Of a stretch of DNA of 64,000 bases, positions 1-64,000 are shown piece after piece. The first letter of the stretch is position 1, and the number at the start of each line of letters is the position of its first letter. The stretch is taken from positions 296,526-360,525 of the forward strand of contig JADJCU010000001.1 in NCBI GenBank assembly GCA_016703065.1, given 5' to 3'. The stretch is from a bacterium. Lineage in GTDB: Bacteria > Electryoneota > RPQS01. Under the pieces are notes generated by a model. That model was not told where the DNA came from and did no database searches. It saw only the letters and a list, made by a program, of their open reading frames with translations. The position numbers were made by a program, and so were the translations under genes.

Positions 1-1050
1 CTGATTCGCACCGAAGAGGGTAACCGCTACCTTGTCAGGCTTGGAACAGGATACGACAAGGAAGAAGGCATGCACGTGTCCGGCAAGCTGACCGATCTCA
101 ATTTCTTCGGTCGCGGTCGCCGTTTCACGATGGACGTCTCGGCCTCCGACATTCTCGACGACACGCTCGCGGCGAGTCGCGGATTGCTGAACGACGAACG
201 CTTCATTGACCGCCGGGTCGGCTTTACGCTCTTCTGGCCGCACACGCCGCTCAATTCCACGGACATCTCCATCAAGCCGTCATGGGAATATGAGTTCAAG
301 GCCGGTACGATTATCCGCACCCAGTCGGCGACCACCCGACTCTCCGCACTCCCGCTGCCCAAAGTCGCTGCGTCCTTCGCCAATGAATTCGGCCGACAGG
401 ATGTGCTCGTTGACACCACCAACGCCGAAAACGTCGTGAGCACGATTTCTATCGAGACCATTGATCTCGCCTGGGACACCCGCGACAATCCCCTCGTCCC
501 CCGGCGCGGACATATGCTGAGTGCCACCTTCTCAGAATCCGGCGCGTTGTGGTCTCTGGAAAACCGCTGGTGGCGCGCCCAGTTCGCAGGGCGGGTGCTC
601 GTTCCGATAAACCAGTTCACAGTCTTTGCGATGCGCGGTGCCTTCGGCCTGATGGGACCACTCCATCAGTCTGCAGAAACCCCCGTGCAGGAGCGTCTCC
701 GGCTCGGTGGCGTCACCAATGTTCGAGGCTGGGGAAGAGACCTGCTCGCGCCGCGCGCCGATGACGACCAATCCATCGTGCTCGGAGGCGATCAGAGCGC
801 GTTCGCATCATTTGAAGTGCAACGCGATGTCTGGGGACCCGTCGGCCTCATTGTTTTCTCGGATTTGGGAAATGTGTGGACGAAAGCGCGCGAAACCCGC
901 TTGGATGATCTCTACACCACCGCCGGAGCCGGTCTGCGCTTTCTTACCCTTATCGGTCCGATTCGTCTTGACTTCGGCTATCAGCTGCGCCAGAATCCAT
1001 ACGGTGACAAACCGTGGGCTTATCATATCTTGCTCGGATCGGCCTTCTGA
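1..1050 (+). CDS. Omp85/BamA-TamA family outer-membrane protein, C-terminal beta-barrel part (5' end outside window)
   Basis: Frame 1 is open from nt 1; the listed ORF 70..1050 is only its first in-window ATG. The sequence is Gly/aromatic-rich and alternating, typical of surface-antigen (D15) barrels, and ends '...HILLGSAF' (aromatic C-terminus). Its TGA overlaps the ATG of the next gene (ATGA, 1048-1052). Confidence 0.7.
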   Translation: MIRTEEGNRYLVRLGTGYDKEEGMHVSGKLTDLNFFGRGRRFTMDVSASDILDDTLAASRGLLNDERFIDRRVGFTLFWPHTPLNSTDISIKPSWEYEFKAGTIIRTQSATTRLSALPLPKVAASFANEFGRQDVLVDTTNAENVVSTISIETIDLAWDTRDNPLVPRRGHMLSATFSESGALWSLENRWWRAQFAGRVLVPINQFTVFAMRGAFGLMGPLHQSAETPVQERLRLGGVTNVRGWGRDLLAPRADDDQSIVLGGDQSAFASFEVQRDVWGPVGLIVFSDLGNVWTKARETRLDDLYTTAGAGLRFLTLIGPIRLDFGYQLRQNPYGDKPWAYHILLGSAF

Positions 1051-4000
1051 TGCTGCGCGCTCTGACAAGACTGCTGCTCTGGCCGTTAGCCCTCGTCGCT
1101 GCGCTTCTCGCCAGCGCGTTCTTCCTGATTCAGCAGGAACCGGTGCAGCAGTATGTCGTCAAACACGCACTCACCATTCTCAATCGAAAGATCGCCGGCT
1201 CGCTTGAAATCAGCCACGCGGCTCTCCTGCTCGATGGACGCGTCTCCGCCTCGGATGTAGTCATACGTGACGGACTCGGAAACAAAATAGTCTCGGCCGA
1301 TCGTGTCCGCGGATGGATCGCGCCGTGGGATATCGCCCGCGGCAAGATTCACCTGCTCTCCGCCACCGTAGAGGGCCTGCGGGGCGAACTCAATTTTGAT
1401 TCCACCGGAAATTCGCTCGCCGCAGCCTTCGCTGCTCAATCTGCCAAACCCGATACGGCAACCAAGCCGCTTTGGATCCGCCTCGACAGAGTCGCCCTTG
1501 ACATCGATTCGCTCACGGTAAGAGTTGACACGTCCTTCACTCACGTCCTCCGCGATTGCGGCATTCACGCCGATTTGTTGGTCACCGACTCGGTCATTAC
1601 CTACGAAACCGCTGTCACCGCCGCCGCGCAATTCACGCTCCAAAGCGAAGGCGTCATCAGACCCTACTCAGATACGCTTTTCGCAGGTGACGTAACGCTC
1701 GAATGCGGCTCTCCCTACATCGCTGCGGCTTGGGCGACCGCGATGCCTGATCTCGGCGCAATCAGGCTATTCGCACAGGGCGACGTCCGTAAGAGCGACC
1801 TCGCTGCGGTCTTCCGCCTCGATGTCGAACATGTCGGCAAAATCAATGGCGATCTTGAAATTCTTGATTACGCCGGGCAGGCCCGCGCTTCCCTCGGCGC
1901 GCAATTCACCGAGTTAAGCCTCGCGCATTGGATCGGCGATTCGATTGCCCACAGCTTCAGCGGCCGCGCCGCACTCACCAAGACTAAGTCACCGTCATGG
2001 ATGCATGATTGGCTCGCCCGAATTGAACTCGACAGCTCGCACTACGGCGATATTCAAGCCGCCACTGATCTCGAAGCGGAACTCTACGAATCATCCGCCT
2101 TTCTCGCGGGCGCAATCCGCACCAGCGCCGGCACCTTCAATGTGCGCGTGAATAGCGATGGCCTCGAACCCGATTCGATTGCGCTCTTTGGAACCGCTTC
2201 GCTCGAGCAGGCCAATCTCCATGCGTTCGTTCCGGCAATGCCCGATTCGCTCTCGCCGCTTTCGGGCGATGTCGACTTCTATTTCGAACGGCAACCCGCG
2301 CGCGAGCCGCTCGTCGACGTAAGAATGACTCTCGGAACCGTCGCGCTTGGCCGCTATGCTCTGGACTCGCTCGCCTTCCATGCCAATGTGCGGGGCACGG
2401 CGTTCACTCTCGATTCCACGCGCATTCGCCTCGGCTCCGCTTCCGCGCTCCTGTTCGCTAAAGGAGATTACGCCGACAGCATCCGCGCGACCTTCACCGC
2501 CGATATTCCGCGTGTGCACGACTTTCGTGATCTCATGGGCTCGTTCGCGCCCGCGCTTGATTCACTGCGCGGAGACCTGGAGATCGACGCGTCCGCAACG
2601 CTTACCTTTCAAGGCGACTCCCTTCACGATGTCACTGCTCAGGGAATCGTGTCAAGCTCAGAGCTCGGGTACGGCGACTATCGTCTCTTCAACTCCGACC
2701 TCGCCGTTGATGAGCTGAACCTCGAAACGGAGACCCTTCACGCGAAGCTCTCTGCCGATTCGGCCCACGCTTTTGACGAGACCATTCAGCCGCTTACCCT
2801 TACGCTCGACGGCGGATGGTACGACCCGCTATTCTCCTGTACGTTCTCCGCCCGCCACGACACCGTGCGGGCGGCGGCGGCCGGGTCGTTCTCTTATGCA
2901 GAGTCGCCGATGCAGCTTATCATCGAGTCGCTCGCACTGAACGTGTTCGGCACCACGTGGTCCAATGACTATCCGATTGAGTTCGCCCTCGATAGCACGC
3001 ATTATGAAGTCGCTGCCCTTGTTCTCCGTTCCGATTTCGGCGTCCTTCGTGCCACAGGCTATGTTGAAAATCCCGGAAAACAGGACCTCGTCCTCGAGTT
3101 CTCCGGACTGCAAACCGGCAAACTGGTGCCGCTCCTGCGCACCGACATTCCCGATGGCAATCTCAACTTGCGCGTCCAGCTCTCCGGCCCCGATTCCGCT
3201 ATGGCGGGCCGCATCGAGCTCGCACTCGACAGCCTTGCCTACAAGAATGATCTGCTCGCCGACCGGATTACGATTAGCGCCGATTTTACTGATCGCCACA
3301 CGATGGATGCCGCTGCGCTCTATCTCTGGTATGGTGACACCGCCATCGTCGCCTCGGCCTCCGTGCCGGCGTTGCTCTCTATGCAAGACGGATTAACCGT
3401 TCCGGAGGGCGACGATCTCTCAGGCACTCTTCTCGTCGATTCACTTCCGCTGGGCAGGTTCAGTCCGTGGCTCGCTGCCGGAACTGTCGTGGACGGTTAC
3501 CTTACTTCCGATCTAAGCCTCTCCGGAAGCGCGCGCAAACCCAATTGGTCAGGCAGTATCAACCTGCACGACGGCTTCTATCGCGACACGCGCTACGGCA
3601 TTGCCTACAAATGGATCGTGCTTGACGCCGCGCTCGTCCGCGACTCACTCCGCATCAATACCTTTCGCGCCACCAGCCGCGGAACCCTCACTGGATCAGG
3701 CTTCGCGCGGCTCGGAGTCCCGTGGCCCGAAGAGCTCTCGCTCGACCTCAAGTTCGATCAGTTTGAAGCCGTCTCTTCGCGAATTCAAAAGGCGCGCCTC
3801 GATGGCATGCTCACTGTGACAGGCCCCTTTGATTCGCTTCACGCCGCCGGTAATCTCACGATCACCGAAGGACTCTACCGGATCACGCAATCCGCAACCA
3901 AGACCATTGAACCGATCAATATGGATAGCGTGCTGGCCGAACTGCGTGGCGATTCCCTCGAGCAGGGTTTCAATCCCGATGCATTCTATTTGTCGATGGG

Positions 4001-4736
4001 GCACGACGTCACCGTGTCCATTCCCGGAAATTTCTGGATTCGCGGCAGCGGACTTAACACTGAACTTTCCGGTAATCTGAAGCTCGAAAAGGACGCCTAT
4101 CAAGACCCGACCGCGAACGGTAAAATCGCGATCCGCAAAGGAACGGTGAAGTTTTACGGACAGGAACTGAGTATTCAGGACAACTCTACCTTGAGCTTCG
4201 ATGGCCCCGTTGGTGAACCTGATCTCGATATCACCGCTATCTATACCGGCATTGAACGGGCGCGCGGTCCCTTCGACGTCACCGTGCATCTAACCGGCAC
4301 ACCGGATAACTCCGCTGCAGCGTTCAGCGGAAAGTTCGCTAACGGCGCGGTCATGTCTGAAGACGAAGCCGTGCAAAGGCTCTTGCCCTTCATCGGCAAT
4401 ACGGGCGGAACCGCCGAACAGGCCGTCGCCGAAGCGGCAAGCGGACAAGTCTCTGACATTGTCAGCAAAGCCTCCGGTCTTGATGTCTTCGAATTTCGCC
4501 CCGGCGAAGAAGGCTTGAACGATCTGTCAACCGGTCAGCTCGAGATCGGAACCTATGTCACAGACAGGTTGTTCATTCGAGTGTATCAACCCGTGGACGA
4601 CATTCGCGCCGGGCAAAAAGTTTCGGTGGACTACCGCCTGCTCGATTGGATGAAATTCACTGCCGAGCAAACATCCGCCAAAAAAGAGGACACCGGCACC
4701 TCCTTTACGATCTACATGCAATTCGAGTGGCGCTGA
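1050..4736 (+). CDS. TamB-like translocation and assembly module protein (AsmA-like, DUF490-type C-terminus)
   Basis: Large ORF with an N-terminal membrane anchor (LLLWPLALVAALLASAFFLI) and a long beta-rich repetitive body. The C-terminus '..GQLEIGTYVTDRLFIRVYQPVDD..VSVDYRLLDWMKFTAEQTS' is typical of TamB/DUF490. It is flanked by Omp85 genes. The start could be GTG 1014 or ATG 1050; 1050 is preferred because of the stop/start overlap. Confidence 0.8.
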   Translation: MLRALTRLLLWPLALVAALLASAFFLIQQEPVQQYVVKHALTILNRKIAGSLEISHAALLLDGRVSASDVVIRDGLGNKIVSADRVRGWIAPWDIARGKIHLLSATVEGLRGELNFDSTGNSLAAAFAAQSAKPDTATKPLWIRLDRVALDIDSLTVRVDTSFTHVLRDCGIHADLLVTDSVITYETAVTAAAQFTLQSEGVIRPYSDTLFAGDVTLECGSPYIAAAWATAMPDLGAIRLFAQGDVRKSDLAAVFRLDVEHVGKINGDLEILDYAGQARASLGAQFTELSLAHWIGDSIAHSFSGRAALTKTKSPSWMHDWLARIELDSSHYGDIQAATDLEAELYESSAFLAGAIRTSAGTFNVRVNSDGLEPDSIALFGTASLEQANLHAFVPAMPDSLSPLSGDVDFYFERQPAREPLVDVRMTLGTVALGRYALDSLAFHANVRGTAFTLDSTRIRLGSASALLFAKGDYADSIRATFTADIPRVHDFRDLMGSFAPALDSLRGDLEIDASATLTFQGDSLHDVTAQGIVSSSELGYGDYRLFNSDLAVDELNLETETLHAKLSADSAHAFDETIQPLTLTLDGGWYDPLFSCTFSARHDTVRAAAAGSFSYAESPMQLIIESLALNVFGTTWSNDYPIEFALDSTHYEVAALVLRSDFGVLRATGYVENPGKQDLVLEFSGLQTGKLVPLLRTDIPDGNLNLRVQLSGPDSAMAGRIELALDSLAYKNDLLADRITISADFTDRHTMDAAALYLWYGDTAIVASASVPALLSMQDGLTVPEGDDLSGTLLVDSLPLGRFSPWLAAGTVVDGYLTSDLSLSGSARKPNWSGSINLHDGFYRDTRYGIAYKWIVLDAALVRDSLRINTFRATSRGTLTGSGFARLGVPWPEELSLDLKFDQFEAVSSRIQKARLDGMLTVTGPFDSLHAAGNLTITEGLYRITQSATKTIEPINMDSVLAELRGDSLEQGFNPDAFYLSMGHDVTVSIPGNFWIRGSGLNTELSGNLKLEKDAYQDPTANGKIAIRKGTVKFYGQELSIQDNSTLSFDGPVGEPDLDITAIYTGIERARGPFDVTVHLTGTPDNSAAAFSGKFANGAVMSEDEAVQRLLPFIGNTGGTAEQAVAEAASGQVSDIVSKASGLDVFEFRPGEEGLNDLSTGQLEIGTYVTDRLFIRVYQPVDDIRAGQKVSVDYRLLDWMKFTAEQTSAKKEDTGTSFTIYMQFEWR

Positions 4737-6007
4737 TGTTATTCCTCTATCTACTCTTCCTTGCCGCACCGCTCTTCGCCGCTCCGGAATTGCGCTTTCA
4801 GGTCGCCGAAATCTCCTTGATCGGCAACCACGTCACCAAACCGTGGGTTATTGAGCGCGAACTGCATTTCGACGTTGAAGACAGCGTCTCGGTTGACGAT
4901 CTTGAGGCCGCGCGCCTCCGGCTGCTGTCGCTTGGCATCTTCAACAATGTCCGCGTTGACCACGACGAGGAAGGCGCCGTTACGGTCGAAGTCTCGGAGC
5001 AGTTCCGTTTCATTCCCGTCTTTGGCGCTGATGCCGTCGAAGGTTCCTTCAACGACGCGTTGAAAGAGCCCAAACGCCTGATGGAGATTATCGTCTTCAC
5101 TGTCGGCGTTGCCGATCTCAATCACACGGGTGCGGCGGCCACCGTGAACGTGCTCGGTGAATTCGGCGCCCGCTCAGGTGTCAGCGTGGACTATCGGACC
5201 CGCTGGCTTGCGCAGCGAATGCCCTACTACCTTGGTTTCGGTCTTCGTTCACTTCGCATTTCCGATCGTCACGCCGCAGTCTTGGGCGTTTCGCGTAAAC
5301 TGCGCAATGACCGCGCCTACCTCGAGTTTGCGACGCGAAGCGGCGCGCCCTCACGACTCGGCCTCGCGCTGCGCTACGATCATGTCAAGGAAGAAGACCG
5401 CGCTCCCGCCGACGGGAATGAGTATCACACCGCGTGGGCGAATCCGTATATTGTCTTTGACCGCCGAAACCTCGAATGGTATCCCACGGATGGAGTCTTC
5501 GTGCGCGGCGATCTCGATCAGGCCTTCGGCACGATCCCATTCACGCGCTCCCGGGCCGTTGCCGCGGCGTATCTGCCGTTGGTCCACTGTTCGAGGGGAC
5601 CTGCCGTCGCCGCACGCGCCTATGGCGGCACGACACAAGACAAGACTCCGCCCTGGGCGCGCTACTACTTCGGCTTCGGCGAAAAATTCCGCGGCTATTC
5701 GAGTGTCAAAACCGAGGCCGCAAACTACCTTGCCGCCGAGTGCGAGCTGCGTTTTCCGATCACTCGCGAAATCACCTATGATGTCCCACTCGTCGGGCGC
5801 TACGGACAAGACATTCCCTTCTGGCTCGGCGGCTCACTCTTCATGCAGCGCGCGCAAACTCAGATTGACGGCACACGCACCGATATGTGGGCCTATGGCG
5901 CCGCGCTGCACATCCGCTTTCCCTATGTGCAGATTCTCGAAGCCAGCATCGCCCGCAACCGCGATGACGACCTTGATCTCGTGTTCTCAACCGGACTGCG
6001 ATTCTAA
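4736..6007 (+). CDS. Omp85-family outer-membrane protein with N-terminal POTRA domain
   Basis: ATG 4736 overlaps the TamB-like stop (TGATG). It has a signal peptide (MLFLYLLFLAAPLFAAPE) and a POTRA-like segment 'ISLIGNHVTKPWVIERELHF..LEAARLRLLSLGIFNNVRV'. The beta-barrel-like remainder ends '...VFSTGLRF'. Confidence 0.7.
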   Translation: MLFLYLLFLAAPLFAAPELRFQVAEISLIGNHVTKPWVIERELHFDVEDSVSVDDLEAARLRLLSLGIFNNVRVDHDEEGAVTVEVSEQFRFIPVFGADAVEGSFNDALKEPKRLMEIIVFTVGVADLNHTGAAATVNVLGEFGARSGVSVDYRTRWLAQRMPYYLGFGLRSLRISDRHAAVLGVSRKLRNDRAYLEFATRSGAPSRLGLALRYDHVKEEDRAPADGNEYHTAWANPYIVFDRRNLEWYPTDGVFVRGDLDQAFGTIPFTRSRAVAAAYLPLVHCSRGPAVAARAYGGTTQDKTPPWARYYFGFGEKFRGYSSVKTEAANYLAAECELRFPITREITYDVPLVGRYGQDIPFWLGGSLFMQRAQTQIDGTRTDMWAYGAALHIRFPYVQILEASIARNRDDDLDLVFSTGLRF

Positions 6008-6009
6008 TC

Positions 6010-7011
6010 TTGTATTCGCTCCTTAAGCCGATATTTTTCTCCCGAGACCCGGAAGAGGTGCACGAGCACGTCTTGCGAAGACTGGAACGCAGCTCGGCCT
6101 CGCGGTGGCAATTGGCCTTGCTGCGCGCGTTCGCAGGCGCCTGTCCTTCACAACCCGTCTCGGCATTGGGCCGCACCTTTCCACATCCTCTCGGCCTCGC
6201 CGCAGGCTTTGACAAAGATGCGCGCGCCATTCCTGCGCTCTGCGCACTCAATTTCGCCTTTGTTGAAATTGGCACAGTCACGCCGCTGCCGCAGCCGGGA
6301 AACGAGAAACCGCGCATCTGGCGCTTCCCCGAAGCCAATGCGCTCGTCAATGCGCTCGGCTTTCCCGGCGAAGGCATGCACGCGGTTAGACAGCGGCTCA
6401 CCATGCTCCGCGAACGTCATGCGCCGACTCGTCCCGTCGGCATAAATCTCGGCAAGAACGCCGTCACGCCGCTCGAACGAGCGGGAGACGACTATCAGGC
6501 TGTGCTGCGTGAACTGCTTGAACTCGGCGATTATTTTGTCGTCAACGTCTCTTCGCCCAACACTCCCGGTCTGCGTACTCTGCAAGAGCCAGACTCGTTG
6601 CGCAAACTGCTCGGTCCATTGCAGTCCATTACCGCACGCAAGCGCCCGCTGCTGCTCAAAGTCGCTCCCGATCTGGCCGACGAAGATCTGAACGTCGCCG
6701 CGCGAGTCGTCAATGAACTTGGTCTCGCGGGCATCGTCTCGGCCAACACCAGCGTTCGTCGCGCACTTGTGCCTGCTGCCGCATCGCTTCAGCGCGGCGG
6801 GCTCTCCGGCGCACCCATCTACCCGAGGATGCTCGAATGTCTGCGCCTGCTTAAATCTGAACTCAATTCAACGCGAATCGTCATCGCCGCCGGAGGAATT
6901 GACTCCGCTGCACGCGCCCGAGAAACGCTCGCTGCCGGCGCCGCGTTGCTGCAGGTTTACACAGCATTCATTTACCACGGTCCAAGGGTCGTAAGCAACC
7001 TGATCCGATGA
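6010..7011 (+). CDS. pyrD: dihydroorotate dehydrogenase (quinone), class 2
   Basis: Full-length match to the PyrD pattern: 'GLAAGFDK', 'FVEIGTVTPLPQPGN', 'NALGFPGEG', 'NVSSPNTPGLRTLQ', 'GGLSGAPI', 'IAAGGIDS'. Confidence 0.9.
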   Translation: MYSLLKPIFFSRDPEEVHEHVLRRLERSSASRWQLALLRAFAGACPSQPVSALGRTFPHPLGLAAGFDKDARAIPALCALNFAFVEIGTVTPLPQPGNEKPRIWRFPEANALVNALGFPGEGMHAVRQRLTMLRERHAPTRPVGINLGKNAVTPLERAGDDYQAVLRELLELGDYFVVNVSSPNTPGLRTLQEPDSLRKLLGPLQSITARKRPLLLKVAPDLADEDLNVAARVVNELGLAGIVSANTSVRRALVPAAASLQRGGLSGAPIYPRMLECLRLLKSELNSTRIVIAAGGIDSAARARETLAAGAALLQVYTAFIYHGPRVVSNLIR

Positions 7012-7517
7012 AACTGCTGCTCTATTTACTGTGTTCGGCGCTCGGGCTGGGCTGCTCCAAACCTGATCATTCCGCCCCCGGCGTCCAGACACTGCGCACT
7101 GTCTCCCGCGACGATTCACTCTTTCTCGCGGAAGACCTCACCGAGTGGGGCTTTGACTTCTATTCCTATGAGCAATGGGACTCCGGTCTGGTCAAGTTTA
7201 ATCTTGCGCTGTCGTACGACTCGACTAACTCTCAAGCCTGGCACGGCCGTGCGCTAATGCTCGACACCCTGCATTTTGAGCAGGATGCCGAGTTCGCCTA
7301 CCGACAAGCAGAGAAGTTAAACCCGCGCAATAAGCAGGCAATCTGGCACCTGGGCTGTTTTTATGCCCGCGCCGGCGAAAAGGACAAGGCGCTCCGGCAG
7401 CTCCGCACCGTCATTGCCCTCGACTCTTCTTATGCCATCGGCGTTCGCACCGAAGACTGTTGGACGCAACTCTGGCAGGACTCAGATTTCCTCCGAACCG
7501 TTGGCGCGCTGCCTTAG
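7008..7517 (+). CDS. TPR-repeat lipoprotein
   Basis: The ATG overlaps the pyrD stop (ATGA). It has a lipoprotein signal 'MKLLLYLLCSALGLGC|S' and TPR-like helices ('AWHGRALMLDTL..AEFAYRQAEKLNPRNKQAIWHLGCFYARAGEKDKALRQL'). Confidence 0.6.
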   Translation: MKLLLYLLCSALGLGCSKPDHSAPGVQTLRTVSRDDSLFLAEDLTEWGFDFYSYEQWDSGLVKFNLALSYDSTNSQAWHGRALMLDTLHFEQDAEFAYRQAEKLNPRNKQAIWHLGCFYARAGEKDKALRQLRTVIALDSSYAIGVRTEDCWTQLWQDSDFLRTVGALP

Positions 7518-7540
7518 CGCGAATCTACTACCTCAAATCA

Positions 7541-7566
7541 AAGCCCCCGGCATCGCGCCGGGGCTT
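7541..7566. terminator. bidirectional rho-independent terminator between convergent genes
   Basis: GC hairpin AGCCCCCGG..CCGGGGCT lies between the TPR gene (+) and the pepF-like gene (-). T-rich runs follow on both strands. Confidence 0.6.
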
Positions 7567-7574
7567 TCATCTAC

Positions 7575-9494
7575 TTAGTCAAGGCCTGACGATTTCCGTT
7601 TTGCTTTCGGCTTCGTTTCCTTGGCGGCCTTCTGCTCGGCAAGCAGAACTTCAAGCTCGTCCACCAACTCGCCAAACTTCTTCATGGCCGCTACTATCGG
7701 ATCGGGAGTGGACATATCCACGCCCGCGCCCTTCAGCAGCTCCAACGGATACTTCGACGAACCGCCCGACAGGAATCCGAGGTAATCCTTGAGCTCCTGC
7801 TCGCCGCCGTTCTGAACCCGCTCCGAAAGTGCAAGCGCCGCCGACATCGATGTCGCGTACTTATACACGTAGAAGTTCGAATAGAAATGCGGTATCCGTT
7901 CCCACGTGAAGTCATACTGCGGATCAATCACAACTTCCGGTGCATAATACTCCGAAGCCACCGTCCGGTATAACTCGCTCAACGACTCTGCCGTCAACGG
8001 CTCGCCGTTCTCGTACATCCGGTGCATTCTCAATTCGAAATCCGCAAACAGCGTCTGACGAATGATTGTGCCCTGAATATTGTCGATGTACTGATTCACA
8101 TAGATCAATCGCTTCTCCGGATCCGTCTCCGTCGCAAGCAGGTAGTCCATCAACAGCGCTTCATTAAACGTTGAAGCGACTTCCGCAACGAAGATCGCGT
8201 AGTCCGCGTAAATCTGCGGCTGATACTTGTACGTGTGCCACGTGTGCATCGTGTGGCCCAATTCGTGAGCATTGGTGAACACGTCATCCAACGTGCCGTG
8301 ATAGTTCAACAGCATATATGGATGGCTCTTGTAGCTGCCCCACGAATACGCGCCGCTGCGCTTCGCAGTGGTCTCATACACGTCGACCCAGCGCTTCGAG
8401 AAGACATCTTCTACTCCGCCCATGTACTCCGGACCAAGAGGTTGAAGGGCGTTCTTAATCGTCGCGATTCCGGTCTCATAGTCCCAGTTCGGAGCTTCGC
8501 CGACGATCGGCGCGCTGAAATCGTAGAAGTGCAGTTCTTCGAGTCCAAGCGCTTCCCGGCGCAGTTTCGCGTACTTCTGCAGCGGTGCCAGATTCGCCTT
8601 TACCGTCGTAATCAAATTCAGGTACACCGTCGTGTCGACGTTGTCATTGTCTACCGCCATGTGCAGCGCCGAATTGTAACCGCGAGCGCGCGCCTGAAAG
8701 ACCTCCGCACCCACGTTTGCCGCCATCAGGCTCGCCATCGTGTTCTTGTACTTCGAATACTCGTCGTGCAGCGCGACTGCCGCGGCCCGGCGGACCTTAG
8801 GACTCCCGCTCTCCATCAAGGCGCGGTATTTTCCTTCCGTCAGCTTGATCATCTTGCCGTCGTCGCCCTTGATTTCCGGAAACTGAATATCCGTGTTTCG
8901 CAGCGCTTCGGCAGCGGTCTCGGCCTGATTGAAGACCTCATTCGACATCGACATCAGCTTCTCTTCGTCCGACGACAGCACGTAAGCCTTCTGCCGCATC
9001 TCGTTCGCGATGTATTGCTTGTAAAGGTCGAGACCCTTAACATCCTTATACCACTTCGTCAAATTCGCGTCCGTGATCGAGGTCAACTCCGGAGCGAACC
9101 ACGACAATGTCGAGCCGAACTTCGCGGTAATAACATCCGATCGGTCACGCAGCGTAATGTACTCCTCTACACGCGTGTCCAAATGGTGCGACATGTTCGC
9201 ATACGTCGTCAGATTCTCCAAGTGACCGCCGACCTCAACCGACAAATCGAGAAATGCCTTCAGGTCCTTGCCGGATTTGCCAACCTTCCCTTTAAAGGCT
9301 TCCAATTCCGGAAGCTTGCTTTCGATCCACGCGTAGTCTGCTTCCCAGGCCGCGTTGTCTGCATACATCGCAGTCAAGTCCCACTTGTACTTATCCTCAA
9401 CGTCCGTCCGCTCTAATTCCTGCGCTTTCGCGACCCACACCAGACCAAGCACTGTCATCAAAATCCCGGCAAACCTGATGGTCCATGTTCTCAT
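7575..9494 (-). CDS. pepF: M3B family oligoendopeptidase F (secreted)
   Basis: Zinc motif 'HELGHTMH' within a full-length PepF-like sequence. The start is moved to ATG 9494, which gives a signal peptide (MRTWTIRFAGILMTVLGLVWVAKA); the listed ORF start at 9584 adds 30 non-hydrophobic residues. Confidence 0.85.
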   Translation of the reverse strand: MRTWTIRFAGILMTVLGLVWVAKAQELERTDVEDKYKWDLTAMYADNAAWEADYAWIESKLPELEAFKGKVGKSGKDLKAFLDLSVEVGGHLENLTTYANMSHHLDTRVEEYITLRDRSDVITAKFGSTLSWFAPELTSITDANLTKWYKDVKGLDLYKQYIANEMRQKAYVLSSDEEKLMSMSNEVFNQAETAAEALRNTDIQFPEIKGDDGKMIKLTEGKYRALMESGSPKVRRAAAVALHDEYSKYKNTMASLMAANVGAEVFQARARGYNSALHMAVDNDNVDTTVYLNLITTVKANLAPLQKYAKLRREALGLEELHFYDFSAPIVGEAPNWDYETGIATIKNALQPLGPEYMGGVEDVFSKRWVDVYETTAKRSGAYSWGSYKSHPYMLLNYHGTLDDVFTNAHELGHTMHTWHTYKYQPQIYADYAIFVAEVASTFNEALLMDYLLATETDPEKRLIYVNQYIDNIQGTIIRQTLFADFELRMHRMYENGEPLTAESLSELYRTVASEYYAPEVVIDPQYDFTWERIPHFYSNFYVYKYATSMSAALALSERVQNGGEQELKDYLGFLSGGSSKYPLELLKGAGVDMSTPDPIVAAMKKFGELVDELEVLLAEQKAAKETKPKAKRKSSGLD

Positions 9495-9798
9495 GCCGCT
9501 CGTCTCCTCGCTTCGCTGAATATGTAATTGCTCTGCCAATATTCTAAGAGACTGAATACTAACCCCTTTGTGGCAGAGTTGCAAGCCCCAAACACAACAT
9601 TTTCTTGGCTATTCTCAAACTCATAATATTCAATACTTTTGCGTAGATAATTGAGTTTAGTTTTTCGCAGGCGCGAACCCGCAGGAAGAGGCATTGCAAA
9701 CGGGCCTTGTCAAAACTGACTGGACATGTACCTAATTTGTCCGCCACTTACCGTGTTAGAGACCCGGTACATTCATGGTTTTCTCTGTGCAACATCCC

Positions 9799-9827
9799 TT
9801 GACTCCGCACTCGCCAACCCCGATATT
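9799..9827 (+). promoter_or_regulatory. sigma-70-like promoter with no ORF behind it
   Basis: TTGACT (9799-9804), a 17-nt spacer, then GATATT (9822-9827). Confidence 0.4.
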
Positions 9828-9833
9828 CTTGCT

Positions 9834-9990
9834 GTTAGCATTCAGCCGTGCAGGCGACGAGACGGACGATTATGCAGAGACTAATGTCGCGGTATTGTGT
9901 GAGATGATTTGATAGCTTGTTTACAGCATTGCGTTTGCTCTGGCGGATGGCGGCACAAGCCCCCGGTAATACCGGGGGCTTGTTGTTTGT
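9834..9990 (+). ncRNA. candidate small RNA (~155 nt) bounded by a promoter and a strong terminator; family unknown
   Basis: It lies between the 9799-9827 promoter and a perfect 12-bp hairpin CAAGCCCCCGGT/ACCGGGGGCTTG (9956-9982) followed by TTGTTTGT. There is no ORF of 60 aa or more on this strand. The next gene (10138) has its own promoter at 10055-10083. Confidence 0.25.
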
Positions 9991-10054
9991 CGGCACCTCG
10001 TCTCCGCGCGACAGCATCAGCGTTAGAGTATAACTCCATTGACCCCCAAACACG

Positions 10055-10083
10055 TTGACTTCTCGCAACTTCTTCCCTATCTT
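10055..10083 (+). promoter_or_regulatory. sigma-70-like promoter of the 10138 gene
   Basis: TTGACT (10055-10060), a 17-nt spacer, then TATCTT (10078-10083), about 55 nt upstream of ATG 10138. Confidence 0.4.
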
Positions 10084-10137
10084 TGCAATTCGCTTCTATT
10101 CTCGTATTTCAATCCTCAAACACGGCGGACATCCTTC

Positions 10138-11217
10138 ATGAACCTGTATCGCGCACTCTTTATTGCGGCCCTTTGCTGCGTATCGCTCGCCAACGCTACC
10201 ATCCGCTACGTGTCCCCCAACCCCGGATCGGCACCCTACGCGACCATTACCGCGGCACATGCCGCTGCCGTGACCGGTGACACCGTCGTCGTCGGACCCG
10301 GTAACTATCCCGAAGCCCTCGCCGTCTCGGGCAAGAAAATCCACCTGATCGGCGCCGGTTGGGATGTCTGCACCTGGCAGGGCTACCTGCAATTCCATAA
10401 CACCGTGGCCAACGGATCAGCCGTTGAAGGATTCCGCTTCACTGCGGCCGGCTCGCACTCGATATATTGCCTCACCAATGTCGACTCCGTCACGGTCCGC
10501 CGTTGCTTCATAACGCCTACCGCCAGCCTGATGTCCGTGTATTCAACCGCTGGAAGAATGTACGTCAGCGACTGCGTGCTGAATTCCAGCAGCAACGCTG
10601 CTTTCTACATTCAAAACAGCGCCAACGGCAATATCGTCATCCGCAACACCGCTTTCAACTGCGTTACCCCCAACAACGCCTACACCGCTATCGCCGGTCC
10701 CAACAACGGCACCGTCGAAATCTACAACTGTGTCTTCTTGAACTTCACTCGCCAATTCGATCTCTCCGGTGTCCCACAGGTCATCGGTCTCAACAACATC
10801 TTCTGGGATTGGAATACAACCGCTACTTACGGGAACTTGCCGGTCGGCTCCGTCTTCGAATACTCCGCCGCCGGACAGGGTGCACCGGCTTTCCCCGCCA
10901 ACTTCTCGAACAACATCTCGCTGGGAACAAACAATCCTTTCGTCAACTACGACAACACCAGCTACACATTCGGAACGACTGATCTGCATCTGAACACAAA
11001 TACAGGCGGGAATCTCTGTCGGGATGCGGGCTACCCGTCCATTCAAGACCTCGACAGCACGGCCTCTGACCTCGGTGTCTACGGCGGACCCAAGCCGATG
11101 GTCGATCTCGGCATTCCGGCCTTTCCCTTTGCACTGAGTCTGGTCATCGACAACCTCGTTGAAGTCGGCGACAGCGTCAACGTCACATCCACGGGCCGCA
11201 TCGGGCCGCGCTACTAA
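10138..11217 (+). CDS. secreted right-handed parallel beta-helix repeat protein
   Basis: Start moved to ATG 10138, giving the signal peptide MNLYRALFIAALCCVSLANA. 'IRYVSPNPGS..YATITAAHAAAVTGDTVVVGPGNYPE' plus repeated N/G-rich coils are typical of pectate-lyase-fold proteins. Confidence 0.6.
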   Translation: MNLYRALFIAALCCVSLANATIRYVSPNPGSAPYATITAAHAAAVTGDTVVVGPGNYPEALAVSGKKIHLIGAGWDVCTWQGYLQFHNTVANGSAVEGFRFTAAGSHSIYCLTNVDSVTVRRCFITPTASLMSVYSTAGRMYVSDCVLNSSSNAAFYIQNSANGNIVIRNTAFNCVTPNNAYTAIAGPNNGTVEIYNCVFLNFTRQFDLSGVPQVIGLNNIFWDWNTTATYGNLPVGSVFEYSAAGQGAPAFPANFSNNISLGTNNPFVNYDNTSYTFGTTDLHLNTNTGGNLCRDAGYPSIQDLDSTASDLGVYGGPKPMVDLGIPAFPFALSLVIDNLVEVGDSVNVTSTGRIGPRY

Positions 11218-11235
11218 GCGAGGGACATATATCCT

Positions 11236-12924
11236 ATGAAACGGAGCCTGCTGCTGCTCTGTCTGTTGTGTTGCGTGCAGGCGCTCTCCGCCCTTACGCT
11301 CACACAAGCCGAGTATTTCCTCAACACCGACCCCGGTCTGAGAAACGGCATCGCCATTCCTATCTCGCCGGGCGATGACGTAAGCATCACCTTGCTGATG
11401 ATCCCGTCCACAATGCTCGATTCAAATGCGTCCCATGACGTGTTCATCCGCTACCGTGCCGACGACGGCCTCTGGAGCAACACCGAGCGCCGGCACTTCT
11501 TCGCGCATTTCCCCATTGCCAGCGGATACGCCGGGCGCGATATCACCGCCGTTGAGTACTGGTTTGATGATCAATCTCCCATCTTTGTCGAAACCGACGA
11601 CGACCCGACCATGACGTGGGCCGCGCTGATTCCGACATCCGGCCTGACCACCAACCGCGCGCACAAGTTCTCCACCCGCTTCTTCGGGTCGCACGGACAA
11701 GTCGGTGCCGTCGAATCCCGTTACTTCTTTATTCACGAACCCATTCCCGGTATCTGGTACAGCCGTGATGTCACTCATGTCGAATACCAGTTCGACTCCA
11801 ATCCACCCGTGCTGATCGACCTTGTGAATAGTCAGGAGATTGACTGGATCAGCCTGCTCCCGACCACCGGGCTGCAGGTCAATATGCAGCACAAGCTCAC
11901 CGTCCGCTATTTCGATGAAGACGGCAAGTGGAGTAACCCGGAAGCCCGCTACTTCTTCGCAATTCAATCACAAAGCGGAACGGTCGAGTATTTCGAGATC
12001 ACGCATGTCGAATACTCCTACGACGACGTCAACCCCATGCTTGTAGACGTCACCGATGGCCAAAGCGTCAGCTACGCCGCGCTCATCGCGTCGCTCGGAC
12101 TGCAAGTCAACCATGCGCACAAACTCTCCGTCCGCTATCTCGACAGCCGCGGCCTCTGGAGTAATTCCGAAGCCCGCTACGTGTTCGTCCACGAAAGCCC
12201 CATCGGTGTGGTCACGTGGTTTGACGTGGCGGCCGTGGAATACTGGATCGACGGCGGCGCGCCGCTCCAAGTGGACATTGCCGATGCGCACAATGTCAGC
12301 TATGCTGGACTTGTGGCGCACAATGCCGGTCCGGGACCGCACCATTTCTACTTCCGCTATGTGGAAGCGAGCGGACAGGTGAGCAACACGGAGCACCTCC
12401 CCTTCTTTGTCTGGAGCGGAGCCGGCCCCAGCTCTGCCGCAAGACTCGCAGGAGCAGAGTACTTCGTCAACGCCGACCCCGGGATGGGCAACGGAGTGCA
12501 GATTACCTTCCCGCAGGATGGCGCATGGGACGAACAGGATGAAAACACGCTCACGGTCCTGACTGGTCTGCCGGTCGGCGTGCATCGCTTCGGTATTCGC
12601 TTCAAAGATGAAGTCGGCAACTGGAGTCACACGCTCGCCGATACCTTCGTCGTCGGCCCGGCCCTCGTGATTTCGATTTCGGGGAATGACATTGTCCTGA
12701 GTTGGATTGCCAACCCTGACAATATTCCCTTCCACATCTATCGCGCCCCCGGCGTCGAAGGTCCTTACACCGAAATCGGCACCTCGAATTCCTTGAGCTA
12801 CACCGACACCGGCATTCTCAACACTGAGTCCCGCCGCGTCTATCACATCACCACGACGAACAACGGCATCTTGTCGAGCTTTAGATTGCCGGAAACGCCA
12901 CCCGCGCAAAAACACATCGACTAA
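11236..12924 (+). CDS. secreted protein with six tandem ~65-70 aa modules and a C-terminal Fn3-like domain
   Basis: Signal peptide MKRSLLLLCLLCCVQALSA. There are six repeats of the pattern '(A/V)EY(F/W/Q/S)xDxxP..(V/I)..........L......G...H.(F/L)..R(Y/F)....G.WSN.E.R.FF'. The first and last start with 'AEYF(L/V)N(T/A)DPG'. Confidence 0.6.
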   Translation: MKRSLLLLCLLCCVQALSALTLTQAEYFLNTDPGLRNGIAIPISPGDDVSITLLMIPSTMLDSNASHDVFIRYRADDGLWSNTERRHFFAHFPIASGYAGRDITAVEYWFDDQSPIFVETDDDPTMTWAALIPTSGLTTNRAHKFSTRFFGSHGQVGAVESRYFFIHEPIPGIWYSRDVTHVEYQFDSNPPVLIDLVNSQEIDWISLLPTTGLQVNMQHKLTVRYFDEDGKWSNPEARYFFAIQSQSGTVEYFEITHVEYSYDDVNPMLVDVTDGQSVSYAALIASLGLQVNHAHKLSVRYLDSRGLWSNSEARYVFVHESPIGVVTWFDVAAVEYWIDGGAPLQVDIADAHNVSYAGLVAHNAGPGPHHFYFRYVEASGQVSNTEHLPFFVWSGAGPSSAARLAGAEYFVNADPGMGNGVQITFPQDGAWDEQDENTLTVLTGLPVGVHRFGIRFKDEVGNWSHTLADTFVVGPALVISISGNDIVLSWIANPDNIPFHIYRAPGVEGPYTEIGTSNSLSYTDTGILNTESRRVYHITTTNNGILSSFRLPETPPAQKHID

Positions 12925-12932
12925 CAACTAAA

Positions 12933-12960
12933 ACGGCGACCCGCGGGTCGCCGTTTCTTA
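12933..12960. terminator. bidirectional rho-independent terminator
   Basis: Perfect 10-bp stem ACGGCGACCC/GGGTCGCCGT followed by TTCTTA, with AAAA on the other side. It sits between convergent genes. Confidence 0.7.
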
Positions 12961-12980
12961 TGTGCAATTGCGTCAAGCTC

Positions 12981-13505
12981 CTACTTCGTCGGCTTCTGAA
13001 TCGTCTTGAGCGCCTTGACATAGTGGCTCTTCACACCATTGTTCTCTTCGCTCGCTGCCAATTTCTCGAAGACCGGCACGAGCTTTGCCCGCGTCTTGGG
13101 GTTGGCCTTGGCAATCGCGGCCAGCGCCAATGCTGCGGCCCAGCGGACAATCGTCCCGTCGTGTTTCGAATTTAAGAGCAACGACGGGATAGACGCAGAG
13201 ACTTCTGTGGGAAAGGCCTGGGCGCAGTTAGCAATCACCCGGCTGGCCTCGCGCTGAATCGCCGGGGCCAAGTTAGAAGTCTCGCCTATTATCCACTCGA
13301 GCTGACGTGCGGCGGTTTCGGGTTCCGTGCGCGTGACCTCCTCGATCGCTTCGAGAATCTGTGCTCGCTCAGGCCATTTTGCGCGCTCATAATACGTGCG
13401 CAGCTCGGCGATGCCTGTCTCCGCCGATCTCGCCCTATCGCACAGTACCGCAATTCGCGCTTTGCCTTTGTAGGTTTTGAAAATGGTGCCAATATCTGTC
13501 AGCAC
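12981..13505 (-). CDS. hypothetical protein, HEAT/armadillo-like helical repeats
   Basis: The ORF has coding-like composition. Helical repeats ('RWAAALALAAIAKANPKTRAKLVPVFEKL') resemble HEAT repeats. No diagnostic motif was recognised. Confidence 0.4.
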   Translation of the reverse strand: MLTDIGTIFKTYKGKARIAVLCDRARSAETGIAELRTYYERAKWPERAQILEAIEEVTRTEPETAARQLEWIIGETSNLAPAIQREASRVIANCAQAFPTEVSASIPSLLLNSKHDGTIVRWAAALALAAIAKANPKTRAKLVPVFEKLAASEENNGVKSHYVKALKTIQKPTK

Positions 13506-13526
13506 TTTGTCACCCTGTAAGAGCGG

Positions 13527-13907
13527 TCACCCGACTCGCATCACCCCTGCCGTACGTTCCGTCCCCAACACGATTTTGAACTTCCCCTTCTGCTCGGGAT
13601 AGAATGCAATCACCGTCGTGTGCCCCGCTGGCAGCAATTCGTAGATCTCAAGCTCGTTGATCTCGAGAATCTCGTCATCCGGCTCCGTGTCAAACCGGTG
13701 AATCAGCCATTGCACCGGCAGATTACACGTGATGTCGTACTCGACGGGCTCAAGGACTCCGTTCTTCAGTTTGGACTCAAACTGCTGCAGCTTGCGCTCC
13801 TCCCGAGGCACCCGGTGACCGGACCTGCCCCGAAAATAAAAATACCAAAAGACCGCCGCCACGAATGCCACCCCGGCAACCATCTTCCAAAAGCTTATAA
13901 TATCCAC
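13527..13907 (-). CDS. hypothetical single-pass membrane protein
   Basis: N-terminal transmembrane helix (FWKMVAGVAFVAAVFWYFYF) followed by a small beta-rich domain. It lies in tandem with the 12981 gene. Confidence 0.4.
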   Translation of the reverse strand: MDIISFWKMVAGVAFVAAVFWYFYFRGRSGHRVPREERKLQQFESKLKNGVLEPVEYDITCNLPVQWLIHRFDTEPDDEILEINELEIYELLPAGHTTVIAFYPEQKGKFKIVLGTERTAGVMRVG

Positions 13908-14127
13908 TTAACCCTCAATGTTCTATTCTGCAACCTAATTTATAACATTTCCTTAACAACGCAAGTCATAATTTAATTCAACATCAAAACACTTCACGTC
14001 CAAGTACTGAGCGGGCCTATGAGAAACCGGGAACATTCGTGAAAGCTGGTTCGTATTATTCTTGAAGCCGGAGGAATTCAGGGGCCTCCGTTGCTCGGCA
14101 GCCAATCAACACAGAAAGGACTGGACC

Positions 14128-14394
14128 ATGGTGATTCTCAGCGTACAAGAGGCTGCGAAGTTTCTCGGTAAAACCCCGGCCGCTCTTCGTAACGGGTATA
14201 AGCGGTGGGGTGTTCCACACTTCCGGCTCGGCGGGCAGATTAAGTTCACCCAAGAAGCCCTCCAAGAGTGGGTGGAAAAAGGGATGACCGTTGAGTCGGT
14301 CGACCCGGCCGCTGCGGCCAAGAATGGCCGGCGCGCCCGTCGGGCTCCGGTGGAAACTAAAGCGACTTCGCACTCTGGAACCCGCATCGGGTAA
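14128..14394 (+). CDS. helix-turn-helix DNA-binding protein (excisionase/MerR-superfamily HTH type)
   Basis: Start moved to ATG 14128, with an AAAGGA RBS upstream. 'LSVQEAAKFLGKTPAALRNGYKRWGVPHFRLGGQIKFTQEALQEWV' fits the excisionase-family HTH pattern, and the tail is basic. Confidence 0.6.
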   Translation: MVILSVQEAAKFLGKTPAALRNGYKRWGVPHFRLGGQIKFTQEALQEWVEKGMTVESVDPAAAAKNGRRARRAPVETKATSHSGTRIG

Positions 14395-14420
14395 ATCCGG
14401 AGCTAAGGACCTATGTACAG

Positions 14421-14452
14421 ACGGGCGGTAGACATACCGCCCGTTTCTCGTT
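14421..14452 (+). terminator. rho-independent terminator
   Basis: 10-bp stem ACGGGCGGTA/TACCGCCCGT with a GACA loop, followed by TTCTCGTT. Confidence 0.7.
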
Positions 14453-14513
14453 GACCCGGAACCGATCTTGGGGCGCACCCCGACTCCGGCAGAAATCTCT
14501 ATTTCCCTTGGAT

Positions 14514-14542
14514 TTGGAGATTCGACTTTTCTTTCGTATATT
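14514..14542 (+). promoter_or_regulatory. promoter of RRM gene 1
   Basis: TTGGAG (14514-14519), a 17-nt spacer, then TATATT (14537-14542). The same boxes and spacing recur at 15179-15207. Confidence 0.55.
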
Positions 14543-14548
14543 GATTTC

Positions 14549-14754
14549 CAGTATCACGGACGGGGCCTGCCCCGCTACCGTGAGACAAAGTTCGCGATTT
14601 CGGTTTGTGTTCCTGTCCGTTGTTTCGCCGATATGTCCCTCGTCGATTCCGCAGCAGTTTTCACGGAAGTCGTTCGAGGGCGTTTTGCTCTCAAAAATCT
14701 GATCTGTTGATTGCGCAAGTCGTTTATTCGCAGATTTTTAGGGACAATGGAGAA
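14549..14754 (+). promoter_or_regulatory. conserved long 5' leader of RRM gene 1 (candidate cis-regulatory RNA)
   Basis: About 205 nt lie between the predicted TSS and the ATG. Block 14618-14692 (GTTTCGCCGAT..TGTCCCTC..CGATTCCG..CACGGAAGTCGTT..GAGGGC..GCTCTC) is conserved in the second leader (15285-15358), as is GGGACAATGGAGAAATG at the start codon. Confidence 0.45.
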
Positions 14755-15039
14755 ATGACGATGGCAACACGTCTTTATGTCGGAAACCTCCCGTTCAGTG
14801 CAACGGAAGATGAAGTTCGTACCCTGTTCAGCGAATTCGGTACGGTTGAAACCGCAGAATTGGTCATGGATCGCGATACCGGTCGTCCGCGTGGCTTCGG
14901 CTTCGTGCAGATGGACGCCGAAGGCGCCGCAGCTGCGATCAAGAAGCTCGATGGCCGTGACATGGGCGGTCGGGCCCTGAACGTCAACGAGGCCAAGGAG
15001 CGTACCGCCTCCCGCCCCCGTCGCGAAAACAACTGGTAA
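14755..15039 (+). CDS. RNA-binding protein, single RRM (RNP-1/RNP-2) domain
   Basis: RNP-2 'LYVGNL' and RNP-1 'RGFGFV' motifs with a basic C-terminal tail. GGAG RBS before ATG 14755; ATG 14761 is also possible. Confidence 0.9.
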   Translation: MTMATRLYVGNLPFSATEDEVRTLFSEFGTVETAELVMDRDTGRPRGFGFVQMDAEGAAAAIKKLDGRDMGGRALNVNEAKERTASRPRRENNW

Positions 15040-15132
15040 CCAGCCTTCCGCTGGACCGGCTGTACTGACCCAGGCTCTTGCGGGCTGAGGCAGCGCGACA
15101 GCAAGGTTGGCAGCTTCAATGCAAGCCAAAAG

Positions 15133-15160
15133 GCCTGCCCCGGAAGGGGTGGGCTTTTTT
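15133..15160 (+). terminator. rho-independent terminator
   Basis: Hairpin GCCTGCCCC-GGAA-GGGGTGGGC followed by TTTTTT. Confidence 0.8.
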
Positions 15161-15178
15161 GCGCGCGGTCGAACGGAT

Positions 15179-15207
15179 TTGGAGATTCTGACTTTTCTTT
15201 GTATATT
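15179..15207 (+). promoter_or_regulatory. promoter of RRM gene 2
   Basis: TTGGAG (15179-15184), a 17-nt spacer, then TATATT (15202-15207). It duplicates 14514-14542. Confidence 0.55.
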
Positions 15208-15213
15208 GCGGCC

Positions 15214-15422
15214 GTATGATGGACGGGCATCCGGCTCGCAACCATCCTCTGCAAGATCGCGATTTCAGTTAGTGTCAGCCTGTACGTCGTTTCGCCGATT
15301 GTCCCTCAGCGATTCCGAAGCAGTGTCCACGGAAGTCGTTTGAGGGCATTTCGCTCTCGTAAGTTATCGTCCGCGAAAAGTCAAGAAACTTGTTCGCAGT
15401 AACCAAGAGGGACAATGGAGAA
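15214..15422 (+). promoter_or_regulatory. conserved long 5' leader of RRM gene 2
   Basis: About 209 nt long, sharing conserved blocks with the first leader (15285-15358 versus 14618-14692). Confidence 0.45.
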
Positions 15423-15713
15423 ATGGCAATGGCCACACGTCTGTATGTTGGTAACCTCCCGTTCAGCGCGACGGAAGACGAAATTCGCACCATGTTTGGC
15501 GAATTCGGCACGGTGGAAGCCGTGGAGTTGGTGATGGATCGTGAAACCGGTCGCCCGCGTGGTTTCGGTTTTGTCCAGATGGACGCCGAAGGCGCCGCCG
15601 CCGCGATCAAGAAGCTTGACGGTCAGAATCTGGGCGGTCGCCCCCTGAACGTCAATGAGGCTCGCGAGCGTACCGCTCGCCCGCCCCGCCAGCGCCGCGA
15701 AAGCAACTGGTAA
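15423..15713 (+). CDS. RNA-binding protein, single RRM domain (paralog 2)
   Basis: Near-identical to the 14755 gene ('LYVGNLPFSATEDE', 'RGFGFVQMDAEGAAAAIKKLDG'). Start at ATG 15423 behind GGAG. Confidence 0.9.
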   Translation: MAMATRLYVGNLPFSATEDEIRTMFGEFGTVEAVELVMDRETGRPRGFGFVQMDAEGAAAAIKKLDGQNLGGRPLNVNEARERTARPPRQRRESNW

Positions 15714-15774
15714 CCAGCGTTCCTCGCCGTTGTGGGTCGTCAGACCCGCAATCGTAGTCAGCCCGAACTAAAAA

Positions 15775-15800
15775 GCCTGCCCCGAAAGGGGCAGGCTTTT
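15775..15800 (+). terminator. rho-independent terminator
   Basis: Perfect hairpin GCCTGCCCC-GAAA-GGGGCAGGC followed by TTTT. Confidence 0.85.
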
Positions 15801-15850
15801 GTCTTTCGCATCTGTCGGCACCGCCGTAGCTTTGCAGATGTGATAAACGT

Positions 15851-17365
15851 CTACCGAAGCAAGATCGCTTTGGTTGAACGGATCGTCTCATTGGTTTGTA
15901 ATTGTATCCAATATGTTCCTGACGCGAGTCCTGCCATGTCAATCGGCACCTTGTGCGTTCCGGCGGGCAAGAAGATGTTCCGATTCATGCCGGCTGACCG
16001 TCCGAGCAAATCTTACATCGTGATTTGAGCAATGCCCGAAGTTTGTAAATCAAACTGGAGCGTCGCCTGCGCATTGAACGGATTGGGAAAGACGGACAGG
16101 TCGAGATTACCGGGCAACAATGGTTCGTACGGTGACACAGGACTCATGTCCGGACTCAAACGAATCAACCACATATCGCCGGTGGTATATGGCTCGAATC
16201 GAGTGTGCCAACCGGCAACTCCGGCCGCTGCAAAACCGCCATCTCGGAGGCTGATCAAGGCTTCGCCATCACGGTACAAATCTTGGAACCAGCTTCTGGC
16301 CCACACACTGTCTCCTGCGGAATCTACTTTGGCCATGTACAACGCTTGACCATTTGTCCCTGCCGGATCATCTCGTCCTGCTGCTATTACGCCCCCATCT
16401 TCCGTCGCCGCAAAGGCCTCAATCCCTAGTTGATTTATCCCCGCCAGATCCTTATCCCACATGTAATTCCCCATGGAATCCGTTCGTACAATCCACGCAT
16501 CGTCATACGTTTGACTCAGGCTGGCACTATACCCCCCCAAGAAAAATCCCCCGTCCGGTGCCAATGCGATGGCCCGCCCTTCTTCAGGACCTCCGTAACC
16601 GAATGTGCGGCTCCACAAGCTGTCCCCGTCAGGGGACACCTTGATCATCCAGAAGTCTGAGAACTCCCTGCACCATAAGAATCTGTAAAGCCGCAGGCAA
16701 CGTAGCCGCCTGTCTGGTGCAAGAGTGACAGCCCACCCGTAGTCCCACGCCGTGCTCCCACCGAATGATCGTGTCCAGAGCGTGTCACCGTCGCTACTGA
16801 ACTTCACCACCCAGAGGTCAGGCGAACCGCTCTACCTGCATCGGCCTGTTGCTACATAGTTTCCGTCCTCAACTGCAACCATGTCTTCAAACCATGTCCC
16901 GCCTCGTTCATCGCCAATCACGTTAGTCCAAACCGTGTCACCGTTCAAGCTGAGACGAAGCAACCAACCCAACGCTGGCTCCGGATTTGCCGGAGGGTAT
17001 CGTCCAATCTGGCCTGCGGCCATGTATCCGTCCTCCAGAACGAAAATCTTGGTGATGTAATCCGAGTATGCCCAGCCCCAACTATGGCTCCATTCTTCAT
17101 TGCCGAGCGAATCCACCTTAACCACATACGCATCAGCATTGCGCGTTTCAAATGTCTCGGCATTCCACGTTTCACCTGCGATGATGAACCCGCCATCAGG
17201 TGTCTGCGCAACAGAATGTGCAAGATCGTGATACTGCCTGCCGTATCTTCGCGTCCACAGCGTATCCGGTGGCTGGGCGTGCGCAAGAATGTTCCCACCC
17301 AACAACAAAAGCGCGAACCCCACCCGCTTCAAAAGATTGAAAACAGATAGAATTCGCGTGCTCAT
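15851..17365 (-). pseudogene. T9SS-sorted beta-propeller-like repeat protein, interrupted by two in-frame stops and one compensated frameshift pair
   Basis: Signal peptide (MSTRILSVFNLLKRVGFALLLLGGNILAHA) and repeated 'PDGG(F/Y)..AG......D.W(V/L/I)(V/I/R)K(V/L)...GD..W' blades. An in-frame TAG lies at 16832-16834. Frames shift by +1 and -1 between about 16660 and 16725; the alternative frame reads 'GGYVACGFTDSYGAGSS'. An in-frame TAA at 16013-16015 sits inside the T9SS tail ('PNPFNAQATLQFDLQTSGIAQITM*DLLGRSAG..LPAGTHKVPIDMAGLASGTYWIQLQ..ILLR'). It could instead be sequence error. Confidence 0.6.
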
Positions 17366-17456
17366 GTTCGTGGCCTCCGGGCTAAGTTGCTCCGACAGTT
17401 TCCCAAGACCTGAAGCAAAGGTACAACTTCGCCCGGTCCTTAGCAAATCCCCCCCG

Positions 17457-17813
17457 TCACATCACCTCCTCGTCCTCCGCTCGCCACGCCGGGTCAACTA
17501 TACACAAAAACTCTAAATCCCCGGGACCTAAACTGGTGATCCGCTGCGTTAAAGAGGGGGCAATATAAATGGTGTCCCCCGGCCCGACCTCGCTCAACTT
17601 GCCGTCCAGCTCCATCCGGCCCCGGCCAGCGAGAATGTAATACACCTCGCTGGTCCGAAGCCTGTGGAGTAAAGAGGTCAGCCCGGGAGCGAGTTTTGCA
17701 TGGGCCAGAGAATATCCAACGGACAAGACCCCCTTGTCGGGATGCAAAATCTCCCGCAATTGGGTCCCATCTCCAGCCGTAAACTCTTCACAATCAAGTA
17801 GTCGGCGTTTCAT
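17457..17813 (-). CDS. cupin domain protein
   Basis: 118-aa ORF with a cupin-like core ('HRLRTSEVYYILAGRGRMELDGK..VGPGDTIYIAP'). Confidence 0.6.
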   Translation of the reverse strand: MKRRLLDCEEFTAGDGTQLREILHPDKGVLSVGYSLAHAKLAPGLTSLLHRLRTSEVYYILAGRGRMELDGKLSEVGPGDTIYIAPSLTQRITSLGPGDLEFLCIVDPAWRAEDEEVM

Positions 17814-17870
17814 TCCCGTCCTCTCTACGGAAGCGCTGAGCTCTTATTCAAGTGTGGCATATCCGCCCCA

Positions 17871-18224
17871 CTACTTCTGCGAGAAAATCCCTAATTTGTA
17901 GCCATCGGGCATCTCAAACATCCCGATAAATCCCATATTATCAGGTAGCGGGCGCTTTTCCTGAATCGTTTTCGCCCCCAGTGCAACGGCCTTGGCAAGT
18001 GTGGCATCAATGTCGCTTACTTCGATGTAGTTCTGTCCCCCGCAATCCACAACCTCTTCGACGTGCAGCAGACCCCCCGACACCCCGGCGGGGTTGCCAT
18101 CAAGGTTGATCATCCAGTAGCCCTCCATCATGGGCCTGATCTCCCAGCCGAAGAGCTTGCGGTAAACCTCCGCCGACTGTTCCATGTTACTCGTGACCAA
18201 TTCGATGTGACAAAAACCGTGCAT
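17871..18224 (-). CDS. VOC (glyoxalase/bleomycin-resistance/dioxygenase) family protein
   Basis: Start moved to ATG 18224. 'HGFCHIELVTSNMEQSAEVYRKLFGWE' and a C-terminal 'GMFEMPDGYKLGIFS' are typical of the VOC fold. Confidence 0.7.
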   Translation of the reverse strand: MHGFCHIELVTSNMEQSAEVYRKLFGWEIRPMMEGYWMINLDGNPAGVSGGLLHVEEVVDCGGQNYIEVSDIDATLAKAVALGAKTIQEKRPLPDNMGFIGMFEMPDGYKLGIFSQK

Positions 18225-18381
18225 GGGTCCCTCCGGTGGGGTGTGGTTCGCGGGCCGAAAGATGAAAATTGAAACTTCGCGGCGGCCCTCCTGAGAATAG
18301 AACTTTTGCCGAATATTCGCAATCTTTTGACTACCGATTTTATCTTCACCCTCGATTTCGAAACCAGTTAGGACACATGGC

Positions 18382-19008
18382 ATGAAGTCCAGACGGAACT
18401 ATCTGATCCTTACCGCAATGACACTCGGCGTCCTGACCAGCGCCTTCCTCTTTCCCAGGAATATCTCCGCTGCCGCGCTCCAGATCGGTGCTACCGCACC
18501 CGCCTTTGAATTGAAAAATGTCGACGAAAAGCTGGTCTCGCTTGCCGGTGCCGCCGGTGAAAAAGGCACGCTCGTCGTCTTCACCTGCAACCACTGTCCG
18601 TTTGCCATTGCCTACGAGGACCGCCTGATTGCCCTGGCCAAGGAGTTTCAAGCACAAGGCATCAATTTCATCGCCGTCAGCCCCAACGATCCTCTGCTTC
18701 AGCCCAAAGACGGCTTCGCTGAAATGCAGCAGCGCGCCAAAGAGAAAAGCCTGCCCTATCCGTATCTCATCAATGAAGACGGTTCCGTCGCCAAAGCCTA
18801 CGGCGCGGCACGTACGCCTGAAGCATTCCTCCTCGATACCGAGCTGAAAGTCGTCTACACGGGCCGCATTGATGACAACACGGAAGTCAAAGACGTCAAG
18901 GTCAACGACCTGCGCAACGCGCTGACCAAACTCGTCCAGGGCAAGCCCGGCGATATCGATCCGAAAACCACGGCAGCTTTCGGTTGCACCATCAAATTCC
19001 GCAAATAA
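18382..19008 (+). CDS. periplasmic thioredoxin-fold thiol:disulfide oxidoreductase (TlpA/AhpC-TSA-like redoxin)
   Basis: Signal/anchor sequence (MKSRRNYLILTAMTLGVLTSAFLF) and a CxxC active site 'FTCNHCPF'. The thioredoxin-like layout includes 'PYPYLINEDGSVAKAYGA..TPEAFLLD'. Confidence 0.75.
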   Translation: MKSRRNYLILTAMTLGVLTSAFLFPRNISAAALQIGATAPAFELKNVDEKLVSLAGAAGEKGTLVVFTCNHCPFAIAYEDRLIALAKEFQAQGINFIAVSPNDPLLQPKDGFAEMQQRAKEKSLPYPYLINEDGSVAKAYGAARTPEAFLLDTELKVVYTGRIDDNTEVKDVKVNDLRNALTKLVQGKPGDIDPKTTAAFGCTIKFRK

Positions 19009-19009
19009 C

Positions 19010-20053
19010 TCTGTTGCTCTACTCGCGGCGCTGCTCTGCTGCGCGCCGCTTTGTTGGCGCGCTGAACCCTATGTCATCGGCTTCTCCGGCGCGCCCGGCA
19101 CGCAATCGTGCGCGTCGTCCTGTCACGGCGAAGGCAGCGGCTCTGTCGAAATTCACGGCTTCCCCGAGTCCTACGTTCCCGATTCGCTCTATCTCATCCA
19201 GATCGCAAGTAGCGGACTCCTGATCAAGAACTTCAATGCGTCCTGCCGCTACGGCAATGGCACACAGGAGGCCGGAACCCTGAGCGGCACCGGCGTCACT
19301 GAAGCCTATTCCGTCGCCGGAGAGCTTAACGGAATTCACCTCGCGGAGGTCGATCAAGATACCGTCGAATTTCTCTGGCAGGCTCCCACACACGGCGCCG
19401 GCGAAGTTCGGCTCTATCTCGCGGCGCATCAGGGGCACGACACCGGACCGAACAATGATCTGATGCTGATCGCTCAAGAACAGATCGTTCCGCAGCGGCC
19501 CGACGTGCCGCATCACCCGTTTCCGGCTGATAGTGCCGTCGCTGTGAGTGTTAACGTAACGCTGTCATGGGATGAAGTCGCGCGCGCCGATTCGTTCCGC
19601 GTTTACTTCGGAGTAGATTCCCTCCCCGAACTTGTCGCCACGCAGCGCCTCGTGCAATATACTCCGCCGGAACTGGTTCCCGAATCGCGCTACTATTGGC
19701 GCGTCGAGGCATTTAACGATGTCGGCACATCGTCCGGGCCGCGCTGGACCTTCGTCACCGAAGCGTCTTCAAACTCTAACACCGCATTTCCATTAGCATT
19801 CAAATTTCATTCTTCTTATCCCAATCCATTTAATCACTCAACCTCCTTTTCCCTCGAACTCTACTCTCCTCAATATCTCGTCATTAGTGTTGTGAATATG
19901 CTGGGCCACCGCGTAGCTACGCTGCATCAAGGACAACTAAGCAGCGGAACCTACAGGTTTGACTGGACACCGGACGGCGCGACAGGTCTATACTTCCTGT
20001 CCGTCCGCGGCACCCCTACCGACCAACTCTTCAAACTTCTCTATCTGAAGTAG
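19010..20053 (+). CDS. T9SS-sorted protein, paralog 1 of the CX3CH-domain family (start codon not identifiable)
   Basis: The listed ORF starts at 19463. The same frame is open back to 19010 and encodes the family N-domain ('GFSGAPGTQSCASSCHGEGSGSVEIHGFPESYVPDSLYLIQI..GEVRLYLAAHQG') preceded by a signal-like 'ALLAALLCCAPLCW'. There is no ATG, GTG or TTG in frame. One Fn3-like 'YYWRVEAFNDVGTSSGPRWTFVT' module and a T9SS tail ('YPNPFNHST..LLYLK') follow. Confidence 0.5.
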   Translation, partial: SVALLAALLCCAPLCWRAEPYVIGFSGAPGTQSCASSCHGEGSGSVEIHGFPESYVPDSLYLIQIASSGLLIKNFNASCRYGNGTQEAGTLSGTGVTEAYSVAGELNGIHLAEVDQDTVEFLWQAPTHGAGEVRLYLAAHQGHDTGPNNDLMLIAQEQIVPQRPDVPHHPFPADSAVAVSVNVTLSWDEVARADSFRVYFGVDSLPELVATQRLVQYTPPELVPESRYYWRVEAFNDVGTSSGPRWTFVTEASSNSNTAFPLAFKFHSSYPNPFNHSTSFSLELYSPQYLVISVVNMLGHRVATLHQGQLSSGTYRFDWTPDGATGLYFLSVRGTPTDQLFKLLYLK

Positions 20054-20155
20054 GCCGCCCAACGATGCGGCGCAATGGGACGCGAAAGCGTCCGCGCATC
20101 AACACTGAATTTCTGAGGAAGCAATTTTACATAACTATCTGTAGGAGAGTAGATC

Positions 20156-21328
20156 ATGAAACAGCTTTGGTTGTTCGTCCTTTTGATTGTCTCGAGCGTA
20201 AGTTTCGCCACCATTCACCCCGTGAATGTCAATGCGCTGTCGTTCTCGCCCGCAAATCTCACGGTGCAGCAGGGCGATACTGTCCGTTGGATCAAGACCG
20301 GTGGTTTTCACAATGTCTCCGAAGTCTCGAATCCGTCCGTCTTCCGCAGCGGTGAACCCACCGGAAGCGCTTTCACGTACGATTTCGCTTTCAATGCCCC
20401 GCTTTCAGGCACCTACAACTACGAGTGCGAAGTTCACGCCGGATCAGGCATGGTCGGGACCGTCACCGTCGAAGCCGGTGGTTCGCCGCCGGATGCGCCG
20501 ACTTACCTCGGACCGATGAATGGCGCAACCGATCTTGCAACTTCCGGCAGCTTGCAGTGGAATACTGCGCTTGGCGCTGACCACTACATCGTCCGCCTCG
20601 GCACCTCAAATCCGCCTGCAATTGTGGATGCTGACTTCAACGGTACGTCGTACGACTACTCCGGCCTGAGCAACGGCACACAGTATTTCTGGCAGATCAT
20701 CTCTGAAAATGATTTTGGCACGGCCGATGGCAATGTCTGGTCCTTCACCACAATCGATCCGCTGCCGGGGCAGGCGAACAGTCCATTCCCGGTTGACACC
20801 GCCACAAACGTCCCGATTACGACCTTCCTCGGTTGGGATCCTGCCGATTTCGCCGATAGCTATGAAGTCTTTATCGGAACGGCTGAGCCGCTCACATCCC
20901 TCGGCACAACGACGGAAACGACGATTACGCCGACGGCCGCACTGATCCACTCGACCAGTTATCTCTGGCGCGTGAACTCCACCAACGGTGCGGGCACGAC
21001 CACTGGTGCCACTTGGCACTTCACCACTGAAGCAGGTTCCGCAGTTGGTGATCGTCCCATCCCGACGGCCTTCGAACTCGGCGCGGCCTACCCCAATCCG
21101 TTCAACAGCAACGTTCGGATCAGCCTGAGTATTCCAACCGAGAGCTTCGCACTTGCGCGAGTCTATGCCATCACGGGCCGCGAAGTGGCCACGCTCCTGA
21201 CTGCGCTGATGTCCGCCGGAGCGCACGACCTCGAGTGGAATGCGGCCGGACAGTCCGCCGGTCTCTACTTCCTGAAGTGCGAGTGCGCCGGCCTTACGCA
21301 AACGCAGAAACTCATCTATCTGCCGTAG
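20156..21328 (+). CDS. T9SS-sorted type-1 copper (cupredoxin/plastocyanin-like) protein with three Fn3-like modules
   Basis: Signal peptide MKQLWLFVLLIVSSVSFA and a cupredoxin domain with ligands 'GFHNV' (His) and 'YECEVHAGSGM' (C-X2-H-X4-M). Three 'P..dgA.nv....L.W......Y.(V/I)..G...........YFW/YLWRV..N..G...G..W.FTT' modules precede the T9SS tail 'YPNPFNSNV..KLIYLP'. Confidence 0.8.
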   Translation: MKQLWLFVLLIVSSVSFATIHPVNVNALSFSPANLTVQQGDTVRWIKTGGFHNVSEVSNPSVFRSGEPTGSAFTYDFAFNAPLSGTYNYECEVHAGSGMVGTVTVEAGGSPPDAPTYLGPMNGATDLATSGSLQWNTALGADHYIVRLGTSNPPAIVDADFNGTSYDYSGLSNGTQYFWQIISENDFGTADGNVWSFTTIDPLPGQANSPFPVDTATNVPITTFLGWDPADFADSYEVFIGTAEPLTSLGTTTETTITPTAALIHSTSYLWRVNSTNGAGTTTGATWHFTTEAGSAVGDRPIPTAFELGAAYPNPFNSNVRISLSIPTESFALARVYAITGREVATLLTALMSAGAHDLEWNAAGQSAGLYFLKCECAGLTQTQKLIYLP

Positions 21329-21379
21329 TTCCTGCGAGACATCTAATCCACAGTTCTTGCTGCGGTTGACCAGTTCATG

Positions 21380-21420
21380 CCCCCCCATTCTCCGCCGTGA
21401 GAATGGGGGGAGTGCTTTTT
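21380..21420 (+). terminator. rho-independent terminator
   Basis: Perfect 12-bp stem CCCCCCATTCTC/GAGAATGGGGGG followed by AGTGCTTTTT. Confidence 0.8.
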
Positions 21421-21440
21421 CAATTCTGAGGTATTGCTCC

Positions 21441-22505
21441 ATGTTCCGCAACCTGTTCTTGGTCACAGCGCTTGTTTCGTTCGCCTCAATCGCCGCCGCC
21501 GACCCTGGCAATCGCGGCTACTCTGGTGCCCCCGGCACTCCGGGCCGTTGTGCCTCCGCCTGCCATGGGGTCAATGGCGGCACCGTCCAAATCACTGGAT
21601 TCCCGACGGAATATGTCCCGGACTCAACTTATCTGATTACCATTCAGGCCGTATCGGGATTGCCGATCAAGAACTTCAACGGCTCTGTGCGCCGGGGAAC
21701 ATCCACTGCCAACGCCGGTGTCATCACCGCTGCGACAAACACGACAACGTACAATGTCGTCAATGAAACCAACGGCATTCACCTCAATGCGCTCGACCGC
21801 CAAAGCGCCACCTTTAACTGGCGAGCCCCGGACGCCGGTACCGGAACGGTCCGGCTCTATGTCGGTGCCCATCAGGGCGAACGCCACACCGGGCCCAATA
21901 CCAATATCACCCTGATCTCTGACGAAGCTGTTCTGCCCGCCGCCCCCGGCCAGGCCCAGAATCCGAATCCTGCTGACGGCGCGTCAAACGTCGCCATGCC
22001 CGTGATCCTCCGCTGGAGCAGTGCCGCTGGCGCCGAAAGCTATGAAATTTTTCTCGGAACCGCCGAACCATTGCTCTCCATCGGCAGCTCGTTCGCAACG
22101 TCTATCGTCCCGCCGGATTTGCTCCCCGGTCAATACTACATCTGGCGAGTCGATGCAATCAACGATGGCGGGACGACACCCGGCGATATCTGGAGTTTCA
22201 CTACCGAGTCCGGTTCAGACGCACGAGAGCACGGTATCGTCCTGAACAGCTCACTCGTGTCAGCCTACCCCAATCCCTTTAACAGCACGGTAATTCTCTC
22301 CCTGACGCTGGCGAATTCCGGACTGACAACGGTCACTATATTTGACATTACCGGTCGCGAAATCGCGACTCTCGCCAATGAGTTTCTTGCGCAAGGTGAA
22401 CACCGGTTTGGCTGGAATGCCGCTGGATACGCCGCCGGTATCTATGTCTTCAGGTGCGATTGCGCAGGTTTGACACTCTCACAAAAAGTTGCTTTCTTAC
22501 CCTAA
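21441..22505 (+). CDS. T9SS-sorted protein, paralog 2 of the CX3CH-domain family
   Basis: Start at ATG 21441 (signal MFRNLFLVTALVSFASIAAA). N-domain 'GYSGAPGTPGRCASACHGVNGGTVQITGFPTEYVPDSTYLITI..GTVRLYVGAHQG', one Fn3-like module, and the T9SS tail 'YPNPFNSTV..KVAFLP'. Confidence 0.7.
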   Translation: MFRNLFLVTALVSFASIAAADPGNRGYSGAPGTPGRCASACHGVNGGTVQITGFPTEYVPDSTYLITIQAVSGLPIKNFNGSVRRGTSTANAGVITAATNTTTYNVVNETNGIHLNALDRQSATFNWRAPDAGTGTVRLYVGAHQGERHTGPNTNITLISDEAVLPAAPGQAQNPNPADGASNVAMPVILRWSSAAGAESYEIFLGTAEPLLSIGSSFATSIVPPDLLPGQYYIWRVDAINDGGTTPGDIWSFTTESGSDAREHGIVLNSSLVSAYPNPFNSTVILSLTLANSGLTTVTIFDITGREIATLANEFLAQGEHRFGWNAAGYAAGIYVFRCDCAGLTLSQKVAFLP

Positions 22506-22586
22506 CGCGTGACGGTCTTTCCGATCGGGGAAGTTGGCGAGACTCGCTTGTGTCTCGCTTAATTCTTCAATCAGGAGGCTCCTGTC

Positions 22587-23954
22587 ATGTTCCTCACTCG
22601 CACTGTTTGCCTGCTATTGCTTCTTTCTGTGGCAGGTACCGTCCTCGCGCGCTCGAACTTCCGGGCCTATTCGGGTGCTCCCGGCACGCTCGGATCCTGT
22701 GCCTCGTCCTGTCACGGACAATCAAACGGCACCGTAGAAATCACCGGCTTCCCGGAGAGCTACGTCCCCGACTCCACCTACCTCATCACGATTGCTGCCG
22801 TCAGCGGGCAGTCCATCAACAATTTCAACGCCTCCGTCCGGGTCGGTACGGGTTCAACGAACGCGGGAACCCTTTCCAACGGCGCAAACGTCTCTACGTA
22901 CAACGTTGCGCAAGAGACCAACGGCGTTCACTTCTCGACGAATAACCACACCAGCGGCACGTTTAACTGGCTCGCTCCCGCGGAAGGCACCGGAACCGTG
23001 CGGCTCTACGCTGGCTCCTTCCAAGGCACTAACGAAAACAGCGGTCAAAACTCGGAGTTTGTTCTCGTCGCCGAGGAAGACGTCATTGAAGCACCGCCCG
23101 GATTGGCAACCAATCCCTCGCCTCCAGATAGCGCGGTCGACGTCCCGGTGATGAACACCTTACTCGCATGGACTGCTGCAAACCGCGCGAATAGCTATGA
23201 GATCTTCATCGGCCTTGAAGATGCCTATTGGTCCATCGGCTCAACCACCGCGACCAATATCACAATTCCCGATGTGCTGAACTACGCCGCTGACTACGTT
23301 TGGCGAGTGGACCCGACCAACGACTTCGGCACAACCACCGGCACAACGTGGCACTTCAGCACCGAAGCCGAGCTGCCGCCGCTTCCTGATCAAGTCGCCA
23401 ACCCATCTCCTGCGAATGGCGCACAAAATGTCCCCGTCACCCTCACACTCGTGAGCTGGGGTGCCGCGAATGGCGCGGAGAGTTATCAAATCTATTGGGG
23501 ACTTACGTCTACCCCCGACTATCTCGGCGCGATACCGATGACGAACTTCGTCATGACGAATGACTTGCTCTTCGATACCATGTACTATTGGCGGATCAAT
23601 TCTGTCAATCAAGCCGGTGTCACGGAAGGCGCGCTGTGGAGCTTCCGCACCGAAGCGCAATCCGCTCTCGGCGATCAGCCGCTTGCCATCGAGTTCGTCG
23701 TCAGCCCTGCCTATCCGAATCCGTTTAACAGCTCCGTTCACATCGCGCTCAGCGTACCCGTGGCCGACCGCATTACCGCCCTCATCTACGACCGGCTGGG
23801 CCGTGCTGTTGCGACCCTCGCGGATAATCAACCCTTTGCCAGCGGTATCACGTTGCTGTCGTGGAATGCGCAAGCTCATGCCGCCGGAACCTACTTTTTG
23901 CGCGTAGAGTCTTCGCACAATGCACACACTCAGCGCCTGATCTATTTGCCGTAA
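22587..23954 (+). CDS. T9SS-sorted protein, paralog 3 of the CX3CH-domain family
   Basis: AGGAGG RBS and signal MFLTRTVCLLLLLSVAGTVLA. N-domain 'AYSGAPGTLGSCASSCHGQSNGTVEITGFPESYVPDSTYLITI..GTVRLYAGSFQG', two Fn3-like modules, and the T9SS tail 'YPNPFNSSV..RLIYLP'. Confidence 0.7.
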   Translation: MFLTRTVCLLLLLSVAGTVLARSNFRAYSGAPGTLGSCASSCHGQSNGTVEITGFPESYVPDSTYLITIAAVSGQSINNFNASVRVGTGSTNAGTLSNGANVSTYNVAQETNGVHFSTNNHTSGTFNWLAPAEGTGTVRLYAGSFQGTNENSGQNSEFVLVAEEDVIEAPPGLATNPSPPDSAVDVPVMNTLLAWTAANRANSYEIFIGLEDAYWSIGSTTATNITIPDVLNYAADYVWRVDPTNDFGTTTGTTWHFSTEAELPPLPDQVANPSPANGAQNVPVTLTLVSWGAANGAESYQIYWGLTSTPDYLGAIPMTNFVMTNDLLFDTMYYWRINSVNQAGVTEGALWSFRTEAQSALGDQPLAIEFVVSPAYPNPFNSSVHIALSVPVADRITALIYDRLGRAVATLADNQPFASGITLLSWNAQAHAAGTYFLRVESSHNAHTQRLIYLP

Positions 23955-23983
23955 TCGTCTCCCCGCAAAGTCCTCGACGCAGA

Positions 23984-24010
23984 AAGGGCTCGCATCACGC
24001 GAGCCCTTTT
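23984..24010. terminator. bidirectional rho-independent terminator
   Basis: Hairpin AAGGGCTCGC-ATCAC-GCGAGCCCTT with TTTT on the + side and TTCT on the - side, between convergent genes. Confidence 0.75.
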
Positions 24011-24032
24011 GTCATCCGAAACTGTCTTTACC

Positions 24033-25571
24033 CTACGGTCGAGAGCAGACGACAAAGAACTGCCGGTCATCCGCAATAGTGGCCGGATCAATGACCACCA
24101 TCGTATCTGTTGTCGTACTCACGAACGCGTACGGACCATCCGACGACGCCGAGGCCTTTAAGTCGTATTGTACGCCGGGCGGCGATCCTGTGGGCCGCTT
24201 CCAGCGGAGCTCAATCATCCCGCCCACAACGTGCGCCACCAGTTCCCCCGGCGGACCGGGCAGAACAACGTCACCAAACGGATACGCCCCGATGTCCGCC
24301 ACTGTGCCGTCGGGGTCATGCGGCCGCGACGGACTTGCGGCGTCAATGCACGTGGAGGCCGCAGTCAAATGCAAGTCCCGCGCTGCCGTGTCCGCAAACA
24401 ACGGATCATTGAACAGATTGTGATAGACGTCGCACGAGTCTCCGTTCGCGTTCAGCATTGATAGCTGGCCCAGACCCGGCGCTGCAAGCGTCGAGTCATC
24501 GCTCCAAAACCGAATGTTGCCGTTTGCGTTCCCGTAGAAGTCACAGTATTCGATGGTCGCGTTTTGATCCCACGTATTGTCTATCATCAGACCCGAGTTG
24601 CTCGAGAATGCGAAGATACAGCCGCTGATAACTGACGGCGACCAACAGTACATCTCCCCGCCGTACTCCGTCGCCCGGTTCAGCGCGAATGTGCAGTGGT
24701 AAAAGAACGTCGTATCTTCACTCAAATACACTGCTCCGCCATAGACCGCGCTATTGTCATAGAACACGCATTGGTCAAAGACCGGCTTGGGAGACGTGTA
24801 GTTTGCCAAAATCGCGCCGCCCCATTAGAACGCCGAGTTGCCCGCAAACACGCAACGATTGAATTGCGGAGCTGCGTAGAAGACCATGTTCACCGCGCCG
24901 CCGCCGCCGCCATAGAACTCATCGGCGTTCAATGTCGCTGAGTTACCGATGAAGTCGCAGTCGTTGAACACCGGGTCCGCCGACTGCTCCAAATTCACCG
25001 CGCCGCCGTACTGCGCATGATTATCCACGAAGTCACACGCTGTGAACACCGGGCTCGCTCCGTAAGTTGCACTCATGCCGCCGCCATAGTATGTCGGTGC
25101 AATGTTGTGCCGAATCGAGCAATGGGAAACGACAGGAGACGATGTTGAGAAGTAGAGGCCGCCGCCCTTTGTTTCCTCATATGGCCGCCAGTAATCTGAA
25201 GCCCGGGCATATTCTATCACACTGTACTCTAACCGCGAGGCGCTCGATCCTTCGGAAAAGCGTAGGCCGCCCCACCGCTCCTGAATTGCCGCCGTATCAC
25301 ACGTGAACGTCACGGAATCCGCAGCGGTCCCAAGCGCCTTCAGTATCCCGTACACGTCAACCTTATACCATCCCTCAAACCGGACTATGACTCCCGGTTC
25401 GATTATCAGAGAGTCCGCCGCATCAACATAGATATCGCCGCCGATCACAAAGGGACTGTTAGCCGTCACCCACATTCCGGAGACGGCACCGCCCGGTATC
25501 ACGGTGTCCGCACTGACGCTCTGCGCAATAGTCAGCACCGCGAAACATAACAGGAATTTTAGCTGCTTCAT
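24033..25571 (-). pseudogene. secreted right-handed beta-helix repeat protein with a single in-frame TAA
   Basis: Signal MKQLKFLLCFAVLTIAQSVSA (start ATG 25571). Repeated 'N.A..YGGA(V/I)' coils run straight through the stop at 24825-24827 ('CVFAGNSAF*WGGAILANYTSPKPVFDQCVFYDNSAVYGGAVYL'). The C-terminal domain is Fn3-like. It is paralogous to the 48413-50557 gene. Confidence 0.6.
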
Positions 25572-25728
25572 TTTCGCACCTATTTTGTCACAATTGAGGC
25601 ATGACAATATAAGTTACGTAACGCATCGCCGAGGTTCAAGCAAAAAGAAACCGCACATTCGGGCAATCGCGAACGATGAGTCGCTTTGCGCCGCACGTGC
25701 GGGTCAATGTGGTTCTATTCCCCTGCCG

Positions 25729-27164
25729 CTACATCAGATGAATCGACTTGATGACCAGCATCTTCTCGACTTGCATGTCCCGAATCGAATACGGTATTCC
25801 CCCCACGCCAAACCCCGAGTGCCTTAATCCCGCAAACGGCATCCAATCGACTCGAAACGCCGTATGCTCGTTGACCATCACCGCCGAGCCATTCAGCTTC
25901 GTGAACGCTTGCATCGCCGTATCAAGACTCCGGGTATACACTGCCGCCTGAAACACATACGGCGTGTTGTTTGCCCGCGTAATCGCCTCGTCCATGTCCT
26001 TGTATGGATACACGCACACCACTGGACCGAAAATCTCCTGCGTCGAAACTTTTGAACTGTCTTGCGCATTCCACAACACTGTGCAGCTATAGCACGTATC
26101 CGACACCGGCACGGCGCCCGACAACGGGACTGCTCCTCTGCAATCGCTTCACGCACCCACATGTTCACCCGCGTAACTTCCTGCGGTCTAATCAGCGGGC
26201 CTATATCTGTCTCCGACTGCGTTGGATTCCCGACAACTTGCTTCTTGGCCACTTCTGCCAGCGCATGCGCGAAATCCGCCGCAATCGAATCATGAACATA
26301 GATGCGCTGCGTTGAAACGCATACCTGCCCCGCATGGTAAAAGCTCGCCTTCGCCAACGGCCCGACCGCAGCGCGCCAATCCGCGTCTTCCGCTACGATC
26401 ACCGGCGCTATCCCGCCATGCTCCAAGGCACAGCGCGTCCCCGGCGCCAACTTCGACCGCAGCATCCAACCCACCTTTGCGCTGCCGATAAACGTCAGAA
26501 AACCGACGCGCCAATCCGTCGCGAGCTTCTCTGCAACGCTCAACTCGCTCGTGATACAGGCCTGACACCACGGCTCAGGCAGGCCCGCTTCATACAGCAT
26601 CCTCACAAACCGGAAACACGACAACGGCGCGTCATCGGCTGGCTTAACAACCACCGGGCAGCCGGCAGCAACTGCCGGACCCACCTGATGCGCAATCAGA
26701 TTCAGTGGATGATTAAACGCACTGATCGCCACCACCACGCCAATCGGCTCCCGCCGCGTCACCGCGAGCTTCCCGGACGATGCCGCATTTAAGTTCATCG
26801 CGATCTCCCGCCCCGCGTCTGTGCGCAGCGTCTCGATACACACCCGAATACTGTCCGCCGCGCGCAGCACCTCGACTCGTGAATCGACCAACGGCTTGCC
26901 CCCCTCACGAGATGCTTCAATCGCCAGATACTCCGCGCGCTCGAGAATCAACTTAGCCAGCTTCTCAAGGATCTCAAGTCGCTTGTGCACGGGAAGCCAG
27001 GCGTCCCGATCGCTGAACAACGCATGAGCGGTTGTTAGCGCGGCCTCGATGGCCTCGCCACCTGCCGTGTCCACGGTCGCAATCGGTGCCCGGTCGAACG
27101 GAGCGACCGCCTGCACGTGCCCGGATGCTTTCGCGCCCGGAATCATCAATGGATAATGTTCCAT
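25729..27164 (-). pseudogene. NAD(P)-dependent aldehyde dehydrogenase, frameshifted
   Basis: ALDH hallmarks ('AISAFNHPLNL', 'CALEHGGIAPVIV', 'AGQVCVSTQRIYV') run up to '..VREAIAE'. The family sequence then continues in another frame ('GAVPLSGAVPVSD..EIFGPVVCVYPYKDMDEAI..AVMVNEHTAFRVDWMPFAGLRHSGFG'). The shift is at about 26118-26135. Confidence 0.7.
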
Positions 27165-27381
27165 ACGTCAATCGCTAAAGGTGACTTTTCCCGCCCTCAT
27201 CAAAAAACCGGCAATCGTCTCGGCCGCAGCGGCAGGAAACTGCTGCTGCCCCGCTAATCGGTGAAAATAGCGATTTCCTGCCAAAAAACAAAGCTCAATG
27301 CCCCCCTGCCGTGCCCTTTACTTGCAAACCCCGCAGAAAAGGCTAAATTGAGACTATTGACCACCATTCACCGCGCATCTG

Positions 27382-28554
27382 ATGACTGAACCCCTGTTGA
27401 ACACTCCCGCGACCATTTTGGCTGTATTAGCCACTATCGCCGCTTGCTTCTTCTGGCTCGAAAAGAAGACTCGCTGGAAGCTCTTTGAGTATGTGCCGCC
27501 GCTCCTCTTCATCTACCTCATCCCCGTTGCGCTCTCAAACGGCGGTGTCATTCCCACTAAATCCCCCGTCTATGCGCAGCTCTCTGATCTCGCCCTGCCC
27601 ATGTTCCTCGTCCTGCTGCTCTTGAACGTAGACGTGGCAGGCACCTTCCGCGTCATGGGCAAAGGTCTGTTTGTTATGCTCGCCGGTACGGCCGGTGTCG
27701 TCATCGGTGCCCCGCTCGGGTATATGCTGGTCGCCTACAAGCTCGGACCCGAAACTTGGAAAGGCTTCGGCGCCCTTGCCGGAAGCTGGATCGGTGGAAC
27801 CGGAAACATGGCCGCCGTCGCCGAAGGGCTTGGCACAAACGGCACCGATTTCGGGCTCGCCGTCATCGCCGACAACGGTATCTATCTGATCTGGCTCCCC
27901 ATTCTGCTCGCCTCCAAGAACATCGCTCCGTGGTTCCATCGCTTCACCGGCGTCTCCAGCGACCGCGTCCAAAAAATGAAAGAGGCCGCAGCCTCGCTCC
28001 AAACTCAAAAAGAACCCGTGGCCATGCGCCACTTGGTTTACCTGTTTGCGCTCGGTCTCGGAGTCGCGGCACTCGCCGAACTCTTGTCGCCCCTGATTCC
28101 GGTCTGGGAACCCGTGATGACCGAAAAAATCTACCGCATCCTCGTTGTCACGACGTTCGGACTGCTGCTCTCTGCCACTCCTGCCAAGCGCATTCCCGGC
28201 TCACAAGAGCTCGCAATGGCCCTGATCTACCTCTTCGTGGCTAACATGGGCGCGAAAGCAAGCCTTGAAGGTCTGGCTGGTCAAGCGCCGTGGTTCCTGC
28301 TCGGAGCATTTGTCTGGATTTGTATTCATGGCGCTTTCCTGCTGCTCGCTGCCAAACTTCTAAAAGTCGACGTGCACACTGCCGCCATCGCCTCCGCCGC
28401 GAACATTGGCGGCGCTGCCTCGGCGCCCGTCGTCGCGGCGTGTCACGATGAACGACTCGTACCCGTCTCAATTCTCATGGCCATGATCGGCTACGCCCTC
28501 GGCAACTATGGAGGTGTCGCCGCGGCGTATCTCTGCAGTATTTTTGCTCCATGA
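27382..28554 (+). CDS. polytopic membrane protein (DUF819-like)
   Basis: 390-aa ORF with about 10 hydrophobic helices. My recollection of DUF819-family N-termini ('FWLEKKTRW..') supports the call only weakly. Its stop overlaps the next ATG (ATGA at 28551-28554). Confidence 0.5.
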   Translation: MTEPLLNTPATILAVLATIAACFFWLEKKTRWKLFEYVPPLLFIYLIPVALSNGGVIPTKSPVYAQLSDLALPMFLVLLLLNVDVAGTFRVMGKGLFVMLAGTAGVVIGAPLGYMLVAYKLGPETWKGFGALAGSWIGGTGNMAAVAEGLGTNGTDFGLAVIADNGIYLIWLPILLASKNIAPWFHRFTGVSSDRVQKMKEAAASLQTQKEPVAMRHLVYLFALGLGVAALAELLSPLIPVWEPVMTEKIYRILVVTTFGLLLSATPAKRIPGSQELAMALIYLFVANMGAKASLEGLAGQAPWFLLGAFVWICIHGAFLLLAAKLLKVDVHTAAIASAANIGGAASAPVVAACHDERLVPVSILMAMIGYALGNYGGVAAAYLCSIFAP

Positions 28555-30521
28555 GTCACGAAATTCCGATGTTCTATGATCTGGCGATCATTCTCGCCTG
28601 TGCGCTGCCGGTGCTTTTCCTGTCGCGTCGCGTCGGCCTGCCCCCCATCGCCGGATTCGTACTCACTGGAATTATCATCGGCCCCTCCGGTCTCGGATTC
28701 ATCAGGAATGTTGAGCATGTCGAAAGTTCCGCCGAAGTCGGCGTTGTGCTCCTGCTCTTTGTCGTCGGTCTTGAACTCTCGCTCTCAAGTCTCAAGAGCA
28801 CGCCGCTTCGCGTCTATATCACCGCCATTGCACAGGTCATCGGCACTGCCGCTTTGGTCACTATTCTCGCCCTCGCCTTCAATCTGCGCGGTGAACTCGC
28901 TCTGATTGCCGGATTCGTTGTGACCGTCTCGTCTTCCGCACTCGTCCTCAAAGGGCTCGCCGACAAAGGCGAACTCAATACGCCGTTGGGCCGCATGGTG
29001 GTTACAATCTGCGTCGTGCAAGACCTCGCGATTGTCCCCATGATGATGACCGTAAACGTGCTCTCGTCCGGAGTGCTCACCAACTACGAAATCACCGTGC
29101 GCGCCGCACTGATGCTCGCTTGGGTGCTCTCGCTCTACCTGTTGGGCCGCTGGATACTCCCCCGAATGATGCGTTGGCTCGTTCGCATTCAGGCCGCCGA
29201 AGCCATCCTGCTGTTCGCCATTCTCGTTATGCTCGTCGTCGGTGCGTTAAGCTCACTCGCCGGTCTGTCCGTCGCACTCGGCGCCTTTGCCGCCGGTGTC
29301 ATTCTCTCTGAAAACGAGTTCAGCTCGCACATCTACTCGCAGGTGCAGGCCTTCTCCACGCTCTTTTCCTCGCTCTTCTTTCTCTCCATCGGGATGCTGC
29401 TCGATCTGCGATTCGTGATCTCACATCTGGATACCGTTCTGCTCGTTGCGATTGCCATTCTGTTTGTGAAAGCGATTGTCATCATTGCGGTCAGCCAGCC
29501 GCTCACTCTGTCGTTGCGGCATCGCGTACAAGGAGGCGTCTATCTCGCGCAAACCGGCGAATTCTCCTTCCTCATCCTCAGCGCCGCGATGGCCGGCTCC
29601 CTGGTCACCAAAACGGAGTTCCAGTACCTGATTGCGGCATCAAGCTTGACTCTTGCCGTAACACCCCTCGTCATGCAGCTCGCGCCGCATGTTGCCTACC
29701 ACGCCGGACGCCGCATCGGTGCCGGAAAAACCGAAGAGACCACCCCAGAACCGCTGCCTGACCGCCCAAATCCCTGCGTCCTGATTGTCGGCTACGGACT
29801 CAACGGACACAACGTCGCCCGCGTGCTCCGCGAAGCCGGAATTTACTACGAAGTCCTTGAGTTCAATCCCAAGACCGTCCGTGAAGCCCGGCTCGATGGT
29901 GAAATCATTCACTACAGCGATGTCTCGCACGCCGAATTCCTGCGTCATCTCGGCCTCGCGCATTTCGATAGCGCGGTTATCGCAATCTCCGACCCCGCCG
30001 CCACGCGACGCGCCGTTACGACTATCCATCGCCTGAATCCGGACCTGCATCTTATTGTCCGTACCCGCTACGTCGCCGAAGTCGAAGAGCTCGAACGGCT
30101 CGGAGCAAAACTCGTCGTCCCCGAAGAATTTGAAACCTCGCTCCGCATCTTCGTCGAACTGCTCACGCACTATCACATTCCGCCGCATATCATCGCCGCG
30201 CAAGTCGAAGTCGTGCGCAGCCAAAGCTACGGCGCGCTCCGCGGCGCCGCCGTCAGCGGTGAACGGCTCGCCCAACTCCTCATGCAGCGCCTCGTCGAAG
30301 CCGTTCCCATTCATGAAAACAGCAAAGCGCGCACAATGACATTGCGCGCGCTCGGTTTCTCCCGCGAAAGCTCCTGTCAGGTCATTTCGCTCTTGCGGGA
30401 GGGCTTCATTTTTCAGGGTGAACAGCTTGACGTTCCACTCGCATCCGGGGATCTCGTCGTTCTTTATGGCGACCATGCGGCGCTTGACTCAGCCGTGCTG
30501 CTGCTCGGCGCGGTCCGTTGA
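28551..30521 (+). CDS. monovalent cation:proton antiporter-2 (CPA2, Kef-type) with TrkA-N/TrkA-C regulatory domains
   Basis: An Na+/H+-exchanger-like membrane domain is followed by the Rossmann motif 'VLIVGYGLNGHNVARVLREAG' and a C-terminal TrkA-C-like domain. Confidence 0.8.
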   Translation: MSHEIPMFYDLAIILACALPVLFLSRRVGLPPIAGFVLTGIIIGPSGLGFIRNVEHVESSAEVGVVLLLFVVGLELSLSSLKSTPLRVYITAIAQVIGTAALVTILALAFNLRGELALIAGFVVTVSSSALVLKGLADKGELNTPLGRMVVTICVVQDLAIVPMMMTVNVLSSGVLTNYEITVRAALMLAWVLSLYLLGRWILPRMMRWLVRIQAAEAILLFAILVMLVVGALSSLAGLSVALGAFAAGVILSENEFSSHIYSQVQAFSTLFSSLFFLSIGMLLDLRFVISHLDTVLLVAIAILFVKAIVIIAVSQPLTLSLRHRVQGGVYLAQTGEFSFLILSAAMAGSLVTKTEFQYLIAASSLTLAVTPLVMQLAPHVAYHAGRRIGAGKTEETTPEPLPDRPNPCVLIVGYGLNGHNVARVLREAGIYYEVLEFNPKTVREARLDGEIIHYSDVSHAEFLRHLGLAHFDSAVIAISDPAATRRAVTTIHRLNPDLHLIVRTRYVAEVEELERLGAKLVVPEEFETSLRIFVELLTHYHIPPHIIAAQVEVVRSQSYGALRGAAVSGERLAQLLMQRLVEAVPIHENSKARTMTLRALGFSRESSCQVISLLREGFIFQGEQLDVPLASGDLVVLYGDHAALDSAVLLLGAVR

Positions 30522-30779
30522 CGCGCGTTCCTTCTTCCGGAAAAAGATCGTCCCCAGCTTCTCGCCGCTTTCTTTGAACTTATTCAGATACCGCCGCGCC
30601 CACGCGTACTCCGTCGCGAGAATTGCCAGCCCAATCGGAATCACGACTACCGCAGGGCCCGGTAAAACGACCATGACGACGCCCACCAGCAACACGCTGA
30701 AGCCGAGAATCGTCCGCACAAGTTTGAGAGCTGCATTAAATGCCGCACTGCGCGGCTTGCTTGGAATCGAGTTCGTCAT
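30489..30779 (-). CDS. small membrane protein with PGPGW-type motif
   Basis: 'VVLPGPAVVVIPIGLAILATEYAWARRYL' matches the PGPGW transmembrane family pattern. It overlaps the Kef 3' end on the opposite strand by about 30 nt. Confidence 0.5.
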   Translation of the reverse strand: MTNSIPSKPRSAAFNAALKLVRTILGFSVLLVGVVMVVLPGPAVVVIPIGLAILATEYAWARRYLNKFKESGEKLGTIFFRKKERASTDRAEQQHG

Positions 30780-30811
30780 GGATCGCCGTTATTCAATCTT
30801 TACTCCTGCAA

Positions 30812-31717
30812 ATGCCTGATCGCACTATCGCCCGCGTCGCCACAATCGCCCGCCGCACCTGTCTACTGCATTTCAACAGCGGAGCGCGCGCGTCTGCCAT
30901 CCTGCGCGGCAAACTCTTCGATTACGACGGCAGCGGCGTCGCTGTCGGCGACCGCGTGCATGCCGTCTGCGAGAATGAGCAATGGGCCGTCGAAGAGGTG
31001 CTCGAACGCGACAATGCCTACTTGCGAAAGGGCCTGCGCCGCGAAAAACAGGTCATGTTCGCCAACGCCGACCGCGTCCTGATCATTGCCTCGCTCGCGC
31101 AGCCTTCGACCAAAATTGCCGCACTCGACCGCTTCCTCGTCGCCGCTCTCTTCGGCGGTGTACCCGCCGTGTTCGTGCTCACCAAGCTCGACCTCGACAT
31201 GGCCGGAAATCGCGTCCGCGAAATTAACTCTATCTACGAGTCCTTTGATCTCCGCATTTTTCCCGTCAGCAACATCACGGGCGAGGGGATCGAGCCGCTG
31301 CGCGAACTGCTGCAAGATGGAGTGTCCGCGATTATCGGAAACTCCGGCGTCGGAAAGACGTCTCTCACCAATGCGCTGATCCCCGAACTCGATTTGCAGG
31401 TCCGCGAAGTCAGCGCATGGTCCGGCAAAGGCACACACACGACAACTGCCGCGCTCTATCTTCCGTTCGGCGAGCGCGCCGCTTTGATTGACACGCCCGG
31501 CATGAAGAGCTTCGTCCCGTACGGATTGGGTAGAGACAATCTCACCGCACTCTTTCCCGACATTCAAGAGCTTACGCGAGCCTGCCGCTTCCGCAACTGC
31601 AAACATGTCGCAGAACCTGACTGTGCCGTGCTCGAAGCGCTGGAAGAGCAAACCTTGCCTGCGTCACGCTACAAGAGCTACCACCGCCTGCTGAGCGAGC
31701 TCGAAGAAGATTACTAA
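30812..31717 (+). CDS. rsgA: ribosome small-subunit-dependent GTPase A
   Basis: Circularly permuted GTPase motifs ('VLTKLDL', 'GNSGVGKTSLTNALIP', 'DTPGMKSF') and the zinc knuckle 'CRFRNCKHVAEPDCAV'. Start moved to ATG 30812. Confidence 0.85.
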   Translation: MPDRTIARVATIARRTCLLHFNSGARASAILRGKLFDYDGSGVAVGDRVHAVCENEQWAVEEVLERDNAYLRKGLRREKQVMFANADRVLIIASLAQPSTKIAALDRFLVAALFGGVPAVFVLTKLDLDMAGNRVREINSIYESFDLRIFPVSNITGEGIEPLRELLQDGVSAIIGNSGVGKTSLTNALIPELDLQVREVSAWSGKGTHTTTAALYLPFGERAALIDTPGMKSFVPYGLGRDNLTALFPDIQELTRACRFRNCKHVAEPDCAVLEALEEQTLPASRYKSYHRLLSELEEDY

Positions 31718-31805
31718 CCTCTCGTCACGCGGCGGCAGCGGTCGACACCTGATCCGCTGGCCAACAGCGCCTGAGTCCGAAATCCATCCTCGATTCTCCC
31801 AAGTG

Positions 31806-31830
31806 AAAAGACGGCTCGCGCCGTCTTTTC
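31806..31830. terminator. bidirectional rho-independent terminator
   Basis: Hairpin AAAAGACGGC-TCGC-GCCGTCTTTT between convergent rsgA and the CBS gene. Confidence 0.8.
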
Positions 31831-31834
31831 TGCG

Positions 31835-33274
31835 TCAAGACTTGTCCGGCGCGGTGGTTCGATGCAGCAGATAGTCGATCAGATCGATCTTCGTGATGAT
31901 CGCGCGCGGAACGTCCTCACGCAGCACCATCACGGCATCATGCGGCATCCGTGTAAACACCTGACTCACCGAATCGAGTGAGGTCTCTTCCGTCACCGTC
32001 GGGAAATCTGTCTGCACAATCGGACCGATACTCGAATGCGCCGTCCCTACACCGGAGAGCATGAACTTCAAAAGGTCACTCTCGTGAATCAGGCCGATCA
32101 CGCGATCGTTCTCCACCACCGGCATCTGACTGATCCCCGTCTCCTTCAAGTGCAGAATCACGTCACCCACCTTGTCGCCCTTCTGCGCCGAAATCAGGCT
32201 ATGCGGAGCGCGCGCCGATAACAGCTCGCGCACCGTGCCGAGCGGTGACTGCTCATCGAGCATTCCGTTGTCGCGCATCCACTCGTCGTTAAACATTTTC
32301 GAGAGATAGCGCGAGCCGCTGTCCGGCAGCACCGTGACAATCACAGAACCCGGTGCCACTCGCTTCGCAAGCTCCGCCGCCGCCCACACCGCCGTGCCCG
32401 ATGAACCGCCTGCGTAAATCCCTTCTTCGCGCGCCAGCCTCCGCCCCATCATAAACGAATCCTTGTCGGCCACTTGAATCATGTCGTCTACGAGCTTGAA
32501 ATCAATGTTGCCCACAAGCTGATCCTGTCCAATCCCCTCAACCTTGTACGCGTACATCTCGCCAAATTCGCCGCTCTTCCAATAGTTCGTCAGCATCGAA
32601 CCGAAAGTGTCGACACCCACGCACTGAACTCTCGGATTCTTCTCCTTCAAATACGTGGCGATCCCCGTAAACGTGCCGCCCGTCCCCAGGCCCGCCACGA
32701 AATAGTCAATCTTCCCCTCTGTCTGTTCCCAGATTTCCGGCCCCGACAAGGTGTAATGCGCCTCCGTGTTCAACCGATTGTGATATTGATTCACATAATA
32801 GCTCCCCGGAGTCTCACGGTGAATCCGCTTCGCTGTTTCATAGTAACTGAGCGGGGACTCCGCATCCACATTCGCCGGGCACACGACTACTTTCGCGCCG
32901 AACACCTTGAGCCCGTCCACTTTCTCCTTGCTCATCTTGTCTGAAATCGTAAACACACAGCGGTAACCCTTAACAGCCGCGGCCATGCCCATCGCCGCGC
33001 CCGTGTTGCCGCTCGTGTTCTCCACGATCATTCCGCCCGGCTTCAAGTCGCCTGCGCCAGCGGCCTTGTCGAGCATATAACTCGCCATACGATCCTTCAC
33101 CGATCCTGAAGGATTCATCTGCTCGCACTTGACCCAAATCTCGCCCGGAAGCCCGGCGCCAATCTTGTTCAACCTAACGAGCGGCGTATTCCCGATCGCG
33201 TCCGTAATACTGCCTAAACGATTGTGTGCTTTGGATGGCTGCATGGAAAATGGTCTGGTGTATGGGTTATTCAA
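31835..33274 (-). CDS. cystathionine beta-synthase (PLP-dependent CysK/CBS fold plus tandem CBS domains)
   Basis: PLP-lysine motif 'NPSGSVKDRMA', 'TSGNTGAAMGMAAA', 'GTGGTFTG', and a C-terminal CBS pair ('GISQMPVVENDRVIGLIHESDLL'). Confidence 0.85.
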   Translation of the reverse strand: MNNPYTRPFSMQPSKAHNRLGSITDAIGNTPLVRLNKIGAGLPGEIWVKCEQMNPSGSVKDRMASYMLDKAAGAGDLKPGGMIVENTSGNTGAAMGMAAAVKGYRCVFTISDKMSKEKVDGLKVFGAKVVVCPANVDAESPLSYYETAKRIHRETPGSYYVNQYHNRLNTEAHYTLSGPEIWEQTEGKIDYFVAGLGTGGTFTGIATYLKEKNPRVQCVGVDTFGSMLTNYWKSGEFGEMYAYKVEGIGQDQLVGNIDFKLVDDMIQVADKDSFMMGRRLAREEGIYAGGSSGTAVWAAAELAKRVAPGSVIVTVLPDSGSRYLSKMFNDEWMRDNGMLDEQSPLGTVRELLSARAPHSLISAQKGDKVGDVILHLKETGISQMPVVENDRVIGLIHESDLLKFMLSGVGTAHSSIGPIVQTDFPTVTEETSLDSVSQVFTRMPHDAVMVLREDVPRAIITKIDLIDYLLHRTTAPDKS

Positions 33275-33281
33275 TCACAAA

Positions 33282-34119
33282 TCACAAAGAAGATGCAAGA
33301 ACCGTGGCAGCCCGCTCCTGATGCTCCAAAAACAAATACGGCTCGATCAACTCAAGCTCCATCAAAACAAACTCCCCGCCGCGCAGAATGCCATCCACTC
33401 GCGCATACAGCGGCGTTTCAGCCATAGGAATCTGCGCGAGAATCTTGCGCCCCTGCTCGATGACCGAACCTGATACTTCAATCGCTTCCGTCTGTCCCCC
33501 GAAGCGCGGCTGCACTCGATAGTCACCGGAGCCGGCGTCTTCAATACCGCGTGCGAAAACTCGCCGCGAAAGTAGATCAGCGCATATTCACCCGGATTTA
33601 CGACTTCAGGGATGAAGGTCTGAAGCATCAGCTCCTTTTCCGCCGCGACTCCTTTGAGATGCTCCGCAACTGCAAGCACACTGTCGGGCGTCACGCGATA
33701 CGTGTCCTTCGCTCCTCCCGACACCGTCGGCTTGATGACGCACGGCTCCGTTACCATACTCATCAGCAGCTCCGGCGTCAACGTCCCACGGGATATCCAC
33801 GTCGTGTCCGGAATGGAAACTCCGCGCGCCGCAAGATCACGCATATACGTCTTGTCACAATTCCAGCGCACAACTTCTGCAGGGTGTGCAGCCGAATCCC
33901 CGCCTTTTCAACGTCATCAATCCAAGTCAAGAAGCGCGGCAGGTGGTTGCTGTAGTCCCACGTGCACCGGATGATGATCTGCGAGCACGACCGCCACGCC
34001 TCCTGCGGATCATCCCAGATCACAACTGCGCACGCCGCGCGCCGCGACAACTCCTGATACAAGAGCTGTTCACCGCCCGACAGCTCCGGCAACTCCCGCG
34101 ACGTCGCCAGACCGATCAC
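33282..34119 (-). pseudogene. ATP-grasp (RimK/glutathione-synthetase-like) enzyme, two frameshifts
   Basis: The family sequence is spread over three frames: 'IGLATSRELPELSGGEQ..WDYSNHLPRFLTWIDDVEKAGIRLH', then 'PAEVVRWNCDKTYMRDLAARGV..CVIKPTVSGGAKDTY..ALIYFRGEFSHAVLK', then 'GDYRVQPRFGGQTEAIEV..LYARVDGIL..GEFVLMELELIEPYLF'. Shifts are at about 33878-33886 and 33520-33545. The GTG start overlaps the stop of the upstream gene (GTGA). Confidence 0.6.
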
Positions 34120-34819
34120 TTCGCCTCGGCCAGCAAGCGCGGTTCGTCCGTAATCACTCCACTCACTCCGAGCTCGACGACGCGCCGGAATTCCGCAAGG
34201 TCGTTCACCGTCCACGTGAACAGCGGCACGTTATGAATCTTGAAGAACCCGGCAAGTTCCGGCGTGATCAATTCATGATAAAACGCAATCCCGTTGCCAT
34301 GAACGCGGTGAATCGTATTCAACTCGTCTTCAAGCGTCATCCGTTCCGCGACGATCCAGATTGCCGGAACATCCGGCGCGAGCGCGCGGTATGTCGCGAC
34401 AACATCGGGCAAGAAACTCGAAAAAAGAAACGTCTCCTTCTTCAGCGTCGTGCGCGCCAGTTCAAGTACCGTCTTCTCGTGACCCGGAACCTTGATCTCA
34501 ATATTCACGAATCCCCGGCCCGATAGATCGCGCAGCACCTCCTCCAACGTGTGCATTTGCCGCCCGACCCTTCAAGAAGGGCCTGCATCTCGGCCAACGA
34601 CAGGTCGCAAAGTCTTTCGCCCGTGGCCAGCTCCTCGTCGTGACAGACCACCGGAATACCGTCACGAGTGATCTGCACATCGAGCTCAACTCCGTCGGCG
34701 CCCTCGTCCAGCGCCAATCGAAAAGACGCCAGCGTGTTCTCTCGCGCAATCTTCGGTGAGCCGCGATGCCCAAGAATGATCGCGCGCCCGCTGACTATTT
34801 GTCGAAATCTATCTGCCAC
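34116..34819 (-). pseudogene. glycerophosphodiester phosphodiesterase, frameshifted
   Basis: 'ILGHRGSPKIARENTLASFRLALDEGADGVELDVQITRDGIPVVCHD' in one frame, then 'MHTLEEVL..VNIEIK..' to the end in another. The shift is at about 34553-34565. Confidence 0.7.
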
Positions 34820-34854
34820 GATTTGGAATTGTAGAGTTGTGTTGCCGCAAGAAC

Positions 34855-35993
34855 CTACCTAAGCCGCTGCATCGCCAATGCTATTCTTTCAAGCGATTGC
34901 GTCAGCGCCAACCGAATATACCCGCCTCCTTCTTTGCCGAAGCCGCGCCCCGGCGTGACCACTACGTCGTGATCGAGTGCCCGCTGCACAAATGGCAGCT
35001 CGTCGTCTCCCACTCGTGCCCATACATAAAACGTCGCCGGACTTTCGATCACATCCAACCCGAGTTCACGCAGCGCCCTTTCGCTGAACGCTCTCCGCTC
35101 ACCGTATATCTTGCGAATCTCCTTGACTTCTTTGGGCGGCACCTGTCCGCAATAGCCCGCCAGCCCGTCCGCCATGGCGCGCTGAATCATCAACGGTGCG
35201 CCGGAATCGATCTGCGATTTGGCCTTCACCAGGTCCGAGATATAGTCCGCGCGTCCGACGCAGAACCCGATGCGAAATCCCGTCGCGTTAAACACCTTCG
35301 ACAGCGAGTGCATCTCCACTGCGTTGCTCGTGTATTGCAGGAACGACGGCGCGACATAATCGCCAAAGGTCATCTCGCTGTATGCGTGATCGTGGCAAAC
35401 CACGGTCTCGGGATGCGTGTCCGCAAACTCCGCCAACTGCCGCCAAAAGTACTCGGTCGCAATTGCCCCCGTCGGATTATTCGGATAGTTACAGAAGAGC
35501 ATCTTGCACCCTTCGGCTAAAGTCAAATCCGGCAAGAATCCGTTCTCTTTCGTCAGCGGCATCGTCTTCACGTGACCATCGCACAACGTCGCCACCCCCT
35601 GCGCATACACGGGATACGCCGGCGACGGACAAGCAACGGTGTCACCCGGATTCACCACCGCCCGGCCCAGCGACGACAGACCTTCCTTGCCCCCCAGCAC
35701 CACGCAAATCTGCGAGTCTGGATCGAGTTCGACTCCGAACCTCCCTTGAAGTACGTCGCTATCGCCGCGCGAACGCCGCGATCCCCGCGCGACGATGAAT
35801 AGAAGTGCGCATCCGAATCCGCTGCGTGCTCCTGCAAACTCTTCGTGAACGAATCCGGCGGCATCAAATCCGGGTCGCCAATCCCAAGATTGATTACGTC
35901 CCGCCCTGCGGCAGTCTTCTCCGCGATCTTCTGCTCAAGATCGGCAAACAAATATTCTGGTAGGCGCGTTAAGCGCGTGGCTGGTGTCGACAA
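34855..35993 (-). pseudogene. dapL: class I/II PLP aminotransferase, LL-diaminopimelate aminotransferase-like, frameshifted
   Basis: The N-terminus 'LPEYLFADLEQKIAEKTAAGRDVINLGIGDPDLMPPDSF' fits the DapL pattern as I recall it. After '..AAIATYFK' the sequence continues in another frame ('RFGVELDPDSQICVVLGGKEGL..NYPNNPTGA..SLSKVFNATGFRIG'). The shift is at about 35741-35748. dapF lies 1.1 kb away. Confidence 0.6.
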
Positions 35994-36048
35994 AATTTGA
36001 AATGATGTTGTTTAAGAGAAACGTGCCTTACTCGAGGCGGCACGCGGC

Positions 36049-37077
36049 CTACGGTTGAGACTCGAAATACTCGAATGCATCGACCAAATCGAGATACACG
36101 CCGTCAAAGCCCGAATTCAAAATTCGCTGTGTGTAACTCGAGTCGGTTCCCACAATAATACTCTGCCACTCCGGCTGCCAATATTCAACTTTGTAGTTCC
36201 CCGGCCAATCCGGATTCTCGGTTCCCAACCATGACGGCGGAGTCGTCGACCACGAGGGCTGCCAATAGTAGCGGTAATCCTCCGCCTCACCGATACTCAT
36301 GTAACAGATCACCAATCGCGTCCCGCCGTTCGCCTTTTGTCTAAGCGAATTCACATCCGCAGCCGTGAGTTGATCTTCCCAAAAGAATAAATCCACTACT
36401 ACCGCGTCGTGATTCGTCGCCGCGACCACGTCCAGAAACTCCTGCTTGTCCGCAAAGTTCGGATTGATCAGATACAGGAAATTCTGCGCCTGACCAAGTG
36501 TCGTGATGTGATTGGCATTCCCGTTGTACGGTTGCGCGGGATAGGCCGGAACGTTGTCCAAATCGCGATGATCCGCCGCGAATGAGATCAACCCGTGCGC
36601 CGCGCTCTGCGCATATGAGTTGTTGACAAACGACTGCGTCCAGCAATAGTCAATCACTAACGCTTGCACACCGGCGGCCTCGCAGCGGTCCATATACGCA
36701 AGCATATAGTCGCGGTCCGCTGCCGGAGTCGCCACATTATCTGCCGTGTAGCCGTAGAACAGGTCTTCCCGCGCCTGCCCTCCGATCAGCGACACGTACG
36801 ATTGCGCCAGCGGCCCGTTCGACGTGCTGTCCGTCGTAATCAGCTCCTGACCATTCTGCGGAATCACAAAAAACTCGGCATCCGTTGCCACCGCGAAGGT
36901 GCGAATACTCACTATGAAGTCCCGCATCTCCTGCCGGTAGTTCAGCGGCCCCTCGGGCATATCTTCCGTCGCGTTCTTCACGTCGCACGCAGCCAACAGC
37001 AGATTCATCACCGCGCTCACGGCCGTAAGAACCATCACTCTAAACATGTTCATCCTCTCACTCGCCATATTCATCAT
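36049..37077 (-). CDS. TM1410/MJ1477-family putative glycoside hydrolase (GH114-like TIM barrel), lipoprotein
   Basis: Lipobox '..LLLAAC'. 'FFVIPQNGQEL', 'VICYMSIGEAEDYRYYW', 'NPDWPGNYKVEYWQPEW' and 'GFDGVYLDLVDAFEY' match the family pattern as I recall it. The exact start (one of several ATGs at 37050-37077) is uncertain. Confidence 0.6.
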   Translation of the reverse strand: MMNMASERMNMFRVMVLTAVSAVMNLLLAACDVKNATEDMPEGPLNYRQEMRDFIVSIRTFAVATDAEFFVIPQNGQELITTDSTSNGPLAQSYVSLIGGQAREDLFYGYTADNVATPAADRDYMLAYMDRCEAAGVQALVIDYCWTQSFVNNSYAQSAAHGLISFAADHRDLDNVPAYPAQPYNGNANHITTLGQAQNFLYLINPNFADKQEFLDVVAATNHDAVVVDLFFWEDQLTAADVNSLRQKANGGTRLVICYMSIGEAEDYRYYWQPSWSTTPPSWLGTENPDWPGNYKVEYWQPEWQSIIVGTDSSYTQRILNSGFDGVYLDLVDAFEYFESQP

Positions 37078-37124
37078 GCGTTCGACATCTCGTTACCACG
37101 ACCCTTTGCCGATTCCAATCCCTC

Positions 37125-37922
37125 CTACAGATAAACTTCCCCCGCACATACCCGTTCTGCAATACTCCGCTGCCGAATCTCCTTGAAATCCGTCGCTACC
37201 GTGATATGCAGCGCCCCCCCGGGCTGATGAATCGCAATCGGCCGGTCAACCACCGCACACCCCGCACACGCCGTCGCCACTGAACCAGATCCGCACGCCA
37301 GCGTAATCCCCGCGCCGCGCTCCCACACCACAAGTTGCGCCGCATCGCGCGCCAGTACCTTCACAAACTCAATATTCGCTCCCTGCGGAAATGCCCCGTT
37401 CCTCTCCAAACTCGGACCATACTTCTCCGCAAACGGAATATCGCGCGCTTCGCCGAAAATCACGCCGTGCGGATTCCCCACATTCACAGACAAAACATCA
37501 AACGTTAAGTCGTGTGCCGTCAGCTTCAACTGCGACGGGCCACCCGTTTTTGCGAAGTCCGGCGCGGGCATCGTTGTCTCAAATACGTTGTCCCCTTTGT
37601 GCCACGCAGAGAGGACTCCGCCTCCCGTCTCGATCTGAACACCTTGAGAAACATCGTACCCCGAGTCCTTCAAGAAGTGCACAAAGCAGCGCAATCCGTT
37701 CCCTGAGATCTCCGCGCTCGACCCATCCGCGTTCCACAATAGCATCCGGTGATTCGCCCGCTCGCTCTTCGTCCGCAGCAGAATCCCATCCGCTCCAACT
37801 CCCGTGTGCCGCTGGCATAACCGCCGCACTAACTCCGAAGTAAAATACTCTTGCGGAATGGTGCGCTCGTCGAATAACAGAAAATCGTTGCCTAATCCGT
37901 GATATTTTGTGAAGTAGATCAT
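37125..37922 (-). CDS. dapF: diaminopimelate epimerase
   Basis: 'YHGLGNDF', 'GADGIL', catalytic 'SGNGLRC' and 'ACGSGSVA'. Start moved to ATG 37922. Confidence 0.85.
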   Translation of the reverse strand: MIYFTKYHGLGNDFLLFDERTIPQEYFTSELVRRLCQRHTGVGADGILLRTKSERANHRMLLWNADGSSAEISGNGLRCFVHFLKDSGYDVSQGVQIETGGGVLSAWHKGDNVFETTMPAPDFAKTGGPSQLKLTAHDLTFDVLSVNVGNPHGVIFGEARDIPFAEKYGPSLERNGAFPQGANIEFVKVLARDAAQLVVWERGAGITLACGSGSVATACAGCAVVDRPIAIHQPGGALHITVATDFKEIRQRSIAERVCAGEVYL

Positions 37923-38025
37923 GGTTATTTTGCGGAGCCTGCAAAGCGCCAGCCGCGCGTTTCTTGAATCTGTGGCAATCGTGTCCGACGAACCAAGAAC
38001 ACAATATAGCAGGATTTCCCCAACG

Positions 38026-38041
38026 TGGCAACTCTCTTGCA
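38026..38041 (+). promoter_or_regulatory. sigma-54 (-24/-12) type promoter
   Basis: TGGCAA-CTCTC-TTGCA has exact consensus spacing (GG and GC 12 nt apart). It lies 78 nt upstream of ATG 38119. Confidence 0.5.
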
Positions 38042-38118
38042 CCCACCCAAATCGTTGTGTATATTGCCTTAGTCTTGTCCATCATGCCACGCTTCACTCC
38101 CCTCGGAAAGGTTTGCCG

Positions 38119-39405
38119 ATGCGCAAATTGTTGTGCCTCATTCTCCTCTTCTGCGCTGTCTTCGCCTCCACTGCCTTCGCCCGCCCGCAGTATAGCGCCC
38201 TCTTCGGCCAAAGCTGCTTCCTCTGCCACGCAAACCCCACTGGCAACGGCATGCGCACCCTACGGCAGTCAGTTCTTTGGCCCGCAATACCTCCCCGTCA
38301 AACCGGTTTCATACGAGCTGATCAATAAGCTCAAACCCCAACTCTCCGAGTCCGTCACCATCGGCGCCGACCTGCGAACGATCTGGATTGCCACGAATAC
38401 CCAGAAAGATGAAGCCGGGCGCGCCCCGAAGAGGGAACGTCCGGCTCCTTTTCAACAAACACCGGCACCGTTGCGCAGATGGAAGGCAACATGTATCTCG
38501 AAATCCGCCCGACCGAGCAGTTCATGCTCTATCTGTCGCGTGGCGTCGCAGATGTCAGCGGCCGCATGGAAGCGTACGGTATGGCCAATCTGAAGGGCTT
38601 CAAGGCGTGGGTCAAGGGCGGACAGTTTCAGGAGAACTACGGCTACCGCTTCGCCGACCATACGGCCTATACCCGCACCGGCCTTTGGTCCGAGTACGAC
38701 GGCTTCGCGAACAGCCCGCCTCTGCCCCCGCACTACGGTGTCGGTTTGGAAGCGGGCACCAGAATCGCAACTTTCGACCTGAGCGGCTCCTACACTGCGG
38801 CCCAGTCCAATATCCCTTCAGACCGCGACCAGCAGAAGCGCTGGGTGGCCCGCGCTTACGGCCAACGCCGGCTGCCCTTTGCGCAGAAGTTCGTGGTCAA
38901 CGGCGGAGCAAGTTGGTATCACTCCCCGGCCAAAGCTCCCGATTCCGAGCTCCCGTTCTCCCAGCGGCGACACAAGACCACCGCCTGGGGCGGCTTTGGC
39001 GGTATCGCGTTTGAAGGCATTCACGGGAAGATGGGAACAGGCGGTGGAGCCTCAAACTTCGGCTGGCTGGCAACCACTCTCCTCTTCGAGTATGACCGCA
39101 AGAACTGGGTTCCGGCCTTTGCCTCTGCACCCATTACCAGTGCCTATTCGACCACGCAGCTCGAAGTGATGGTTTATCAGGGCCTCTGGCTGCAGGCAGC
39201 CTACGACTGGCTCGACAATGCCGAAACCTCTGGCGTAGCCGGGGAGGCCGAGCGCACGTCCATCGGCCTCGGGTCCTTCGTCCTCCCGTGGGTTGAGGTA
39301 TCCGTGAAACACCGGCTCTATTCCTCTGCCGGAAGCACCCAGGACGGTTCTGTGCAGACCCGCAACAAGCAGCAAATCGAAGCTCAGATGCACGTGTTTT
39401 TCTAA
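38119..39405 (+). pseudogene. Cyc2-like fused monohaem cytochrome c / outer-membrane porin, with a compensated frameshift pair
   Basis: Signal MRKLLCLILLFCAVFASTAFA and a single CXXCH (CFLCH, 38215-38229). About 390 aa of beta-barrel-like sequence follow, ending '..EAQMHVFF'. Nucleotides ~38260-38425 must be read in the +1 frame ('PYGSQFFGPQYLPVKPVSYELINKLKPQLSESVTIGADLRTIWIA..'), after which the original frame resumes. Confidence 0.55.
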
Positions 39406-39424
39406 GCTTACGACAAGAGTGTGG

Positions 39425-39451
39425 AAAGCCCGCCTCGCTGGCGGGCTTTTT
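39425..39451 (+). terminator. rho-independent terminator
   Basis: Hairpin AAAGCCCGCC-TCGCT-GGCGGGCTTT followed by TTTAATTT. Confidence 0.8.
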
Positions 39452-39564
39452 AATTTCCAGTCACTTAGAACTTGACATTTTGGGTCATCTATGGCACATT
39501 GATGCAATACGTGGCCATACCTCGTGGACCTCGATCACCAGCCTTACACCTGAGGGAGTTTAGG

Positions 39565-40149
39565 ATGAACAAATTTCTGACGCTTGTCGTACTTTGCGTC
39601 GCGTCCACCGCGTTCGCAACGATCCACAATGTGACCGTGTCCGGGCTCTCGTTTACGCCCGCGAACATCACTATTCAACAGGGAGACACGGTGCGCTGGA
39701 CCAAAGGCGGCGGGCTTCACAATGTCGCTGAAGTAACCGCAACACCGGTGTTCCGCAGTGGGAATCCCACCAGTAGTCCCTTTGTCTATGACTTCGCATT
39801 CAATGCGCCGTTAGCCGGTACATATAACTATGAGTGTGAAGTGCATTTCAGCGTCGGGATGGTCGGCACTGTGACCGTCGAAGTCCCGCCGCCACCCTGC
39901 CTTGACCCAACCGACCTTGTCATCAAGTGGGAGGCCGCCGATCAGGTACACGTCTACTGGCAGGCTCCGCAGATGGGCCACTATGTCGTCTATGGCACTG
40001 CCGATGCCACTCTGGCCACGACCCCGCCCGGCCCCGGCTGGTCCGTCGCTGCGGAAGTTGATGTTGCCGCGATTGGACAGGCCGATGTCGTCATTACAGG
40101 ACTCTCCGACCAACAGTTCTTCGTCGTCGTGCAAGACTGCACACCGTAG
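39565..40149 (+). CDS. secreted type-1 copper protein (cupredoxin) with a C-terminal Fn3-like domain
   Basis: GAGGGAG RBS and signal MNKFLTLVVLCVASTAFA. The cupredoxin domain closely resembles that of the 20156 gene; its ligands are 'GLHNV' and 'YECEVHFSVGM'. There is no T9SS tail. Confidence 0.8.
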   Translation: MNKFLTLVVLCVASTAFATIHNVTVSGLSFTPANITIQQGDTVRWTKGGGLHNVAEVTATPVFRSGNPTSSPFVYDFAFNAPLAGTYNYECEVHFSVGMVGTVTVEVPPPPCLDPTDLVIKWEAADQVHVYWQAPQMGHYVVYGTADATLATTPPGPGWSVAAEVDVAAIGQADVVITGLSDQQFFVVVQDCTP

Positions 40150-40168
40150 ATAACACCTCCCTAAATCA

Positions 40169-40204
40169 AAACGGGCCGCGCTTCTCTGCGTGGCCCGTTT
40201 TCTC
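40169..40204. terminator. bidirectional terminator between convergent genes
   Basis: Imperfect hairpin AACGGGCCGCG..CGTGGCCCGTT with TTTCTC on the + side and AAA upstream. Confidence 0.6.
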
Positions 40205-41039
40205 ATTCATCCCTCATCCGTTTCAACGTAGCAATACTCGAAGGAGTATCCTCCTCCGGCAGTTCCGTCGTCCCCGGAAGCCCCGCAAACCGCGCATCCG
40301 TCGCCAGCAGCTTGAATCCCGATTCCCCGATGAAACCCTGGCCAATCGCAGCATGACGATCGCGATGCTTGCCCAACTCAAACTTCGAATCGTTCAGATG
40401 AAACGCGCGCAGGTATTTCAATCCTATCTGCTCGTCAAACTGCTTCCACGTTGCCTTATACGCATCCGCAGTCCGAAGATCATACCCCGCCGCGAAGATG
40501 TGGCACGTGTCCACGCACACACCCATTCGCTCGTCAGCTTTGCACTCGCCGATCAAATATCCTAAGTGCTCGAACTTCGCTCCCAAATCTCCCCCCTGTC
40601 CCGCCGTCGTTTCGAGCAGGATTCCTACTCCGAGCTGTTCCGTCCGGGCAAGCACTTCTTTCAGCGACGCCGCGCAATTCTTGAGTCCAACCTCTTCACC
40701 AGACCCTTTGTGTGATCCCGGATGTGTATTCACCCACGGAATCCCCAGGAGTGCCGCACGCTCAAGCTCATACACAAACCCATCAACGGATTTCTGGCGC
40801 AGCTCCGGCTCCGGCGATGAGAGATTGATCAAATAGCTGTCATGGACCAACACCGGCGGCTTTCCCGCCTCTTCCCACGCGGAGAACCACTTCTCAATCG
40901 CTTCCGGCTCGATCTCCTTGGCCTTCCACTGCAGCTGGCTCTTCGTGAAGACCTGAATGGGCTCGCAGCCGAATTTCGTCCCCCACTCAAAGGCCTTGTA
41001 GAGACCGCCCGCCGTCGATGTATGCGCCCCAAATAGCAT
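40203..41039 (-). CDS. nfo: deoxyribonuclease IV (endonuclease IV)
   Basis: 'MLFGAHTSTAGG', 'HDSYLINL', 'VNTHPGSH', 'LLETTAGQG', 'GVCVDTCHIFAAGYD' and 'HLNDS' motifs. Start moved to ATG 41039. Confidence 0.85.
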   Translation of the reverse strand: MLFGAHTSTAGGLYKAFEWGTKFGCEPIQVFTKSQLQWKAKEIEPEAIEKWFSAWEEAGKPPVLVHDSYLINLSSPEPELRQKSVDGFVYELERAALLGIPWVNTHPGSHKGSGEEVGLKNCAASLKEVLARTEQLGVGILLETTAGQGGDLGAKFEHLGYLIGECKADERMGVCVDTCHIFAAGYDLRTADAYKATWKQFDEQIGLKYLRAFHLNDSKFELGKHRDRHAAIGQGFIGESGFKLLATDARFAGLPGTTELPEEDTPSSIATLKRMRDE

Positions 41040-41131
41040 TCCTGACTCTCCCGTTTTGTGTCCGCCCAAAGTAAGCATGTCTGCCCGGACTTGCAAGCGT
41101 TTCAGGAACAGGAATTGCTCCGCCAATTCCC

Positions 41132-41305
41132 ATGCGGGATATCATCGTTTCCACCCTCGCCTTCATCCCCCTGAGCATTCTACTCCATCGTCGACTGGAC
41201 GACTGGGGTCTCGATCCGGGCGCTTCGCGCACTTTGCTGGTCGCGGTCATGGCCGGTGCGCTGTCCTATGCAGTCGCCTTCATAGTCGAACTGCTCCTCG
41301 CATAA
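41132..41305 (+). CDS. possible small (57 aa) two-helix membrane protein
   Basis: An ATG-to-TAA ORF below the ORF-track cutoff: MRDIIVSTLAFIPLSILLH..LLVAVMAGALSYAVAFIVELLLA. No homology was recognised. Confidence 0.25.
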   Translation: MRDIIVSTLAFIPLSILLHRRLDDWGLDPGASRTLLVAVMAGALSYAVAFIVELLLA

Positions 41306-41327
41306 CCCACGCACAACCCCAAAATAA

Positions 41328-41433
41328 GGCGGGCCGGACATTCCTGTCCGGCCCGCCGTGCTTGCCTATCCAGCCCAATCCGCCAGAGCCCTTGCGCCAC
41401 CGCACTGGGTGCAGCGTCTGCGCTTGCGCAGGC
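41328..41433 (-). repeat. family C repeat copy 1: shared 3'-UTR plus terminator module
   Basis: A ~100-nt block about 93% identical to 42554-42652. It starts directly after the stop of the vWA gene and ends (minus strand) in the hairpin GGCGGGCCGGACA..TGTCCGGCCCGCC followed by TTATTTT. Confidence 0.8.
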
Positions 41434-42467
41434 TATGGACACGGCACACTGAAGGAAAACTGCCCTTCAGCCGTGCGCCCGTCAGCCGTAACGGCAACCG
41501 TGCCGCACACGACGTCATTGCACTGGATGCTGTTGGCTCCTGTTCCACTCAGCACCACCTGAAAGTCCGCGTAGCCCAACGACACTGCGGCGGCAATCGC
41601 ATTATAAATCTGCTCGATGGCATTCAAATCCTGAATGCCCACGTATGTTCCGCCAGAGCACACTGCTATCGCGCGCATCTCTTGCGTCGCTGAATTTGAG
41701 GTGGTCGCATCCGAGGCCGGTCCCAGGCCGATTGAGTAGATCGGGATCGCCAAACTAACCGCCAAATCGCAAACGTCTTCGCGGTAGTAGGAATCGCCCG
41801 GTTCACCGTCGCTCAACAGAACAATCGCCCGCTCATACTGCGCCGCCGGCACCTGCGTCTCCATGTATTCCAATACCTCGCCCAGTGACGTGTACGTCGG
41901 CGTGCCCGTATACTGCCCCGCGAGGTCACAGGCCGCTCGCAGACTGTCCGCGTTGTCCGTGAAACCTGCCAGCATGTCGCAGGCGTTGAAGTTCCCCATC
42001 CCGTGATACCGGTCGTACGCAAACACCGCCGCACGGTAGTTCACCCCAAGCTCCTCGAGCTTGTCGACGAAGGCCTTCGCTCCATCCACCCGCAAACGGT
42101 TCGGATCATTGCTTACCATGCTGCCGCTTTGATCGATGTGGAGCACGACTGCTAACGGGCGACCCGACGGCTCGACGATGTCCTCGATGACTACTTCCGC
42201 ATTCACGCCGCTCTGGCAAGTGATATGCACGTTGACCCCAAGGTCAGGACGAAGTATTGCGCTATTGTCCTCACTCATCGGTGTGGCCCGGACGGTGAAT
42301 CTCCTCGTCTGCATGAAATCCGTGGCCACCTCGGTGCCGATGACCAATACCTCAGTCAGAACCTGCTCCCCGGGACACGTGCACTGCTCGTCCGTGTCAC
42401 ATCCCACCCCAAATAGCACCGCCAGCATGATCGCCAGCACTACCGCTAACTTCATTTCCCGTTCCAT
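41433..42467 (-). CDS. von Willebrand factor type A (vWA) domain lipoprotein
   Basis: AAGGAG RBS before ATG 42467 and lipobox 'LFGVGC'. MIDAS motif 'DQSGSM' in 'LAVVLHIDQSGSMVSNDPNRLRVDGAKAFVDKL', plus '..VLLSDGEPG'. Confidence 0.7.
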   Translation of the reverse strand: MEREMKLAVVLAIMLAVLFGVGCDTDEQCTCPGEQVLTEVLVIGTEVATDFMQTRRFTVRATPMSEDNSAILRPDLGVNVHITCQSGVNAEVVIEDIVEPSGRPLAVVLHIDQSGSMVSNDPNRLRVDGAKAFVDKLEELGVNYRAAVFAYDRYHGMGNFNACDMLAGFTDNADSLRAACDLAGQYTGTPTYTSLGEVLEYMETQVPAAQYERAIVLLSDGEPGDSYYREDVCDLAVSLAIPIYSIGLGPASDATTSNSATQEMRAIAVCSGGTYVGIQDLNAIEQIYNAIAAAVSLGYADFQVVLSGTGANSIQCNDVVCGTVAVTADGRTAEGQFSFSVPCP

Positions 42468-42553
42468 TTTGTTCTCCTTGTGATAGGGTTTCACCGCCTT
42501 ACGACAAGGATATCTGACCACCCCCGAGATCTTACACAACCCCCAAGAGAAAA

Positions 42554-42652
42554 GGCGGGCCGGACATTGCTGCCCGGCCCGCCGCGCTTACCTAGCCAGC
42601 CCAATCCGCCAGAGCCCTTGCGCCAGCGCACTGGGTGCAGCGTCTACGCTGC
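42554..42652 (-). repeat. family C repeat copy 2: shared 3'-UTR plus terminator module
   Basis: See 41328-41433. It directly follows the stop of the 905-aa gene. The terminator hairpin GGCGGGCCGGGCA..TGTCCGGCCCGCC is followed by TTTTCTC (minus strand). Confidence 0.8.
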
Positions 42653-45370
42653 CTACTTCATCAGGACCATCTTCTGCTGGAACGACAGGCCATTGACGTC
42701 CATCTTGTACAGATAGAGACCCGACGACAGCGTCGCGGCGTCAAACGCTACGACGTGACGACCGGCTTCCATACGGCCATTCACCAGCTCCGCAACCTTC
42801 TGACCGAGCAGGTTGAACACGCTAATGTTCACATTGCCAGCCTCAACCATGTCGAACGCGATGTTCGTGGTCGGGTTGAACGGGTTCGGGTAGTTCTGAT
42901 GCAGAGCGTACTCGGAAACAACCGCCGAACCAAAGCTCGGGGTCGCGCTCTGAGTCGCAAGCTCCTGACGAGCACCAGTCACATCCACCGACACCAGATT
43001 GTAGCTGTAGGCGGTGCCGTTGGTCAGGTTCTCATCCGTGAAGCTGTAGGTCGAGCCAGTCGCGTTGTTCGTCGCTGCAACTTCGCCAACCTTGGCGCCG
43101 TCACGCAGAATCTCAAACTTCGCAACGTTCGTCTCAGACATCGTGTTCCAATTCAACGTCACTTCACGGTCACCCGCGACGACGTCAAGGCTGCCAAACG
43201 CAACCGGCAAGATGATGTCATACGTGAACTCGAGGCAGACATTGTTCAACCAGCCGACGTCGCCACCGAAGTAGTCGGTGATCGTCAGCGTCCAGTTGCC
43301 AACCGCGTTCTCGCCGTCAACTGCCGACAACGGGCTGTCCGGCTGGAAGCTGCCGCTGAACGGAGCAACACCCAGAGCAACCGCCGTCGATGCTTCGTCG
43401 TCAAACGTTGTGCAGGTGAAGTTGTCACCACCGCCGCCATTCTGATAGGACAGCGTGACCACTGTACCCAACGGGGACGTCAGCGTGATGCCCAGGTCGC
43501 CGTCGTACGTGTGAACGATATCCAAGCAGACGTTCAGATCCGTGATCTGATACTCGATCGGCACATTGATCGTCACAACCGTCGGCGGAAGCGCGCTGTC
43601 GATCGGATACGTTGTGTTGTCAACAGCATACGTGCAATGCGAGTTCGCGGCTTCGCCGCAATGGCAGACGAACGGCTCAGAGCACGGCATGCAGCCAACT
43701 TGCAGGACGTACTGGCTGCCGCAAGCAACCGTGTTACCTGCAGCCGAGGCCACGAAGATCCAGTACTGACCCGCCGGCAAGCAGCCAACGAAGCACTGAG
43801 TTTCGCAAGACAGCGAAACCACATTGTACAGAATCACCAGAGCATTACAGTCGCCAACCGGAATGATCGCCAACTGCGTCGGAGCATCGCCCGCCACACA
43901 GACAAACACGCTGTCGTTGTCGTCAGCGACGTTCAGCAGGTACCAATCGGTGTCACGAACGCCTGCGCCGGTGCTGTTCAGGTGCGTACCATAGGTACCG
44001 CAAACCAACGCGCCGCAGTCGATCGGCGTGATGCTGCCGCCGAATACGTCGTTGCAGCCGCCATTGTAGATGTCGTCGTAACCGTCAAAGCAAACCGGCT
44101 CGCCTTCCGGAGTCGCTTCCGGCGGGCAAACCACGTCGCACGGAGTGCACTCTTCCAACGTCAACGTATAGTCGCCGAAGTCAGCAGAGCTGTAACCGTC
44201 AACGACGATGCAGTACGAGTGGCCGGCATAAAGCTGCACGCACTCGAGGTACGAACGGTAGTTGCCAGTCGCGCCGGGGCACGGGCTGGCGTCGTCGTTA
44301 CATGCACTTTCGCCGCCTGGAACCGGTGCGCCGTCATAGATGTAAATCTTCGTGTCGTAGCCAGACAGACACAGGCTGAACGTCACCAACTGATCAACAG
44401 CCGGAGTGTAGCCGTACGTAACATCCGGAGCGCCGGTCACGTTGTAGGGGCATACAGCATGATAATTATCGTTGTAACCAGCCGTCGTACCCGAAACACT
44501 GTACGGAACGCCCGGAATCGGCAACGCATTGCAGCAGAGATCGCCAGGCAGCGGAACCGGGCACGGGGTCGCCGTACACGTCGTCGCCGGGTCAAACGAA
44601 CCACCCAGAGCGGCACAATCCGCTTGGAGCAGGTCAGCGCACAGCGGAGCACAGGGGTCCGTGCCATAGCAGCAGCGGCCCGGAGTCTGCGGAGTCAACT
44701 CCAACGTGATATCATCAAGATAGATACCCAGAGCGTCAAGGCTCGTTGCACGCCAGCCGATGTAGTGGACACCCGTCACCGACGGCGTGAACGTCACGAC
44801 GTCCTGAACGTAGGTAACACTGTTGAACGAGTAGAGGGGCTTGATCACGGTCGAAAGACCCGCAACGTCCGGTGTCGTCGAGCTCAAGAGCACCGTCAAC
44901 TGTTCAGAGTACGACGAGCTCGCCGCACGGCGCCAGAACTTCAGATCATACGACGTACCACCCGTCAGCGTGACCGCCGGCGAAATCAGGTAGTCGTCCA
45001 GAGCGGGGGCGCTCCAGGAAATACGAATCTTCTGCGTGCCCGTCTTGGCAGAACCCGTCGAGGTTCCCCACGTCGCCGCTGGGCTTGAGGCGTCAACACT
45101 GATTTCCGTCCAGCAAGCCGGAAGGGCCGGAACAACCGTCGGCGCTTCCGCGCCTTCGGGGAACGGAACCGCGCAGTCATCAAGGCTGTTCCGCGATTCC
45201 GCGGTCGCCCACAACGAAGCGTCGTTCAACGTCGCGGCCTTCTCGGCCGTAATTGCGATTGCCTTTGCAGACACTGGAACCTGATTGCTCAGGTTCGCCG
45301 TTTCCTTGCCAGCCATAGCCGCCGTCGCGACCAAAGCCAGCATAATACAGACAGTCAAAAGCTTCTTCAT
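42653..45370 (-). CDS. large T9SS-sorted surface protein with a proprotein-convertase P-domain
   Basis: Signal MKKLLTVCIMLALVATAAMA and Cys-rich repeated modules. P-domain signature 'IVHTYDGDLGITLTSPLGTVVTLS..GENAVGNWTLTITDYFGGDVGWLNNVCLEF', an Fn3-like domain, and the T9SS tail 'YPNPFNPTTNIAF..FNLLGQKVAEL..SGLYLYKM..KMVLMK'. Confidence 0.75.
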   Translation of the reverse strand: MKKLLTVCIMLALVATAAMAGKETANLSNQVPVSAKAIAITAEKAATLNDASLWATAESRNSLDDCAVPFPEGAEAPTVVPALPACWTEISVDASSPAATWGTSTGSAKTGTQKIRISWSAPALDDYLISPAVTLTGGTSYDLKFWRRAASSSYSEQLTVLLSSTTPDVAGLSTVIKPLYSFNSVTYVQDVVTFTPSVTGVHYIGWRATSLDALGIYLDDITLELTPQTPGRCCYGTDPCAPLCADLLQADCAALGGSFDPATTCTATPCPVPLPGDLCCNALPIPGVPYSVSGTTAGYNDNYHAVCPYNVTGAPDVTYGYTPAVDQLVTFSLCLSGYDTKIYIYDGAPVPGGESACNDDASPCPGATGNYRSYLECVQLYAGHSYCIVVDGYSSADFGDYTLTLEECTPCDVVCPPEATPEGEPVCFDGYDDIYNGGCNDVFGGSITPIDCGALVCGTYGTHLNSTGAGVRDTDWYLLNVADDNDSVFVCVAGDAPTQLAIIPVGDCNALVILYNVVSLSCETQCFVGCLPAGQYWIFVASAAGNTVACGSQYVLQVGCMPCSEPFVCHCGEAANSHCTYAVDNTTYPIDSALPPTVVTINVPIEYQITDLNVCLDIVHTYDGDLGITLTSPLGTVVTLSYQNGGGGDNFTCTTFDDEASTAVALGVAPFSGSFQPDSPLSAVDGENAVGNWTLTITDYFGGDVGWLNNVCLEFTYDIILPVAFGSLDVVAGDREVTLNWNTMSETNVAKFEILRDGAKVGEVAATNNATGSTYSFTDENLTNGTAYSYNLVSVDVTGARQELATQSATPSFGSAVVSEYALHQNYPNPFNPTTNIAFDMVEAGNVNISVFNLLGQKVAELVNGRMEAGRHVVAFDAATLSSGLYLYKMDVNGLSFQQKMVLMK

Positions 45371-45462
45371 GCTTGTCCTCTGTTAGTTATGGGTTCGGAT
45401 CCGAATTTGTTGAAAATACCTCTTCCACAAGCATAACTAATATATTTCTTATCTCCCCGCTT

Positions 45463-45478
45463 AGCAATGGTTCCGCCA
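45463..45478 (-). promoter_or_regulatory. sigma-54 (-24/-12) type promoter
   Basis: The minus strand reads TGGCGG-AACCA-TTGCT with consensus spacing, about 93 nt upstream of ATG 45370. Confidence 0.45.
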
Positions 45479-45835
45479 CATTTTTGCACAATGTTGACGC
45501 CTCAAAACTATGGGTTTCCAGTACTTTAACTTTAGTAAACTCTTGGCTTACATGATTGCCTGGGTCAGTCACACTAACAACCTTCCCTGCAACGGAGGCA
45601 ATCCTACCCTAAACCTCCAATGCAAGGAGCACCCCCGCTGTGGCCCTATTCTTGCCCCCTAAGTTCACGCTGCGTCTTGACTTTCAAAGACCAATTGGTT
45701 AGCTTTGAATGCTGAAATCTTATGCAATCGCCCTGATCAGGGCCGCGTAAGTCCAGCCCGCATTAACCTTGCATCTACGCCAACCAGGCGACTCCCACAT
45801 AGAGTTACACATAATACTTGCCGCAGAGTCCTAAG

Positions 45836-46382
45836 TTGTCACCTAAACTCCGCCATTTTGCCGCCGCGCTGTGCCTGTTGCCTCTGTGCCTCTGGGCACA
45901 ACGCTAAACTCGGCCAATTCCTGAGCACGAATTTCCCGGGAGCGACGACCATCGTGGCCTTCAACGGATTCGCTGGGCAGCCAACTCTCGGAACCGGCAC
46001 GCTTGCCGAATCCGGTACAATGATCTCGACCACCTACATCCGGGCTGTCCGGCAGTATCTCTATTCGCCGCCGATCAATTCCGATCAGCCCATTGCCCTA
46101 CCCGCCCGATTCGAGTTGGGTCAGAACTTCCCCAACCCGTTCAACCCGTCTACGGTTATCCCCTTCGCTCTGGACAAATCGGCGCAGGGCCAAATCGCGA
46201 TCTACAACCTCACCGGTCAGATCGTCAGGAGCTTTGACCTGCACGGCTACGCGGCGGGCGAATACCAGCTCGTTTGGGACGGCAAGAACTCGAACGGATT
46301 TGCCGTGCCCAGCGGACAATACTTTGCGCGCTTGTCACACGACGCGCGTGTTCAAGTCCGCAAACTCACTCTGATTAAGTAA
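45836..46382 (+). pseudogene. small T9SS-sorted protein; signal peptide and mature part are in different frames
   Basis: The signal-like 'SPKLRHFAAALCLLPLCLWAQ' (TTG 45836, frame 2) ends at a TAA. Frame 0 continues from about 45900 with 'NAKLGQFLSTNFPGATTIVAFNG..' and a T9SS tail 'FPNPFNPSTVIPF..IYNLTGQIVRSF..SGQYFARL..KLTLIK'. Confidence 0.45.
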
Positions 46383-46409
46383 ACACCTCTACATATCGGG
46401 ATTTCTCAC

Positions 46410-47289
46410 ATGAGATTCGCTGCTCTCCTGTTTGCCGTGGTGCTGGTCGTTACCGCCGCCTTCGCCGTCGTGCCGACCACCATGTCCTATCAGGCCGTCT
46501 TCACGGACACTGAAGGTAATGTCATGCCGGACGGCGTTTACACGATTGGCTTCCATATCTTCCCCTCAGCAGCAGGCGGCCCGCCCGTCTGGTCTGAGTG
46601 GCAGGATGTTACCGTCTCAAACGGCGTATTCGAAGTCATTCTCGGCGCGCTCTTCCCCCTCGATCCGTCGGATTTTCTGGACCCCGAAGGCGATGGACAG
46701 TGGATCAGCATCTCCTACGAAGACACCTGGATGCATCCGCGCCAGTTTATCTCCTCCGTGCCCTATGCATTCATCTCTTGCTGGGCCGACTCGGCGCGCA
46801 GCTCCGCCAATGTCGGATCGCTGTCAGAGCAAGAACTGATTGATAACGTAAATCAGGTTGATAACCATGAAACGCGTATCGACGCGTTAGAGGCCGCAGA
46901 GTTCGGTATGTTTTCGCAAAATGCCAACGGTGGTATCGTCGGCACAACGCCTGTCGCCTTTCCAAGCTTCACATTCGACGTTGGAGGACCTGCCTCCATT
47001 ATTTTCTTCGCACAGGTGATCAATGACGGCATGGATCACTCCGCGTGGAAAGCATTGCTCCAGTTGCAGGATGTCGACAATGGTTCTATCGTCTCCGGAA
47101 ACGGCGTATGAATATCGAGCCGAAGGAGTTACGGATATCCACCTGCAAAAAACTTTTCCTAACGGCATCGGGGTTGGAACGTATCGCATTATTGTCGAGG
47201 TCCAAGCGGTAGACGGCGAGGTTGACGTCGATGATATCGAGTTCGGGGCAATGTGGATTCCTTCTAACGTCCCCGCGACCCGGCGGTAA
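46410..47289 (+). pseudogene. secreted hypothetical protein, frameshifted near its 3' end
   Basis: Signal MRFAALLFAVVLVVTAAFA. The first frame stops at 47111 ('..IVSGNGV*'), while a second frame continues coherently ('YEYRAEGVTDIHLQKTFPNGIGVGTYRIIVEVQAVDGEV..') to 47289. The shift is at about 47095-47110. Confidence 0.45.
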
Positions 47290-47311
47290 CATCTAACCCA
47301 AAGTGTTCCCC

Positions 47312-47342
47312 AAAGCCCCGCTTCAACTCGCGGGGCTTTTGC
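47312..47342 (+). terminator. rho-independent terminator
   Basis: Hairpin GCCCCGC-TTCAACTC-GCGGGGC followed by TTTTGCTT. Confidence 0.75.
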
Positions 47343-47352
47343 TTAAACAACT

Positions 47353-48270
47353 ATGGAATCACTGCAGCACTCCCACACCTTCGGGCAAGATCAACTCCGC
47401 GCCGGCGAACGCCGCACGCTGATCGTGGTCTTCATCACCCTGACCATGATGGCGGTCGAAATCTCCGCCGGTATTCTGTACGGGTCAATGGCTCTGCTCG
47501 CAGACGGACTGCACATGGCGTCACACGCCCTCGCCCTGACGCTGAGCTATGCCGCATACGTCCTCGCCCGCAAGTATGCTCACGATAACCGCTTCAGCTT
47601 TGGAACCGGCAAGATCAACAACCTCGCGGCCTTTGCCAGTGCGCTGATGCTCGGCTTCTTCGCCCTGGTCATGGCCTACGAAAGTGTTCTGCGCTTGCTG
47701 CATCCGATCCCCATTGTTTTCAATCAGGCGATTCTCGTTGCCGTAATCGGCTTAGTCGTCAACGGCGTCAGCGCCCTGATTCTCGGGCACGAACATGACC
47801 ACGACCATGACCACGGGCATCAGCATCACGACCACGAACATGGCAAGCACGAAGACCACAATCTCCGCGCCGCCTATCTGCATGTGCTCGCGGATGCGCT
47901 AACGTCCGTGACCGCAATCTCCGCACTGCTGGCCGCAAAGTACTTCGGCTGGATCTGGATGGACCCCGTGATGGGCATCGTCGGTGCCATCCTCGTAAGC
48001 AGTTGGGCCATCGGGCTGCTGTTCGACTCCGGAAAAGTCCTGCTCGACCGCCAAGCACCGCAGGCCGTGATCGAGTCGATCCGCGAGGCCGTCGAGACGA
48101 ACTCCGACGCCAAAGTCGCCGACATTCACGTCTGGTCTATTGGCTCCGGAAGATACGCCTGCGAATTGTGGCTCGCGTCTAACGAAGACCTGTCCCCTGA
48201 CCATTACAAATCACTCCTGCCCGGGCACTCCGGAATTGTTCACGTCACCGTGGAAATTCACCGCCGATAG
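47353..48270 (+). CDS. cation diffusion facilitator (CDF) family divalent-metal efflux transporter
   Basis: Six-transmembrane CDF layout ('LLADGLHMASHALAL', 'HVLADALTSV') with a His-rich loop 'GHEHDHDHDHGHQHHDHEHGKHEDH' and a C-terminal cytoplasmic domain. Confidence 0.85.
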   Translation: MESLQHSHTFGQDQLRAGERRTLIVVFITLTMMAVEISAGILYGSMALLADGLHMASHALALTLSYAAYVLARKYAHDNRFSFGTGKINNLAAFASALMLGFFALVMAYESVLRLLHPIPIVFNQAILVAVIGLVVNGVSALILGHEHDHDHDHGHQHHDHEHGKHEDHNLRAAYLHVLADALTSVTAISALLAAKYFGWIWMDPVMGIVGAILVSSWAIGLLFDSGKVLLDRQAPQAVIESIREAVETNSDAKVADIHVWSIGSGRYACELWLASNEDLSPDHYKSLLPGHSGIVHVTVEIHRR

Positions 48271-48280
48271 ACTTTCTCCC

Positions 48281-48304
48281 GGTGGCACCCGCTGCGGGTG
48301 CCCC
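48281..48304. repeat. family B palindromic repeat, copy 1
   Basis: GGTGGCACCCGCTGCGGGTGCCCC, with core inverted repeat GGCACCCGC-T-GCGGGTGCC. Near-identical copies lie at 59246, 59874 and 62841. Confidence 0.85.
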
Positions 48305-48326
48305 GATCTCTATGCGATACCAACAC

Positions 48327-48360
48327 AAAAGCCCCGCGAAAAATCGCGGGGCTTCTTCTG
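48327..48360 (+). terminator. rho-independent terminator of the CDF gene
   Basis: Hairpin GCCCCGCGA-AAAA-TCGCGGGGC followed by TTCTTCT. Confidence 0.8.
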
Positions 48361-48404
48361 ATCTCCCCCCAAAGTTGCCGCAACTTTGGGGGGACTAAGG
48401 GGGG
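48360..48404 (+). repeat. family A nested-hairpin repeat, copy 1
   Basis: GATCTCCCCCCAAAGTTGCCGCAACTTTGGGGGGACTAAGGGGGG, with a 14-bp perfect stem and a second G6 tract. Confidence 0.85.
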
Positions 48405-48412
48405 CTTCAGGG

Positions 48413-50557
48413 TCAAGGCAACGCAAACACGACGTACGTCCGCTGTTCCGTCGCTGTAAGCAACACATCGTCATCCGTAAACGTCGTTGCCGCCGTCGTG
48501 CCAATCAGCACACTGTTCCCCGGCTCATACTCCTGTGTGTCACCTGCATAAATCTCATAGCCGCTCGCCCCCGGCACCGCGCCCCAATTGAGCAGGATGT
48601 CGTTGTTCGCCGTGTCGTGGTAAATGACCAAGTCATCTACCACCAATGCGCCGCGCTCATATGCGCCGATGTCTGAAAACGCTCCGCTGGGCCGCGCCGT
48701 TCCGTCAAAATCACGCGCAATCATACTCGCCGGATCCGCAGCGTTCACACACGCGCTCGTTCCGCCCAAATGCAAATCTCCGTTTGCGGCATCCGCATAC
48801 TCAGGATCAACATAGAGATTGAAATACTGATCGCACGTATCTCCGTTCACATTCGTCGTCGAAATCGTCCCTAATCCCACCGGGGGAACGCCCCGGAAAT
48901 TCTGACCCGAAAGACCGAAGAAGTCGCAATACTCAATGTCGCCCGTGGCCCCCAAATCAAAATAGATCGCACAGCTCGCCGTGGAATGCGACACAATGCA
49001 GCTCGTCATGGTCAGACTTCCCCCATCCATGAAGATCACTCCGCCCGGATGACCACTCGCGCTGTTATCATACATCGTGCAAAACTCAAACGACGGGCTG
49101 CCGCCTGCGCTATACAGCACGCTGCCCGTGCCATATTGTATTCCTCGATTGAGGTCGTTCCCCGCAAACACGCTGTTCACAATGTACGGCGAAGCCTCTG
49201 CGTAGCAATACAGCGCCGCGCCGAATGTGCTCAGTGTGTTCCATTCCTCTGTCCCCTCTTCATCCCAGACCAGGTAACTCGTGTTCCCGTCGAACTTGAA
49301 GTGACTTACCGTGTCCGCCCCCGAGAAAAAAGACGATTGCCCCTCCCACTCCGTTTCCGTAGTTACCGAGATGCGGACCCCAGCTGCTCGCCACGTTCTC
49401 TTCAAACACGCAGCCGGTAAACCAGTTCCCACCCTTCGAATACACCGCTCCATCTGAAGAGTGGTTGTTGCGAAATGTGCAATTCGTGAAGGTGGTATTC
49501 TCACACAAACTTGCCGCCCCGTATTCTCCAATGTTTCCTTCAAACACGGAATTTGAAATCTCCGCTGTGATCGGATCGAATATCCCCACTCCGCTGCTCC
49601 CGCCTGTCTCATTGGGACCAATCCAACTTGCGCTGTTATTCCTGAGCGTACATGCGTCCATCGTCAACGCCGCGCCGACACACCGCATGCCCCGTCAAAA
49701 CCAAAAGCGGCATGATGATTCGAGATTGTCGTCCCCGTCAGCGACACCACGGAGGTCGGTTCAGCCATGACTCCGCCCAACCCTCCGTCGGGAGTCTGAT
49801 TGTCGTCAATCAAGCATGTGTCAATCGTCGCGACCGTTCCCTCGCGCAAGTAGAGTCCACCGATTACTATGCCCGGACGATTCGATTGAATCTTGCAGTG
49901 CCGCAGGTGAATGGTCGCATTGAGCGTCGCAAACCCACCCCCCTTGGTATTGTATACATAACCGTCGCCGTATACCGTCCCGCCGTTATGCGTGATATCC
50001 GTGTATTCGAGTTCAACATCGCTTTGCTCAAAATACGCTCCGCAACCTCCGCCCGCGTTTGCGGGACTTCCGCCCGCGTGACAGTGGTGAATCCTACTAC
50101 GCGCAATCTCCAAGTCCGTATTGTAGCAATACAATCCGCCACCATAACTTAATGCCCCCGGCCCCGTCGCGCCGCTGTATGTGATACTGCAATAACGCAA
50201 CTCACAATCGGCGTCAGCGTCCACAAACCGTAGCCCCCGCCAACGCGTCGGCGAATCGTAGGGAAACCCACTCGCATCCCCCGTAAACCAAATTGAATCG
50301 CTTTCCGTACCTATCGCTTGCAGTAGGCCATTAATAACCATTTTGAATGAGCCTGCGAAATAAACCCGCACACCCGGCTCAATCTGCAAGGCCTCGCCCG
50401 TCACAACGGTGATGTCTCCACCGTGCACGACATACGGTGAACCCGAGGCGGGCCACACGCCGCTCACATTCCCGGAGGCCACCCAGGTCGTGTCTGCCTG
50501 TGCTGCTTCTCCCCACCACAGAACTACCAATCCGATTAGAACTTGAATAATCTTCAT
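48413..50557 (-). pseudogene. secreted right-handed beta-helix repeat protein, two frameshifts (frame 1 to 2 to 1)
   Basis: Signal MKIIQVLIGLVVLWWGEAAQA. The N-terminus is paralogous to the 24033-25571 gene ('VSG.W....SPY.V.GDI.V......I.PGV.V.F'). The sequence is spread over ORFs 49664..50557, 49260..49688 and 48413..49621. The second shift falls in an A6/T6 run at 49326-49331 ('GGAIVFF|SGADTVSHFKF'). The C-terminal part has 'DLHLGGTSACVNAADP' and an Fn3-like end. Confidence 0.6.
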
Positions 50558-50608
50558 CTTAGCCCTCGATTCGTACCTTTTTCAAGTTGTCCTTGAGCTG
50601 TCCTTCAA

Positions 50609-50635
50609 AATATACTCTAAACCCCCCATTGTCAA
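50609..50635 (-). promoter_or_regulatory. sigma-70-like promoter for the 50557 gene
   Basis: The minus strand reads TTGACA (50630-50635), a 15-17 nt spacer, then TATATT(TT) (50607-50614). Confidence 0.35.
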
Positions 50636-50704
50636 CAGCCATTTTATCGCTCATCCGCAACTTCGGACGCGCCACTGGTCCAGCGCATACTCTGGTGGTG
50701 CAAA

Positions 50705-50720
50705 TGGCCCTGTTGTTGCT
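50705..50720 (+). promoter_or_regulatory. sigma-54 (-24/-12) type promoter upstream of the EBP gene
   Basis: TGGCCC-TGTTG-TTGCT has consensus spacing, 50 nt upstream of ATG 50770. Confidence 0.4.
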
Positions 50721-50769
50721 GTATGAATTCCCGGCAAAGTGGTTCAACGCAACAAACCCGGCGAAAAAC

Positions 50770-52200
50770 ATGCAGGCAACGTTATTAGTAGTGGACGACG
50801 ACCGCGATATTCGCGAAATCATTCGGCAGGTCGCGGAAATCAAAGACTACGAAGTTATTGAGGCTGAAGATGCTACGGTCGGCCTCGAAAAAATGCGCAC
50901 GATGGCACCCGATCTGTCCATCATAGACGTCGGATTGCCGGGCGGAATTGACGGTGTTGAACTCTGTCAACAGATTCATGAAGTCGCACCGCAACATCCC
51001 GTGCTCATTATCAGCGGACAGGCCACGCCCGAAAAGGCCGTGGAGGCGCTCAAGCACGGCGCATTTGACTACCTCGGCAAGCCGCTTAATCTCGAAAAGC
51101 TGATGCTCTTGGTTGATCGCGCCCTCTCGAATGTCGCCACCGCCCGCGAAATCGAGCGCGTCGCCGATGAACGCAAGGCCGTCTACGGCTTTGACCGTCT
51201 GGTCGGCGACTGCAAGCAGATGAATCAGGTCAAAGAGACGGGCCGCAAAGTCGCCGCTGTCCCCTTTGCTACCGTACTGCTAACAGGTGAATCGGGAACT
51301 GGCAAGGAACTCGTGGCGCATGCGGTTCACCTGGCCTCGCCCAATGCCGACAAACCGTTCGTCGAAGTGAACTGCGCCGCCATGCCCGAGAATCTACTCG
51401 AAGCTGAGCTCTTCGGCTATGAGAAGGGCGCGTTCACCGATGCCAAACAACGCAAACGCGGACTCTTTGAAATCGCCGCCGGCGGGACCTTCTTCCTCGA
51501 CGAAATCGGCGAAATGCCGCTCAATCTGCAAGTGAAGCTGCTCAAGGTCATCGAAGAGCGCACCTTCCGCAGAGTCGGGGGCACCCAGCCATTGCAAATG
51601 AAATTCAGATTGATCGCCGCGACCAATGCCAATCTGATGGAGCAGATTGAGTCCGGGAAATTCCGCCGCGATCTCTACTATCGACTTGCCGTCTTCTCGA
51701 TTCATCTGCCGCCGCTGCGGGAACGCGCTCACGATACCGTCGACATCGCGCTCCACTTTATCGAAAAATTCAACCGCGAATTCGGCAAAACCATCAAGGG
51801 TATCGCTCCTGATGCTGAGCGGCTGCTCGTCAGCTACAACTGGCCCGGCAATATCCGCGAACTTCGTAATGCCGTCGAGCGCGCCGTGCTGATTGGCGCT
51901 GGACCCTATATCCAAGCGGCCGACCTGGCCATCCTGCCGATGCAGGAGACGCCCACCCCGAGTCTCGCGTCTGTCCCCGAAAAGGACGTCGACGCGATGC
52001 TCAACAATCCCGACGGCTTCTCCATTGACGTCCCCTCAACCGGTGTCAACATGGAAGAAGTTGAAAAGCAGCTCATCCGAATTGCCATGCGCCACTCTCA
52101 CAACAATGCCTCCGCCGCCGCGAGATTCCTGCGCATGACCCGTGAAACACTCCGCTACCGCCTGAAAAAATACGGCATCCGCGAAGAAATCGAATCCTAA
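50770..52200 (+). CDS. sigma-54-dependent response regulator (NtrC family enhancer-binding protein)
   Basis: Receiver domain ('LLVVDDDRDIRE..DLSIIDVGLPG'), an AAA+ sigma-54 interaction domain ('GESGTGKELVA', 'GAFTDA', 'TFFLDEIGEM', 'RRDLYYRL') and a C-terminal Fis-type HTH. Start moved to ATG 50770. Confidence 0.9.
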   Translation: MQATLLVVDDDRDIREIIRQVAEIKDYEVIEAEDATVGLEKMRTMAPDLSIIDVGLPGGIDGVELCQQIHEVAPQHPVLIISGQATPEKAVEALKHGAFDYLGKPLNLEKLMLLVDRALSNVATAREIERVADERKAVYGFDRLVGDCKQMNQVKETGRKVAAVPFATVLLTGESGTGKELVAHAVHLASPNADKPFVEVNCAAMPENLLEAELFGYEKGAFTDAKQRKRGLFEIAAGGTFFLDEIGEMPLNLQVKLLKVIEERTFRRVGGTQPLQMKFRLIAATNANLMEQIESGKFRRDLYYRLAVFSIHLPPLRERAHDTVDIALHFIEKFNREFGKTIKGIAPDAERLLVSYNWPGNIRELRNAVERAVLIGAGPYIQAADLAILPMQETPTPSLASVPEKDVDAMLNNPDGFSIDVPSTGVNMEEVEKQLIRIAMRHSHNNASAAARFLRMTRETLRYRLKKYGIREEIES

Positions 52201-52263
52201 CCAGCGTACCGCTGGACCTAATCCGCTGACGCAAGCGCTTCTTGACTTGACTCGAAATACAAA

Positions 52264-52300
52264 GCGGCCCGCACAACTCGTGCGGGCCGTCCTGTTTCTG
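52264..52300 (+). terminator. rho-independent terminator of the EBP gene
   Basis: Hairpin GGCCCGCAC-AACTC-GTGCGGGCC followed by GTCCTGTTTCT. Confidence 0.7.
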
Positions 52301-52346
52301 ATCTCCTCCCAAACCTGCGTCGCAGCTTTGGGAGGATTAAGGGGGG
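52300..52346 (+). repeat. family A nested-hairpin repeat, copy 2
   Basis: GATCTCCTCCCAAACCTGCGTCGCAGCTTTGGGAGGATTAAGGGGGG. The C6 arm is CCTCCC and its partner is GGGAGG, a compensatory pair. Confidence 0.85.
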
Positions 52347-52414
52347 TCAAACCGTAGTCACGCCCGCCGCCCAAAAGCGTGCAGCGCAGCGCACTGGGTC
52401 CAGCGGCACGCCGG

Positions 52415-53834
52415 TTACTTCGTTCTTACGAAATCAATCCGGCGATTCTGCTGACGACCTTCGTCGGTGTCGTTCGTCGCAATCGGCTTATCCGGACCGA
52501 AGCCCTTCGTCGTCATGCGTGTCGCTTCGATACCCTTGGCCGCCAACCACGCCTTTACACTTTCCGCGCGCGCCAGCGAGAGCTTCTGATTCATCCCTTT
52601 CTTGCCGCGATTGTCCGTGTGGCCCTGAATCTCAACTTCAAGGTCCGGATTCAGCTTCAGCGTATTGTAAGCCTTCATCAAAATCGCTTCCGACTCCGGC
52701 TTGATGTCCGACTTCGCGGTCTCAAACACGATGCCTTCAAGCGTAATCGCCTGACCCACTTCAGTCACCACGAGCTTCTCGACGTCGTCCTCAGGATTCA
52801 GCGGATTGTCGCCCTTCTTCACTTCCGTGCCGTCGTCAATCGAACCCTTGTCCGTGTCGTTATTCAGCGGATCCGTCTTGTGCGTGTTCACTTCAACACC
52901 ATCCGACAGTCCGTCGCCGTCGCAATCCGCGCGCTTCGGATCCGTCTTGTGCGTCGTCAACTCCGCGCCGTCCTGCAGACCATCGCCGTCCGTATCCGGA
53001 TTTAGCGGATCGGTCGTATACGTCGTGACCTCTTCGCCGTCCTTCAGGCCGTCACCATCCGTATCGGCCTTCAGCGGATCGGTCTTGTGCGTCATCACTT
53101 CCGCGCCGTCCGTCAAACCATCGCCATCCGTATCCGGATTCTTCGGATCGGTCTTCAGCGTGTAATACTCTTCGCCGTCCTTCAGGCCGTCACCGTCCGT
53201 GTCCGGATTCTTCGGATCGAGCCCCAGCTTCTTCTCGTCGCGGTCTGTGATGCCGTCGCCGTCGGTATCCTTGTTCGGATTACCGCGGTGAATACGCAGA
53301 CCGGCCAGAATATTCATGTACGCATCGTCCGTGTCGTCATAGACAGGGTTGATGTCATCCGAGAAGATCATGTTGTAGCCGCCGTGCACGTCAAGCGAGA
53401 TATTCGTCAAGATGATATTGAACACCCAGGCCCAGGGGTACCATGGCATTCCACGAATCCCGCTTCGCTTCCGGGTCGGCCGCCGCCGGTACATCCGACA
53501 CATCGTGATGCAGCATGCCTAAACCCGCGTAGACAAACGGGAACCACTTCTCCTGATGGAACGGCGCGAACCGGGCGCGCAGGTCAATCGGCATGACTTC
53601 GCCCGAGTAGTCGTCGGCTTTCAACCGCGCGAACGCGATCCCTAATTCGAGCTGCAGCGGGTCCAAAATCGGGTAGGCGAAGCTGTGCCGCACGTTTAGA
53701 CCCATGTCCGCACCCTCGGATTCGTTGGTCGGCATGGCGATGCCGGCGCCGAGGTAACCCTCGAGGCCCAGCTCGGTAAACTGCGCCGTCGCAATCAGCG
53801 GCACCAACAGCGACAGCAAAACAATACTTTTCAT
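52415..53834 (-). pseudogene. OmpA-family outer-membrane protein with thrombospondin type-3 repeats, frameshifted
   Basis: The signal MKSIVLLSLLVPLIATAQ plus an 8-strand-barrel-like N-domain lie in ORF 53391..53846. After a shift at about 53418-53440 the protein continues ('NIILTNISLDVHGGY..'). It then has about 7 'DTDGDGL(K/T/Q/S)DG(E/A)E' calcium-binding repeats and an OmpA C-terminal peptidoglycan-binding domain ('GHTDNRGKKGMNQKLSLARAESV'). Confidence 0.7.
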
Positions 53835-53900
53835 CAATTTACACATAGGACACCTGTATGTAGGTTAACACCAATGGCGGACTTCTGGATAAGGTTTAAC

Positions 53901-53929
53901 AATATATCACATCCTACTAACTTCTTCAA
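53901..53929 (-). promoter_or_regulatory. sigma-70-like promoter of the OmpA-family gene
   Basis: The minus strand reads TTGAAG (53924-53929), a 17-nt spacer, then TATATT (53901-53906). Confidence 0.4.
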
Positions 53930-53960
53930 GTTCCCCGGCTTGCAGTTCCGCCCGCCCTCT

Positions 53961-54030
53961 GGTCTCCCCCCAAAGCTTGCCCTCGAACGTAGTGAAGGGT
54001 CGTCCGCGGTTTTGGGGGGACAAAGGGGGG
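53961..54030 (+). repeat. family A nested-hairpin repeat, copy 3 (with ~24-nt internal insertion)
   Basis: GGTCTCCCCCCAAA[GCTTGCCCTCGAACGTAGTGAAGG]GTCGTCCGCGGTTTTGGGGGGACAAAGGGGGG. The flanks (CGCCCGCCCTC.. and ..CCTC) match copy 6. Confidence 0.8.
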
Positions 54031-54202
54031 CCTCGGAAACATGTACGCCGAGCCGGGTTAAGTGCAACGCAACCCGGCCCGAATCTGCAAGGGCGGCAGA
54101 ACAGGCGGCCCCCGCAGCGGAGAGTTTCTCCAATTCCTTCGTTGCCTTGCGCTTCCCCTTTGTCTGCCATACATTGCTTATACAAACTGGAGGAGCACAA
54201 CC

Positions 54203-55306
54203 ATGATTAGAACTTGCATCGGCATATCGCTCGTCTGCATTCTCTTCACTGCGTGTACTGAAGAGGGCGACACATACATCACCAACGTCACATCCCCCGA
54301 AGATTGGCAACCACCGCAAATCGAATGGCGCACTCAACCCGATCCCGAACTGCGCGGCACGGTTGGTGTGGACTTCGCCATCACGGATAGCTCCGAAGTC
54401 ACGGCCATTCGGGCCTATTTGGACGGAGTCGCAACAGACTCAGCATTCACATCACCCTATCGTTTCTCGCTCATTACGGATTCATTGCTCGACGGTGTCC
54501 ACATCGTCGAAATTCGCGCAACCGACGAGTATGGTAATCTCGGAATCAGCCCGATCCTGCGCATAAATGTATCCAACTCCGTCGCCCAGGGACCCCGCCT
54601 AATCTGGGTTCCCGATGAGTTTGCGCGTATTCAGGATGCCATCAACGCCGCCACTGATTTCGATACCATTCGAGTCCGATCAGGAACCTACTACGAAACG
54701 CTGAATACGTTCGGAAAAGGAATCTGGCTCGAATCGGAACATGGGCCGCTTTCATGTAGTATTAATGCTGACGGGGCGAGCAACAGCATCTACTGCCCTG
54801 CATCAGACCAATTTGTTTGTGTCCGCGGCTTTCACATGACGGGTGGTACATACTTGGTGTATCTGGGCGACGGCTCCCGCGTAAACTTCTACAACAACTA
54901 CCTTGCCTTGGATTCAGTGCGTTGGCTAATGGTCACCAGTTATTCAAACGGAGACATTGCAAACAACTTGTTTTCTGGTTCACGCACGGCCATACAGCTT
55001 AGCTACCACTGGGGCAGCTTTTTCAATAACATACTTCAGCTTGCATCAAATGTCGCGCTTTGGAACGCAGCTTTGGCGAGGAACCCGGTCGAGTACGGAC
55101 ACAATTTGTTCTGGCAGAATCATCAGAATTACCAATCATTTGAGCCGGGAATCGGAGATTTGGACTCGGACCCCTTTTTGGATCTGATTGATGGCAGACT
55201 CATGGATGGTTCTCCCGCTTTCGACGCTGGTGATCCCCGAGTCCTTGATCGAGATAGCTCCATATCAGATATCGGGCCCTTTGGTGGACCGTGGGCATAC
55301 TACTAA
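54203..55306 (+). CDS. lipoprotein with an Ig-like N-domain and right-handed beta-helix repeats
   Basis: GGAGGAG RBS, start at ATG 54203 and lipobox 'ILFTAC'. 'IRVRSGTYYETL' plus a C-terminal 'DPFLDLIDGRLMDGSPAFDAGDP..DIGPFGG' are typical of beta-helix proteins. Confidence 0.55.
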   Translation: MIRTCIGISLVCILFTACTEEGDTYITNVTSPEDWQPPQIEWRTQPDPELRGTVGVDFAITDSSEVTAIRAYLDGVATDSAFTSPYRFSLITDSLLDGVHIVEIRATDEYGNLGISPILRINVSNSVAQGPRLIWVPDEFARIQDAINAATDFDTIRVRSGTYYETLNTFGKGIWLESEHGPLSCSINADGASNSIYCPASDQFVCVRGFHMTGGTYLVYLGDGSRVNFYNNYLALDSVRWLMVTSYSNGDIANNLFSGSRTAIQLSYHWGSFFNNILQLASNVALWNAALARNPVEYGHNLFWQNHQNYQSFEPGIGDLDSDPFLDLIDGRLMDGSPAFDAGDPRVLDRDSSISDIGPFGGPWAYY

Positions 55307-55328
55307 TCAAGCGGAAAAGGAGTTGATT

Positions 55329-56657
55329 ATGTCATGGGGTAACGCACAGAACGCTTGGAACGATCAGGATATGAATTCAAGCGGCAAGAAACTCGCTGTT
55401 ACTGGAGATTCAGGAGGAACCAACTTTCAAGCTGAATTCGCGGACACCAATGCCGCGGGTAACGCCGTTAAGGTGGACGGCAAAATCCAAATTGCACGGG
55501 GAGGAGATACGTTCGGGGTCATCAAACCCGACACGGTGGGCGAGCGAGAAATTGCGATCAACACGAGCGATGGGGATCCCAACATCCGCATTGGTAGCGC
55601 GGGTGCGCAGGGCAATACTTGCTACATCAACTCGCAGAAGACGTACATCGGAGGCGTAACGGCCGATGAGCAGTACCGCGCAGCAATCAAGGGACCGCTA
55701 AAAGTCGGCGTGGATGACATCAACGAAACTGCCCTCAACGTGCACGGCAATGCCGAAGTCCTGAGTACAATCTACACTGACAAAGTGGACTCACTCGCTG
55801 TCGGGCATGACCTGATCCTTGGCGACATCGACGCAACTTCCAACGTACATGTGGGGAGGTTCGCCTCGAATATCTTGCTGGCGGCGCAGGGTGCAGGCGC
55901 GATCGTCTCAATCAGAGGCCCGGTCATTGTCAGCGACGGCGGACAACAGCGTCCCGCAAGCTTGTCTGTCGCGGGAAATATCACCGGTGACTCATTGGGC
56001 AGTGGTGGCGACCTCGACGTCGCGGGCGAACTCGATTGTGAAGGCAACGCCGACATCGCCGGAAGCACGCAAATGCACGGCGCCCTGACGGTTGGAACAT
56101 CCCAAGCAAACGCGAACGCAACGATCAACGGTACTCTAACCACCGCCAATGCAGAGGTTACCGATACTCTAACCACTGCCAATGCGGAAGTCAACGGCAC
56201 TCTAACCACAGATAATGCGACCGTGAACGGCATTCTGACTGCTGACTCACTTCTTGCCGGTGATTTGACCGTTAATGGCGCTGTCGAAGTGCCGAACAAA
56301 TTCAAGATTTCAGACGCAATCGAATGTCAAGTGGACGCTCACTTCGGAGCCGATGCCTACGTGTCGGGTAAGACGAATCTCGACAATGACCTTGCGGTCG
56401 CCGGGCGAGCGGCCCTCAATGAAGATGTTGATGTGGGTGGCAAGTTCACGGCCTCGGGTGCCACCTCTCTGAACGGGGAACTCGAAGTCCAACAGCAATC
56501 CCAATTTCATGCACGGACCCATCACTTGAACGGCGTTGGGCTGACCGCTCCCGGAACGAGCTTCACCGGAATCATCTCCCAGAATAACCGACTCGAGATG
56601 TTCGTCGGTGGAGCCATGCGCTTCTACGTAGACAGCACCGGAGGTCACAATGCATAG
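55329..56657 (+). CDS. hypothetical beta-solenoid/fibre-like protein without signal peptide
   Basis: AAAGGAG RBS before ATG 55329. Repetitive 'xGxLTTxNAxVxGxLT' segments (e.g. 'INGTLTTANAEVTDTLTTANAEVNGTLTTDNATVNGILTADSLLAGDLTVNGAVEV') suggest a solenoid. No family was recognised. Confidence 0.45.
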   Translation: MSWGNAQNAWNDQDMNSSGKKLAVTGDSGGTNFQAEFADTNAAGNAVKVDGKIQIARGGDTFGVIKPDTVGEREIAINTSDGDPNIRIGSAGAQGNTCYINSQKTYIGGVTADEQYRAAIKGPLKVGVDDINETALNVHGNAEVLSTIYTDKVDSLAVGHDLILGDIDATSNVHVGRFASNILLAAQGAGAIVSIRGPVIVSDGGQQRPASLSVAGNITGDSLGSGGDLDVAGELDCEGNADIAGSTQMHGALTVGTSQANANATINGTLTTANAEVTDTLTTANAEVNGTLTTDNATVNGILTADSLLAGDLTVNGAVEVPNKFKISDAIECQVDAHFGADAYVSGKTNLDNDLAVAGRAALNEDVDVGGKFTASGATSLNGELEVQQQSQFHARTHHLNGVGLTAPGTSFTGIISQNNRLEMFVGGAMRFYVDSTGGHNA

Positions 56658-56708
56658 GCTCCCCCCCCCCCGCGCAAAGAAGACTGACGTAATTCCCCCA
56701 AACTAAAA

Positions 56709-56735
56709 CGGCGACCCCATCGGGCCGCCGCTTTT
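56709..56735 (+). terminator. rho-independent terminator
   Basis: Hairpin GGCGACCC-CATC-GGGCCGCC (one mismatch) followed by GCTTTTACTT. Confidence 0.55.
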
Positions 56736-56808
56736 ACTTACTGCGCCTGCGAAGCGCTCTGGCGTCTACGTTTCAAGTGGCATAGCGCAACACCCGCTTA
56801 TCAAGCGG

Positions 56809-57402
56809 TTAGTTCGTCGGACGATTGAATTCGAGTTCGAGCTCGACATCCACGTTATCGCCCACGACCAAGCCGCCTGCGTCCAGCGTCTTGTTCCAGC
56901 TCACGCCGAAGTCCTGACGATTGATCGTCGTCTTCGCGGTGCCGCCCGTCACCACCGCGCCGCCCCACGGCGACGGAATCTCCTGATTGAAACCTTCCAC
57001 CTCAAACGTCACGCCCTTCGTGACGCCGCGAATCGTCAGATCCCCCGTCAGCGTCGCCTTGCCCGGCGCCGTCTGCTTCGCGCTCTTCGAGACAAACGTC
57101 ATCGTCGGGAACTTCTCGACGTCAAAAAAGTCCGCGCTCTTCAAATGGCCGTCGCGCTTCTCATCGCGCGTGTCCACCGAACCTACCTGCACCGTGAAGT
57201 TCGCCTGCATTGTCGAAAGGTCCGCCGGATTAAAGCTCGCGGTACCCGCGTAGTCCTTGAACTCGCCGCGTGTCGTCGACACCACGAGGTGCTTCACCGC
57301 AAAATTCACCGACGAGTGTCCCGTGTCCAAATTCCAGTCCGCCGCAAACGCGTTCGCTCCGGCAATCACCAATCCCAATGCGATCAGCTTCAGTGTCTTC
57401 AT
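56809..57402 (-). CDS. YceI family periplasmic polyisoprenoid-binding protein
   Basis: Signal MKTLKLIALGLVIAGANAFA. 'W.LD..HS.V.F.V.HL.VS...G.F' and the rest of the YceI lipocalin-like pattern are present. Confidence 0.85.
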   Translation of the reverse strand: MKTLKLIALGLVIAGANAFAADWNLDTGHSSVNFAVKHLVVSTTRGEFKDYAGTASFNPADLSTMQANFTVQVGSVDTRDEKRDGHLKSADFFDVEKFPTMTFVSKSAKQTAPGKATLTGDLTIRGVTKGVTFEVEGFNQEIPSPWGGAVVTGGTAKTTINRQDFGVSWNKTLDAGGLVVGDNVDVELELEFNRPTN

Positions 57403-57504
57403 CAGGGTGTCTCCCTTTTCATGTGTGAATTGTGTTTCTATCGTCTATGCGCGATCTTCTCTTCTAAACTCGTGCGGAGCCTCCTCCCTCATCATCCCCC
57501 GCTA

Positions 57505-57963
57505 TCAAGCGGGTCCAGCGGCACGCTGGCCTACTTGTCTTAAGTACTCCGCCATCTTCTCAAGCTCAAACGGCGACAGCACCACCATCGAGTCCGTAAT
57601 CACCGGCACAATCTCCGGGAAGACCGTCTTGATGAACGCCTCCCCCGTCTTAGTCAGCCGCACCCACACGAACCGCCGATCCTCACTCGACCGCTCCCGA
57701 GTAATCAGCTTCCGCTTCTCCAGATTGTCCACCACCAGCGTGATGTTCCCGCTGCTCTTCAGCAGCTTCTGCCCCAGCTCGTTCTGATGCAGCTCGCCCA
57801 AATGCAGCAGCGCCTCCAACACGCCAAACTGACTGATCGTCAGATCGTGCTTGGCCAACGCCCGCGTCACCCGCGCCGTCACCGAGTCCGCCGCCCGCAT
57901 CAGCTTGATGTATGCGTCCAAGGCTCGTACCTCTGACGCGCTTCCCGTGTGCTTGGTTCCCAT
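57505..57963 (-). CDS. MarR family transcriptional regulator
   Basis: Winged-HTH pattern 'LTISQFGVLEALLHLGELHQNELGQKLLKSSGNITLVVDNLEKRKLITRERSSEDRR'. It lies directly upstream of the YceI gene on the same strand. Confidence 0.8.
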   Translation of the reverse strand: MGTKHTGSASEVRALDAYIKLMRAADSVTARVTRALAKHDLTISQFGVLEALLHLGELHQNELGQKLLKSSGNITLVVDNLEKRKLITRERSSEDRRFVWVRLTKTGEAFIKTVFPEIVPVITDSMVVLSPFELEKMAEYLRQVGQRAAGPA

Positions 57964-57978
57964 ATATGCCGATGTTAG

Positions 57979-57993
57979 TTAGTTTAATACTAA
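57979..57993. promoter_or_regulatory. palindrome, candidate MarR operator
   Basis: TTAGT-TTAAT-ACTAA lies 16-30 nt upstream of the MarR start codon. Confidence 0.3.
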
Positions 57994-58135
57994 GATAATC
58001 AGTTTTAGCAATTCCGCAAGTAGTTCGCAGTGCATTGTAAATTCGTGAGTTGGATTTTGAGCCGAGACGTGGCAAGATGTGGCCCTTTGAGGGGTCACCA
58101 ATCTGAGGAGGCGAGAGGAGTGGTTTGATGTGAAA

Positions 58136-59221
58136 CTATCGGCTCGGATGCCTCAACAGTGAGCGGTCCAGCGCAGGGATGTTCGGCCGTCCGCACAGGG
58201 CCATCGCGATCTTCAGTTCGGTCAACAGCAGATCGACGATGCGATTCACCCCTGCCGCGCCCGAGACCGTCAGCCCCCAGATATAGGGCCGACCGATCAG
58301 CACCGCCGTCGCACCGGCGGCCAGCGCTTTCAGGATGTCCGTCCCGCGCCGAATTCCCCCGTCGAACAGCACCGGAATCCGGTCATCTACGGCATGAGCC
58401 ACCTCCGGAAGCATTTCGATTGTTGCGGGTGCCGTATCGAGGTTCCGCGCCCCGTGATTGCTCACGATGAGTCCGTGTACACCCACATGCACGGCCTGTT
58501 CCGCGTCCTTGGGATGCAGGATCCCTTTCAAGAGCACCGGAATCTTTGCCACGCCGAGCATCCATTCGATGTCCTTCCACGTCATCGCCGGATTTACCAG
58601 CGGGTAGTAGATGCCGTCGAGGTCGGTACCATGTCCCGTGACTTTCTGTGCTTCGGGGACATCCCGCAGCATCGCCCGTTCCAGACCCGCTGGCAGGGCG
58701 AATCCCGCGCGGGTTTCGCGCACGCGGTTTCCCAGCACCGGCGTATCGACTGTAATGATGAGCGCCTTCGCTCCCGCTCGTTCGACCCGGGCGATGAGCT
58801 CTTTCGTGCATTCCCGATCGCGCTGCACGTAGAGCTGATACCACAGCCGCGCCTCCGGCACCTCTTTGGCGATCTCCTCAATCGTCAGGTTCGCCATCGT
58901 GCTCACGCAGTACGTCGCATCGGCCCACACCGCCCCCTGTGCCGTCTCGATCTCCCCTTGCGGGTGAAACAGCTTATGATAGGCCACCGGCGCGAGCAGA
59001 ATCGGATGCGCATAGCGCTGTTCGAGGAACGACACGCTCGTGTCGATTTGCGACACGTCGCGCAGCACATTTGGCAGCAGCTGAATGCGGTCGAACGCCT
59101 GTCGATTCTCGGCCAGCGTCAGTTCATCCCCGGCGCCGCTATCGAGGTATTCCCACGCCATCGCCGTCATCCGCTCCCGCGCCGGCGCGGCGAAATCGTT
59201 CACTTGCAAAGTTGGATACAT
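58136..59221 (-). CDS. FMN-dependent alpha-hydroxy acid dehydrogenase/oxidase (L-lactate dehydrogenase / glycolate oxidase family)
   Basis: 'AWEYLDSGAGDE', 'ITVDTPVLGNR', 'KGILHPKDA', 'VSNHGARNLD' and 'DGGIRRGTDILKALAAGA'. Start moved to ATG 59221; the longer ORF merely reads through repeat B2. Confidence 0.85.
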   Translation of the reverse strand: MYPTLQVNDFAAPARERMTAMAWEYLDSGAGDELTLAENRQAFDRIQLLPNVLRDVSQIDTSVSFLEQRYAHPILLAPVAYHKLFHPQGEIETAQGAVWADATYCVSTMANLTIEEIAKEVPEARLWYQLYVQRDRECTKELIARVERAGAKALIITVDTPVLGNRVRETRAGFALPAGLERAMLRDVPEAQKVTGHGTDLDGIYYPLVNPAMTWKDIEWMLGVAKIPVLLKGILHPKDAEQAVHVGVHGLIVSNHGARNLDTAPATIEMLPEVAHAVDDRIPVLFDGGIRRGTDILKALAAGATAVLIGRPYIWGLTVSGAAGVNRIVDLLLTELKIAMALCGRPNIPALDRSLLRHPSR

Positions 59222-59245
59222 AGTAAAGTCTTCTCTTTTCTTCCC

Positions 59246-59269
59246 GGCGGCACCCGCTGCGGGTGCCCC
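59246..59269. repeat. family B palindromic repeat, copy 2
   Basis: GGCGGCACCCGCTGCGGGTGCCCC, in the 5' leader of the 58136-59221 gene. Confidence 0.85.
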
Positions 59270-59811
59270 GCCTATCAACTACAAGGTCGTGCTTCCAAGT
59301 ACGACGCACTTCTCAAACAATCGGCCACTCCGGTATTGCCGCGTCAATCTCTTTCATCAATCGAATCGTCTCGCCCAGCGCCATCACCGTTTTCGCATAG
59401 TGCCGAATCTCATCAAACGCGAGCGTCCGCTCTTTGCGGTCCTTGAGCCACTTGTTGCAAACCTGATAACCCCCGACATGAAACTCCCACACTTCAGGCG
59501 CAACAGGCTCGAACCACTGCTTCTTGTTGATATACACGCGCCGCAGTTGATCATTGTATTCCACCTTCACCACCATGTTATCTCCCTTTTCAGGAAACAC
59601 CACCGGAGCTTTGTCAAGTTTCGGATGCTCCAAGAGATGATACTGCACCAACTCATACCCCAGCGGCACCAGCTTGCTGAACAATTCAAGATTCGATGTC
59701 AGCGGCACACGCGGAAAATCAATTTTCAAAAACTCCTTATACCGCTCCCGATAAGTCGGCGCATGAAACACCGCGTAGATATAATAAAAAATGTCTTCGG
59801 GGCCAAACTCT

Positions 59812-59857
59812 GATCTCCCCCCAAATCTGTCCGCAGATTTGGGGGGATTAAGGGGGG
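59812..59857 (+). repeat. family A nested-hairpin repeat, copy 4 (inside the RM coding sequence)
   Basis: GATCTCCCCCCAAATCTGTCCGCAGATTTGGGGGGATTAAGGGGGG, translated on the minus strand as 'PLNPPKSADRFGGRSE'. Confidence 0.85.
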
Positions 59858-59873
59858 TTGCCTTCTTCTTCGC

Positions 59874-59897
59874 GGCGGCACCCGCTGCGGGTGCCCC
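59874..59897. repeat. family B palindromic repeat, copy 3 (inside the RM coding sequence)
   Basis: GGCGGCACCCGCTGCGGGTGCCCC, translated as 'GAPAAGAA'. Confidence 0.85.
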
Positions 59898-61916
59898 GCT
59901 TTTCCCCCTCGCTTTAGCGGGGGGGGCAGGGGGGGGTAATCCACTTCCCCCCTCCTCCACAAACGTCAACCCCAACTTCCCCGCAAACTCCGCCACAAAC
60001 TTCGCATCCAAATTCGGCTTCCGCGGTGAGCCGTCGGCGGGGTAAAGGTAGAGAGGGAAAAAGTAATTGACCTCTTTCATTGAAACGGTATGATGTGTCG
60101 AAATTTGCCTCGTACACAATACATGCTCGAAACCGCGACTAATCTCCACTGTCCTAGTTGTTGACAGTGCAAGGTTTGGTCCCGCGAGCATGTGTTGCAT
60201 AACTTCGATGCGGGGCCGCTCAATTTCAGGAGGATAATAGAAGATGCATCTCATATCAAAAGGCCGGTAGAGAACTTGTGGGAATGAAGCATCTTCTTTG
60301 ACAGCCTTCTTTAGTTGTTTGACCATGCGCGCCTGGACTTCGTCATCGGTGATTCGAAATGCGCGCAAAGTGTCATCTTCAGTCTTGATCGCGGAGTTGA
60401 TTCTCTTGGTCAACACTCTTCTCGATCAAAGTCTATTAAGAAGGAATCGTTGGCAGTAACCAACCCCACAGAATTGGTATTGAATACTTTTTGAACAGAG
60501 GCGCCTTCGTTGTATTCGTCACCTTCTTCAGATTCAGACTTCGTAAACATGTAGAACGGTTTGCTCGGTTCAATCCTCTGCCATTCCGTATCCTTGTGGT
60601 CGTGCGCACCCAGCCACTCATATTTACTCTCTCGCTTACCCCATAACTCGCCTCGCTGAATAACAGCGTCGTCATTGTCGTGAGATTTGACAAAAAGGCC
60701 AACGGATACACCCTGCATAATATCAAAAACATTCTCGTCCTTGCCGCCGTCAGGAGATTGCTCTTTCTTCTTGCTATTGCCATGCAAATCTAACAAGTAA
60801 AGTTCATCAAACGTGCGTTGCAAACTGCGCCTCATCCCGCGAAACGTTGGATTGTCAAGATATCCATGACTTGTTATGAACGCTAAGATACCTTCTGCTC
60901 TTGTATCCCCAACTGCCCATTGCGCTATCCGCCATTGCCCATACCGTAAGAACTTTACATAATCATCCTGTAGCCACTTGGGGTTCTTTTCACCAAGCGG
61001 CTCCCCGTCAACAAAATAGTAATCTTTAATCAGTTTGCTAATCCACGGGCCGCTATTTGCCGAGTGGCCTGAATAAGGTGGATTACCAAGCACAACCATG
61101 ATCGGCAAACGATTCTTGACCGTTGCGGCGGCGTTTGCTTCTTGCGATATGATCCTCATTGTACCAAAGAACTCTTCGGCTTCATAGATCGTCTCCTCCA
61201 AACTATTCGTCAGATACACATGCAGACGCTGATCCTTTTCAATCTCGTACCCCCACTTTTCGCGGAGCTTCGGGTCAAGGTCGTGTCCGGCCAATTGCAT
61301 CGCCAACTTCAGATGCGCAACCGCATACGGAGCCATCTGCAACTCAAAGCCGTAGATGCGCGGAATCAAATGGTCTTTGACAAACGCCTGCCACGACCCC
61401 GCGTCGTTACGCTCCATGAACCGGTTGCGAATCAAATCCACGACCGCATAGAGAAACGTCCCCGTCCCGCACGCCGGATCAAGAATCAATATTTTGGGCA
61501 GTTTCCGCTTGACAAATTTATCTCCCTCTTTGACCTCAACTTCAATCGTGGACGTATCGGCCAAGCCGTCCTTCAAGCCGAACTTTTCCTTTAGCAGAAT
61601 ATCCACCGACCGCACGATATACGACACCACCGGCTCCGGCGTGTAATAGACACCGCGCCGCTTGCGCTCCTTGGGATCGTATTCAGACAGAAACGTCTCG
61701 TAGAAATGCAGAATCGGGTCTTCCTGCTTCGTGCGCTTCCCAAATGAAGCCAAAATCGCCTCAATATCCGAATGCGCCAGCACGGCCGTCAAGTCATCCA
61801 CAAACCCGATAAACGGCTCATCTTCGAGCGAGGTGGAGTGCATGGTCTCGAAGAGATTGCGGAGGAAGGGATTGCTCTTGGGGATTTCGCGGGCTGCTCC
61901 GGTGCGGGTGAACTCC

Positions 61917-61962
61917 GGTCTCCCCCCAAGTCCGTCTGCGGATTTGGGGGGACTAAGGGGGG
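61917..61962 (+). repeat. family A nested-hairpin repeat, copy 5 (inside the RM coding sequence)
   Basis: GGTCTCCCCCCAAGTCCGTCTGCGGATTTGGGGGGACTAAGGGGGG, translated as 'PLSPPKSADGLGGRP'. Confidence 0.85.
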
Positions 61963-62737
61963 CGTCTGCGTGTTGTATTCGCGCCGCAAACAATCCATAT
62001 CCGAGGGTTTGCGCGAACATATCCGCGAATTGCGCGTCGGTAATGTCCGGCAACAAGGTGCGCTCAAAAGCGGACTTCAGGTCCTGCATCAGTTCGGACG
62101 GTGTCCCGTCCGCAAACGTATTCGTAATCACCCGGTCAATGTTCTTGCACAAACCGGCCATGCGGGAAGCCAGCTCTTTGGGCGAATTAATTTCCCGCAC
62201 GTCCTGAGCCAGAAACGACTCGAGTAACTCGGTGAGTTCAGCTTCGCCATCCTTCAGAATTTTAATCTTCTTACCGGACTTCTTCGCCAGCCGCACCGTC
62301 CGCCGCTTTTCACCCTTGACATACCAGCGGAACTCGAGATAATCGGTCAAGATGAGATTCGGAAGCTGCAAGTAGCGTTCAAGCTGCTCTGACTTCTCAA
62401 TCTTGCTCAACTCTTCGCCGACCTTTTTGGTCTCGACATACCCCACCGGCAGATGAATCTGTCCCCGCACCTTTCTTCGAATCACAAAATCCGGCGCGCC
62501 GACCTTGATCTGCTTAGGGTCGTTCGACACGAGCAACTCTTTGCCGAATGATTCCAATAAGCCCTGAATCGCAGGCCTGTGCGTGTGCTCCGTATCATCT
62601 CCCAGCGCGATCTTCTCTTGCAGGGATTTCAAATAGTTCTTCAGCGCGTCCGGCATGTGCCTCAATTCCAATCTGTGATTCCGCTTTCCTCCTAATCTAC
62701 TCCCCTCACCCCACTTCCGCAAGCGCGCCCGCCCTCA

Positions 62738-62783
62738 GGTCTCCCCCCAAAATCGTCTGCGGTTTTGGGGGGACAAAGGGGGG
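62738..62783 (+). repeat. family A nested-hairpin repeat, copy 6
   Basis: GGTCTCCCCCCAAAATCGTCTGCGGTTTTGGGGGGACAAAGGGGGG, in the 5' leader of the RM gene. Confidence 0.85.
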
Positions 62784-62840
62784 CCTCCGCTCTCCCCGTC
62801 CTCCGTTCACGCGGGAAGGGCCGGCGGATGGGGTTCCCCC

Positions 62841-62864
62841 GGCGGCACCCGCTGCGGGTGCCCC
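62841..62864. repeat. family B palindromic repeat, copy 4
   Basis: GGCGGCACCCGCTGCGGGTGCCCC, in the 5' leader of the RM gene. Confidence 0.85.
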
Positions 62865-62913
62865 AATCCTTTGTTCTCGCCTCTCTATCTCTTGCCCAAA
62901 TGTATAACATATT

Positions 62914-62942
62914 AATTATGTTACTCTGCCTATGCTTGACAA
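62914..62942 (-). promoter_or_regulatory. sigma-70-like promoter facing the RM gene
   Basis: The minus strand reads TTGTCA (62937-62942), a 17-nt spacer, then ATAATT (62914-62919). The -10 lies inside the palindrome TAACATA-ATTAA-TATGTTA. Confidence 0.4.
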
Positions 62943-62964
62943 ATCCCGATTTATGTATTATATT
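62936..62964 (+). promoter_or_regulatory. near-consensus sigma-70 promoter with no downstream ORF
   Basis: TTGACA (62936-62941), a 17-nt spacer, then TATATT (62959-62964). Its -35 overlaps the -35 of the divergent promoter. It points at the 3' end of the convergent kinase gene. Confidence 0.45.
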
Positions 62965-63135
62965 AGCGTCAGCTATCCAAACAAAACCGCCCCGGAGGAA
63001 CCCGGCGGAAAAGGCCAACCACACGGCCTGAACGGGCGGTCCAGTCTGATCAGCAAAGAACCTGTCGTGCTGGCACGCCCCTCCGAGTACCCAAGGGGAA
63101 ACCGAGACCACTACCACAGACGACCGCTTAGAAAA

Positions 63136-64000
63136 TCACTTCGGAAGCCGCAGCGAAAACACACTTCCCCGTCCAAGCTGCGTATCCACATGCACCGTCC
63201 CGCCATGCGCAAGCGCCGCATGTTTTACAATCGCCAACCCTAACCCCGTCCCACCGTACTTGCGATTGCGCGACGCCTCAATCCGATAAAAGCGCTCGAA
63301 TATCCGCGATAGATGCTTCTCCGCAATCCCCGGCCCGCGATCCTCTACCGCAATCACCAACACCCCCTCCGCGACTCCCGCCCGCACGTCGATCCGCGTC
63401 CCCTCCGGACTGTATTTCGCCGCATTGTCAATCAGATTCACCACCGCCTGCCGGATCAAAAACGCGTTCACCGAGGCCGTAACCTCCGGCGAACAGTCGA
63501 GCACCACCTGCTGACCGCGCGAGTCCGCCGCCGAGGACGCCGCATCCACCGCATCCTTCAAGATCGGCAAGATCGCCTGCCGCTCCGCGGCGAGCTTCTG
63601 CGCATCCGACACCTGCTCGATCCGGGCCAACGTCAACAAATCCTCGATAATCGACTGTAAATAGTCTGCCTGCCGGGACATAATGTCGAGGAATCGCTCC
63701 GCATCACGCGGATTCTCCATCGCCCCCTCGCGCAGCGTCTCGATCGATCCGATAATCGCCGTCACCGGTGTCTTGAGCTCGTGACTCGCGTTTGCCACAA
63801 ACTCCCGCCGCGTCTCCTCAATCCGCCGCATCTGCGTCACGTCACTAATCACAATCACCACACCCAACACCTCGCCCACCGCGATAATCGGGTTCCCCCG
63901 CATCTGCAGAATCCGCTCGTCCGGCATGAAGCGCGCAACCTCGCGTTCGACAGGTCCCCCGGCCGTCAGTGTGTCGCGAATGAAACGATGAATGTCCGTG
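63136..64000 (-). CDS. sensor histidine kinase (PAS-HisKA-HATPase_c), N-terminus outside window
   Basis: H-box 'NASHELKTPVTAIIGSIETL', N-box 'LIDNAAKYS' and G-boxes 'EDRGPGI' and 'GGTGLGLAIV'. The frame stays open upstream of the listed ATG (63927) to the window end. Confidence 0.8.
   Translation of the reverse strand, partial: TDIHRFIRDTLTAGGPVEREVARFMPDERILQMRGNPIIAVGEVLGVVIVISDVTQMRRIEETRREFVANASHELKTPVTAIIGSIETLREGAMENPRDAERFLDIMSRQADYLQSIIEDLLTLARIEQVSDAQKLAAERQAILPILKDAVDAASSAADSRGQQVVLDCSPEVTASVNAFLIRQAVVNLIDNAAKYSPEGTRIDVRAGVAEGVLVIAVEDRGPGIAEKHLSRIFERFYRIEASRNRKYGGTGLGLAIVKHAALAHGGTVHVDTQLGRGSVFSLRLPK

Follow-up and report, generated by a model that had tools for sequence, protein, structure and literature searches.

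Three short hairpin repeats lie next to one another inside the C-terminal part of a type IIG/ISP-like RM gene and are read through without interruption of the reading frame. The most probable explanation, to which we would give a probability of about 80%, is that this composite is a pile-up of three non-autonomous elements in a permissive surface loop of the chromosomally encoded RM protein, two of them (families A and C) being lone ends of DUF559 cassettes and the third (family B) being REP-like.

The composite and its host gene

The three adjoining copies, each belonging to a genome-wide repeat family, occupy positions 59808-59936 of the window (the whole stretch of 64,000 nt that was analysed) and supply 48 residues, 155-202 of the C-terminal RM ORF, between LGLTFVEE and FGPEDIF. 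The minus-strand ORF 59313-60416 crosses them as ..LGLTFVEE-GGSGLPPPAPPAKARGKSGAPAAGAAAKKKATPLNPPKSADRFGGRSE-FGPEDIFYYIYAVFH.. and contains no stop codon (Table 1), so that the original prediction of an A copy, a B copy and a third hairpin in one open frame is borne out by both sequence and translation. That prediction also took the insertions to be nested, whereas the elements in fact lie side by side with short spacers between them. Of the G8..C6 tracts that it placed after the third hairpin, both G8 runs are the G-blocks of that element itself, but the C6 run at 59947-59952 corresponds to the EEGG codons of all close orthologues.

Table 1. Elements of the composite, the two ORFs of the host RM gene and neighbouring repeat copies (positions in the window)
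Feature	Position	Strand	Details
Family A copy	59808..59864	+	CTCTGATCT-C6-AAATCTG-TCCG-CAGATTT-G6-ATTAA-G6; sense strand (minus) reads (T)PLNPPKSADRFGGRSE
A-B spacer	59865..59873	-	With outer B bases encodes AKKKA; AAGAAGAAGGCA common to orthologue L002
Family B palindrome	59874..59897	.	Core GGCACCCGCTGCGGGTGCC at 59877-59895; read as GAPAAGAA
Family C, triplex-type element	59904..59936	+	CCCCCTCGC-TTTA-GCGGGGGGGG-CA-GGGGGGGG (GCG8-CA-G8); sense reads LPPPAPPAKARG
Junction with host sequence	59937..59956	-	GAGGAGGGGGGAAGTGGATTA, read as EEGGSGL
C-terminal ORF of type IIG/ISP-like RM gene	59313..60416	-	Type_ISP_C domain, E = 5e-80
N-terminal ORF of the same RM gene	60410..62722	-	N6_Mtase/MmeI_Mtase domains; PD-ExK-like N-terminus by eye
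Frameshift splitting RM gene	60410..60418	-	GAAGAG TG TTGACC; outside any homopolymer or repeat
Second family A copy, N-terminal hotspot loop of RM gene	61913..61969	+	In frame, PLSPPKSADGLGGRPE
A copy (62734-62790) and B copy (62844-62862)	62734..62862	+	Just upstream of RM gene
B copy	59249..59267	.	Spacer between RM gene and FMN-dependent dehydrogenase gene

Folded as ssDNA, the composite forms three strong hairpins (-50.2 kcal/mol, z = -6.2), and none of 200 shuffles folds as well. In the family A copy, a C6 block (59817-22) is followed by a stem (59823-29/59834-40) and by two G6 blocks (59841-46 and 59852-57); the layout C6-N-G6-N-G6 occurs at 30 sites in the genome and at none in shuffled genomes. 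The 3.09-Mb genome contains only 45 G or C runs of 8 nt or more, approximately 17 of which fall in a single, probably artefactual, poly-G stretch.

In this assembly the RM gene consists of two ORFs split by one frameshift, the only lesion in 3.4 kb. N6-adenine methylase and Type_ISP_C domains are both found in it, and the fused ORFs align over 98% of their length to homologues that are single proteins of 1084-1147 aa, the nearest named relatives being Calditrichota. The frameshift had been predicted at about 60415, and the break is indeed present: one frame ends in ..DFDREEC and a stop at 60410-60412, while the family sequence resumes at 60413/60416 in the -1 frame. Lying 450 nt from the composite, it would have arisen independently and afterwards, or else be an error of assembly.

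The ribosome would read all three elements as a disordered linker of approximately 48 residues, rich in Pro, Gly, Ala and Lys. The AlphaFold model of the C-terminal ORF is consistent with this: pLDDT drops below 50 in one segment only, residues 155-196, flanked by helices 137-147 and 205-216, and is 81-98 downstream.

Repeat families, cassettes and the loop in relatives

Family A has approximately 65 copies in the genome (nhmmer), family B 16 and family C four. At least five compensatory variants are found among the family A stems, and a compensatory C/T..G/A variant among the B copies. Wobble pairs in the A stems are more often T.G or G.T (20 together) than A.C or C.A (nine), a difference that is suggestive only, the copies being related. 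The family B core occurs four times in the window against 0.03 expected, and seven of the 16 B copies have an A copy no more than 60 nt away, as against an expectation of 0.7%. A search of Rfam over 59600-60150 gave nothing near the gathering score (best 18 bits vs 40).

Families A and C are the inverted ends of the genome's three DUF559 (Vsr-like nuclease) cassettes. Inverted A copies bracket the DUF559 ORFs at C1:795826-796329 and C1:798685-799189, and inverted, near-identical C copies bracket the third cassette, at C8:~81910-82353. Both families have the C-block/G-block/G-block layout of intrastrand-triplex repeats. A putative activity of the DUF559 nuclease may be what moves A and C; the nuclease could also be a passenger, because lone ends (approximately 60 A copies, many of them in intergenic mosaic arrays) far outnumber the four A copies that are bound in cassettes. 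For A, a shared target sequence or duplicated target site was sought and rejected: GAAG(A)CC and TCAGAA are present at both junctions in some sites, but such short repeats are indistinguishable from element ends because they overlap the element's own terminal motifs.

Family B may be moved by a RAYT-type transposase, although the link between the two is weak. The genome encodes a RAYT-like gene with an HUH motif (ORF L005 1330-1722), and one B copy lies 280 nt from it. Family B as the cognate REP of this gene is nevertheless unsupported, as the ORF is bracketed by its own 48-nt inverted repeats, which are distinct from B.

The history of the site can be followed in three intact syntenic RM orthologues (L001, L002 and L003; 1084-1147 aa). 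At the same codons, L001 has only B, in a copy identical to that of the present genome and in the same place, L003 has element C at the matching place together with another palindrome, and L002 has remnants. The last of these is without the 39-nt hairpin core of A at this spot, but the apparently empty site retains the GGGAGATCAGA end of A and may for that reason be a deletion product and not a site that was never occupied. In other relatives the loop is filled differently. A complete DUF559 cassette is found there in P0007 and in a same-genus genome (G001), and a same-class genome (G030) has an in-frame IS200-like Y1 transposase domain. A repeat-free linker of equivalent kind in unrelated homologues had been named as evidence that would tell against an insertion hotspot; distant and unrelated homologues were found to have only a short linker of 8 residues (GxGDLKKTF), and the hotspot reading stands.

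Because this loop holds other mobile DNA in relatives, it is best regarded as a tolerated dumping ground and not as a chance open frame. Comparison of these genomes has shown that the loop gathers elements repeatedly, and that turnover of its content by gain, decay and deletion outpaces divergence of the surrounding module. The flank just upstream of the insert is 97-99% identical to L001 and L002; the whole C-terminal module and the methylase core are also 86-97% identical, and the specificity (target-recognition) region and neighbouring genes 40-73%. Homing-type co-conversion around the hotspot was considered and rejected, the identity spanning whole modules with no gradient centred on the insert. 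The pattern of flank identity is one of modular recombination of the RM gene. When the conserved left flank TTGGGRTTGACKTTTGTGGAGGAGGG was scanned against public collections, it matched no metagenome and one genome, and yielded no new alleles; the single match is the same organism as L003 (99.8% identity).

The presence of complete cassettes in exactly this loop raises the possibility that A and C are leftovers of complete in-frame DUF559 cassettes, from which the nuclease ORF and one end have been deleted, and did not arrive independently as lone copies. The right end of the cassette in G001 and P0007 shares both orientation and frame (TPP.PP..GG) with the lone C, and wherever A lies in a Pfam-confirmed gene it takes the 'right-end' orientation with respect to that gene's ORF. 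The great excess of lone over cassette-bound A copies, many of them in intergenic arrays, argues in the other direction, as does the LeuRS gene, in which lone A- and C-type copies come and go between species and no cassette has been seen at those sites. We regard such an origin as the less probable source of the two elements.

Maintenance of the open frame

On the reading of a pile-up in a permissive loop, only in-frame, stop-free states would survive, because the host gene would have been under selection when the elements arose. Other genes point the same way. Family A copies are found in Pfam-confirmed genes for RM (two copies), LeuRS (at least three), E2 acyltransferase, LpxB and an N6_N4 Mtase-Mrr fusion (one each), and Pfam matches lie on both sides of the inserts in the last four. 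These copies share a single frame, (E)APLSPPKSADxFGGRxE, though three to four of the six frames are open. Among LeuRS genes of the same genus some sites are occupied and others empty, the inserts measuring 45, 51 and 54 nt, and the same loops gather A- and C-type elements next to one another. The original prediction had offered an insertion hotspot with selection for an open ORF as one of two explanations, and the orthologue loop contents, together with the fixed frame in LeuRS and other genes, support it.

The other explanation offered was that the gene was dead before the elements arrived, the open frame being a by-product of G+C-rich, stop-poor repeats. Open frames are indeed common in the composite, three of six being stop-free and 24% of shuffles being open in a given frame, and the gene is indeed split. 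The P0007 copy contains a TAG stop close to the C-terminal end, that of P0008 spans the N-terminal 66% of the RM query and no more, and the C-terminal part of the RM protein is matched in only two of eight same-genus genomes. A compositional accident nonetheless leaves the cross-genome and genome-wide pattern unexplained. The frame is kept at both insertion sites of the RM gene, and B and C were in place in functional genes, because they are inherited in common with the intact L001 and L003. Within the composite, indels offset one another: relative to L003, a loss of one base in a G-run is balanced by a gain of one in the C-runs. Compared with L001-L003, which read KW.., the G-run at the junction is short by one base, and longer C-runs in element C make up for this. 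A single lesion in 3.4 kb, in a fused protein that aligns almost throughout, also speaks against prior death, as do the same elements in the same frame in the essential LeuRS. Prior death of the gene is accordingly unlikely. As a frameshift divides the gene in this assembly, present-day selection on the RM frame is unproven.

RM genes are classic phase-variable loci, and the composite might be a contingency switch in which slipped-strand mispairing at the two G8/C8 runs of element C makes the RM gene phase-variable. Two of the genome's few long G or C runs lie in this ORF, and run lengths vary among orthologues (C7/C7 vs C8/C8; G6 vs G5). The actual frameshift, on the other hand, falls outside any run, and the same types of element are present in LeuRS, which could not be switched on and off without killing the cell, so that a switch of this kind is quite improbable.

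Assembly artefact, through repeat-induced mis-joining or mis-called homopolymers, is scarcely credible: the assembly does contain approximately 400 nt of near-pure poly-G (C3:495172-495560), and the frame of LeuRS breaks inside G/C runs, but an independent Logan assembly (L001) has this B copy at the corresponding codons, two assemblies from ENA and one MAG from GenBank (L003, L004 and L031) contain the C element, and the flanks are collinear with orthologues. The position of the LeuRS break does mean that run lengths in this assembly may be unreliable.

Implications and comparison with known systems

A pile-up of lone elements in the RM loop would mean that small selfish repeats can accumulate inside proteins and not just between genes, and that several unrelated mobile elements may use the same few permissive loops as a dumping ground. 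It would also provide the G/C-rich triplex-type repeats, long known and so far unexplained, with a candidate partner in the DUF559 gene. For annotation, the consequence is that repeat insertions may account for low-complexity Pro/Gly stretches in conserved enzymes of uncultured bacteria, and that the G/C runs carried in with such repeats are a likely cause of frameshifts, genuine ones or ones made in assembly.

New elements would preferentially land beside earlier ones. Tentatively, triplex-type hairpins and DUF559 cassettes might together constitute an undescribed class of mobile DNA that lives translated inside genes, lands beside earlier copies and builds multi-element junkyards in a few permissive loops. 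Lone copies of 39-57 nt could then be in-frame scars of departed cassettes, and the RM loop a conserved, class-wide landing pad for at least three kinds of mobile DNA, namely nuclease cassettes, a Y1 transposase gene and REP-like palindromes.

Several known systems resemble parts of this picture. Homopolymer phase variation shares the G8/C8 runs in an RM coding sequence and their varying lengths across orthologues, and differs in that no sign of switching was found here and the observed frameshift lies elsewhere. Inteins and in-frame homing endonucleases are likewise selfish DNA that keeps the frame in conserved genes, and the loop of relatives holds an in-frame nuclease ORF. The copies described here are without nuclease and also without a splicing domain, so that the inserted residues are presumably retained in the protein. 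With REP/BIME sequences, family B shares a short perfect palindrome, compensatory variants and mosaic clusters with other palindromic units; it differs in forming no inverted pair around the RAYT-like gene, in having no general GTAG-type 5' motif and in being translated within a gene.

A structural parallel is offered by TMECO, PIT and BoxC repeats, in which a C-rich block is separated by a loop from a G-rich block, and this in turn by a second loop of 2-5 nt (often TTA-like) from a further G-rich block, and which occur as inverted pairs linked to local sequence instability (PMC4666352). The order C, G, G with a short second loop is found in both elements C and A. The predicted geometry of element C is very near that of TMECO, with 9-nt blocks and loops of 4 nt and 2 nt, and would make it a putative triplex, whereas the first loop of family A is 18 nt long and self-complementary. 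The E. coli TMECO consensus, CCCTCNCCC N3-6 GGGNGAGGG N3 GGGNGAGGG, has no match in the genome. According to Holder et al. (2015, PMC4666352), moreover, TMECO elements are always found between genes and have no gene associated with them.

In their behaviour the elements resemble the RPEs of Rickettsia, palindromic repeats of approximately 100-150 bp that lie in frame in unrelated genes (Ogata et al., 2000, 2002, as summarised in PMC10969869). In both cases dispersed palindromes are found in frame in unrelated and even essential genes, are translated as extra peptides compatible with the fold, and have orthologues without them. The present repeats, like RPEs, have many copies, form hairpins, are in frame and stop-free in otherwise intact genes, and show insertion polymorphism, here in RM and LeuRS. 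RPEs are confined to Rickettsia and are not accompanied by an enzyme gene, whereas two of the three families described here are ends of DUF559 cassettes. The elements here are also of only 33-57 nt, with a C-block/G-block/G-block layout, and several families are stacked in one loop. By analogy, then, they would work as RPEs do as a functional class; the likeness is one of behaviour, in a different phylum, and not of membership of the RPE sequence families.

A repeat composite in the loop of a restriction-modification gene

Two minus-strand ORFs (see table) are the halves of one type IIG/ISP-like restriction-modification (RM) gene. Homologues of the fused product number in the thousands, are single chains of ~1100 aa and align with 98% of it; the closest share 63-67% identity, and the nearest named ones are from Calditrichota. 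A loop in the C-terminal half holds a composite of three repeats. The original prediction had read the peptide between LGLTFVEE and FGPEDIF exactly, with a stop-free sense strand, and had placed the three elements correctly; the insertion it described as nested is instead an arrangement of A, B and C side by side. The composite folds far more strongly than its shuffles (z = -6.2), and an Rfam search around it gave zero family matches. When the C-terminal ORF is modelled with AlphaFold from an alignment of 36 sequences (mean pLDDT 73.8), pLDDT falls below 50 at residues 155-196, which are the insert, between helices 137-147 and 205-216, and is 81-98 in the domain downstream; the insert is predicted to be tolerated when translated.

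Positions of the RM gene, its repeats and related features (window coordinates unless a contig or locus is named; G000, source genome; C, contig; L, locus)
Feature	Position	Strand	Details
N-terminal ORF of RM gene	60410-62722	minus	770 aa; N6_Mtase and MmeI_Mtase domains
C-terminal ORF of RM gene	59313-60416	minus	367 aa; Type_ISP_C, E = 5e-80
Frameshift splitting RM gene	60410-60418	minus	outside any repeat or homopolymer
Family A copy	59808-59864		in-frame in RM C-terminal ORF
Family B core	59877-59895		in-frame in RM C-terminal ORF
Third hairpin (family C)	59904-59936		two G8 runs
Second loop of RM enzyme	61913-61969		residue ~255
DUF559 cassette	C1:795826-796329		inverted A ends
DUF559 cassette	C1:798685-799189		inverted A ends
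Third DUF559 ORF	C8		inverted flanking copies of CCCCCTCGCTT(T/C)AGCG(8-10)(C)TAG(6-7)
Intergenic tandem arrays (G000)	C2:156815-157553, C2:380763-381411, C2:387364-387877, C3:211374-211905		units of ~95-200 nt
RAYT-like ORF region	L005 1295-1878		L005 = G000:C1:563484-566759
LeuRS frame break	G000:C6:227600-228300		outside window; within two back-to-back A copies, irregular runs G5, C4, C7
Poly-G/poly-C stretch	G000:C3:495172-495560		outside window; ~400 nt, almost pure
RM locus with transposase domain	L017 (G030:C120:7036-10500)		open frame 1317 aa; PF01797, E = 1.5e-8
TAG stop in P0007 RM gene	L010 9600-9900		gene carries a full DUF559 cassette

Repeat families in the source genome

Family A is present in ~65 copies in the source genome (3.09 Mb, 9 contigs), with the consensus CTCTGRTCT-C6-[7-bp stem, 3-4 nt loop, stem]-G6-ANNAA-G6-CYTCTGA and at least five differing versions of the stem, each internally complementary. 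It shares with family C a layout of C-block, loop, G-block, short second loop and G-block. The genome has three ORFs of the Vsr-like nuclease family DUF559 (PF04480), and the ends of the cassette on C8 are near-identical to the composite's third hairpin. Because inverted A or C-type copies bracket all three ORFs, the A and C elements of the composite are lone copies of DUF559 cassette ends. A literature search on DUF559 with insertion and repeats found no title or abstract on this subject.

Family B has 16 copies, including the compensatory variant GGCAYCCGC..GCGGRTGCC, and seven of them are no more than 60 nt away from an A copy (0.7% expected). Together with other palindromic units, A and B form mosaic tandem arrays in intergenic regions that are reminiscent of BIMEs; the C2 and C3 arrays alternate between A and further palindromic modules such as GGGCGGCAGGCGTGCCGCCC and GTCATTCTGAAGCCGCTTCGGCTGAAGAATCC. 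A RAYT-like Y1 transposase gene (HUH motif 'DHIHALL') is also present, flanked by a 48-nt inverted repeat unlike B that contains the hairpin GGCAGGTG-TCTT-CACCTGCC and has two extra copies downstream.

Loop turnover and selection on the reading frame

In ~30 distant homologues the linker is merely 'GxGDLKKTF', the basal state. Three syntenic orthologues (L001, L002 and L003), all intact and with the common gene order RM gene, MarR, YceI (L002 additionally has the query's FMN-dehydrogenase gene between these), are occupied at the same codons: L001 by an identical B copy without C or A, L002 by one B arm in decay, followed by the query's AAGAAGAAGGCA spacer and by an A reduced to its GGGAGATCAGA end (39 nt shorter than the query there), and L003 by the same C element, another palindrome replacing B and a remnant of the A end. 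The enzyme's second loop behaves in the same way: the query has an A copy there, L002 a B copy, and L001 and L003 further hairpins of the triplex type in one or the other orientation. DNA identity to L001/L002 is 86-99% in the methylase core and C-terminal module, 66-73% in flanking genes and 40-50% in the specificity (target-recognition) region, so the gene at 59313-62722 is a recombination mosaic. It follows from these mosaic identities that loop elements turned over within the time of ~8% divergence of the C-terminal module. In the comparison with L001, L002 and L003 the specificity region itself (residues ~700-880) is swapped, with 10-40% amino acid identity.

Larger occupants are found in the composite's loop as well. 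In P0007, a relative's RM gene, and in the same-genus genome G001 it houses an entire DUF559 cassette whose ends are C-type, and in the same-class genome G030 an IS200-like Y1 transposase domain lies in-frame, flanked by repeated hairpin-derived peptides; further lineages carry different low-complexity inserts. The G030 bracketing peptides, 'NHGQDAHDTD(A/T)H', resemble translated hairpin repeats. The P0007 gene is a broken copy, with a TAG stop (..GRVYIN*) and the last ~60 codons as a separate ORF.

Although three to four of six frames are open in the family A element, its copies in Pfam-confirmed genes genome-wide keep a single orientation and frame, '(E)APLSPPKSADxFGGRxE'. These genes are the RM gene (two copies), LeuRS (at least three, one with a C-type copy immediately behind it) and, with one copy each, an E2 acyltransferase (in the lipoyl/E3-binding linker), LpxB and an N6_N4 methylase-Mrr fusion. 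Across eight further genomes of the genus, whose LeuRS is 80-87% identical, the same three loops are filled or empty, with size differences of 45, 51 and 54 nt and A and C-type elements side by side in varied combinations. The loops of LeuRS, an essential gene, behave just as the RM composite does. At LeuRS sites 1 and 2 (loci L036, L038 and L033 of same-genus G001, G002 and G007), loops without A or C in some species hold the insert 'SQKSE(V/A)RS(Q/R)K', made of repeated (A)GTCAGAAG units that resemble the family A terminal TCAGAAG motif; this insert could represent a footprint or a further mini-repeat.

The original prediction offered either an insertion hotspot with selection for an open ORF or a dead gene whose open frame is a compositional accident. 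On its own the composite is weak evidence for selection: three of its six frames are stop-free, and a given frame stays open in 24% of mononucleotide shuffles. Four observations jointly favour frame selection during its build-up: intact orthologues have B and C by common descent; four alleles whose indel histories differ are all in-frame at both loops; a G-run one base shorter in the query (KWI to SGL) is offset by C8/C8 versus C7/C7; and LeuRS elements come and go in frame. Orthologue loop contents, frame-keeping alleles and LeuRS polymorphism thus support the hotspot with selection.

The frameshift that splits the gene could reflect recent decay, in a group whose RM genes are patchy and some copies broken, or could be an assembly error. 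The initial ~40 codons of LeuRS (MLNDKKHISEQQYPFADIEAKWQTWW..) are off-frame from the remaining gene in this assembly, through either a homopolymer assembly error or genuine damage to an essential gene. Because of this break within A copies and the C3 poly-G stretch, apparently an artefact of sequencing or assembly, G/C run lengths here may be unreliable.

Relation to known repeat systems

The block and loop layout of A and C matches that of the intrastrand-triplex repeats described in bacteria (Holder et al., PMC4666352), although their E. coli consensus is without a match in the source genome. In behaviour the elements match Rickettsia palindromic elements, which are in-frame, translated and at permissive positions (PMC10969869). 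Compared with these, the elements described here are far shorter and triplex-type in architecture, and two of the three families form the ends of cassettes that encode a DUF559 nuclease. Several families stacked in a single loop, together with the nuclease cassette and transposase gene that relatives carry in that same loop, extend beyond the Rickettsia picture.

What the first reader, a model, noticed from the sequence alone, without database searches (positions are those of the whole stretch)
61917..61962. A family A repeat sits in frame inside the methyltransferase half of the type IIG RM gene
Copy 5 of the repeat has the same sequence class as the intergenic copies. It lies within ORF 60410..62722 and is translated on the minus strand as '..IQHADA-PLSPPKSADGLGGRP-EFTRTG..' without a stop or frame change. 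The flanking protein sequence looks like ordinary MmeI-family sequence (before '..NPFLRNLFETM'). Palindromic elements that insert into genes and are tolerated as extra peptide loops are known from Rickettsia (RPEs). Seeing the same behaviour here, in a defence gene, is unusual. All six copies happen to be open in that minus-strand frame ('PL(S/N/C)PPK..GG(R/D)').
Basis: partly seen in the sequence, partly recalled or inferred. Interest (0 to 1): 0.65.

Follow-up and report, generated by a model that had tools for sequence, protein, structure and literature searches.

The report
Hairpin repeat translated inside restriction gene
A 45-base selfish hairpin repeat sits exactly in frame in a surface loop of a restriction-modification enzyme gene, in a loop that related bacteria have filled with other hairpin repeats of the same type, and in relatives such repeats form the ends of small nuclease-gene cassettes that also sit in frame inside genes.

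Summary
Window 61919-61963 is a full copy of a dispersed hairpin repeat, family A, which has 6 copies in the window against 0 expected by chance. It forms exactly 15 codons (APLSPPKSADGLGGR) of the minus-strand ORF 60410-62722.

The insert is lineage-specific. 107 of 120 homologues have only 4-8 residues at this point, and 13 close relatives have 12-57. In all 8 genes read as DNA the extra segment is a GC hairpin repeat. Seven have the form C-run, loop, G-run, short spacer, G-run, in both orientations. One orthologue holds the window's other repeat, family B.

AlphaFold places the insert in a low-confidence coil between two helices, upstream of the methyltransferase catalytic domain.

Three corrections apply:
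- The enzyme is DrdV/MmeI-like type IIL with a Type ISP-like specificity domain.
- The gene is broken by a 2-nt frameshift near 60413.
- "Open in all copies" is trivial, since 4-6 of 6 frames are open.

Further findings:
- A second loop (59812-59936) holds three more repeats in frame.
- The same repeat design occurs in frame in real genes of other phyla.
- In relatives it forms the terminal inverted repeats of small DUF559 (Vsr-like nuclease) cassettes, which themselves sit in frame in the restriction gene, ValRS and MetH.

Best reading: a solo, MITE-like end of such a cassette. This is RPE-like behaviour in a new element type.

The parts
61919..61963 (+). Family A hairpin repeat, the finding. 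It reads TCT-C6-AAGTCCG-TCTG-CGGATTT-G6-ACTAA-G6-C, and is translated on the minus strand as 15 in-phase codons, APLSPPKSADGLGGR.
   Evidence: The hairpin is supported by covariation across 22 copies.
60410..62722 (-). Upstream ORF of the restriction-modification gene (770 aa from TTG; the likely ATG start is at 62656). It holds a PD-ExK nuclease, a helical region and a gamma-class N6-adenine methyltransferase (DPACGTG, NPPY).
60410..60421 (-). +2 frameshift (GAGTTG to GAGTGTTG, an apparent GT duplication) that splits the gene. A GTG start overlaps the TGA stop.
59313..60416 (-). Downstream ORF of the same gene (367 aa): Type ISP-like C-terminal specificity domain.
   Evidence: (PF18135, 5e-80)
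59812..59858 (+). Second in-frame family A copy, in the specificity-domain loop (site 2). Peptide TPLNPPKSADRFGGR.
59866..59904 (.). Family B hairpin (GGCACCCGCTGCGGGTGCC), in frame at site 2. Peptide GAPAAGAAAKK.
59904..59936 (+). Third hairpin repeat at site 2 (CCCCCTCGCTTTAGCGGGGGGGGCAGGGGGGGG), in frame. Peptide LPPPAPPAKARG.
   Evidence: The same subfamily sits at the same site in L120.
62738..62784 (+). Intergenic family A copy just upstream of the gene.
62833..62871 (.). Intergenic family B copy upstream of the gene.
59238..59276 (.). Family B copy just downstream of the gene.
48359..48405 (+). Intergenic family A copy between convergent genes. A family B copy lies next to it at 48273-48311.
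52301..52347 (+). Intergenic family A copy, slightly degenerate, between convergent genes.
53985..54031 (+). Partial family A copy, 3' half only.

Best explanation
Window 61919-61963 is a copy of a small selfish hairpin repeat. It landed in, or replaced an earlier repeat in, a short loop between two helices of a DrdV/MmeI-like type IIL restriction-modification enzyme. It is read through as 15 extra residues.

Why it is tolerated (inferred):
- Its length is a multiple of three.
- It has no stop codon in most frames.
- Its C-runs and G-runs translate to Pro-Pro and Gly-Gly, which favour coil.

This loop and a second loop in the specificity domain are recurrent landing sites for such repeats in this gene family.

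The repeat belongs to a design found in several phyla: a C-run, a loop or inner stem, a G-run, a 2-6-nt A/T-rich spacer, then a second G-run. In relatives this design forms the terminal inverted repeats of ~430-500-nt cassettes that encode a DUF559 (Vsr-like PD-(D/E)XK) nuclease.

I therefore read the window copy as a solo, non-autonomous (MITE-like) end of such a cassette, moved in trans or left behind when the cassette was lost.

Shown: repeat identity, in-frame position, lineage specificity, loop location, recurrent colonisation of the site, and the link between DUF559 cassettes and this repeat design in relatives and metagenomes.

Inferred: that family A itself depends on a DUF559 nuclease, and how it moves.
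For: Repeat family and chance.

Hairpin under constraint: across 22 copies, 94% of cells pair, 5 pairs change on both sides, and 0 of 500 shuffles reach the observed score.

Exact 15-codon insert.

Lineage specificity: 107 of 120 homologues have 4-8 residues and 13 have 12-57.

DNA at the same site in 7 homologues plus the window:
- L118, L122, L123, L124 and L125 hold a C-run/G-run hairpin in the + orientation.
- L120 and the window hold one in the - orientation.
- L117, a syntenic orthologue, holds the family B hairpin.
- L123 holds a decayed copy next to an intact one.
- Empty sites are seen in L126 and L127.

Synteny with L117, L120 and L122.

Insert is a coil with low pLDDT.

Enrichment: 11 of 20 strict-pattern repeats in 208 kb of loci fall inside the 13% that is restriction gene.

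Other phyla:
- At least 116 genomic loci carry the 19-mer, nearly all with an upstream C-run.
- 43 of 131 hits are spanned by ORFs of at least 60 codons on each side.
- Three spanning ORFs were confirmed by Pfam: ValRS, MetH and UbiD. GltB and PKS are read from the sequence only.

DUF559 link:
- In L123 and L122 a DUF559 domain sits in frame at site 2, between near-perfect 30-nt inverted repeats. These are of the same subfamily as the solo element at site 1 in L118, L122, L123 and L124.
- The same layout occurs in ValRS and MetH.
- In a sample of DUF559 genes chosen without regard to repeats, 44 of 138 flank windows hold such hairpins against 5 of 93 control windows. 17 genes have them on both sides, and by my reading of the listing most of these pairs are in inverted orientation.
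Against: - No DUF559 gene lies in the 64-kb window, nor in the 8-kb loci around family A copies of the closest MAGs. The link for family A rests on shared design and shared sites, not on a cassette with family A ends.
- Family A has a longer inner stem than the ends seen on DUF559 cassettes.
- The orientation of the ends differs between lineages. The G-run tails point inward in L122 and L123, and outward in ValRS and MetH.
- No target-site duplication or empty allele at high identity was found, so insertion was not caught directly.
- The gene here is frameshifted, so this insert may never have been tested by selection in a working enzyme.
- The neighbour-joining tree has no support values. The number of independent insertions at the site is therefore uncertain: a single old insertion with turnover is not excluded.
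Confidence: 0.6

Rival explanations
1. Footprint model. The copy is not an independently moving mini-element. It is the scar left when a full DUF559 cassette, once inserted in frame in this loop, was deleted between its inverted ends.
For: Full cassettes sit in frame in the other hot-spot loop of the same gene in L122 and L123. The window, L120 and others have only hairpins there. Solo elements at site 1 match the cassette ends in the same genomes.
Against: Most family A copies are intergenic and numerous in related MAGs, with no cassette nearby. A cassette at every such place is less economical. No cassette has been seen at site 1 in any of the 120 homologues.
Confidence: 0.15
2. REP/REPIN-like element moved by another enzyme (for example a RAYT or IS200/IS605-type single-strand transposase) and unrelated to DUF559. 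Under this reading the shared C-run/G-run design is convergence on stable GC hairpins.
For: Its size (45 nt), hairpin with compensatory changes, mostly intergenic positions at gene ends and the shared + orientation of all six window copies resemble REPs. No DUF559 gene lies near family A copies.
Against: The conserved second G-run and A/T spacer are shared with DUF559 cassette ends. The 5' GTAG-type REP signature is not seen in the family alignment. No RAYT was looked for, so this rival is not excluded.
Confidence: 0.15
3. The insert matters at the nucleic-acid level for the restriction gene. It could be a slippage-prone homopolymer tract giving phase variation, or a recombination point for swapping gene segments, rather than passive selfish DNA.
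For: Repeats are enriched in and around the gene: 6 of the 10 A and B copies in the window, and 11 of 20 across loci. Run lengths differ between homologues and the frame is restored each time. Nucleotide identity to L117 jumps from about 78% to 92% exactly at the repeat cluster near 59819. Both junctions of a ~10-kb inversion carry family A copies.
Against: Runs of 6 are short for efficient phase variation. The actual frameshift in the window is not at a repeat. The enrichment can also be explained by weak selection on a dispensable gene with permissive loops.
Confidence: 0.07
4. The insert is tolerated only because the gene is already dead. It is an insertion into a pseudogene, and the open frame is chance.
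For: There is a 2-nt frameshift in the window gene and an in-frame stop in the closest relative L122. With 4 of 6 frames open and a length of 3n, an open insert is not improbable.
Against: Relatives with intact ~1100-aa ORFs carry equivalent in-frame inserts at the same loop (P0003-P0008, P0012, P0020). Run-length changes there are frame-compensated. All catalytic motifs in the window gene are intact, which suggests recent inactivation.
Confidence: 0.03

Closest known systems
Rickettsia palindromic elements (RPEs)
   Same: Dispersed palindromic repeats found both between genes and in frame inside unrelated protein-coding genes. They add a peptide judged compatible with the protein fold (review PMC10969869, citing Ogata et al. 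2000 and 2002).
   Different: RPEs are about 100-150 bp and confined to Rickettsia, and no associated enzyme is known. Here the unit is 30-45 nt and built from C and G runs. It occurs in several phyla and, in relatives, forms the ends of a nuclease cassette.
REP / REPIN elements with RAYT transposases
   Same: Size of 20-45 nt, an imperfect hairpin with compensatory changes, high copy number, and positions mostly at gene ends (PMC3116915).
   Different: REPs are extragenic by definition and are linked to a RAYT gene. Here copies are translated inside genes, no RAYT link was tested, and the linked gene in relatives is DUF559.
Vsr-like (EDxHD) homing endonucleases, including 'fractured genes' and I-Bth0305I
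   Same: A Vsr/DUF559-related PD-(D/E)XK nuclease serves as the mobility gene of a selfish element placed inside host genes (PMC2677866; PMC3424549 groups VSR and DUF559 with an intron homing endonuclease).
   Different: Those nucleases ride in introns or between split-intein halves, so the host protein is restored by splicing. Here the DUF559 domain and its hairpin ends are simply translated as part of the host protein, with no intein or intron seen.
Small dispersed repeats of Nostocaceae (Elhai et al. 2008, recalled from memory; paper not readable here) and mobile GC clusters / 'byps' of yeast mitochondria (from memory)
   Same: Very small (about 20-55 nt) GC-rich hairpin repeats that move, nest in each other and occur inside coding regions.
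   Different: Different sequences and hosts. Byps are skipped by the ribosome, whereas these inserts are 3n long and stop-free, so ordinary translation suffices. The comparison was not tested here.
DrdV / MmeI type IIL restriction-modification enzymes (the host gene)
   Same: A single chain with an N-terminal PD-ExK nuclease, a helical region, a gamma-class N6-adenine methyltransferase and a specificity domain. Best structural match is DrdV 7lo5 at E 1e-26.
   Different: The specificity domain matches the Type ISP C-terminal family. The window copy is frameshifted.

Membership tests
Rickettsia palindromic elements (RPE) | Dispersed palindromic repeat present both intergenically and in frame in protein-coding genes | tested here: met
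Rickettsia palindromic elements (RPE) | About 100-150 bp unit, sequence homology to RPE families, Rickettsia host | tested here: not met
   The unit is 45 nt. The genome context is Calditrichota-like, with T9SS domains and synteny with GCA_020637415.1. Homology to RPE sequences was not tested. This is the same behaviour, not the same family.
REP / REPIN | 20-45 nt imperfect palindrome in many copies, with the hairpin conserved through compensatory changes | tested here: met
REP / REPIN | Extragenic location | tested here: not met
   2 of 6 family A copies in the window, and about a third of the hits in other phyla, lie inside ORFs.
REP / REPIN | Linked RAYT (Y1 transposase) gene flanked by the repeats | not tested
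   The window ORFs were not scanned for PF01797, and the rest of the genome is not available.
MITE (non-autonomous derivative of an autonomous element) | Ends shared with an autonomous, enzyme-encoding element | tested here: inconclusive
   Met for the CCCCTCCGTTYACGGGGGGG subfamily in L122 and L123: the solo copy at site 1 matches the inverted ends of the DUF559 cassette at site 2. No cassette with family A ends was found.
MITE (non-autonomous derivative of an autonomous element) | Target-site duplication | tested here: not met
   No consistent duplication flanks the aligned copies. No high-identity empty site was available.
Intein / homing-endonuclease insertion in a host protein | Splicing domains (Hint blocks) or an intron that removes the insert | tested here: not met
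   Pfam finds only DUF559 inside ValRS, MetH and the specificity domain, with no Hint or intein match. Rfam finds no intron or other family in the window.
Type IIL/IIG restriction-modification enzyme (MmeI/DrdV-like) | PD-ExK nuclease motif at the N-terminus | tested here: met
   APDFVI...GYVETK is conserved across the alignment.
Type IIL/IIG restriction-modification enzyme (MmeI/DrdV-like) | Gamma-class N6-adenine methyltransferase motifs (DPACGTG, NPPY) and the fold | tested here: met
Type IIL/IIG restriction-modification enzyme (MmeI/DrdV-like) | Nuclease, methyltransferase and specificity domain in one intact polypeptide | tested here: not met
   The window gene is split by a +2 frameshift. 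Homologues are single ORFs of ~1100 aa.
Type IIL/IIG restriction-modification enzyme (MmeI/DrdV-like) | Cleavage at a fixed distance from an asymmetric site, and methylation activity | not testable with these tools
   Needs biochemistry or methylome data.

The most novel reading that the evidence does not exclude
The C-run/G-run hairpin repeats, including family A at 61919-61963, are the ends and solo derivatives of a previously undescribed class of selfish cassettes. Each cassette is a ~0.45-kb unit encoding a DUF559 (Vsr-like) nuclease between hairpin inverted repeats. It inserts in frame into loops of host proteins (a restriction enzyme, ValRS, MetH) in several phyla. It needs no intein or intron, because its ends are pre-adapted to be translated as Pro/Gly linkers.
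Probability: 0.35. Interest if true: 0.8.

Novelty: new variant of a known kind. Interest (0 to 1): 0.62.

Why it matters
In-frame selfish palindromes are textbook only for Rickettsia. Here the same behaviour appears in a free-living, Calditrichota-like lineage, with an element three times smaller.

One protein loop has been filled again and again by different repeats in related genomes. That makes it a natural experiment on which protein sites accept random Pro/Gly-rich inserts.

The repeat design is shared with the ends of DUF559 cassettes that sit in frame in essential enzymes. This gives a concrete, testable candidate for what moves such very small repeats. The question has stayed open for REP-sized elements that lack a RAYT.

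It would also assign a role to DUF559, an abundant domain of unknown function.

For annotation, it explains recurrent PLNPPKGG / GGTKGG-type segments in predicted proteins.

Tried and rejected
- Rfam, gathering threshold on the whole window and permissive threshold on 59000-63200: no credible family.
- Literature search for the DNA and peptide strings: no paper.
- Elhai et al. 2008 on small dispersed repeats could not be opened by DOI or PMC id. That comparison rests on memory.
- The search for related loci with a DUF559 alignment failed because no stretch was conserved enough. It was replaced by a degenerate DNA pattern for FRRQHPIG.
- A protein search with the DUF559 segment returned almost only free-standing ORFs of 110-160 aa. 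In-frame fusion is therefore the minority state, and that search did not recover host-fusion cases.
- The 'ancestral peptide' reading is rejected.
- 'Chance match' is rejected.
- 'Open frame in all copies is meaningful' is rejected.
- 'G-quadruplex' was considered and dropped: only two or three G-runs lie on one strand.
- 'Translational bypass' was considered unnecessary, because the insert is 3n long and stop-free.
- The bare 19-mer has a non-trivial chance expectation in 596 Gb, about 17 by my own estimate. Singletons in odd taxa (for example Enterobacter L035) may be chance. The argument rests on hits with the upstream C-run and on genomes with several hits.
- L011 would have given the orthologous site in a close MAG, but the locus ends about 20 nt short of it.

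Full report
**Observation**

The plus strand at 61917-61963 reads GGTCTCCCCCCAAGTCCGTCTGCGGATTTGGGGGGACTAAGGGGGGC. A pattern built on it matches three places at up to 3 mismatches, against 0.00 expected in 100 dinucleotide-preserving shuffles. Seed-and-extend finds a six-member family, here called family A, at 48359, 52301, 53985 (3' half only), 59812, 61917 and 62738.

The design is a 5' TCT, a C6 run, a 7-9-bp inner stem with a 2-4-nt loop, a G6 run that pairs with the C6 run, a spacer AYWAA, a second G6 run, then C. A second family, B (hairpin GGCACCCGCTGCGGGTGCC), has four copies.

Across 22 family A copies from the window and related metagenome-assembled genomes, the 13-bp hairpin pairs in 94% of cells. 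Five pairs change on both sides, and 0 of 500 shuffles reach the observed covariation. The hairpin, not only the sequence, is therefore conserved.

**Position in the gene**

The 45 nt at 61919-61963 are exactly 15 in-phase codons of minus-strand ORF 60410..62722, giving APLSPPKSADGLGGR.

The ORF has a PD-ExK nuclease motif, N6_Mtase and MmeI_Mtase matches (residues 334-573) and the DPACGTG and NPPY motifs. The next ORF, 59313..60416, is a Type ISP C-terminal specificity domain (5e-80).

Homologues are single ~1100-aa proteins. In the window the two ORFs overlap in GTGTTGA. Deleting GT near 60413 gives one 1113-aa ORF that aligns end to end with P0004, P0003 and P0005. The gene therefore carries a +2 frameshift.

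By sequence and by fold the closest solved enzyme is the type IIL enzyme DrdV, followed by LlaBIII, LlaGI, PglX and MmeI.

**Is it an insertion?**

In an alignment of 120 homologues, the stretch between FAARxxH and FxRxGAAxEIPK is 4-8 residues in 107 sequences. It is 12-57 residues in 13, all among the closest relatives, and those sequences are unrelated to one another.

The AlphaFold2 model has mean pLDDT 81.7 and pTM 0.81. It shows the insert as a coil (model residues 232-250, pLDDT about 57-70) between helices 207-231 and 251-257, upstream of the catalytic fold.

**A hot spot**

I fetched the DNA of nine homologues. L117, L120 and L122 are syntenic with the window: a sigma-54 regulator on one side, and FMN dehydrogenase, MarR and YceI on the other.

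At the same codon position:
- L118, L122, L123 and L124 hold CCCCTCCG-TTYA-CGGGGGGG-spacer-GGGGGGG in the gene's orientation.
- L125 holds a variant of that element.
- L120 and the window hold the reverse orientation (C-run, spacer, C-run, hairpin, G-run).
- L117 holds a clean family B hairpin.
- L123 has a decayed copy next to an intact one.
- L126 and L127 show the empty site.

Run lengths differ between homologues, yet the frame is always restored. That argues for selection on the reading frame in the intact genes.

A neighbour-joining tree, without support values, places the insert-bearing genes in two clades separated by insert-free ones. At least two gains, or gain followed by precise loss, plus replacements are therefore likely. 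The exact count is open.

A second loop in the specificity domain behaves the same way. The window has three in-frame repeats there: family A at 59812-59858, family B at 59866-59904 and a third type at 59904-59936. Homologues have others.

With a strict pattern, 11 of 20 repeats in 208 kb of loci lie in the 13% that is restriction gene. This sample is partly biased by how the loci were chosen. Without the site-1 hits it is 7 of 16.

**Why it is tolerated**

The core is stop-free in 4 of 6 frames, and in 6 of 6 with an ACAAA spacer.

The likely reasons for tolerance are a length of 3n, C and G runs that code Pro-Pro and Gly-Gly, and a loop position. This is inference.

**Wider distribution**

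The taxa include Cyanobacteria, Bacteroidota, Chloroflexi, Calditrichota and others. Nearly all hits have a C5-6 run 2-25 nt upstream.

By my estimate the bare 19-mer should occur about 17 times by chance in 596 Gb, so some singletons may be noise.

MAGs CAZPKG01 and CAZHAK01 are labelled Alphaproteobacteria. They carry near-identical family A copies and share about 80% nucleotide identity with window genes.

Of 131 hits, 43 are spanned by ORFs of at least 60 codons on each side. These include glutamate synthase with two inserts, a polyketide synthase, ValRS, MetH, a UbiD-like protein and secretion-tail domains. Most read as (A)PLNPPKGG(K). Pfam confirms ValRS, MetH and UbiD.

No paper in the library contains these strings.

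**Link to DUF559**

In P0007 (L123) and in the second ORF of L122, a DUF559 domain sits in frame at site 2 of the restriction gene.

Its DNA is bounded by near-perfect 30-nt inverted repeats. In L123 these are CCCCCTCCGTTCACGGGGGGGATGGGGGGGG and the reverse complement of CCCCTCCGTTTACGGGGGGGATTGGGGGGG, 431 nt apart. This is the same subfamily as the solo element at site 1 in L118, L122, L123 and L124.

ValRS (L044, L067) and MetH (L022) hold DUF559 in frame between such hairpins as well. Four motif-selected loci hold free-standing DUF559 genes next to them.

As a sample not chosen by repeat, I scanned metagenome contigs for the DUF559 motif FRRQHPIG. Of 69 sites with enough flank, 17 have such hairpins on both sides and 10 on one side. 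That is 44 of 138 flank windows, against 5 of 93 control windows. By my reading of the listing, the pairs are mostly in inverted orientation and bound a unit of about 430-500 nt.

Most DUF559 proteins are free-standing ORFs of 110-160 aa. DUF559 is grouped with Vsr and with an intron homing endonuclease (PMC3424549). Vsr-like homing endonucleases are known from 'fractured genes' (PMC2677866). I found no paper that describes hairpin-bounded or in-frame DUF559 cassettes.

**Limits**

- No DUF559 gene lies in the window or next to family A copies in the nearest MAGs, so the link for family A is by design and shared sites.
- End orientation differs between lineages.
- No target-site duplication or fresh empty site was found.
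- This copy of the gene is broken.

**Verdict**

It is RPE-like behaviour by a much smaller element of a different type, at a recurrent landing site, with a plausible but unproven nuclease partner.

Noticed in passing
window 59812-59936: A second in-frame hot spot in the specificity-domain ORF holds three adjacent repeats: family A, family B and a third hairpin type. Together they add about 40 residues. Homologues have other repeats, or a whole DUF559 cassette, at the same loop.
   Followed up: yes
window 60410-60421: The restriction-modification gene is split by a +2 frameshift (apparent GT duplication). The GTG start of the downstream ORF overlaps the TGA stop of the upstream one. The closest relative, L122, is broken by an in-frame stop about 45 codons further on.
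   Followed up: yes
L123 12870-13360; L122 12774-13240; L044 and L067 (ValRS); L022 (MetH): DUF559 (Vsr-like nuclease) domains lie in frame inside host proteins, bounded by inverted C-run/G-run hairpins. No intein or intron signature was found.
   Followed up: partly
window 52200-52415 and 62722-63136: Relative to L117, L120 and L122, the ~10-kb block from the restriction gene to the OmpA-like gene is inverted in the window. Both junctions carry family A copies (52301, 62738), both in the same orientation.
   Followed up: partly
window 59320-59819 versus L117 12749-13248: The last 500 nt of the gene are 92% identical to the orthologue L117, against about 78-79% for the rest. The boundary falls at the repeat cluster, which may mark a recombination breakpoint.
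   Followed up: no
window 48359, 52301, 53985, 59812, 61917, 62738: All six family A copies have the C-run first on the plus strand, whatever the direction of nearby genes. The bias is weak (about 1 in 32) and could relate to replication direction.
   Followed up: no
L117 10693-10711: The syntenic orthologue has the window's family B hairpin at exactly the codon position where the window has family A.
   Followed up: yes
L014 (uncultured bacterium, glutamate synthase large subunit): Two separate in-frame APLNPPKGG inserts lie in one essential enzyme, each followed by a second hairpin-derived segment (SSIPPSGGTGG and SSPLGGTEGG).
   Followed up: no
L011, L021, L024, L026, L043, L050, L071, L080 (records CAZHAK01 and CAZPKG01): These MAGs are titled 'Alphaproteobacteria'. 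They share about 77-80% nucleotide identity and synteny with the window and with a Calditrichota MAG (L122), so the label looks wrong.
   Followed up: no
window 52851-53219: Four tandem copies of a 69-nt unit lie inside an ORF that matches the region of L122 annotated TSP3_bac/OmpA. This is probably an ordinary repeat-domain protein.
   Followed up: no
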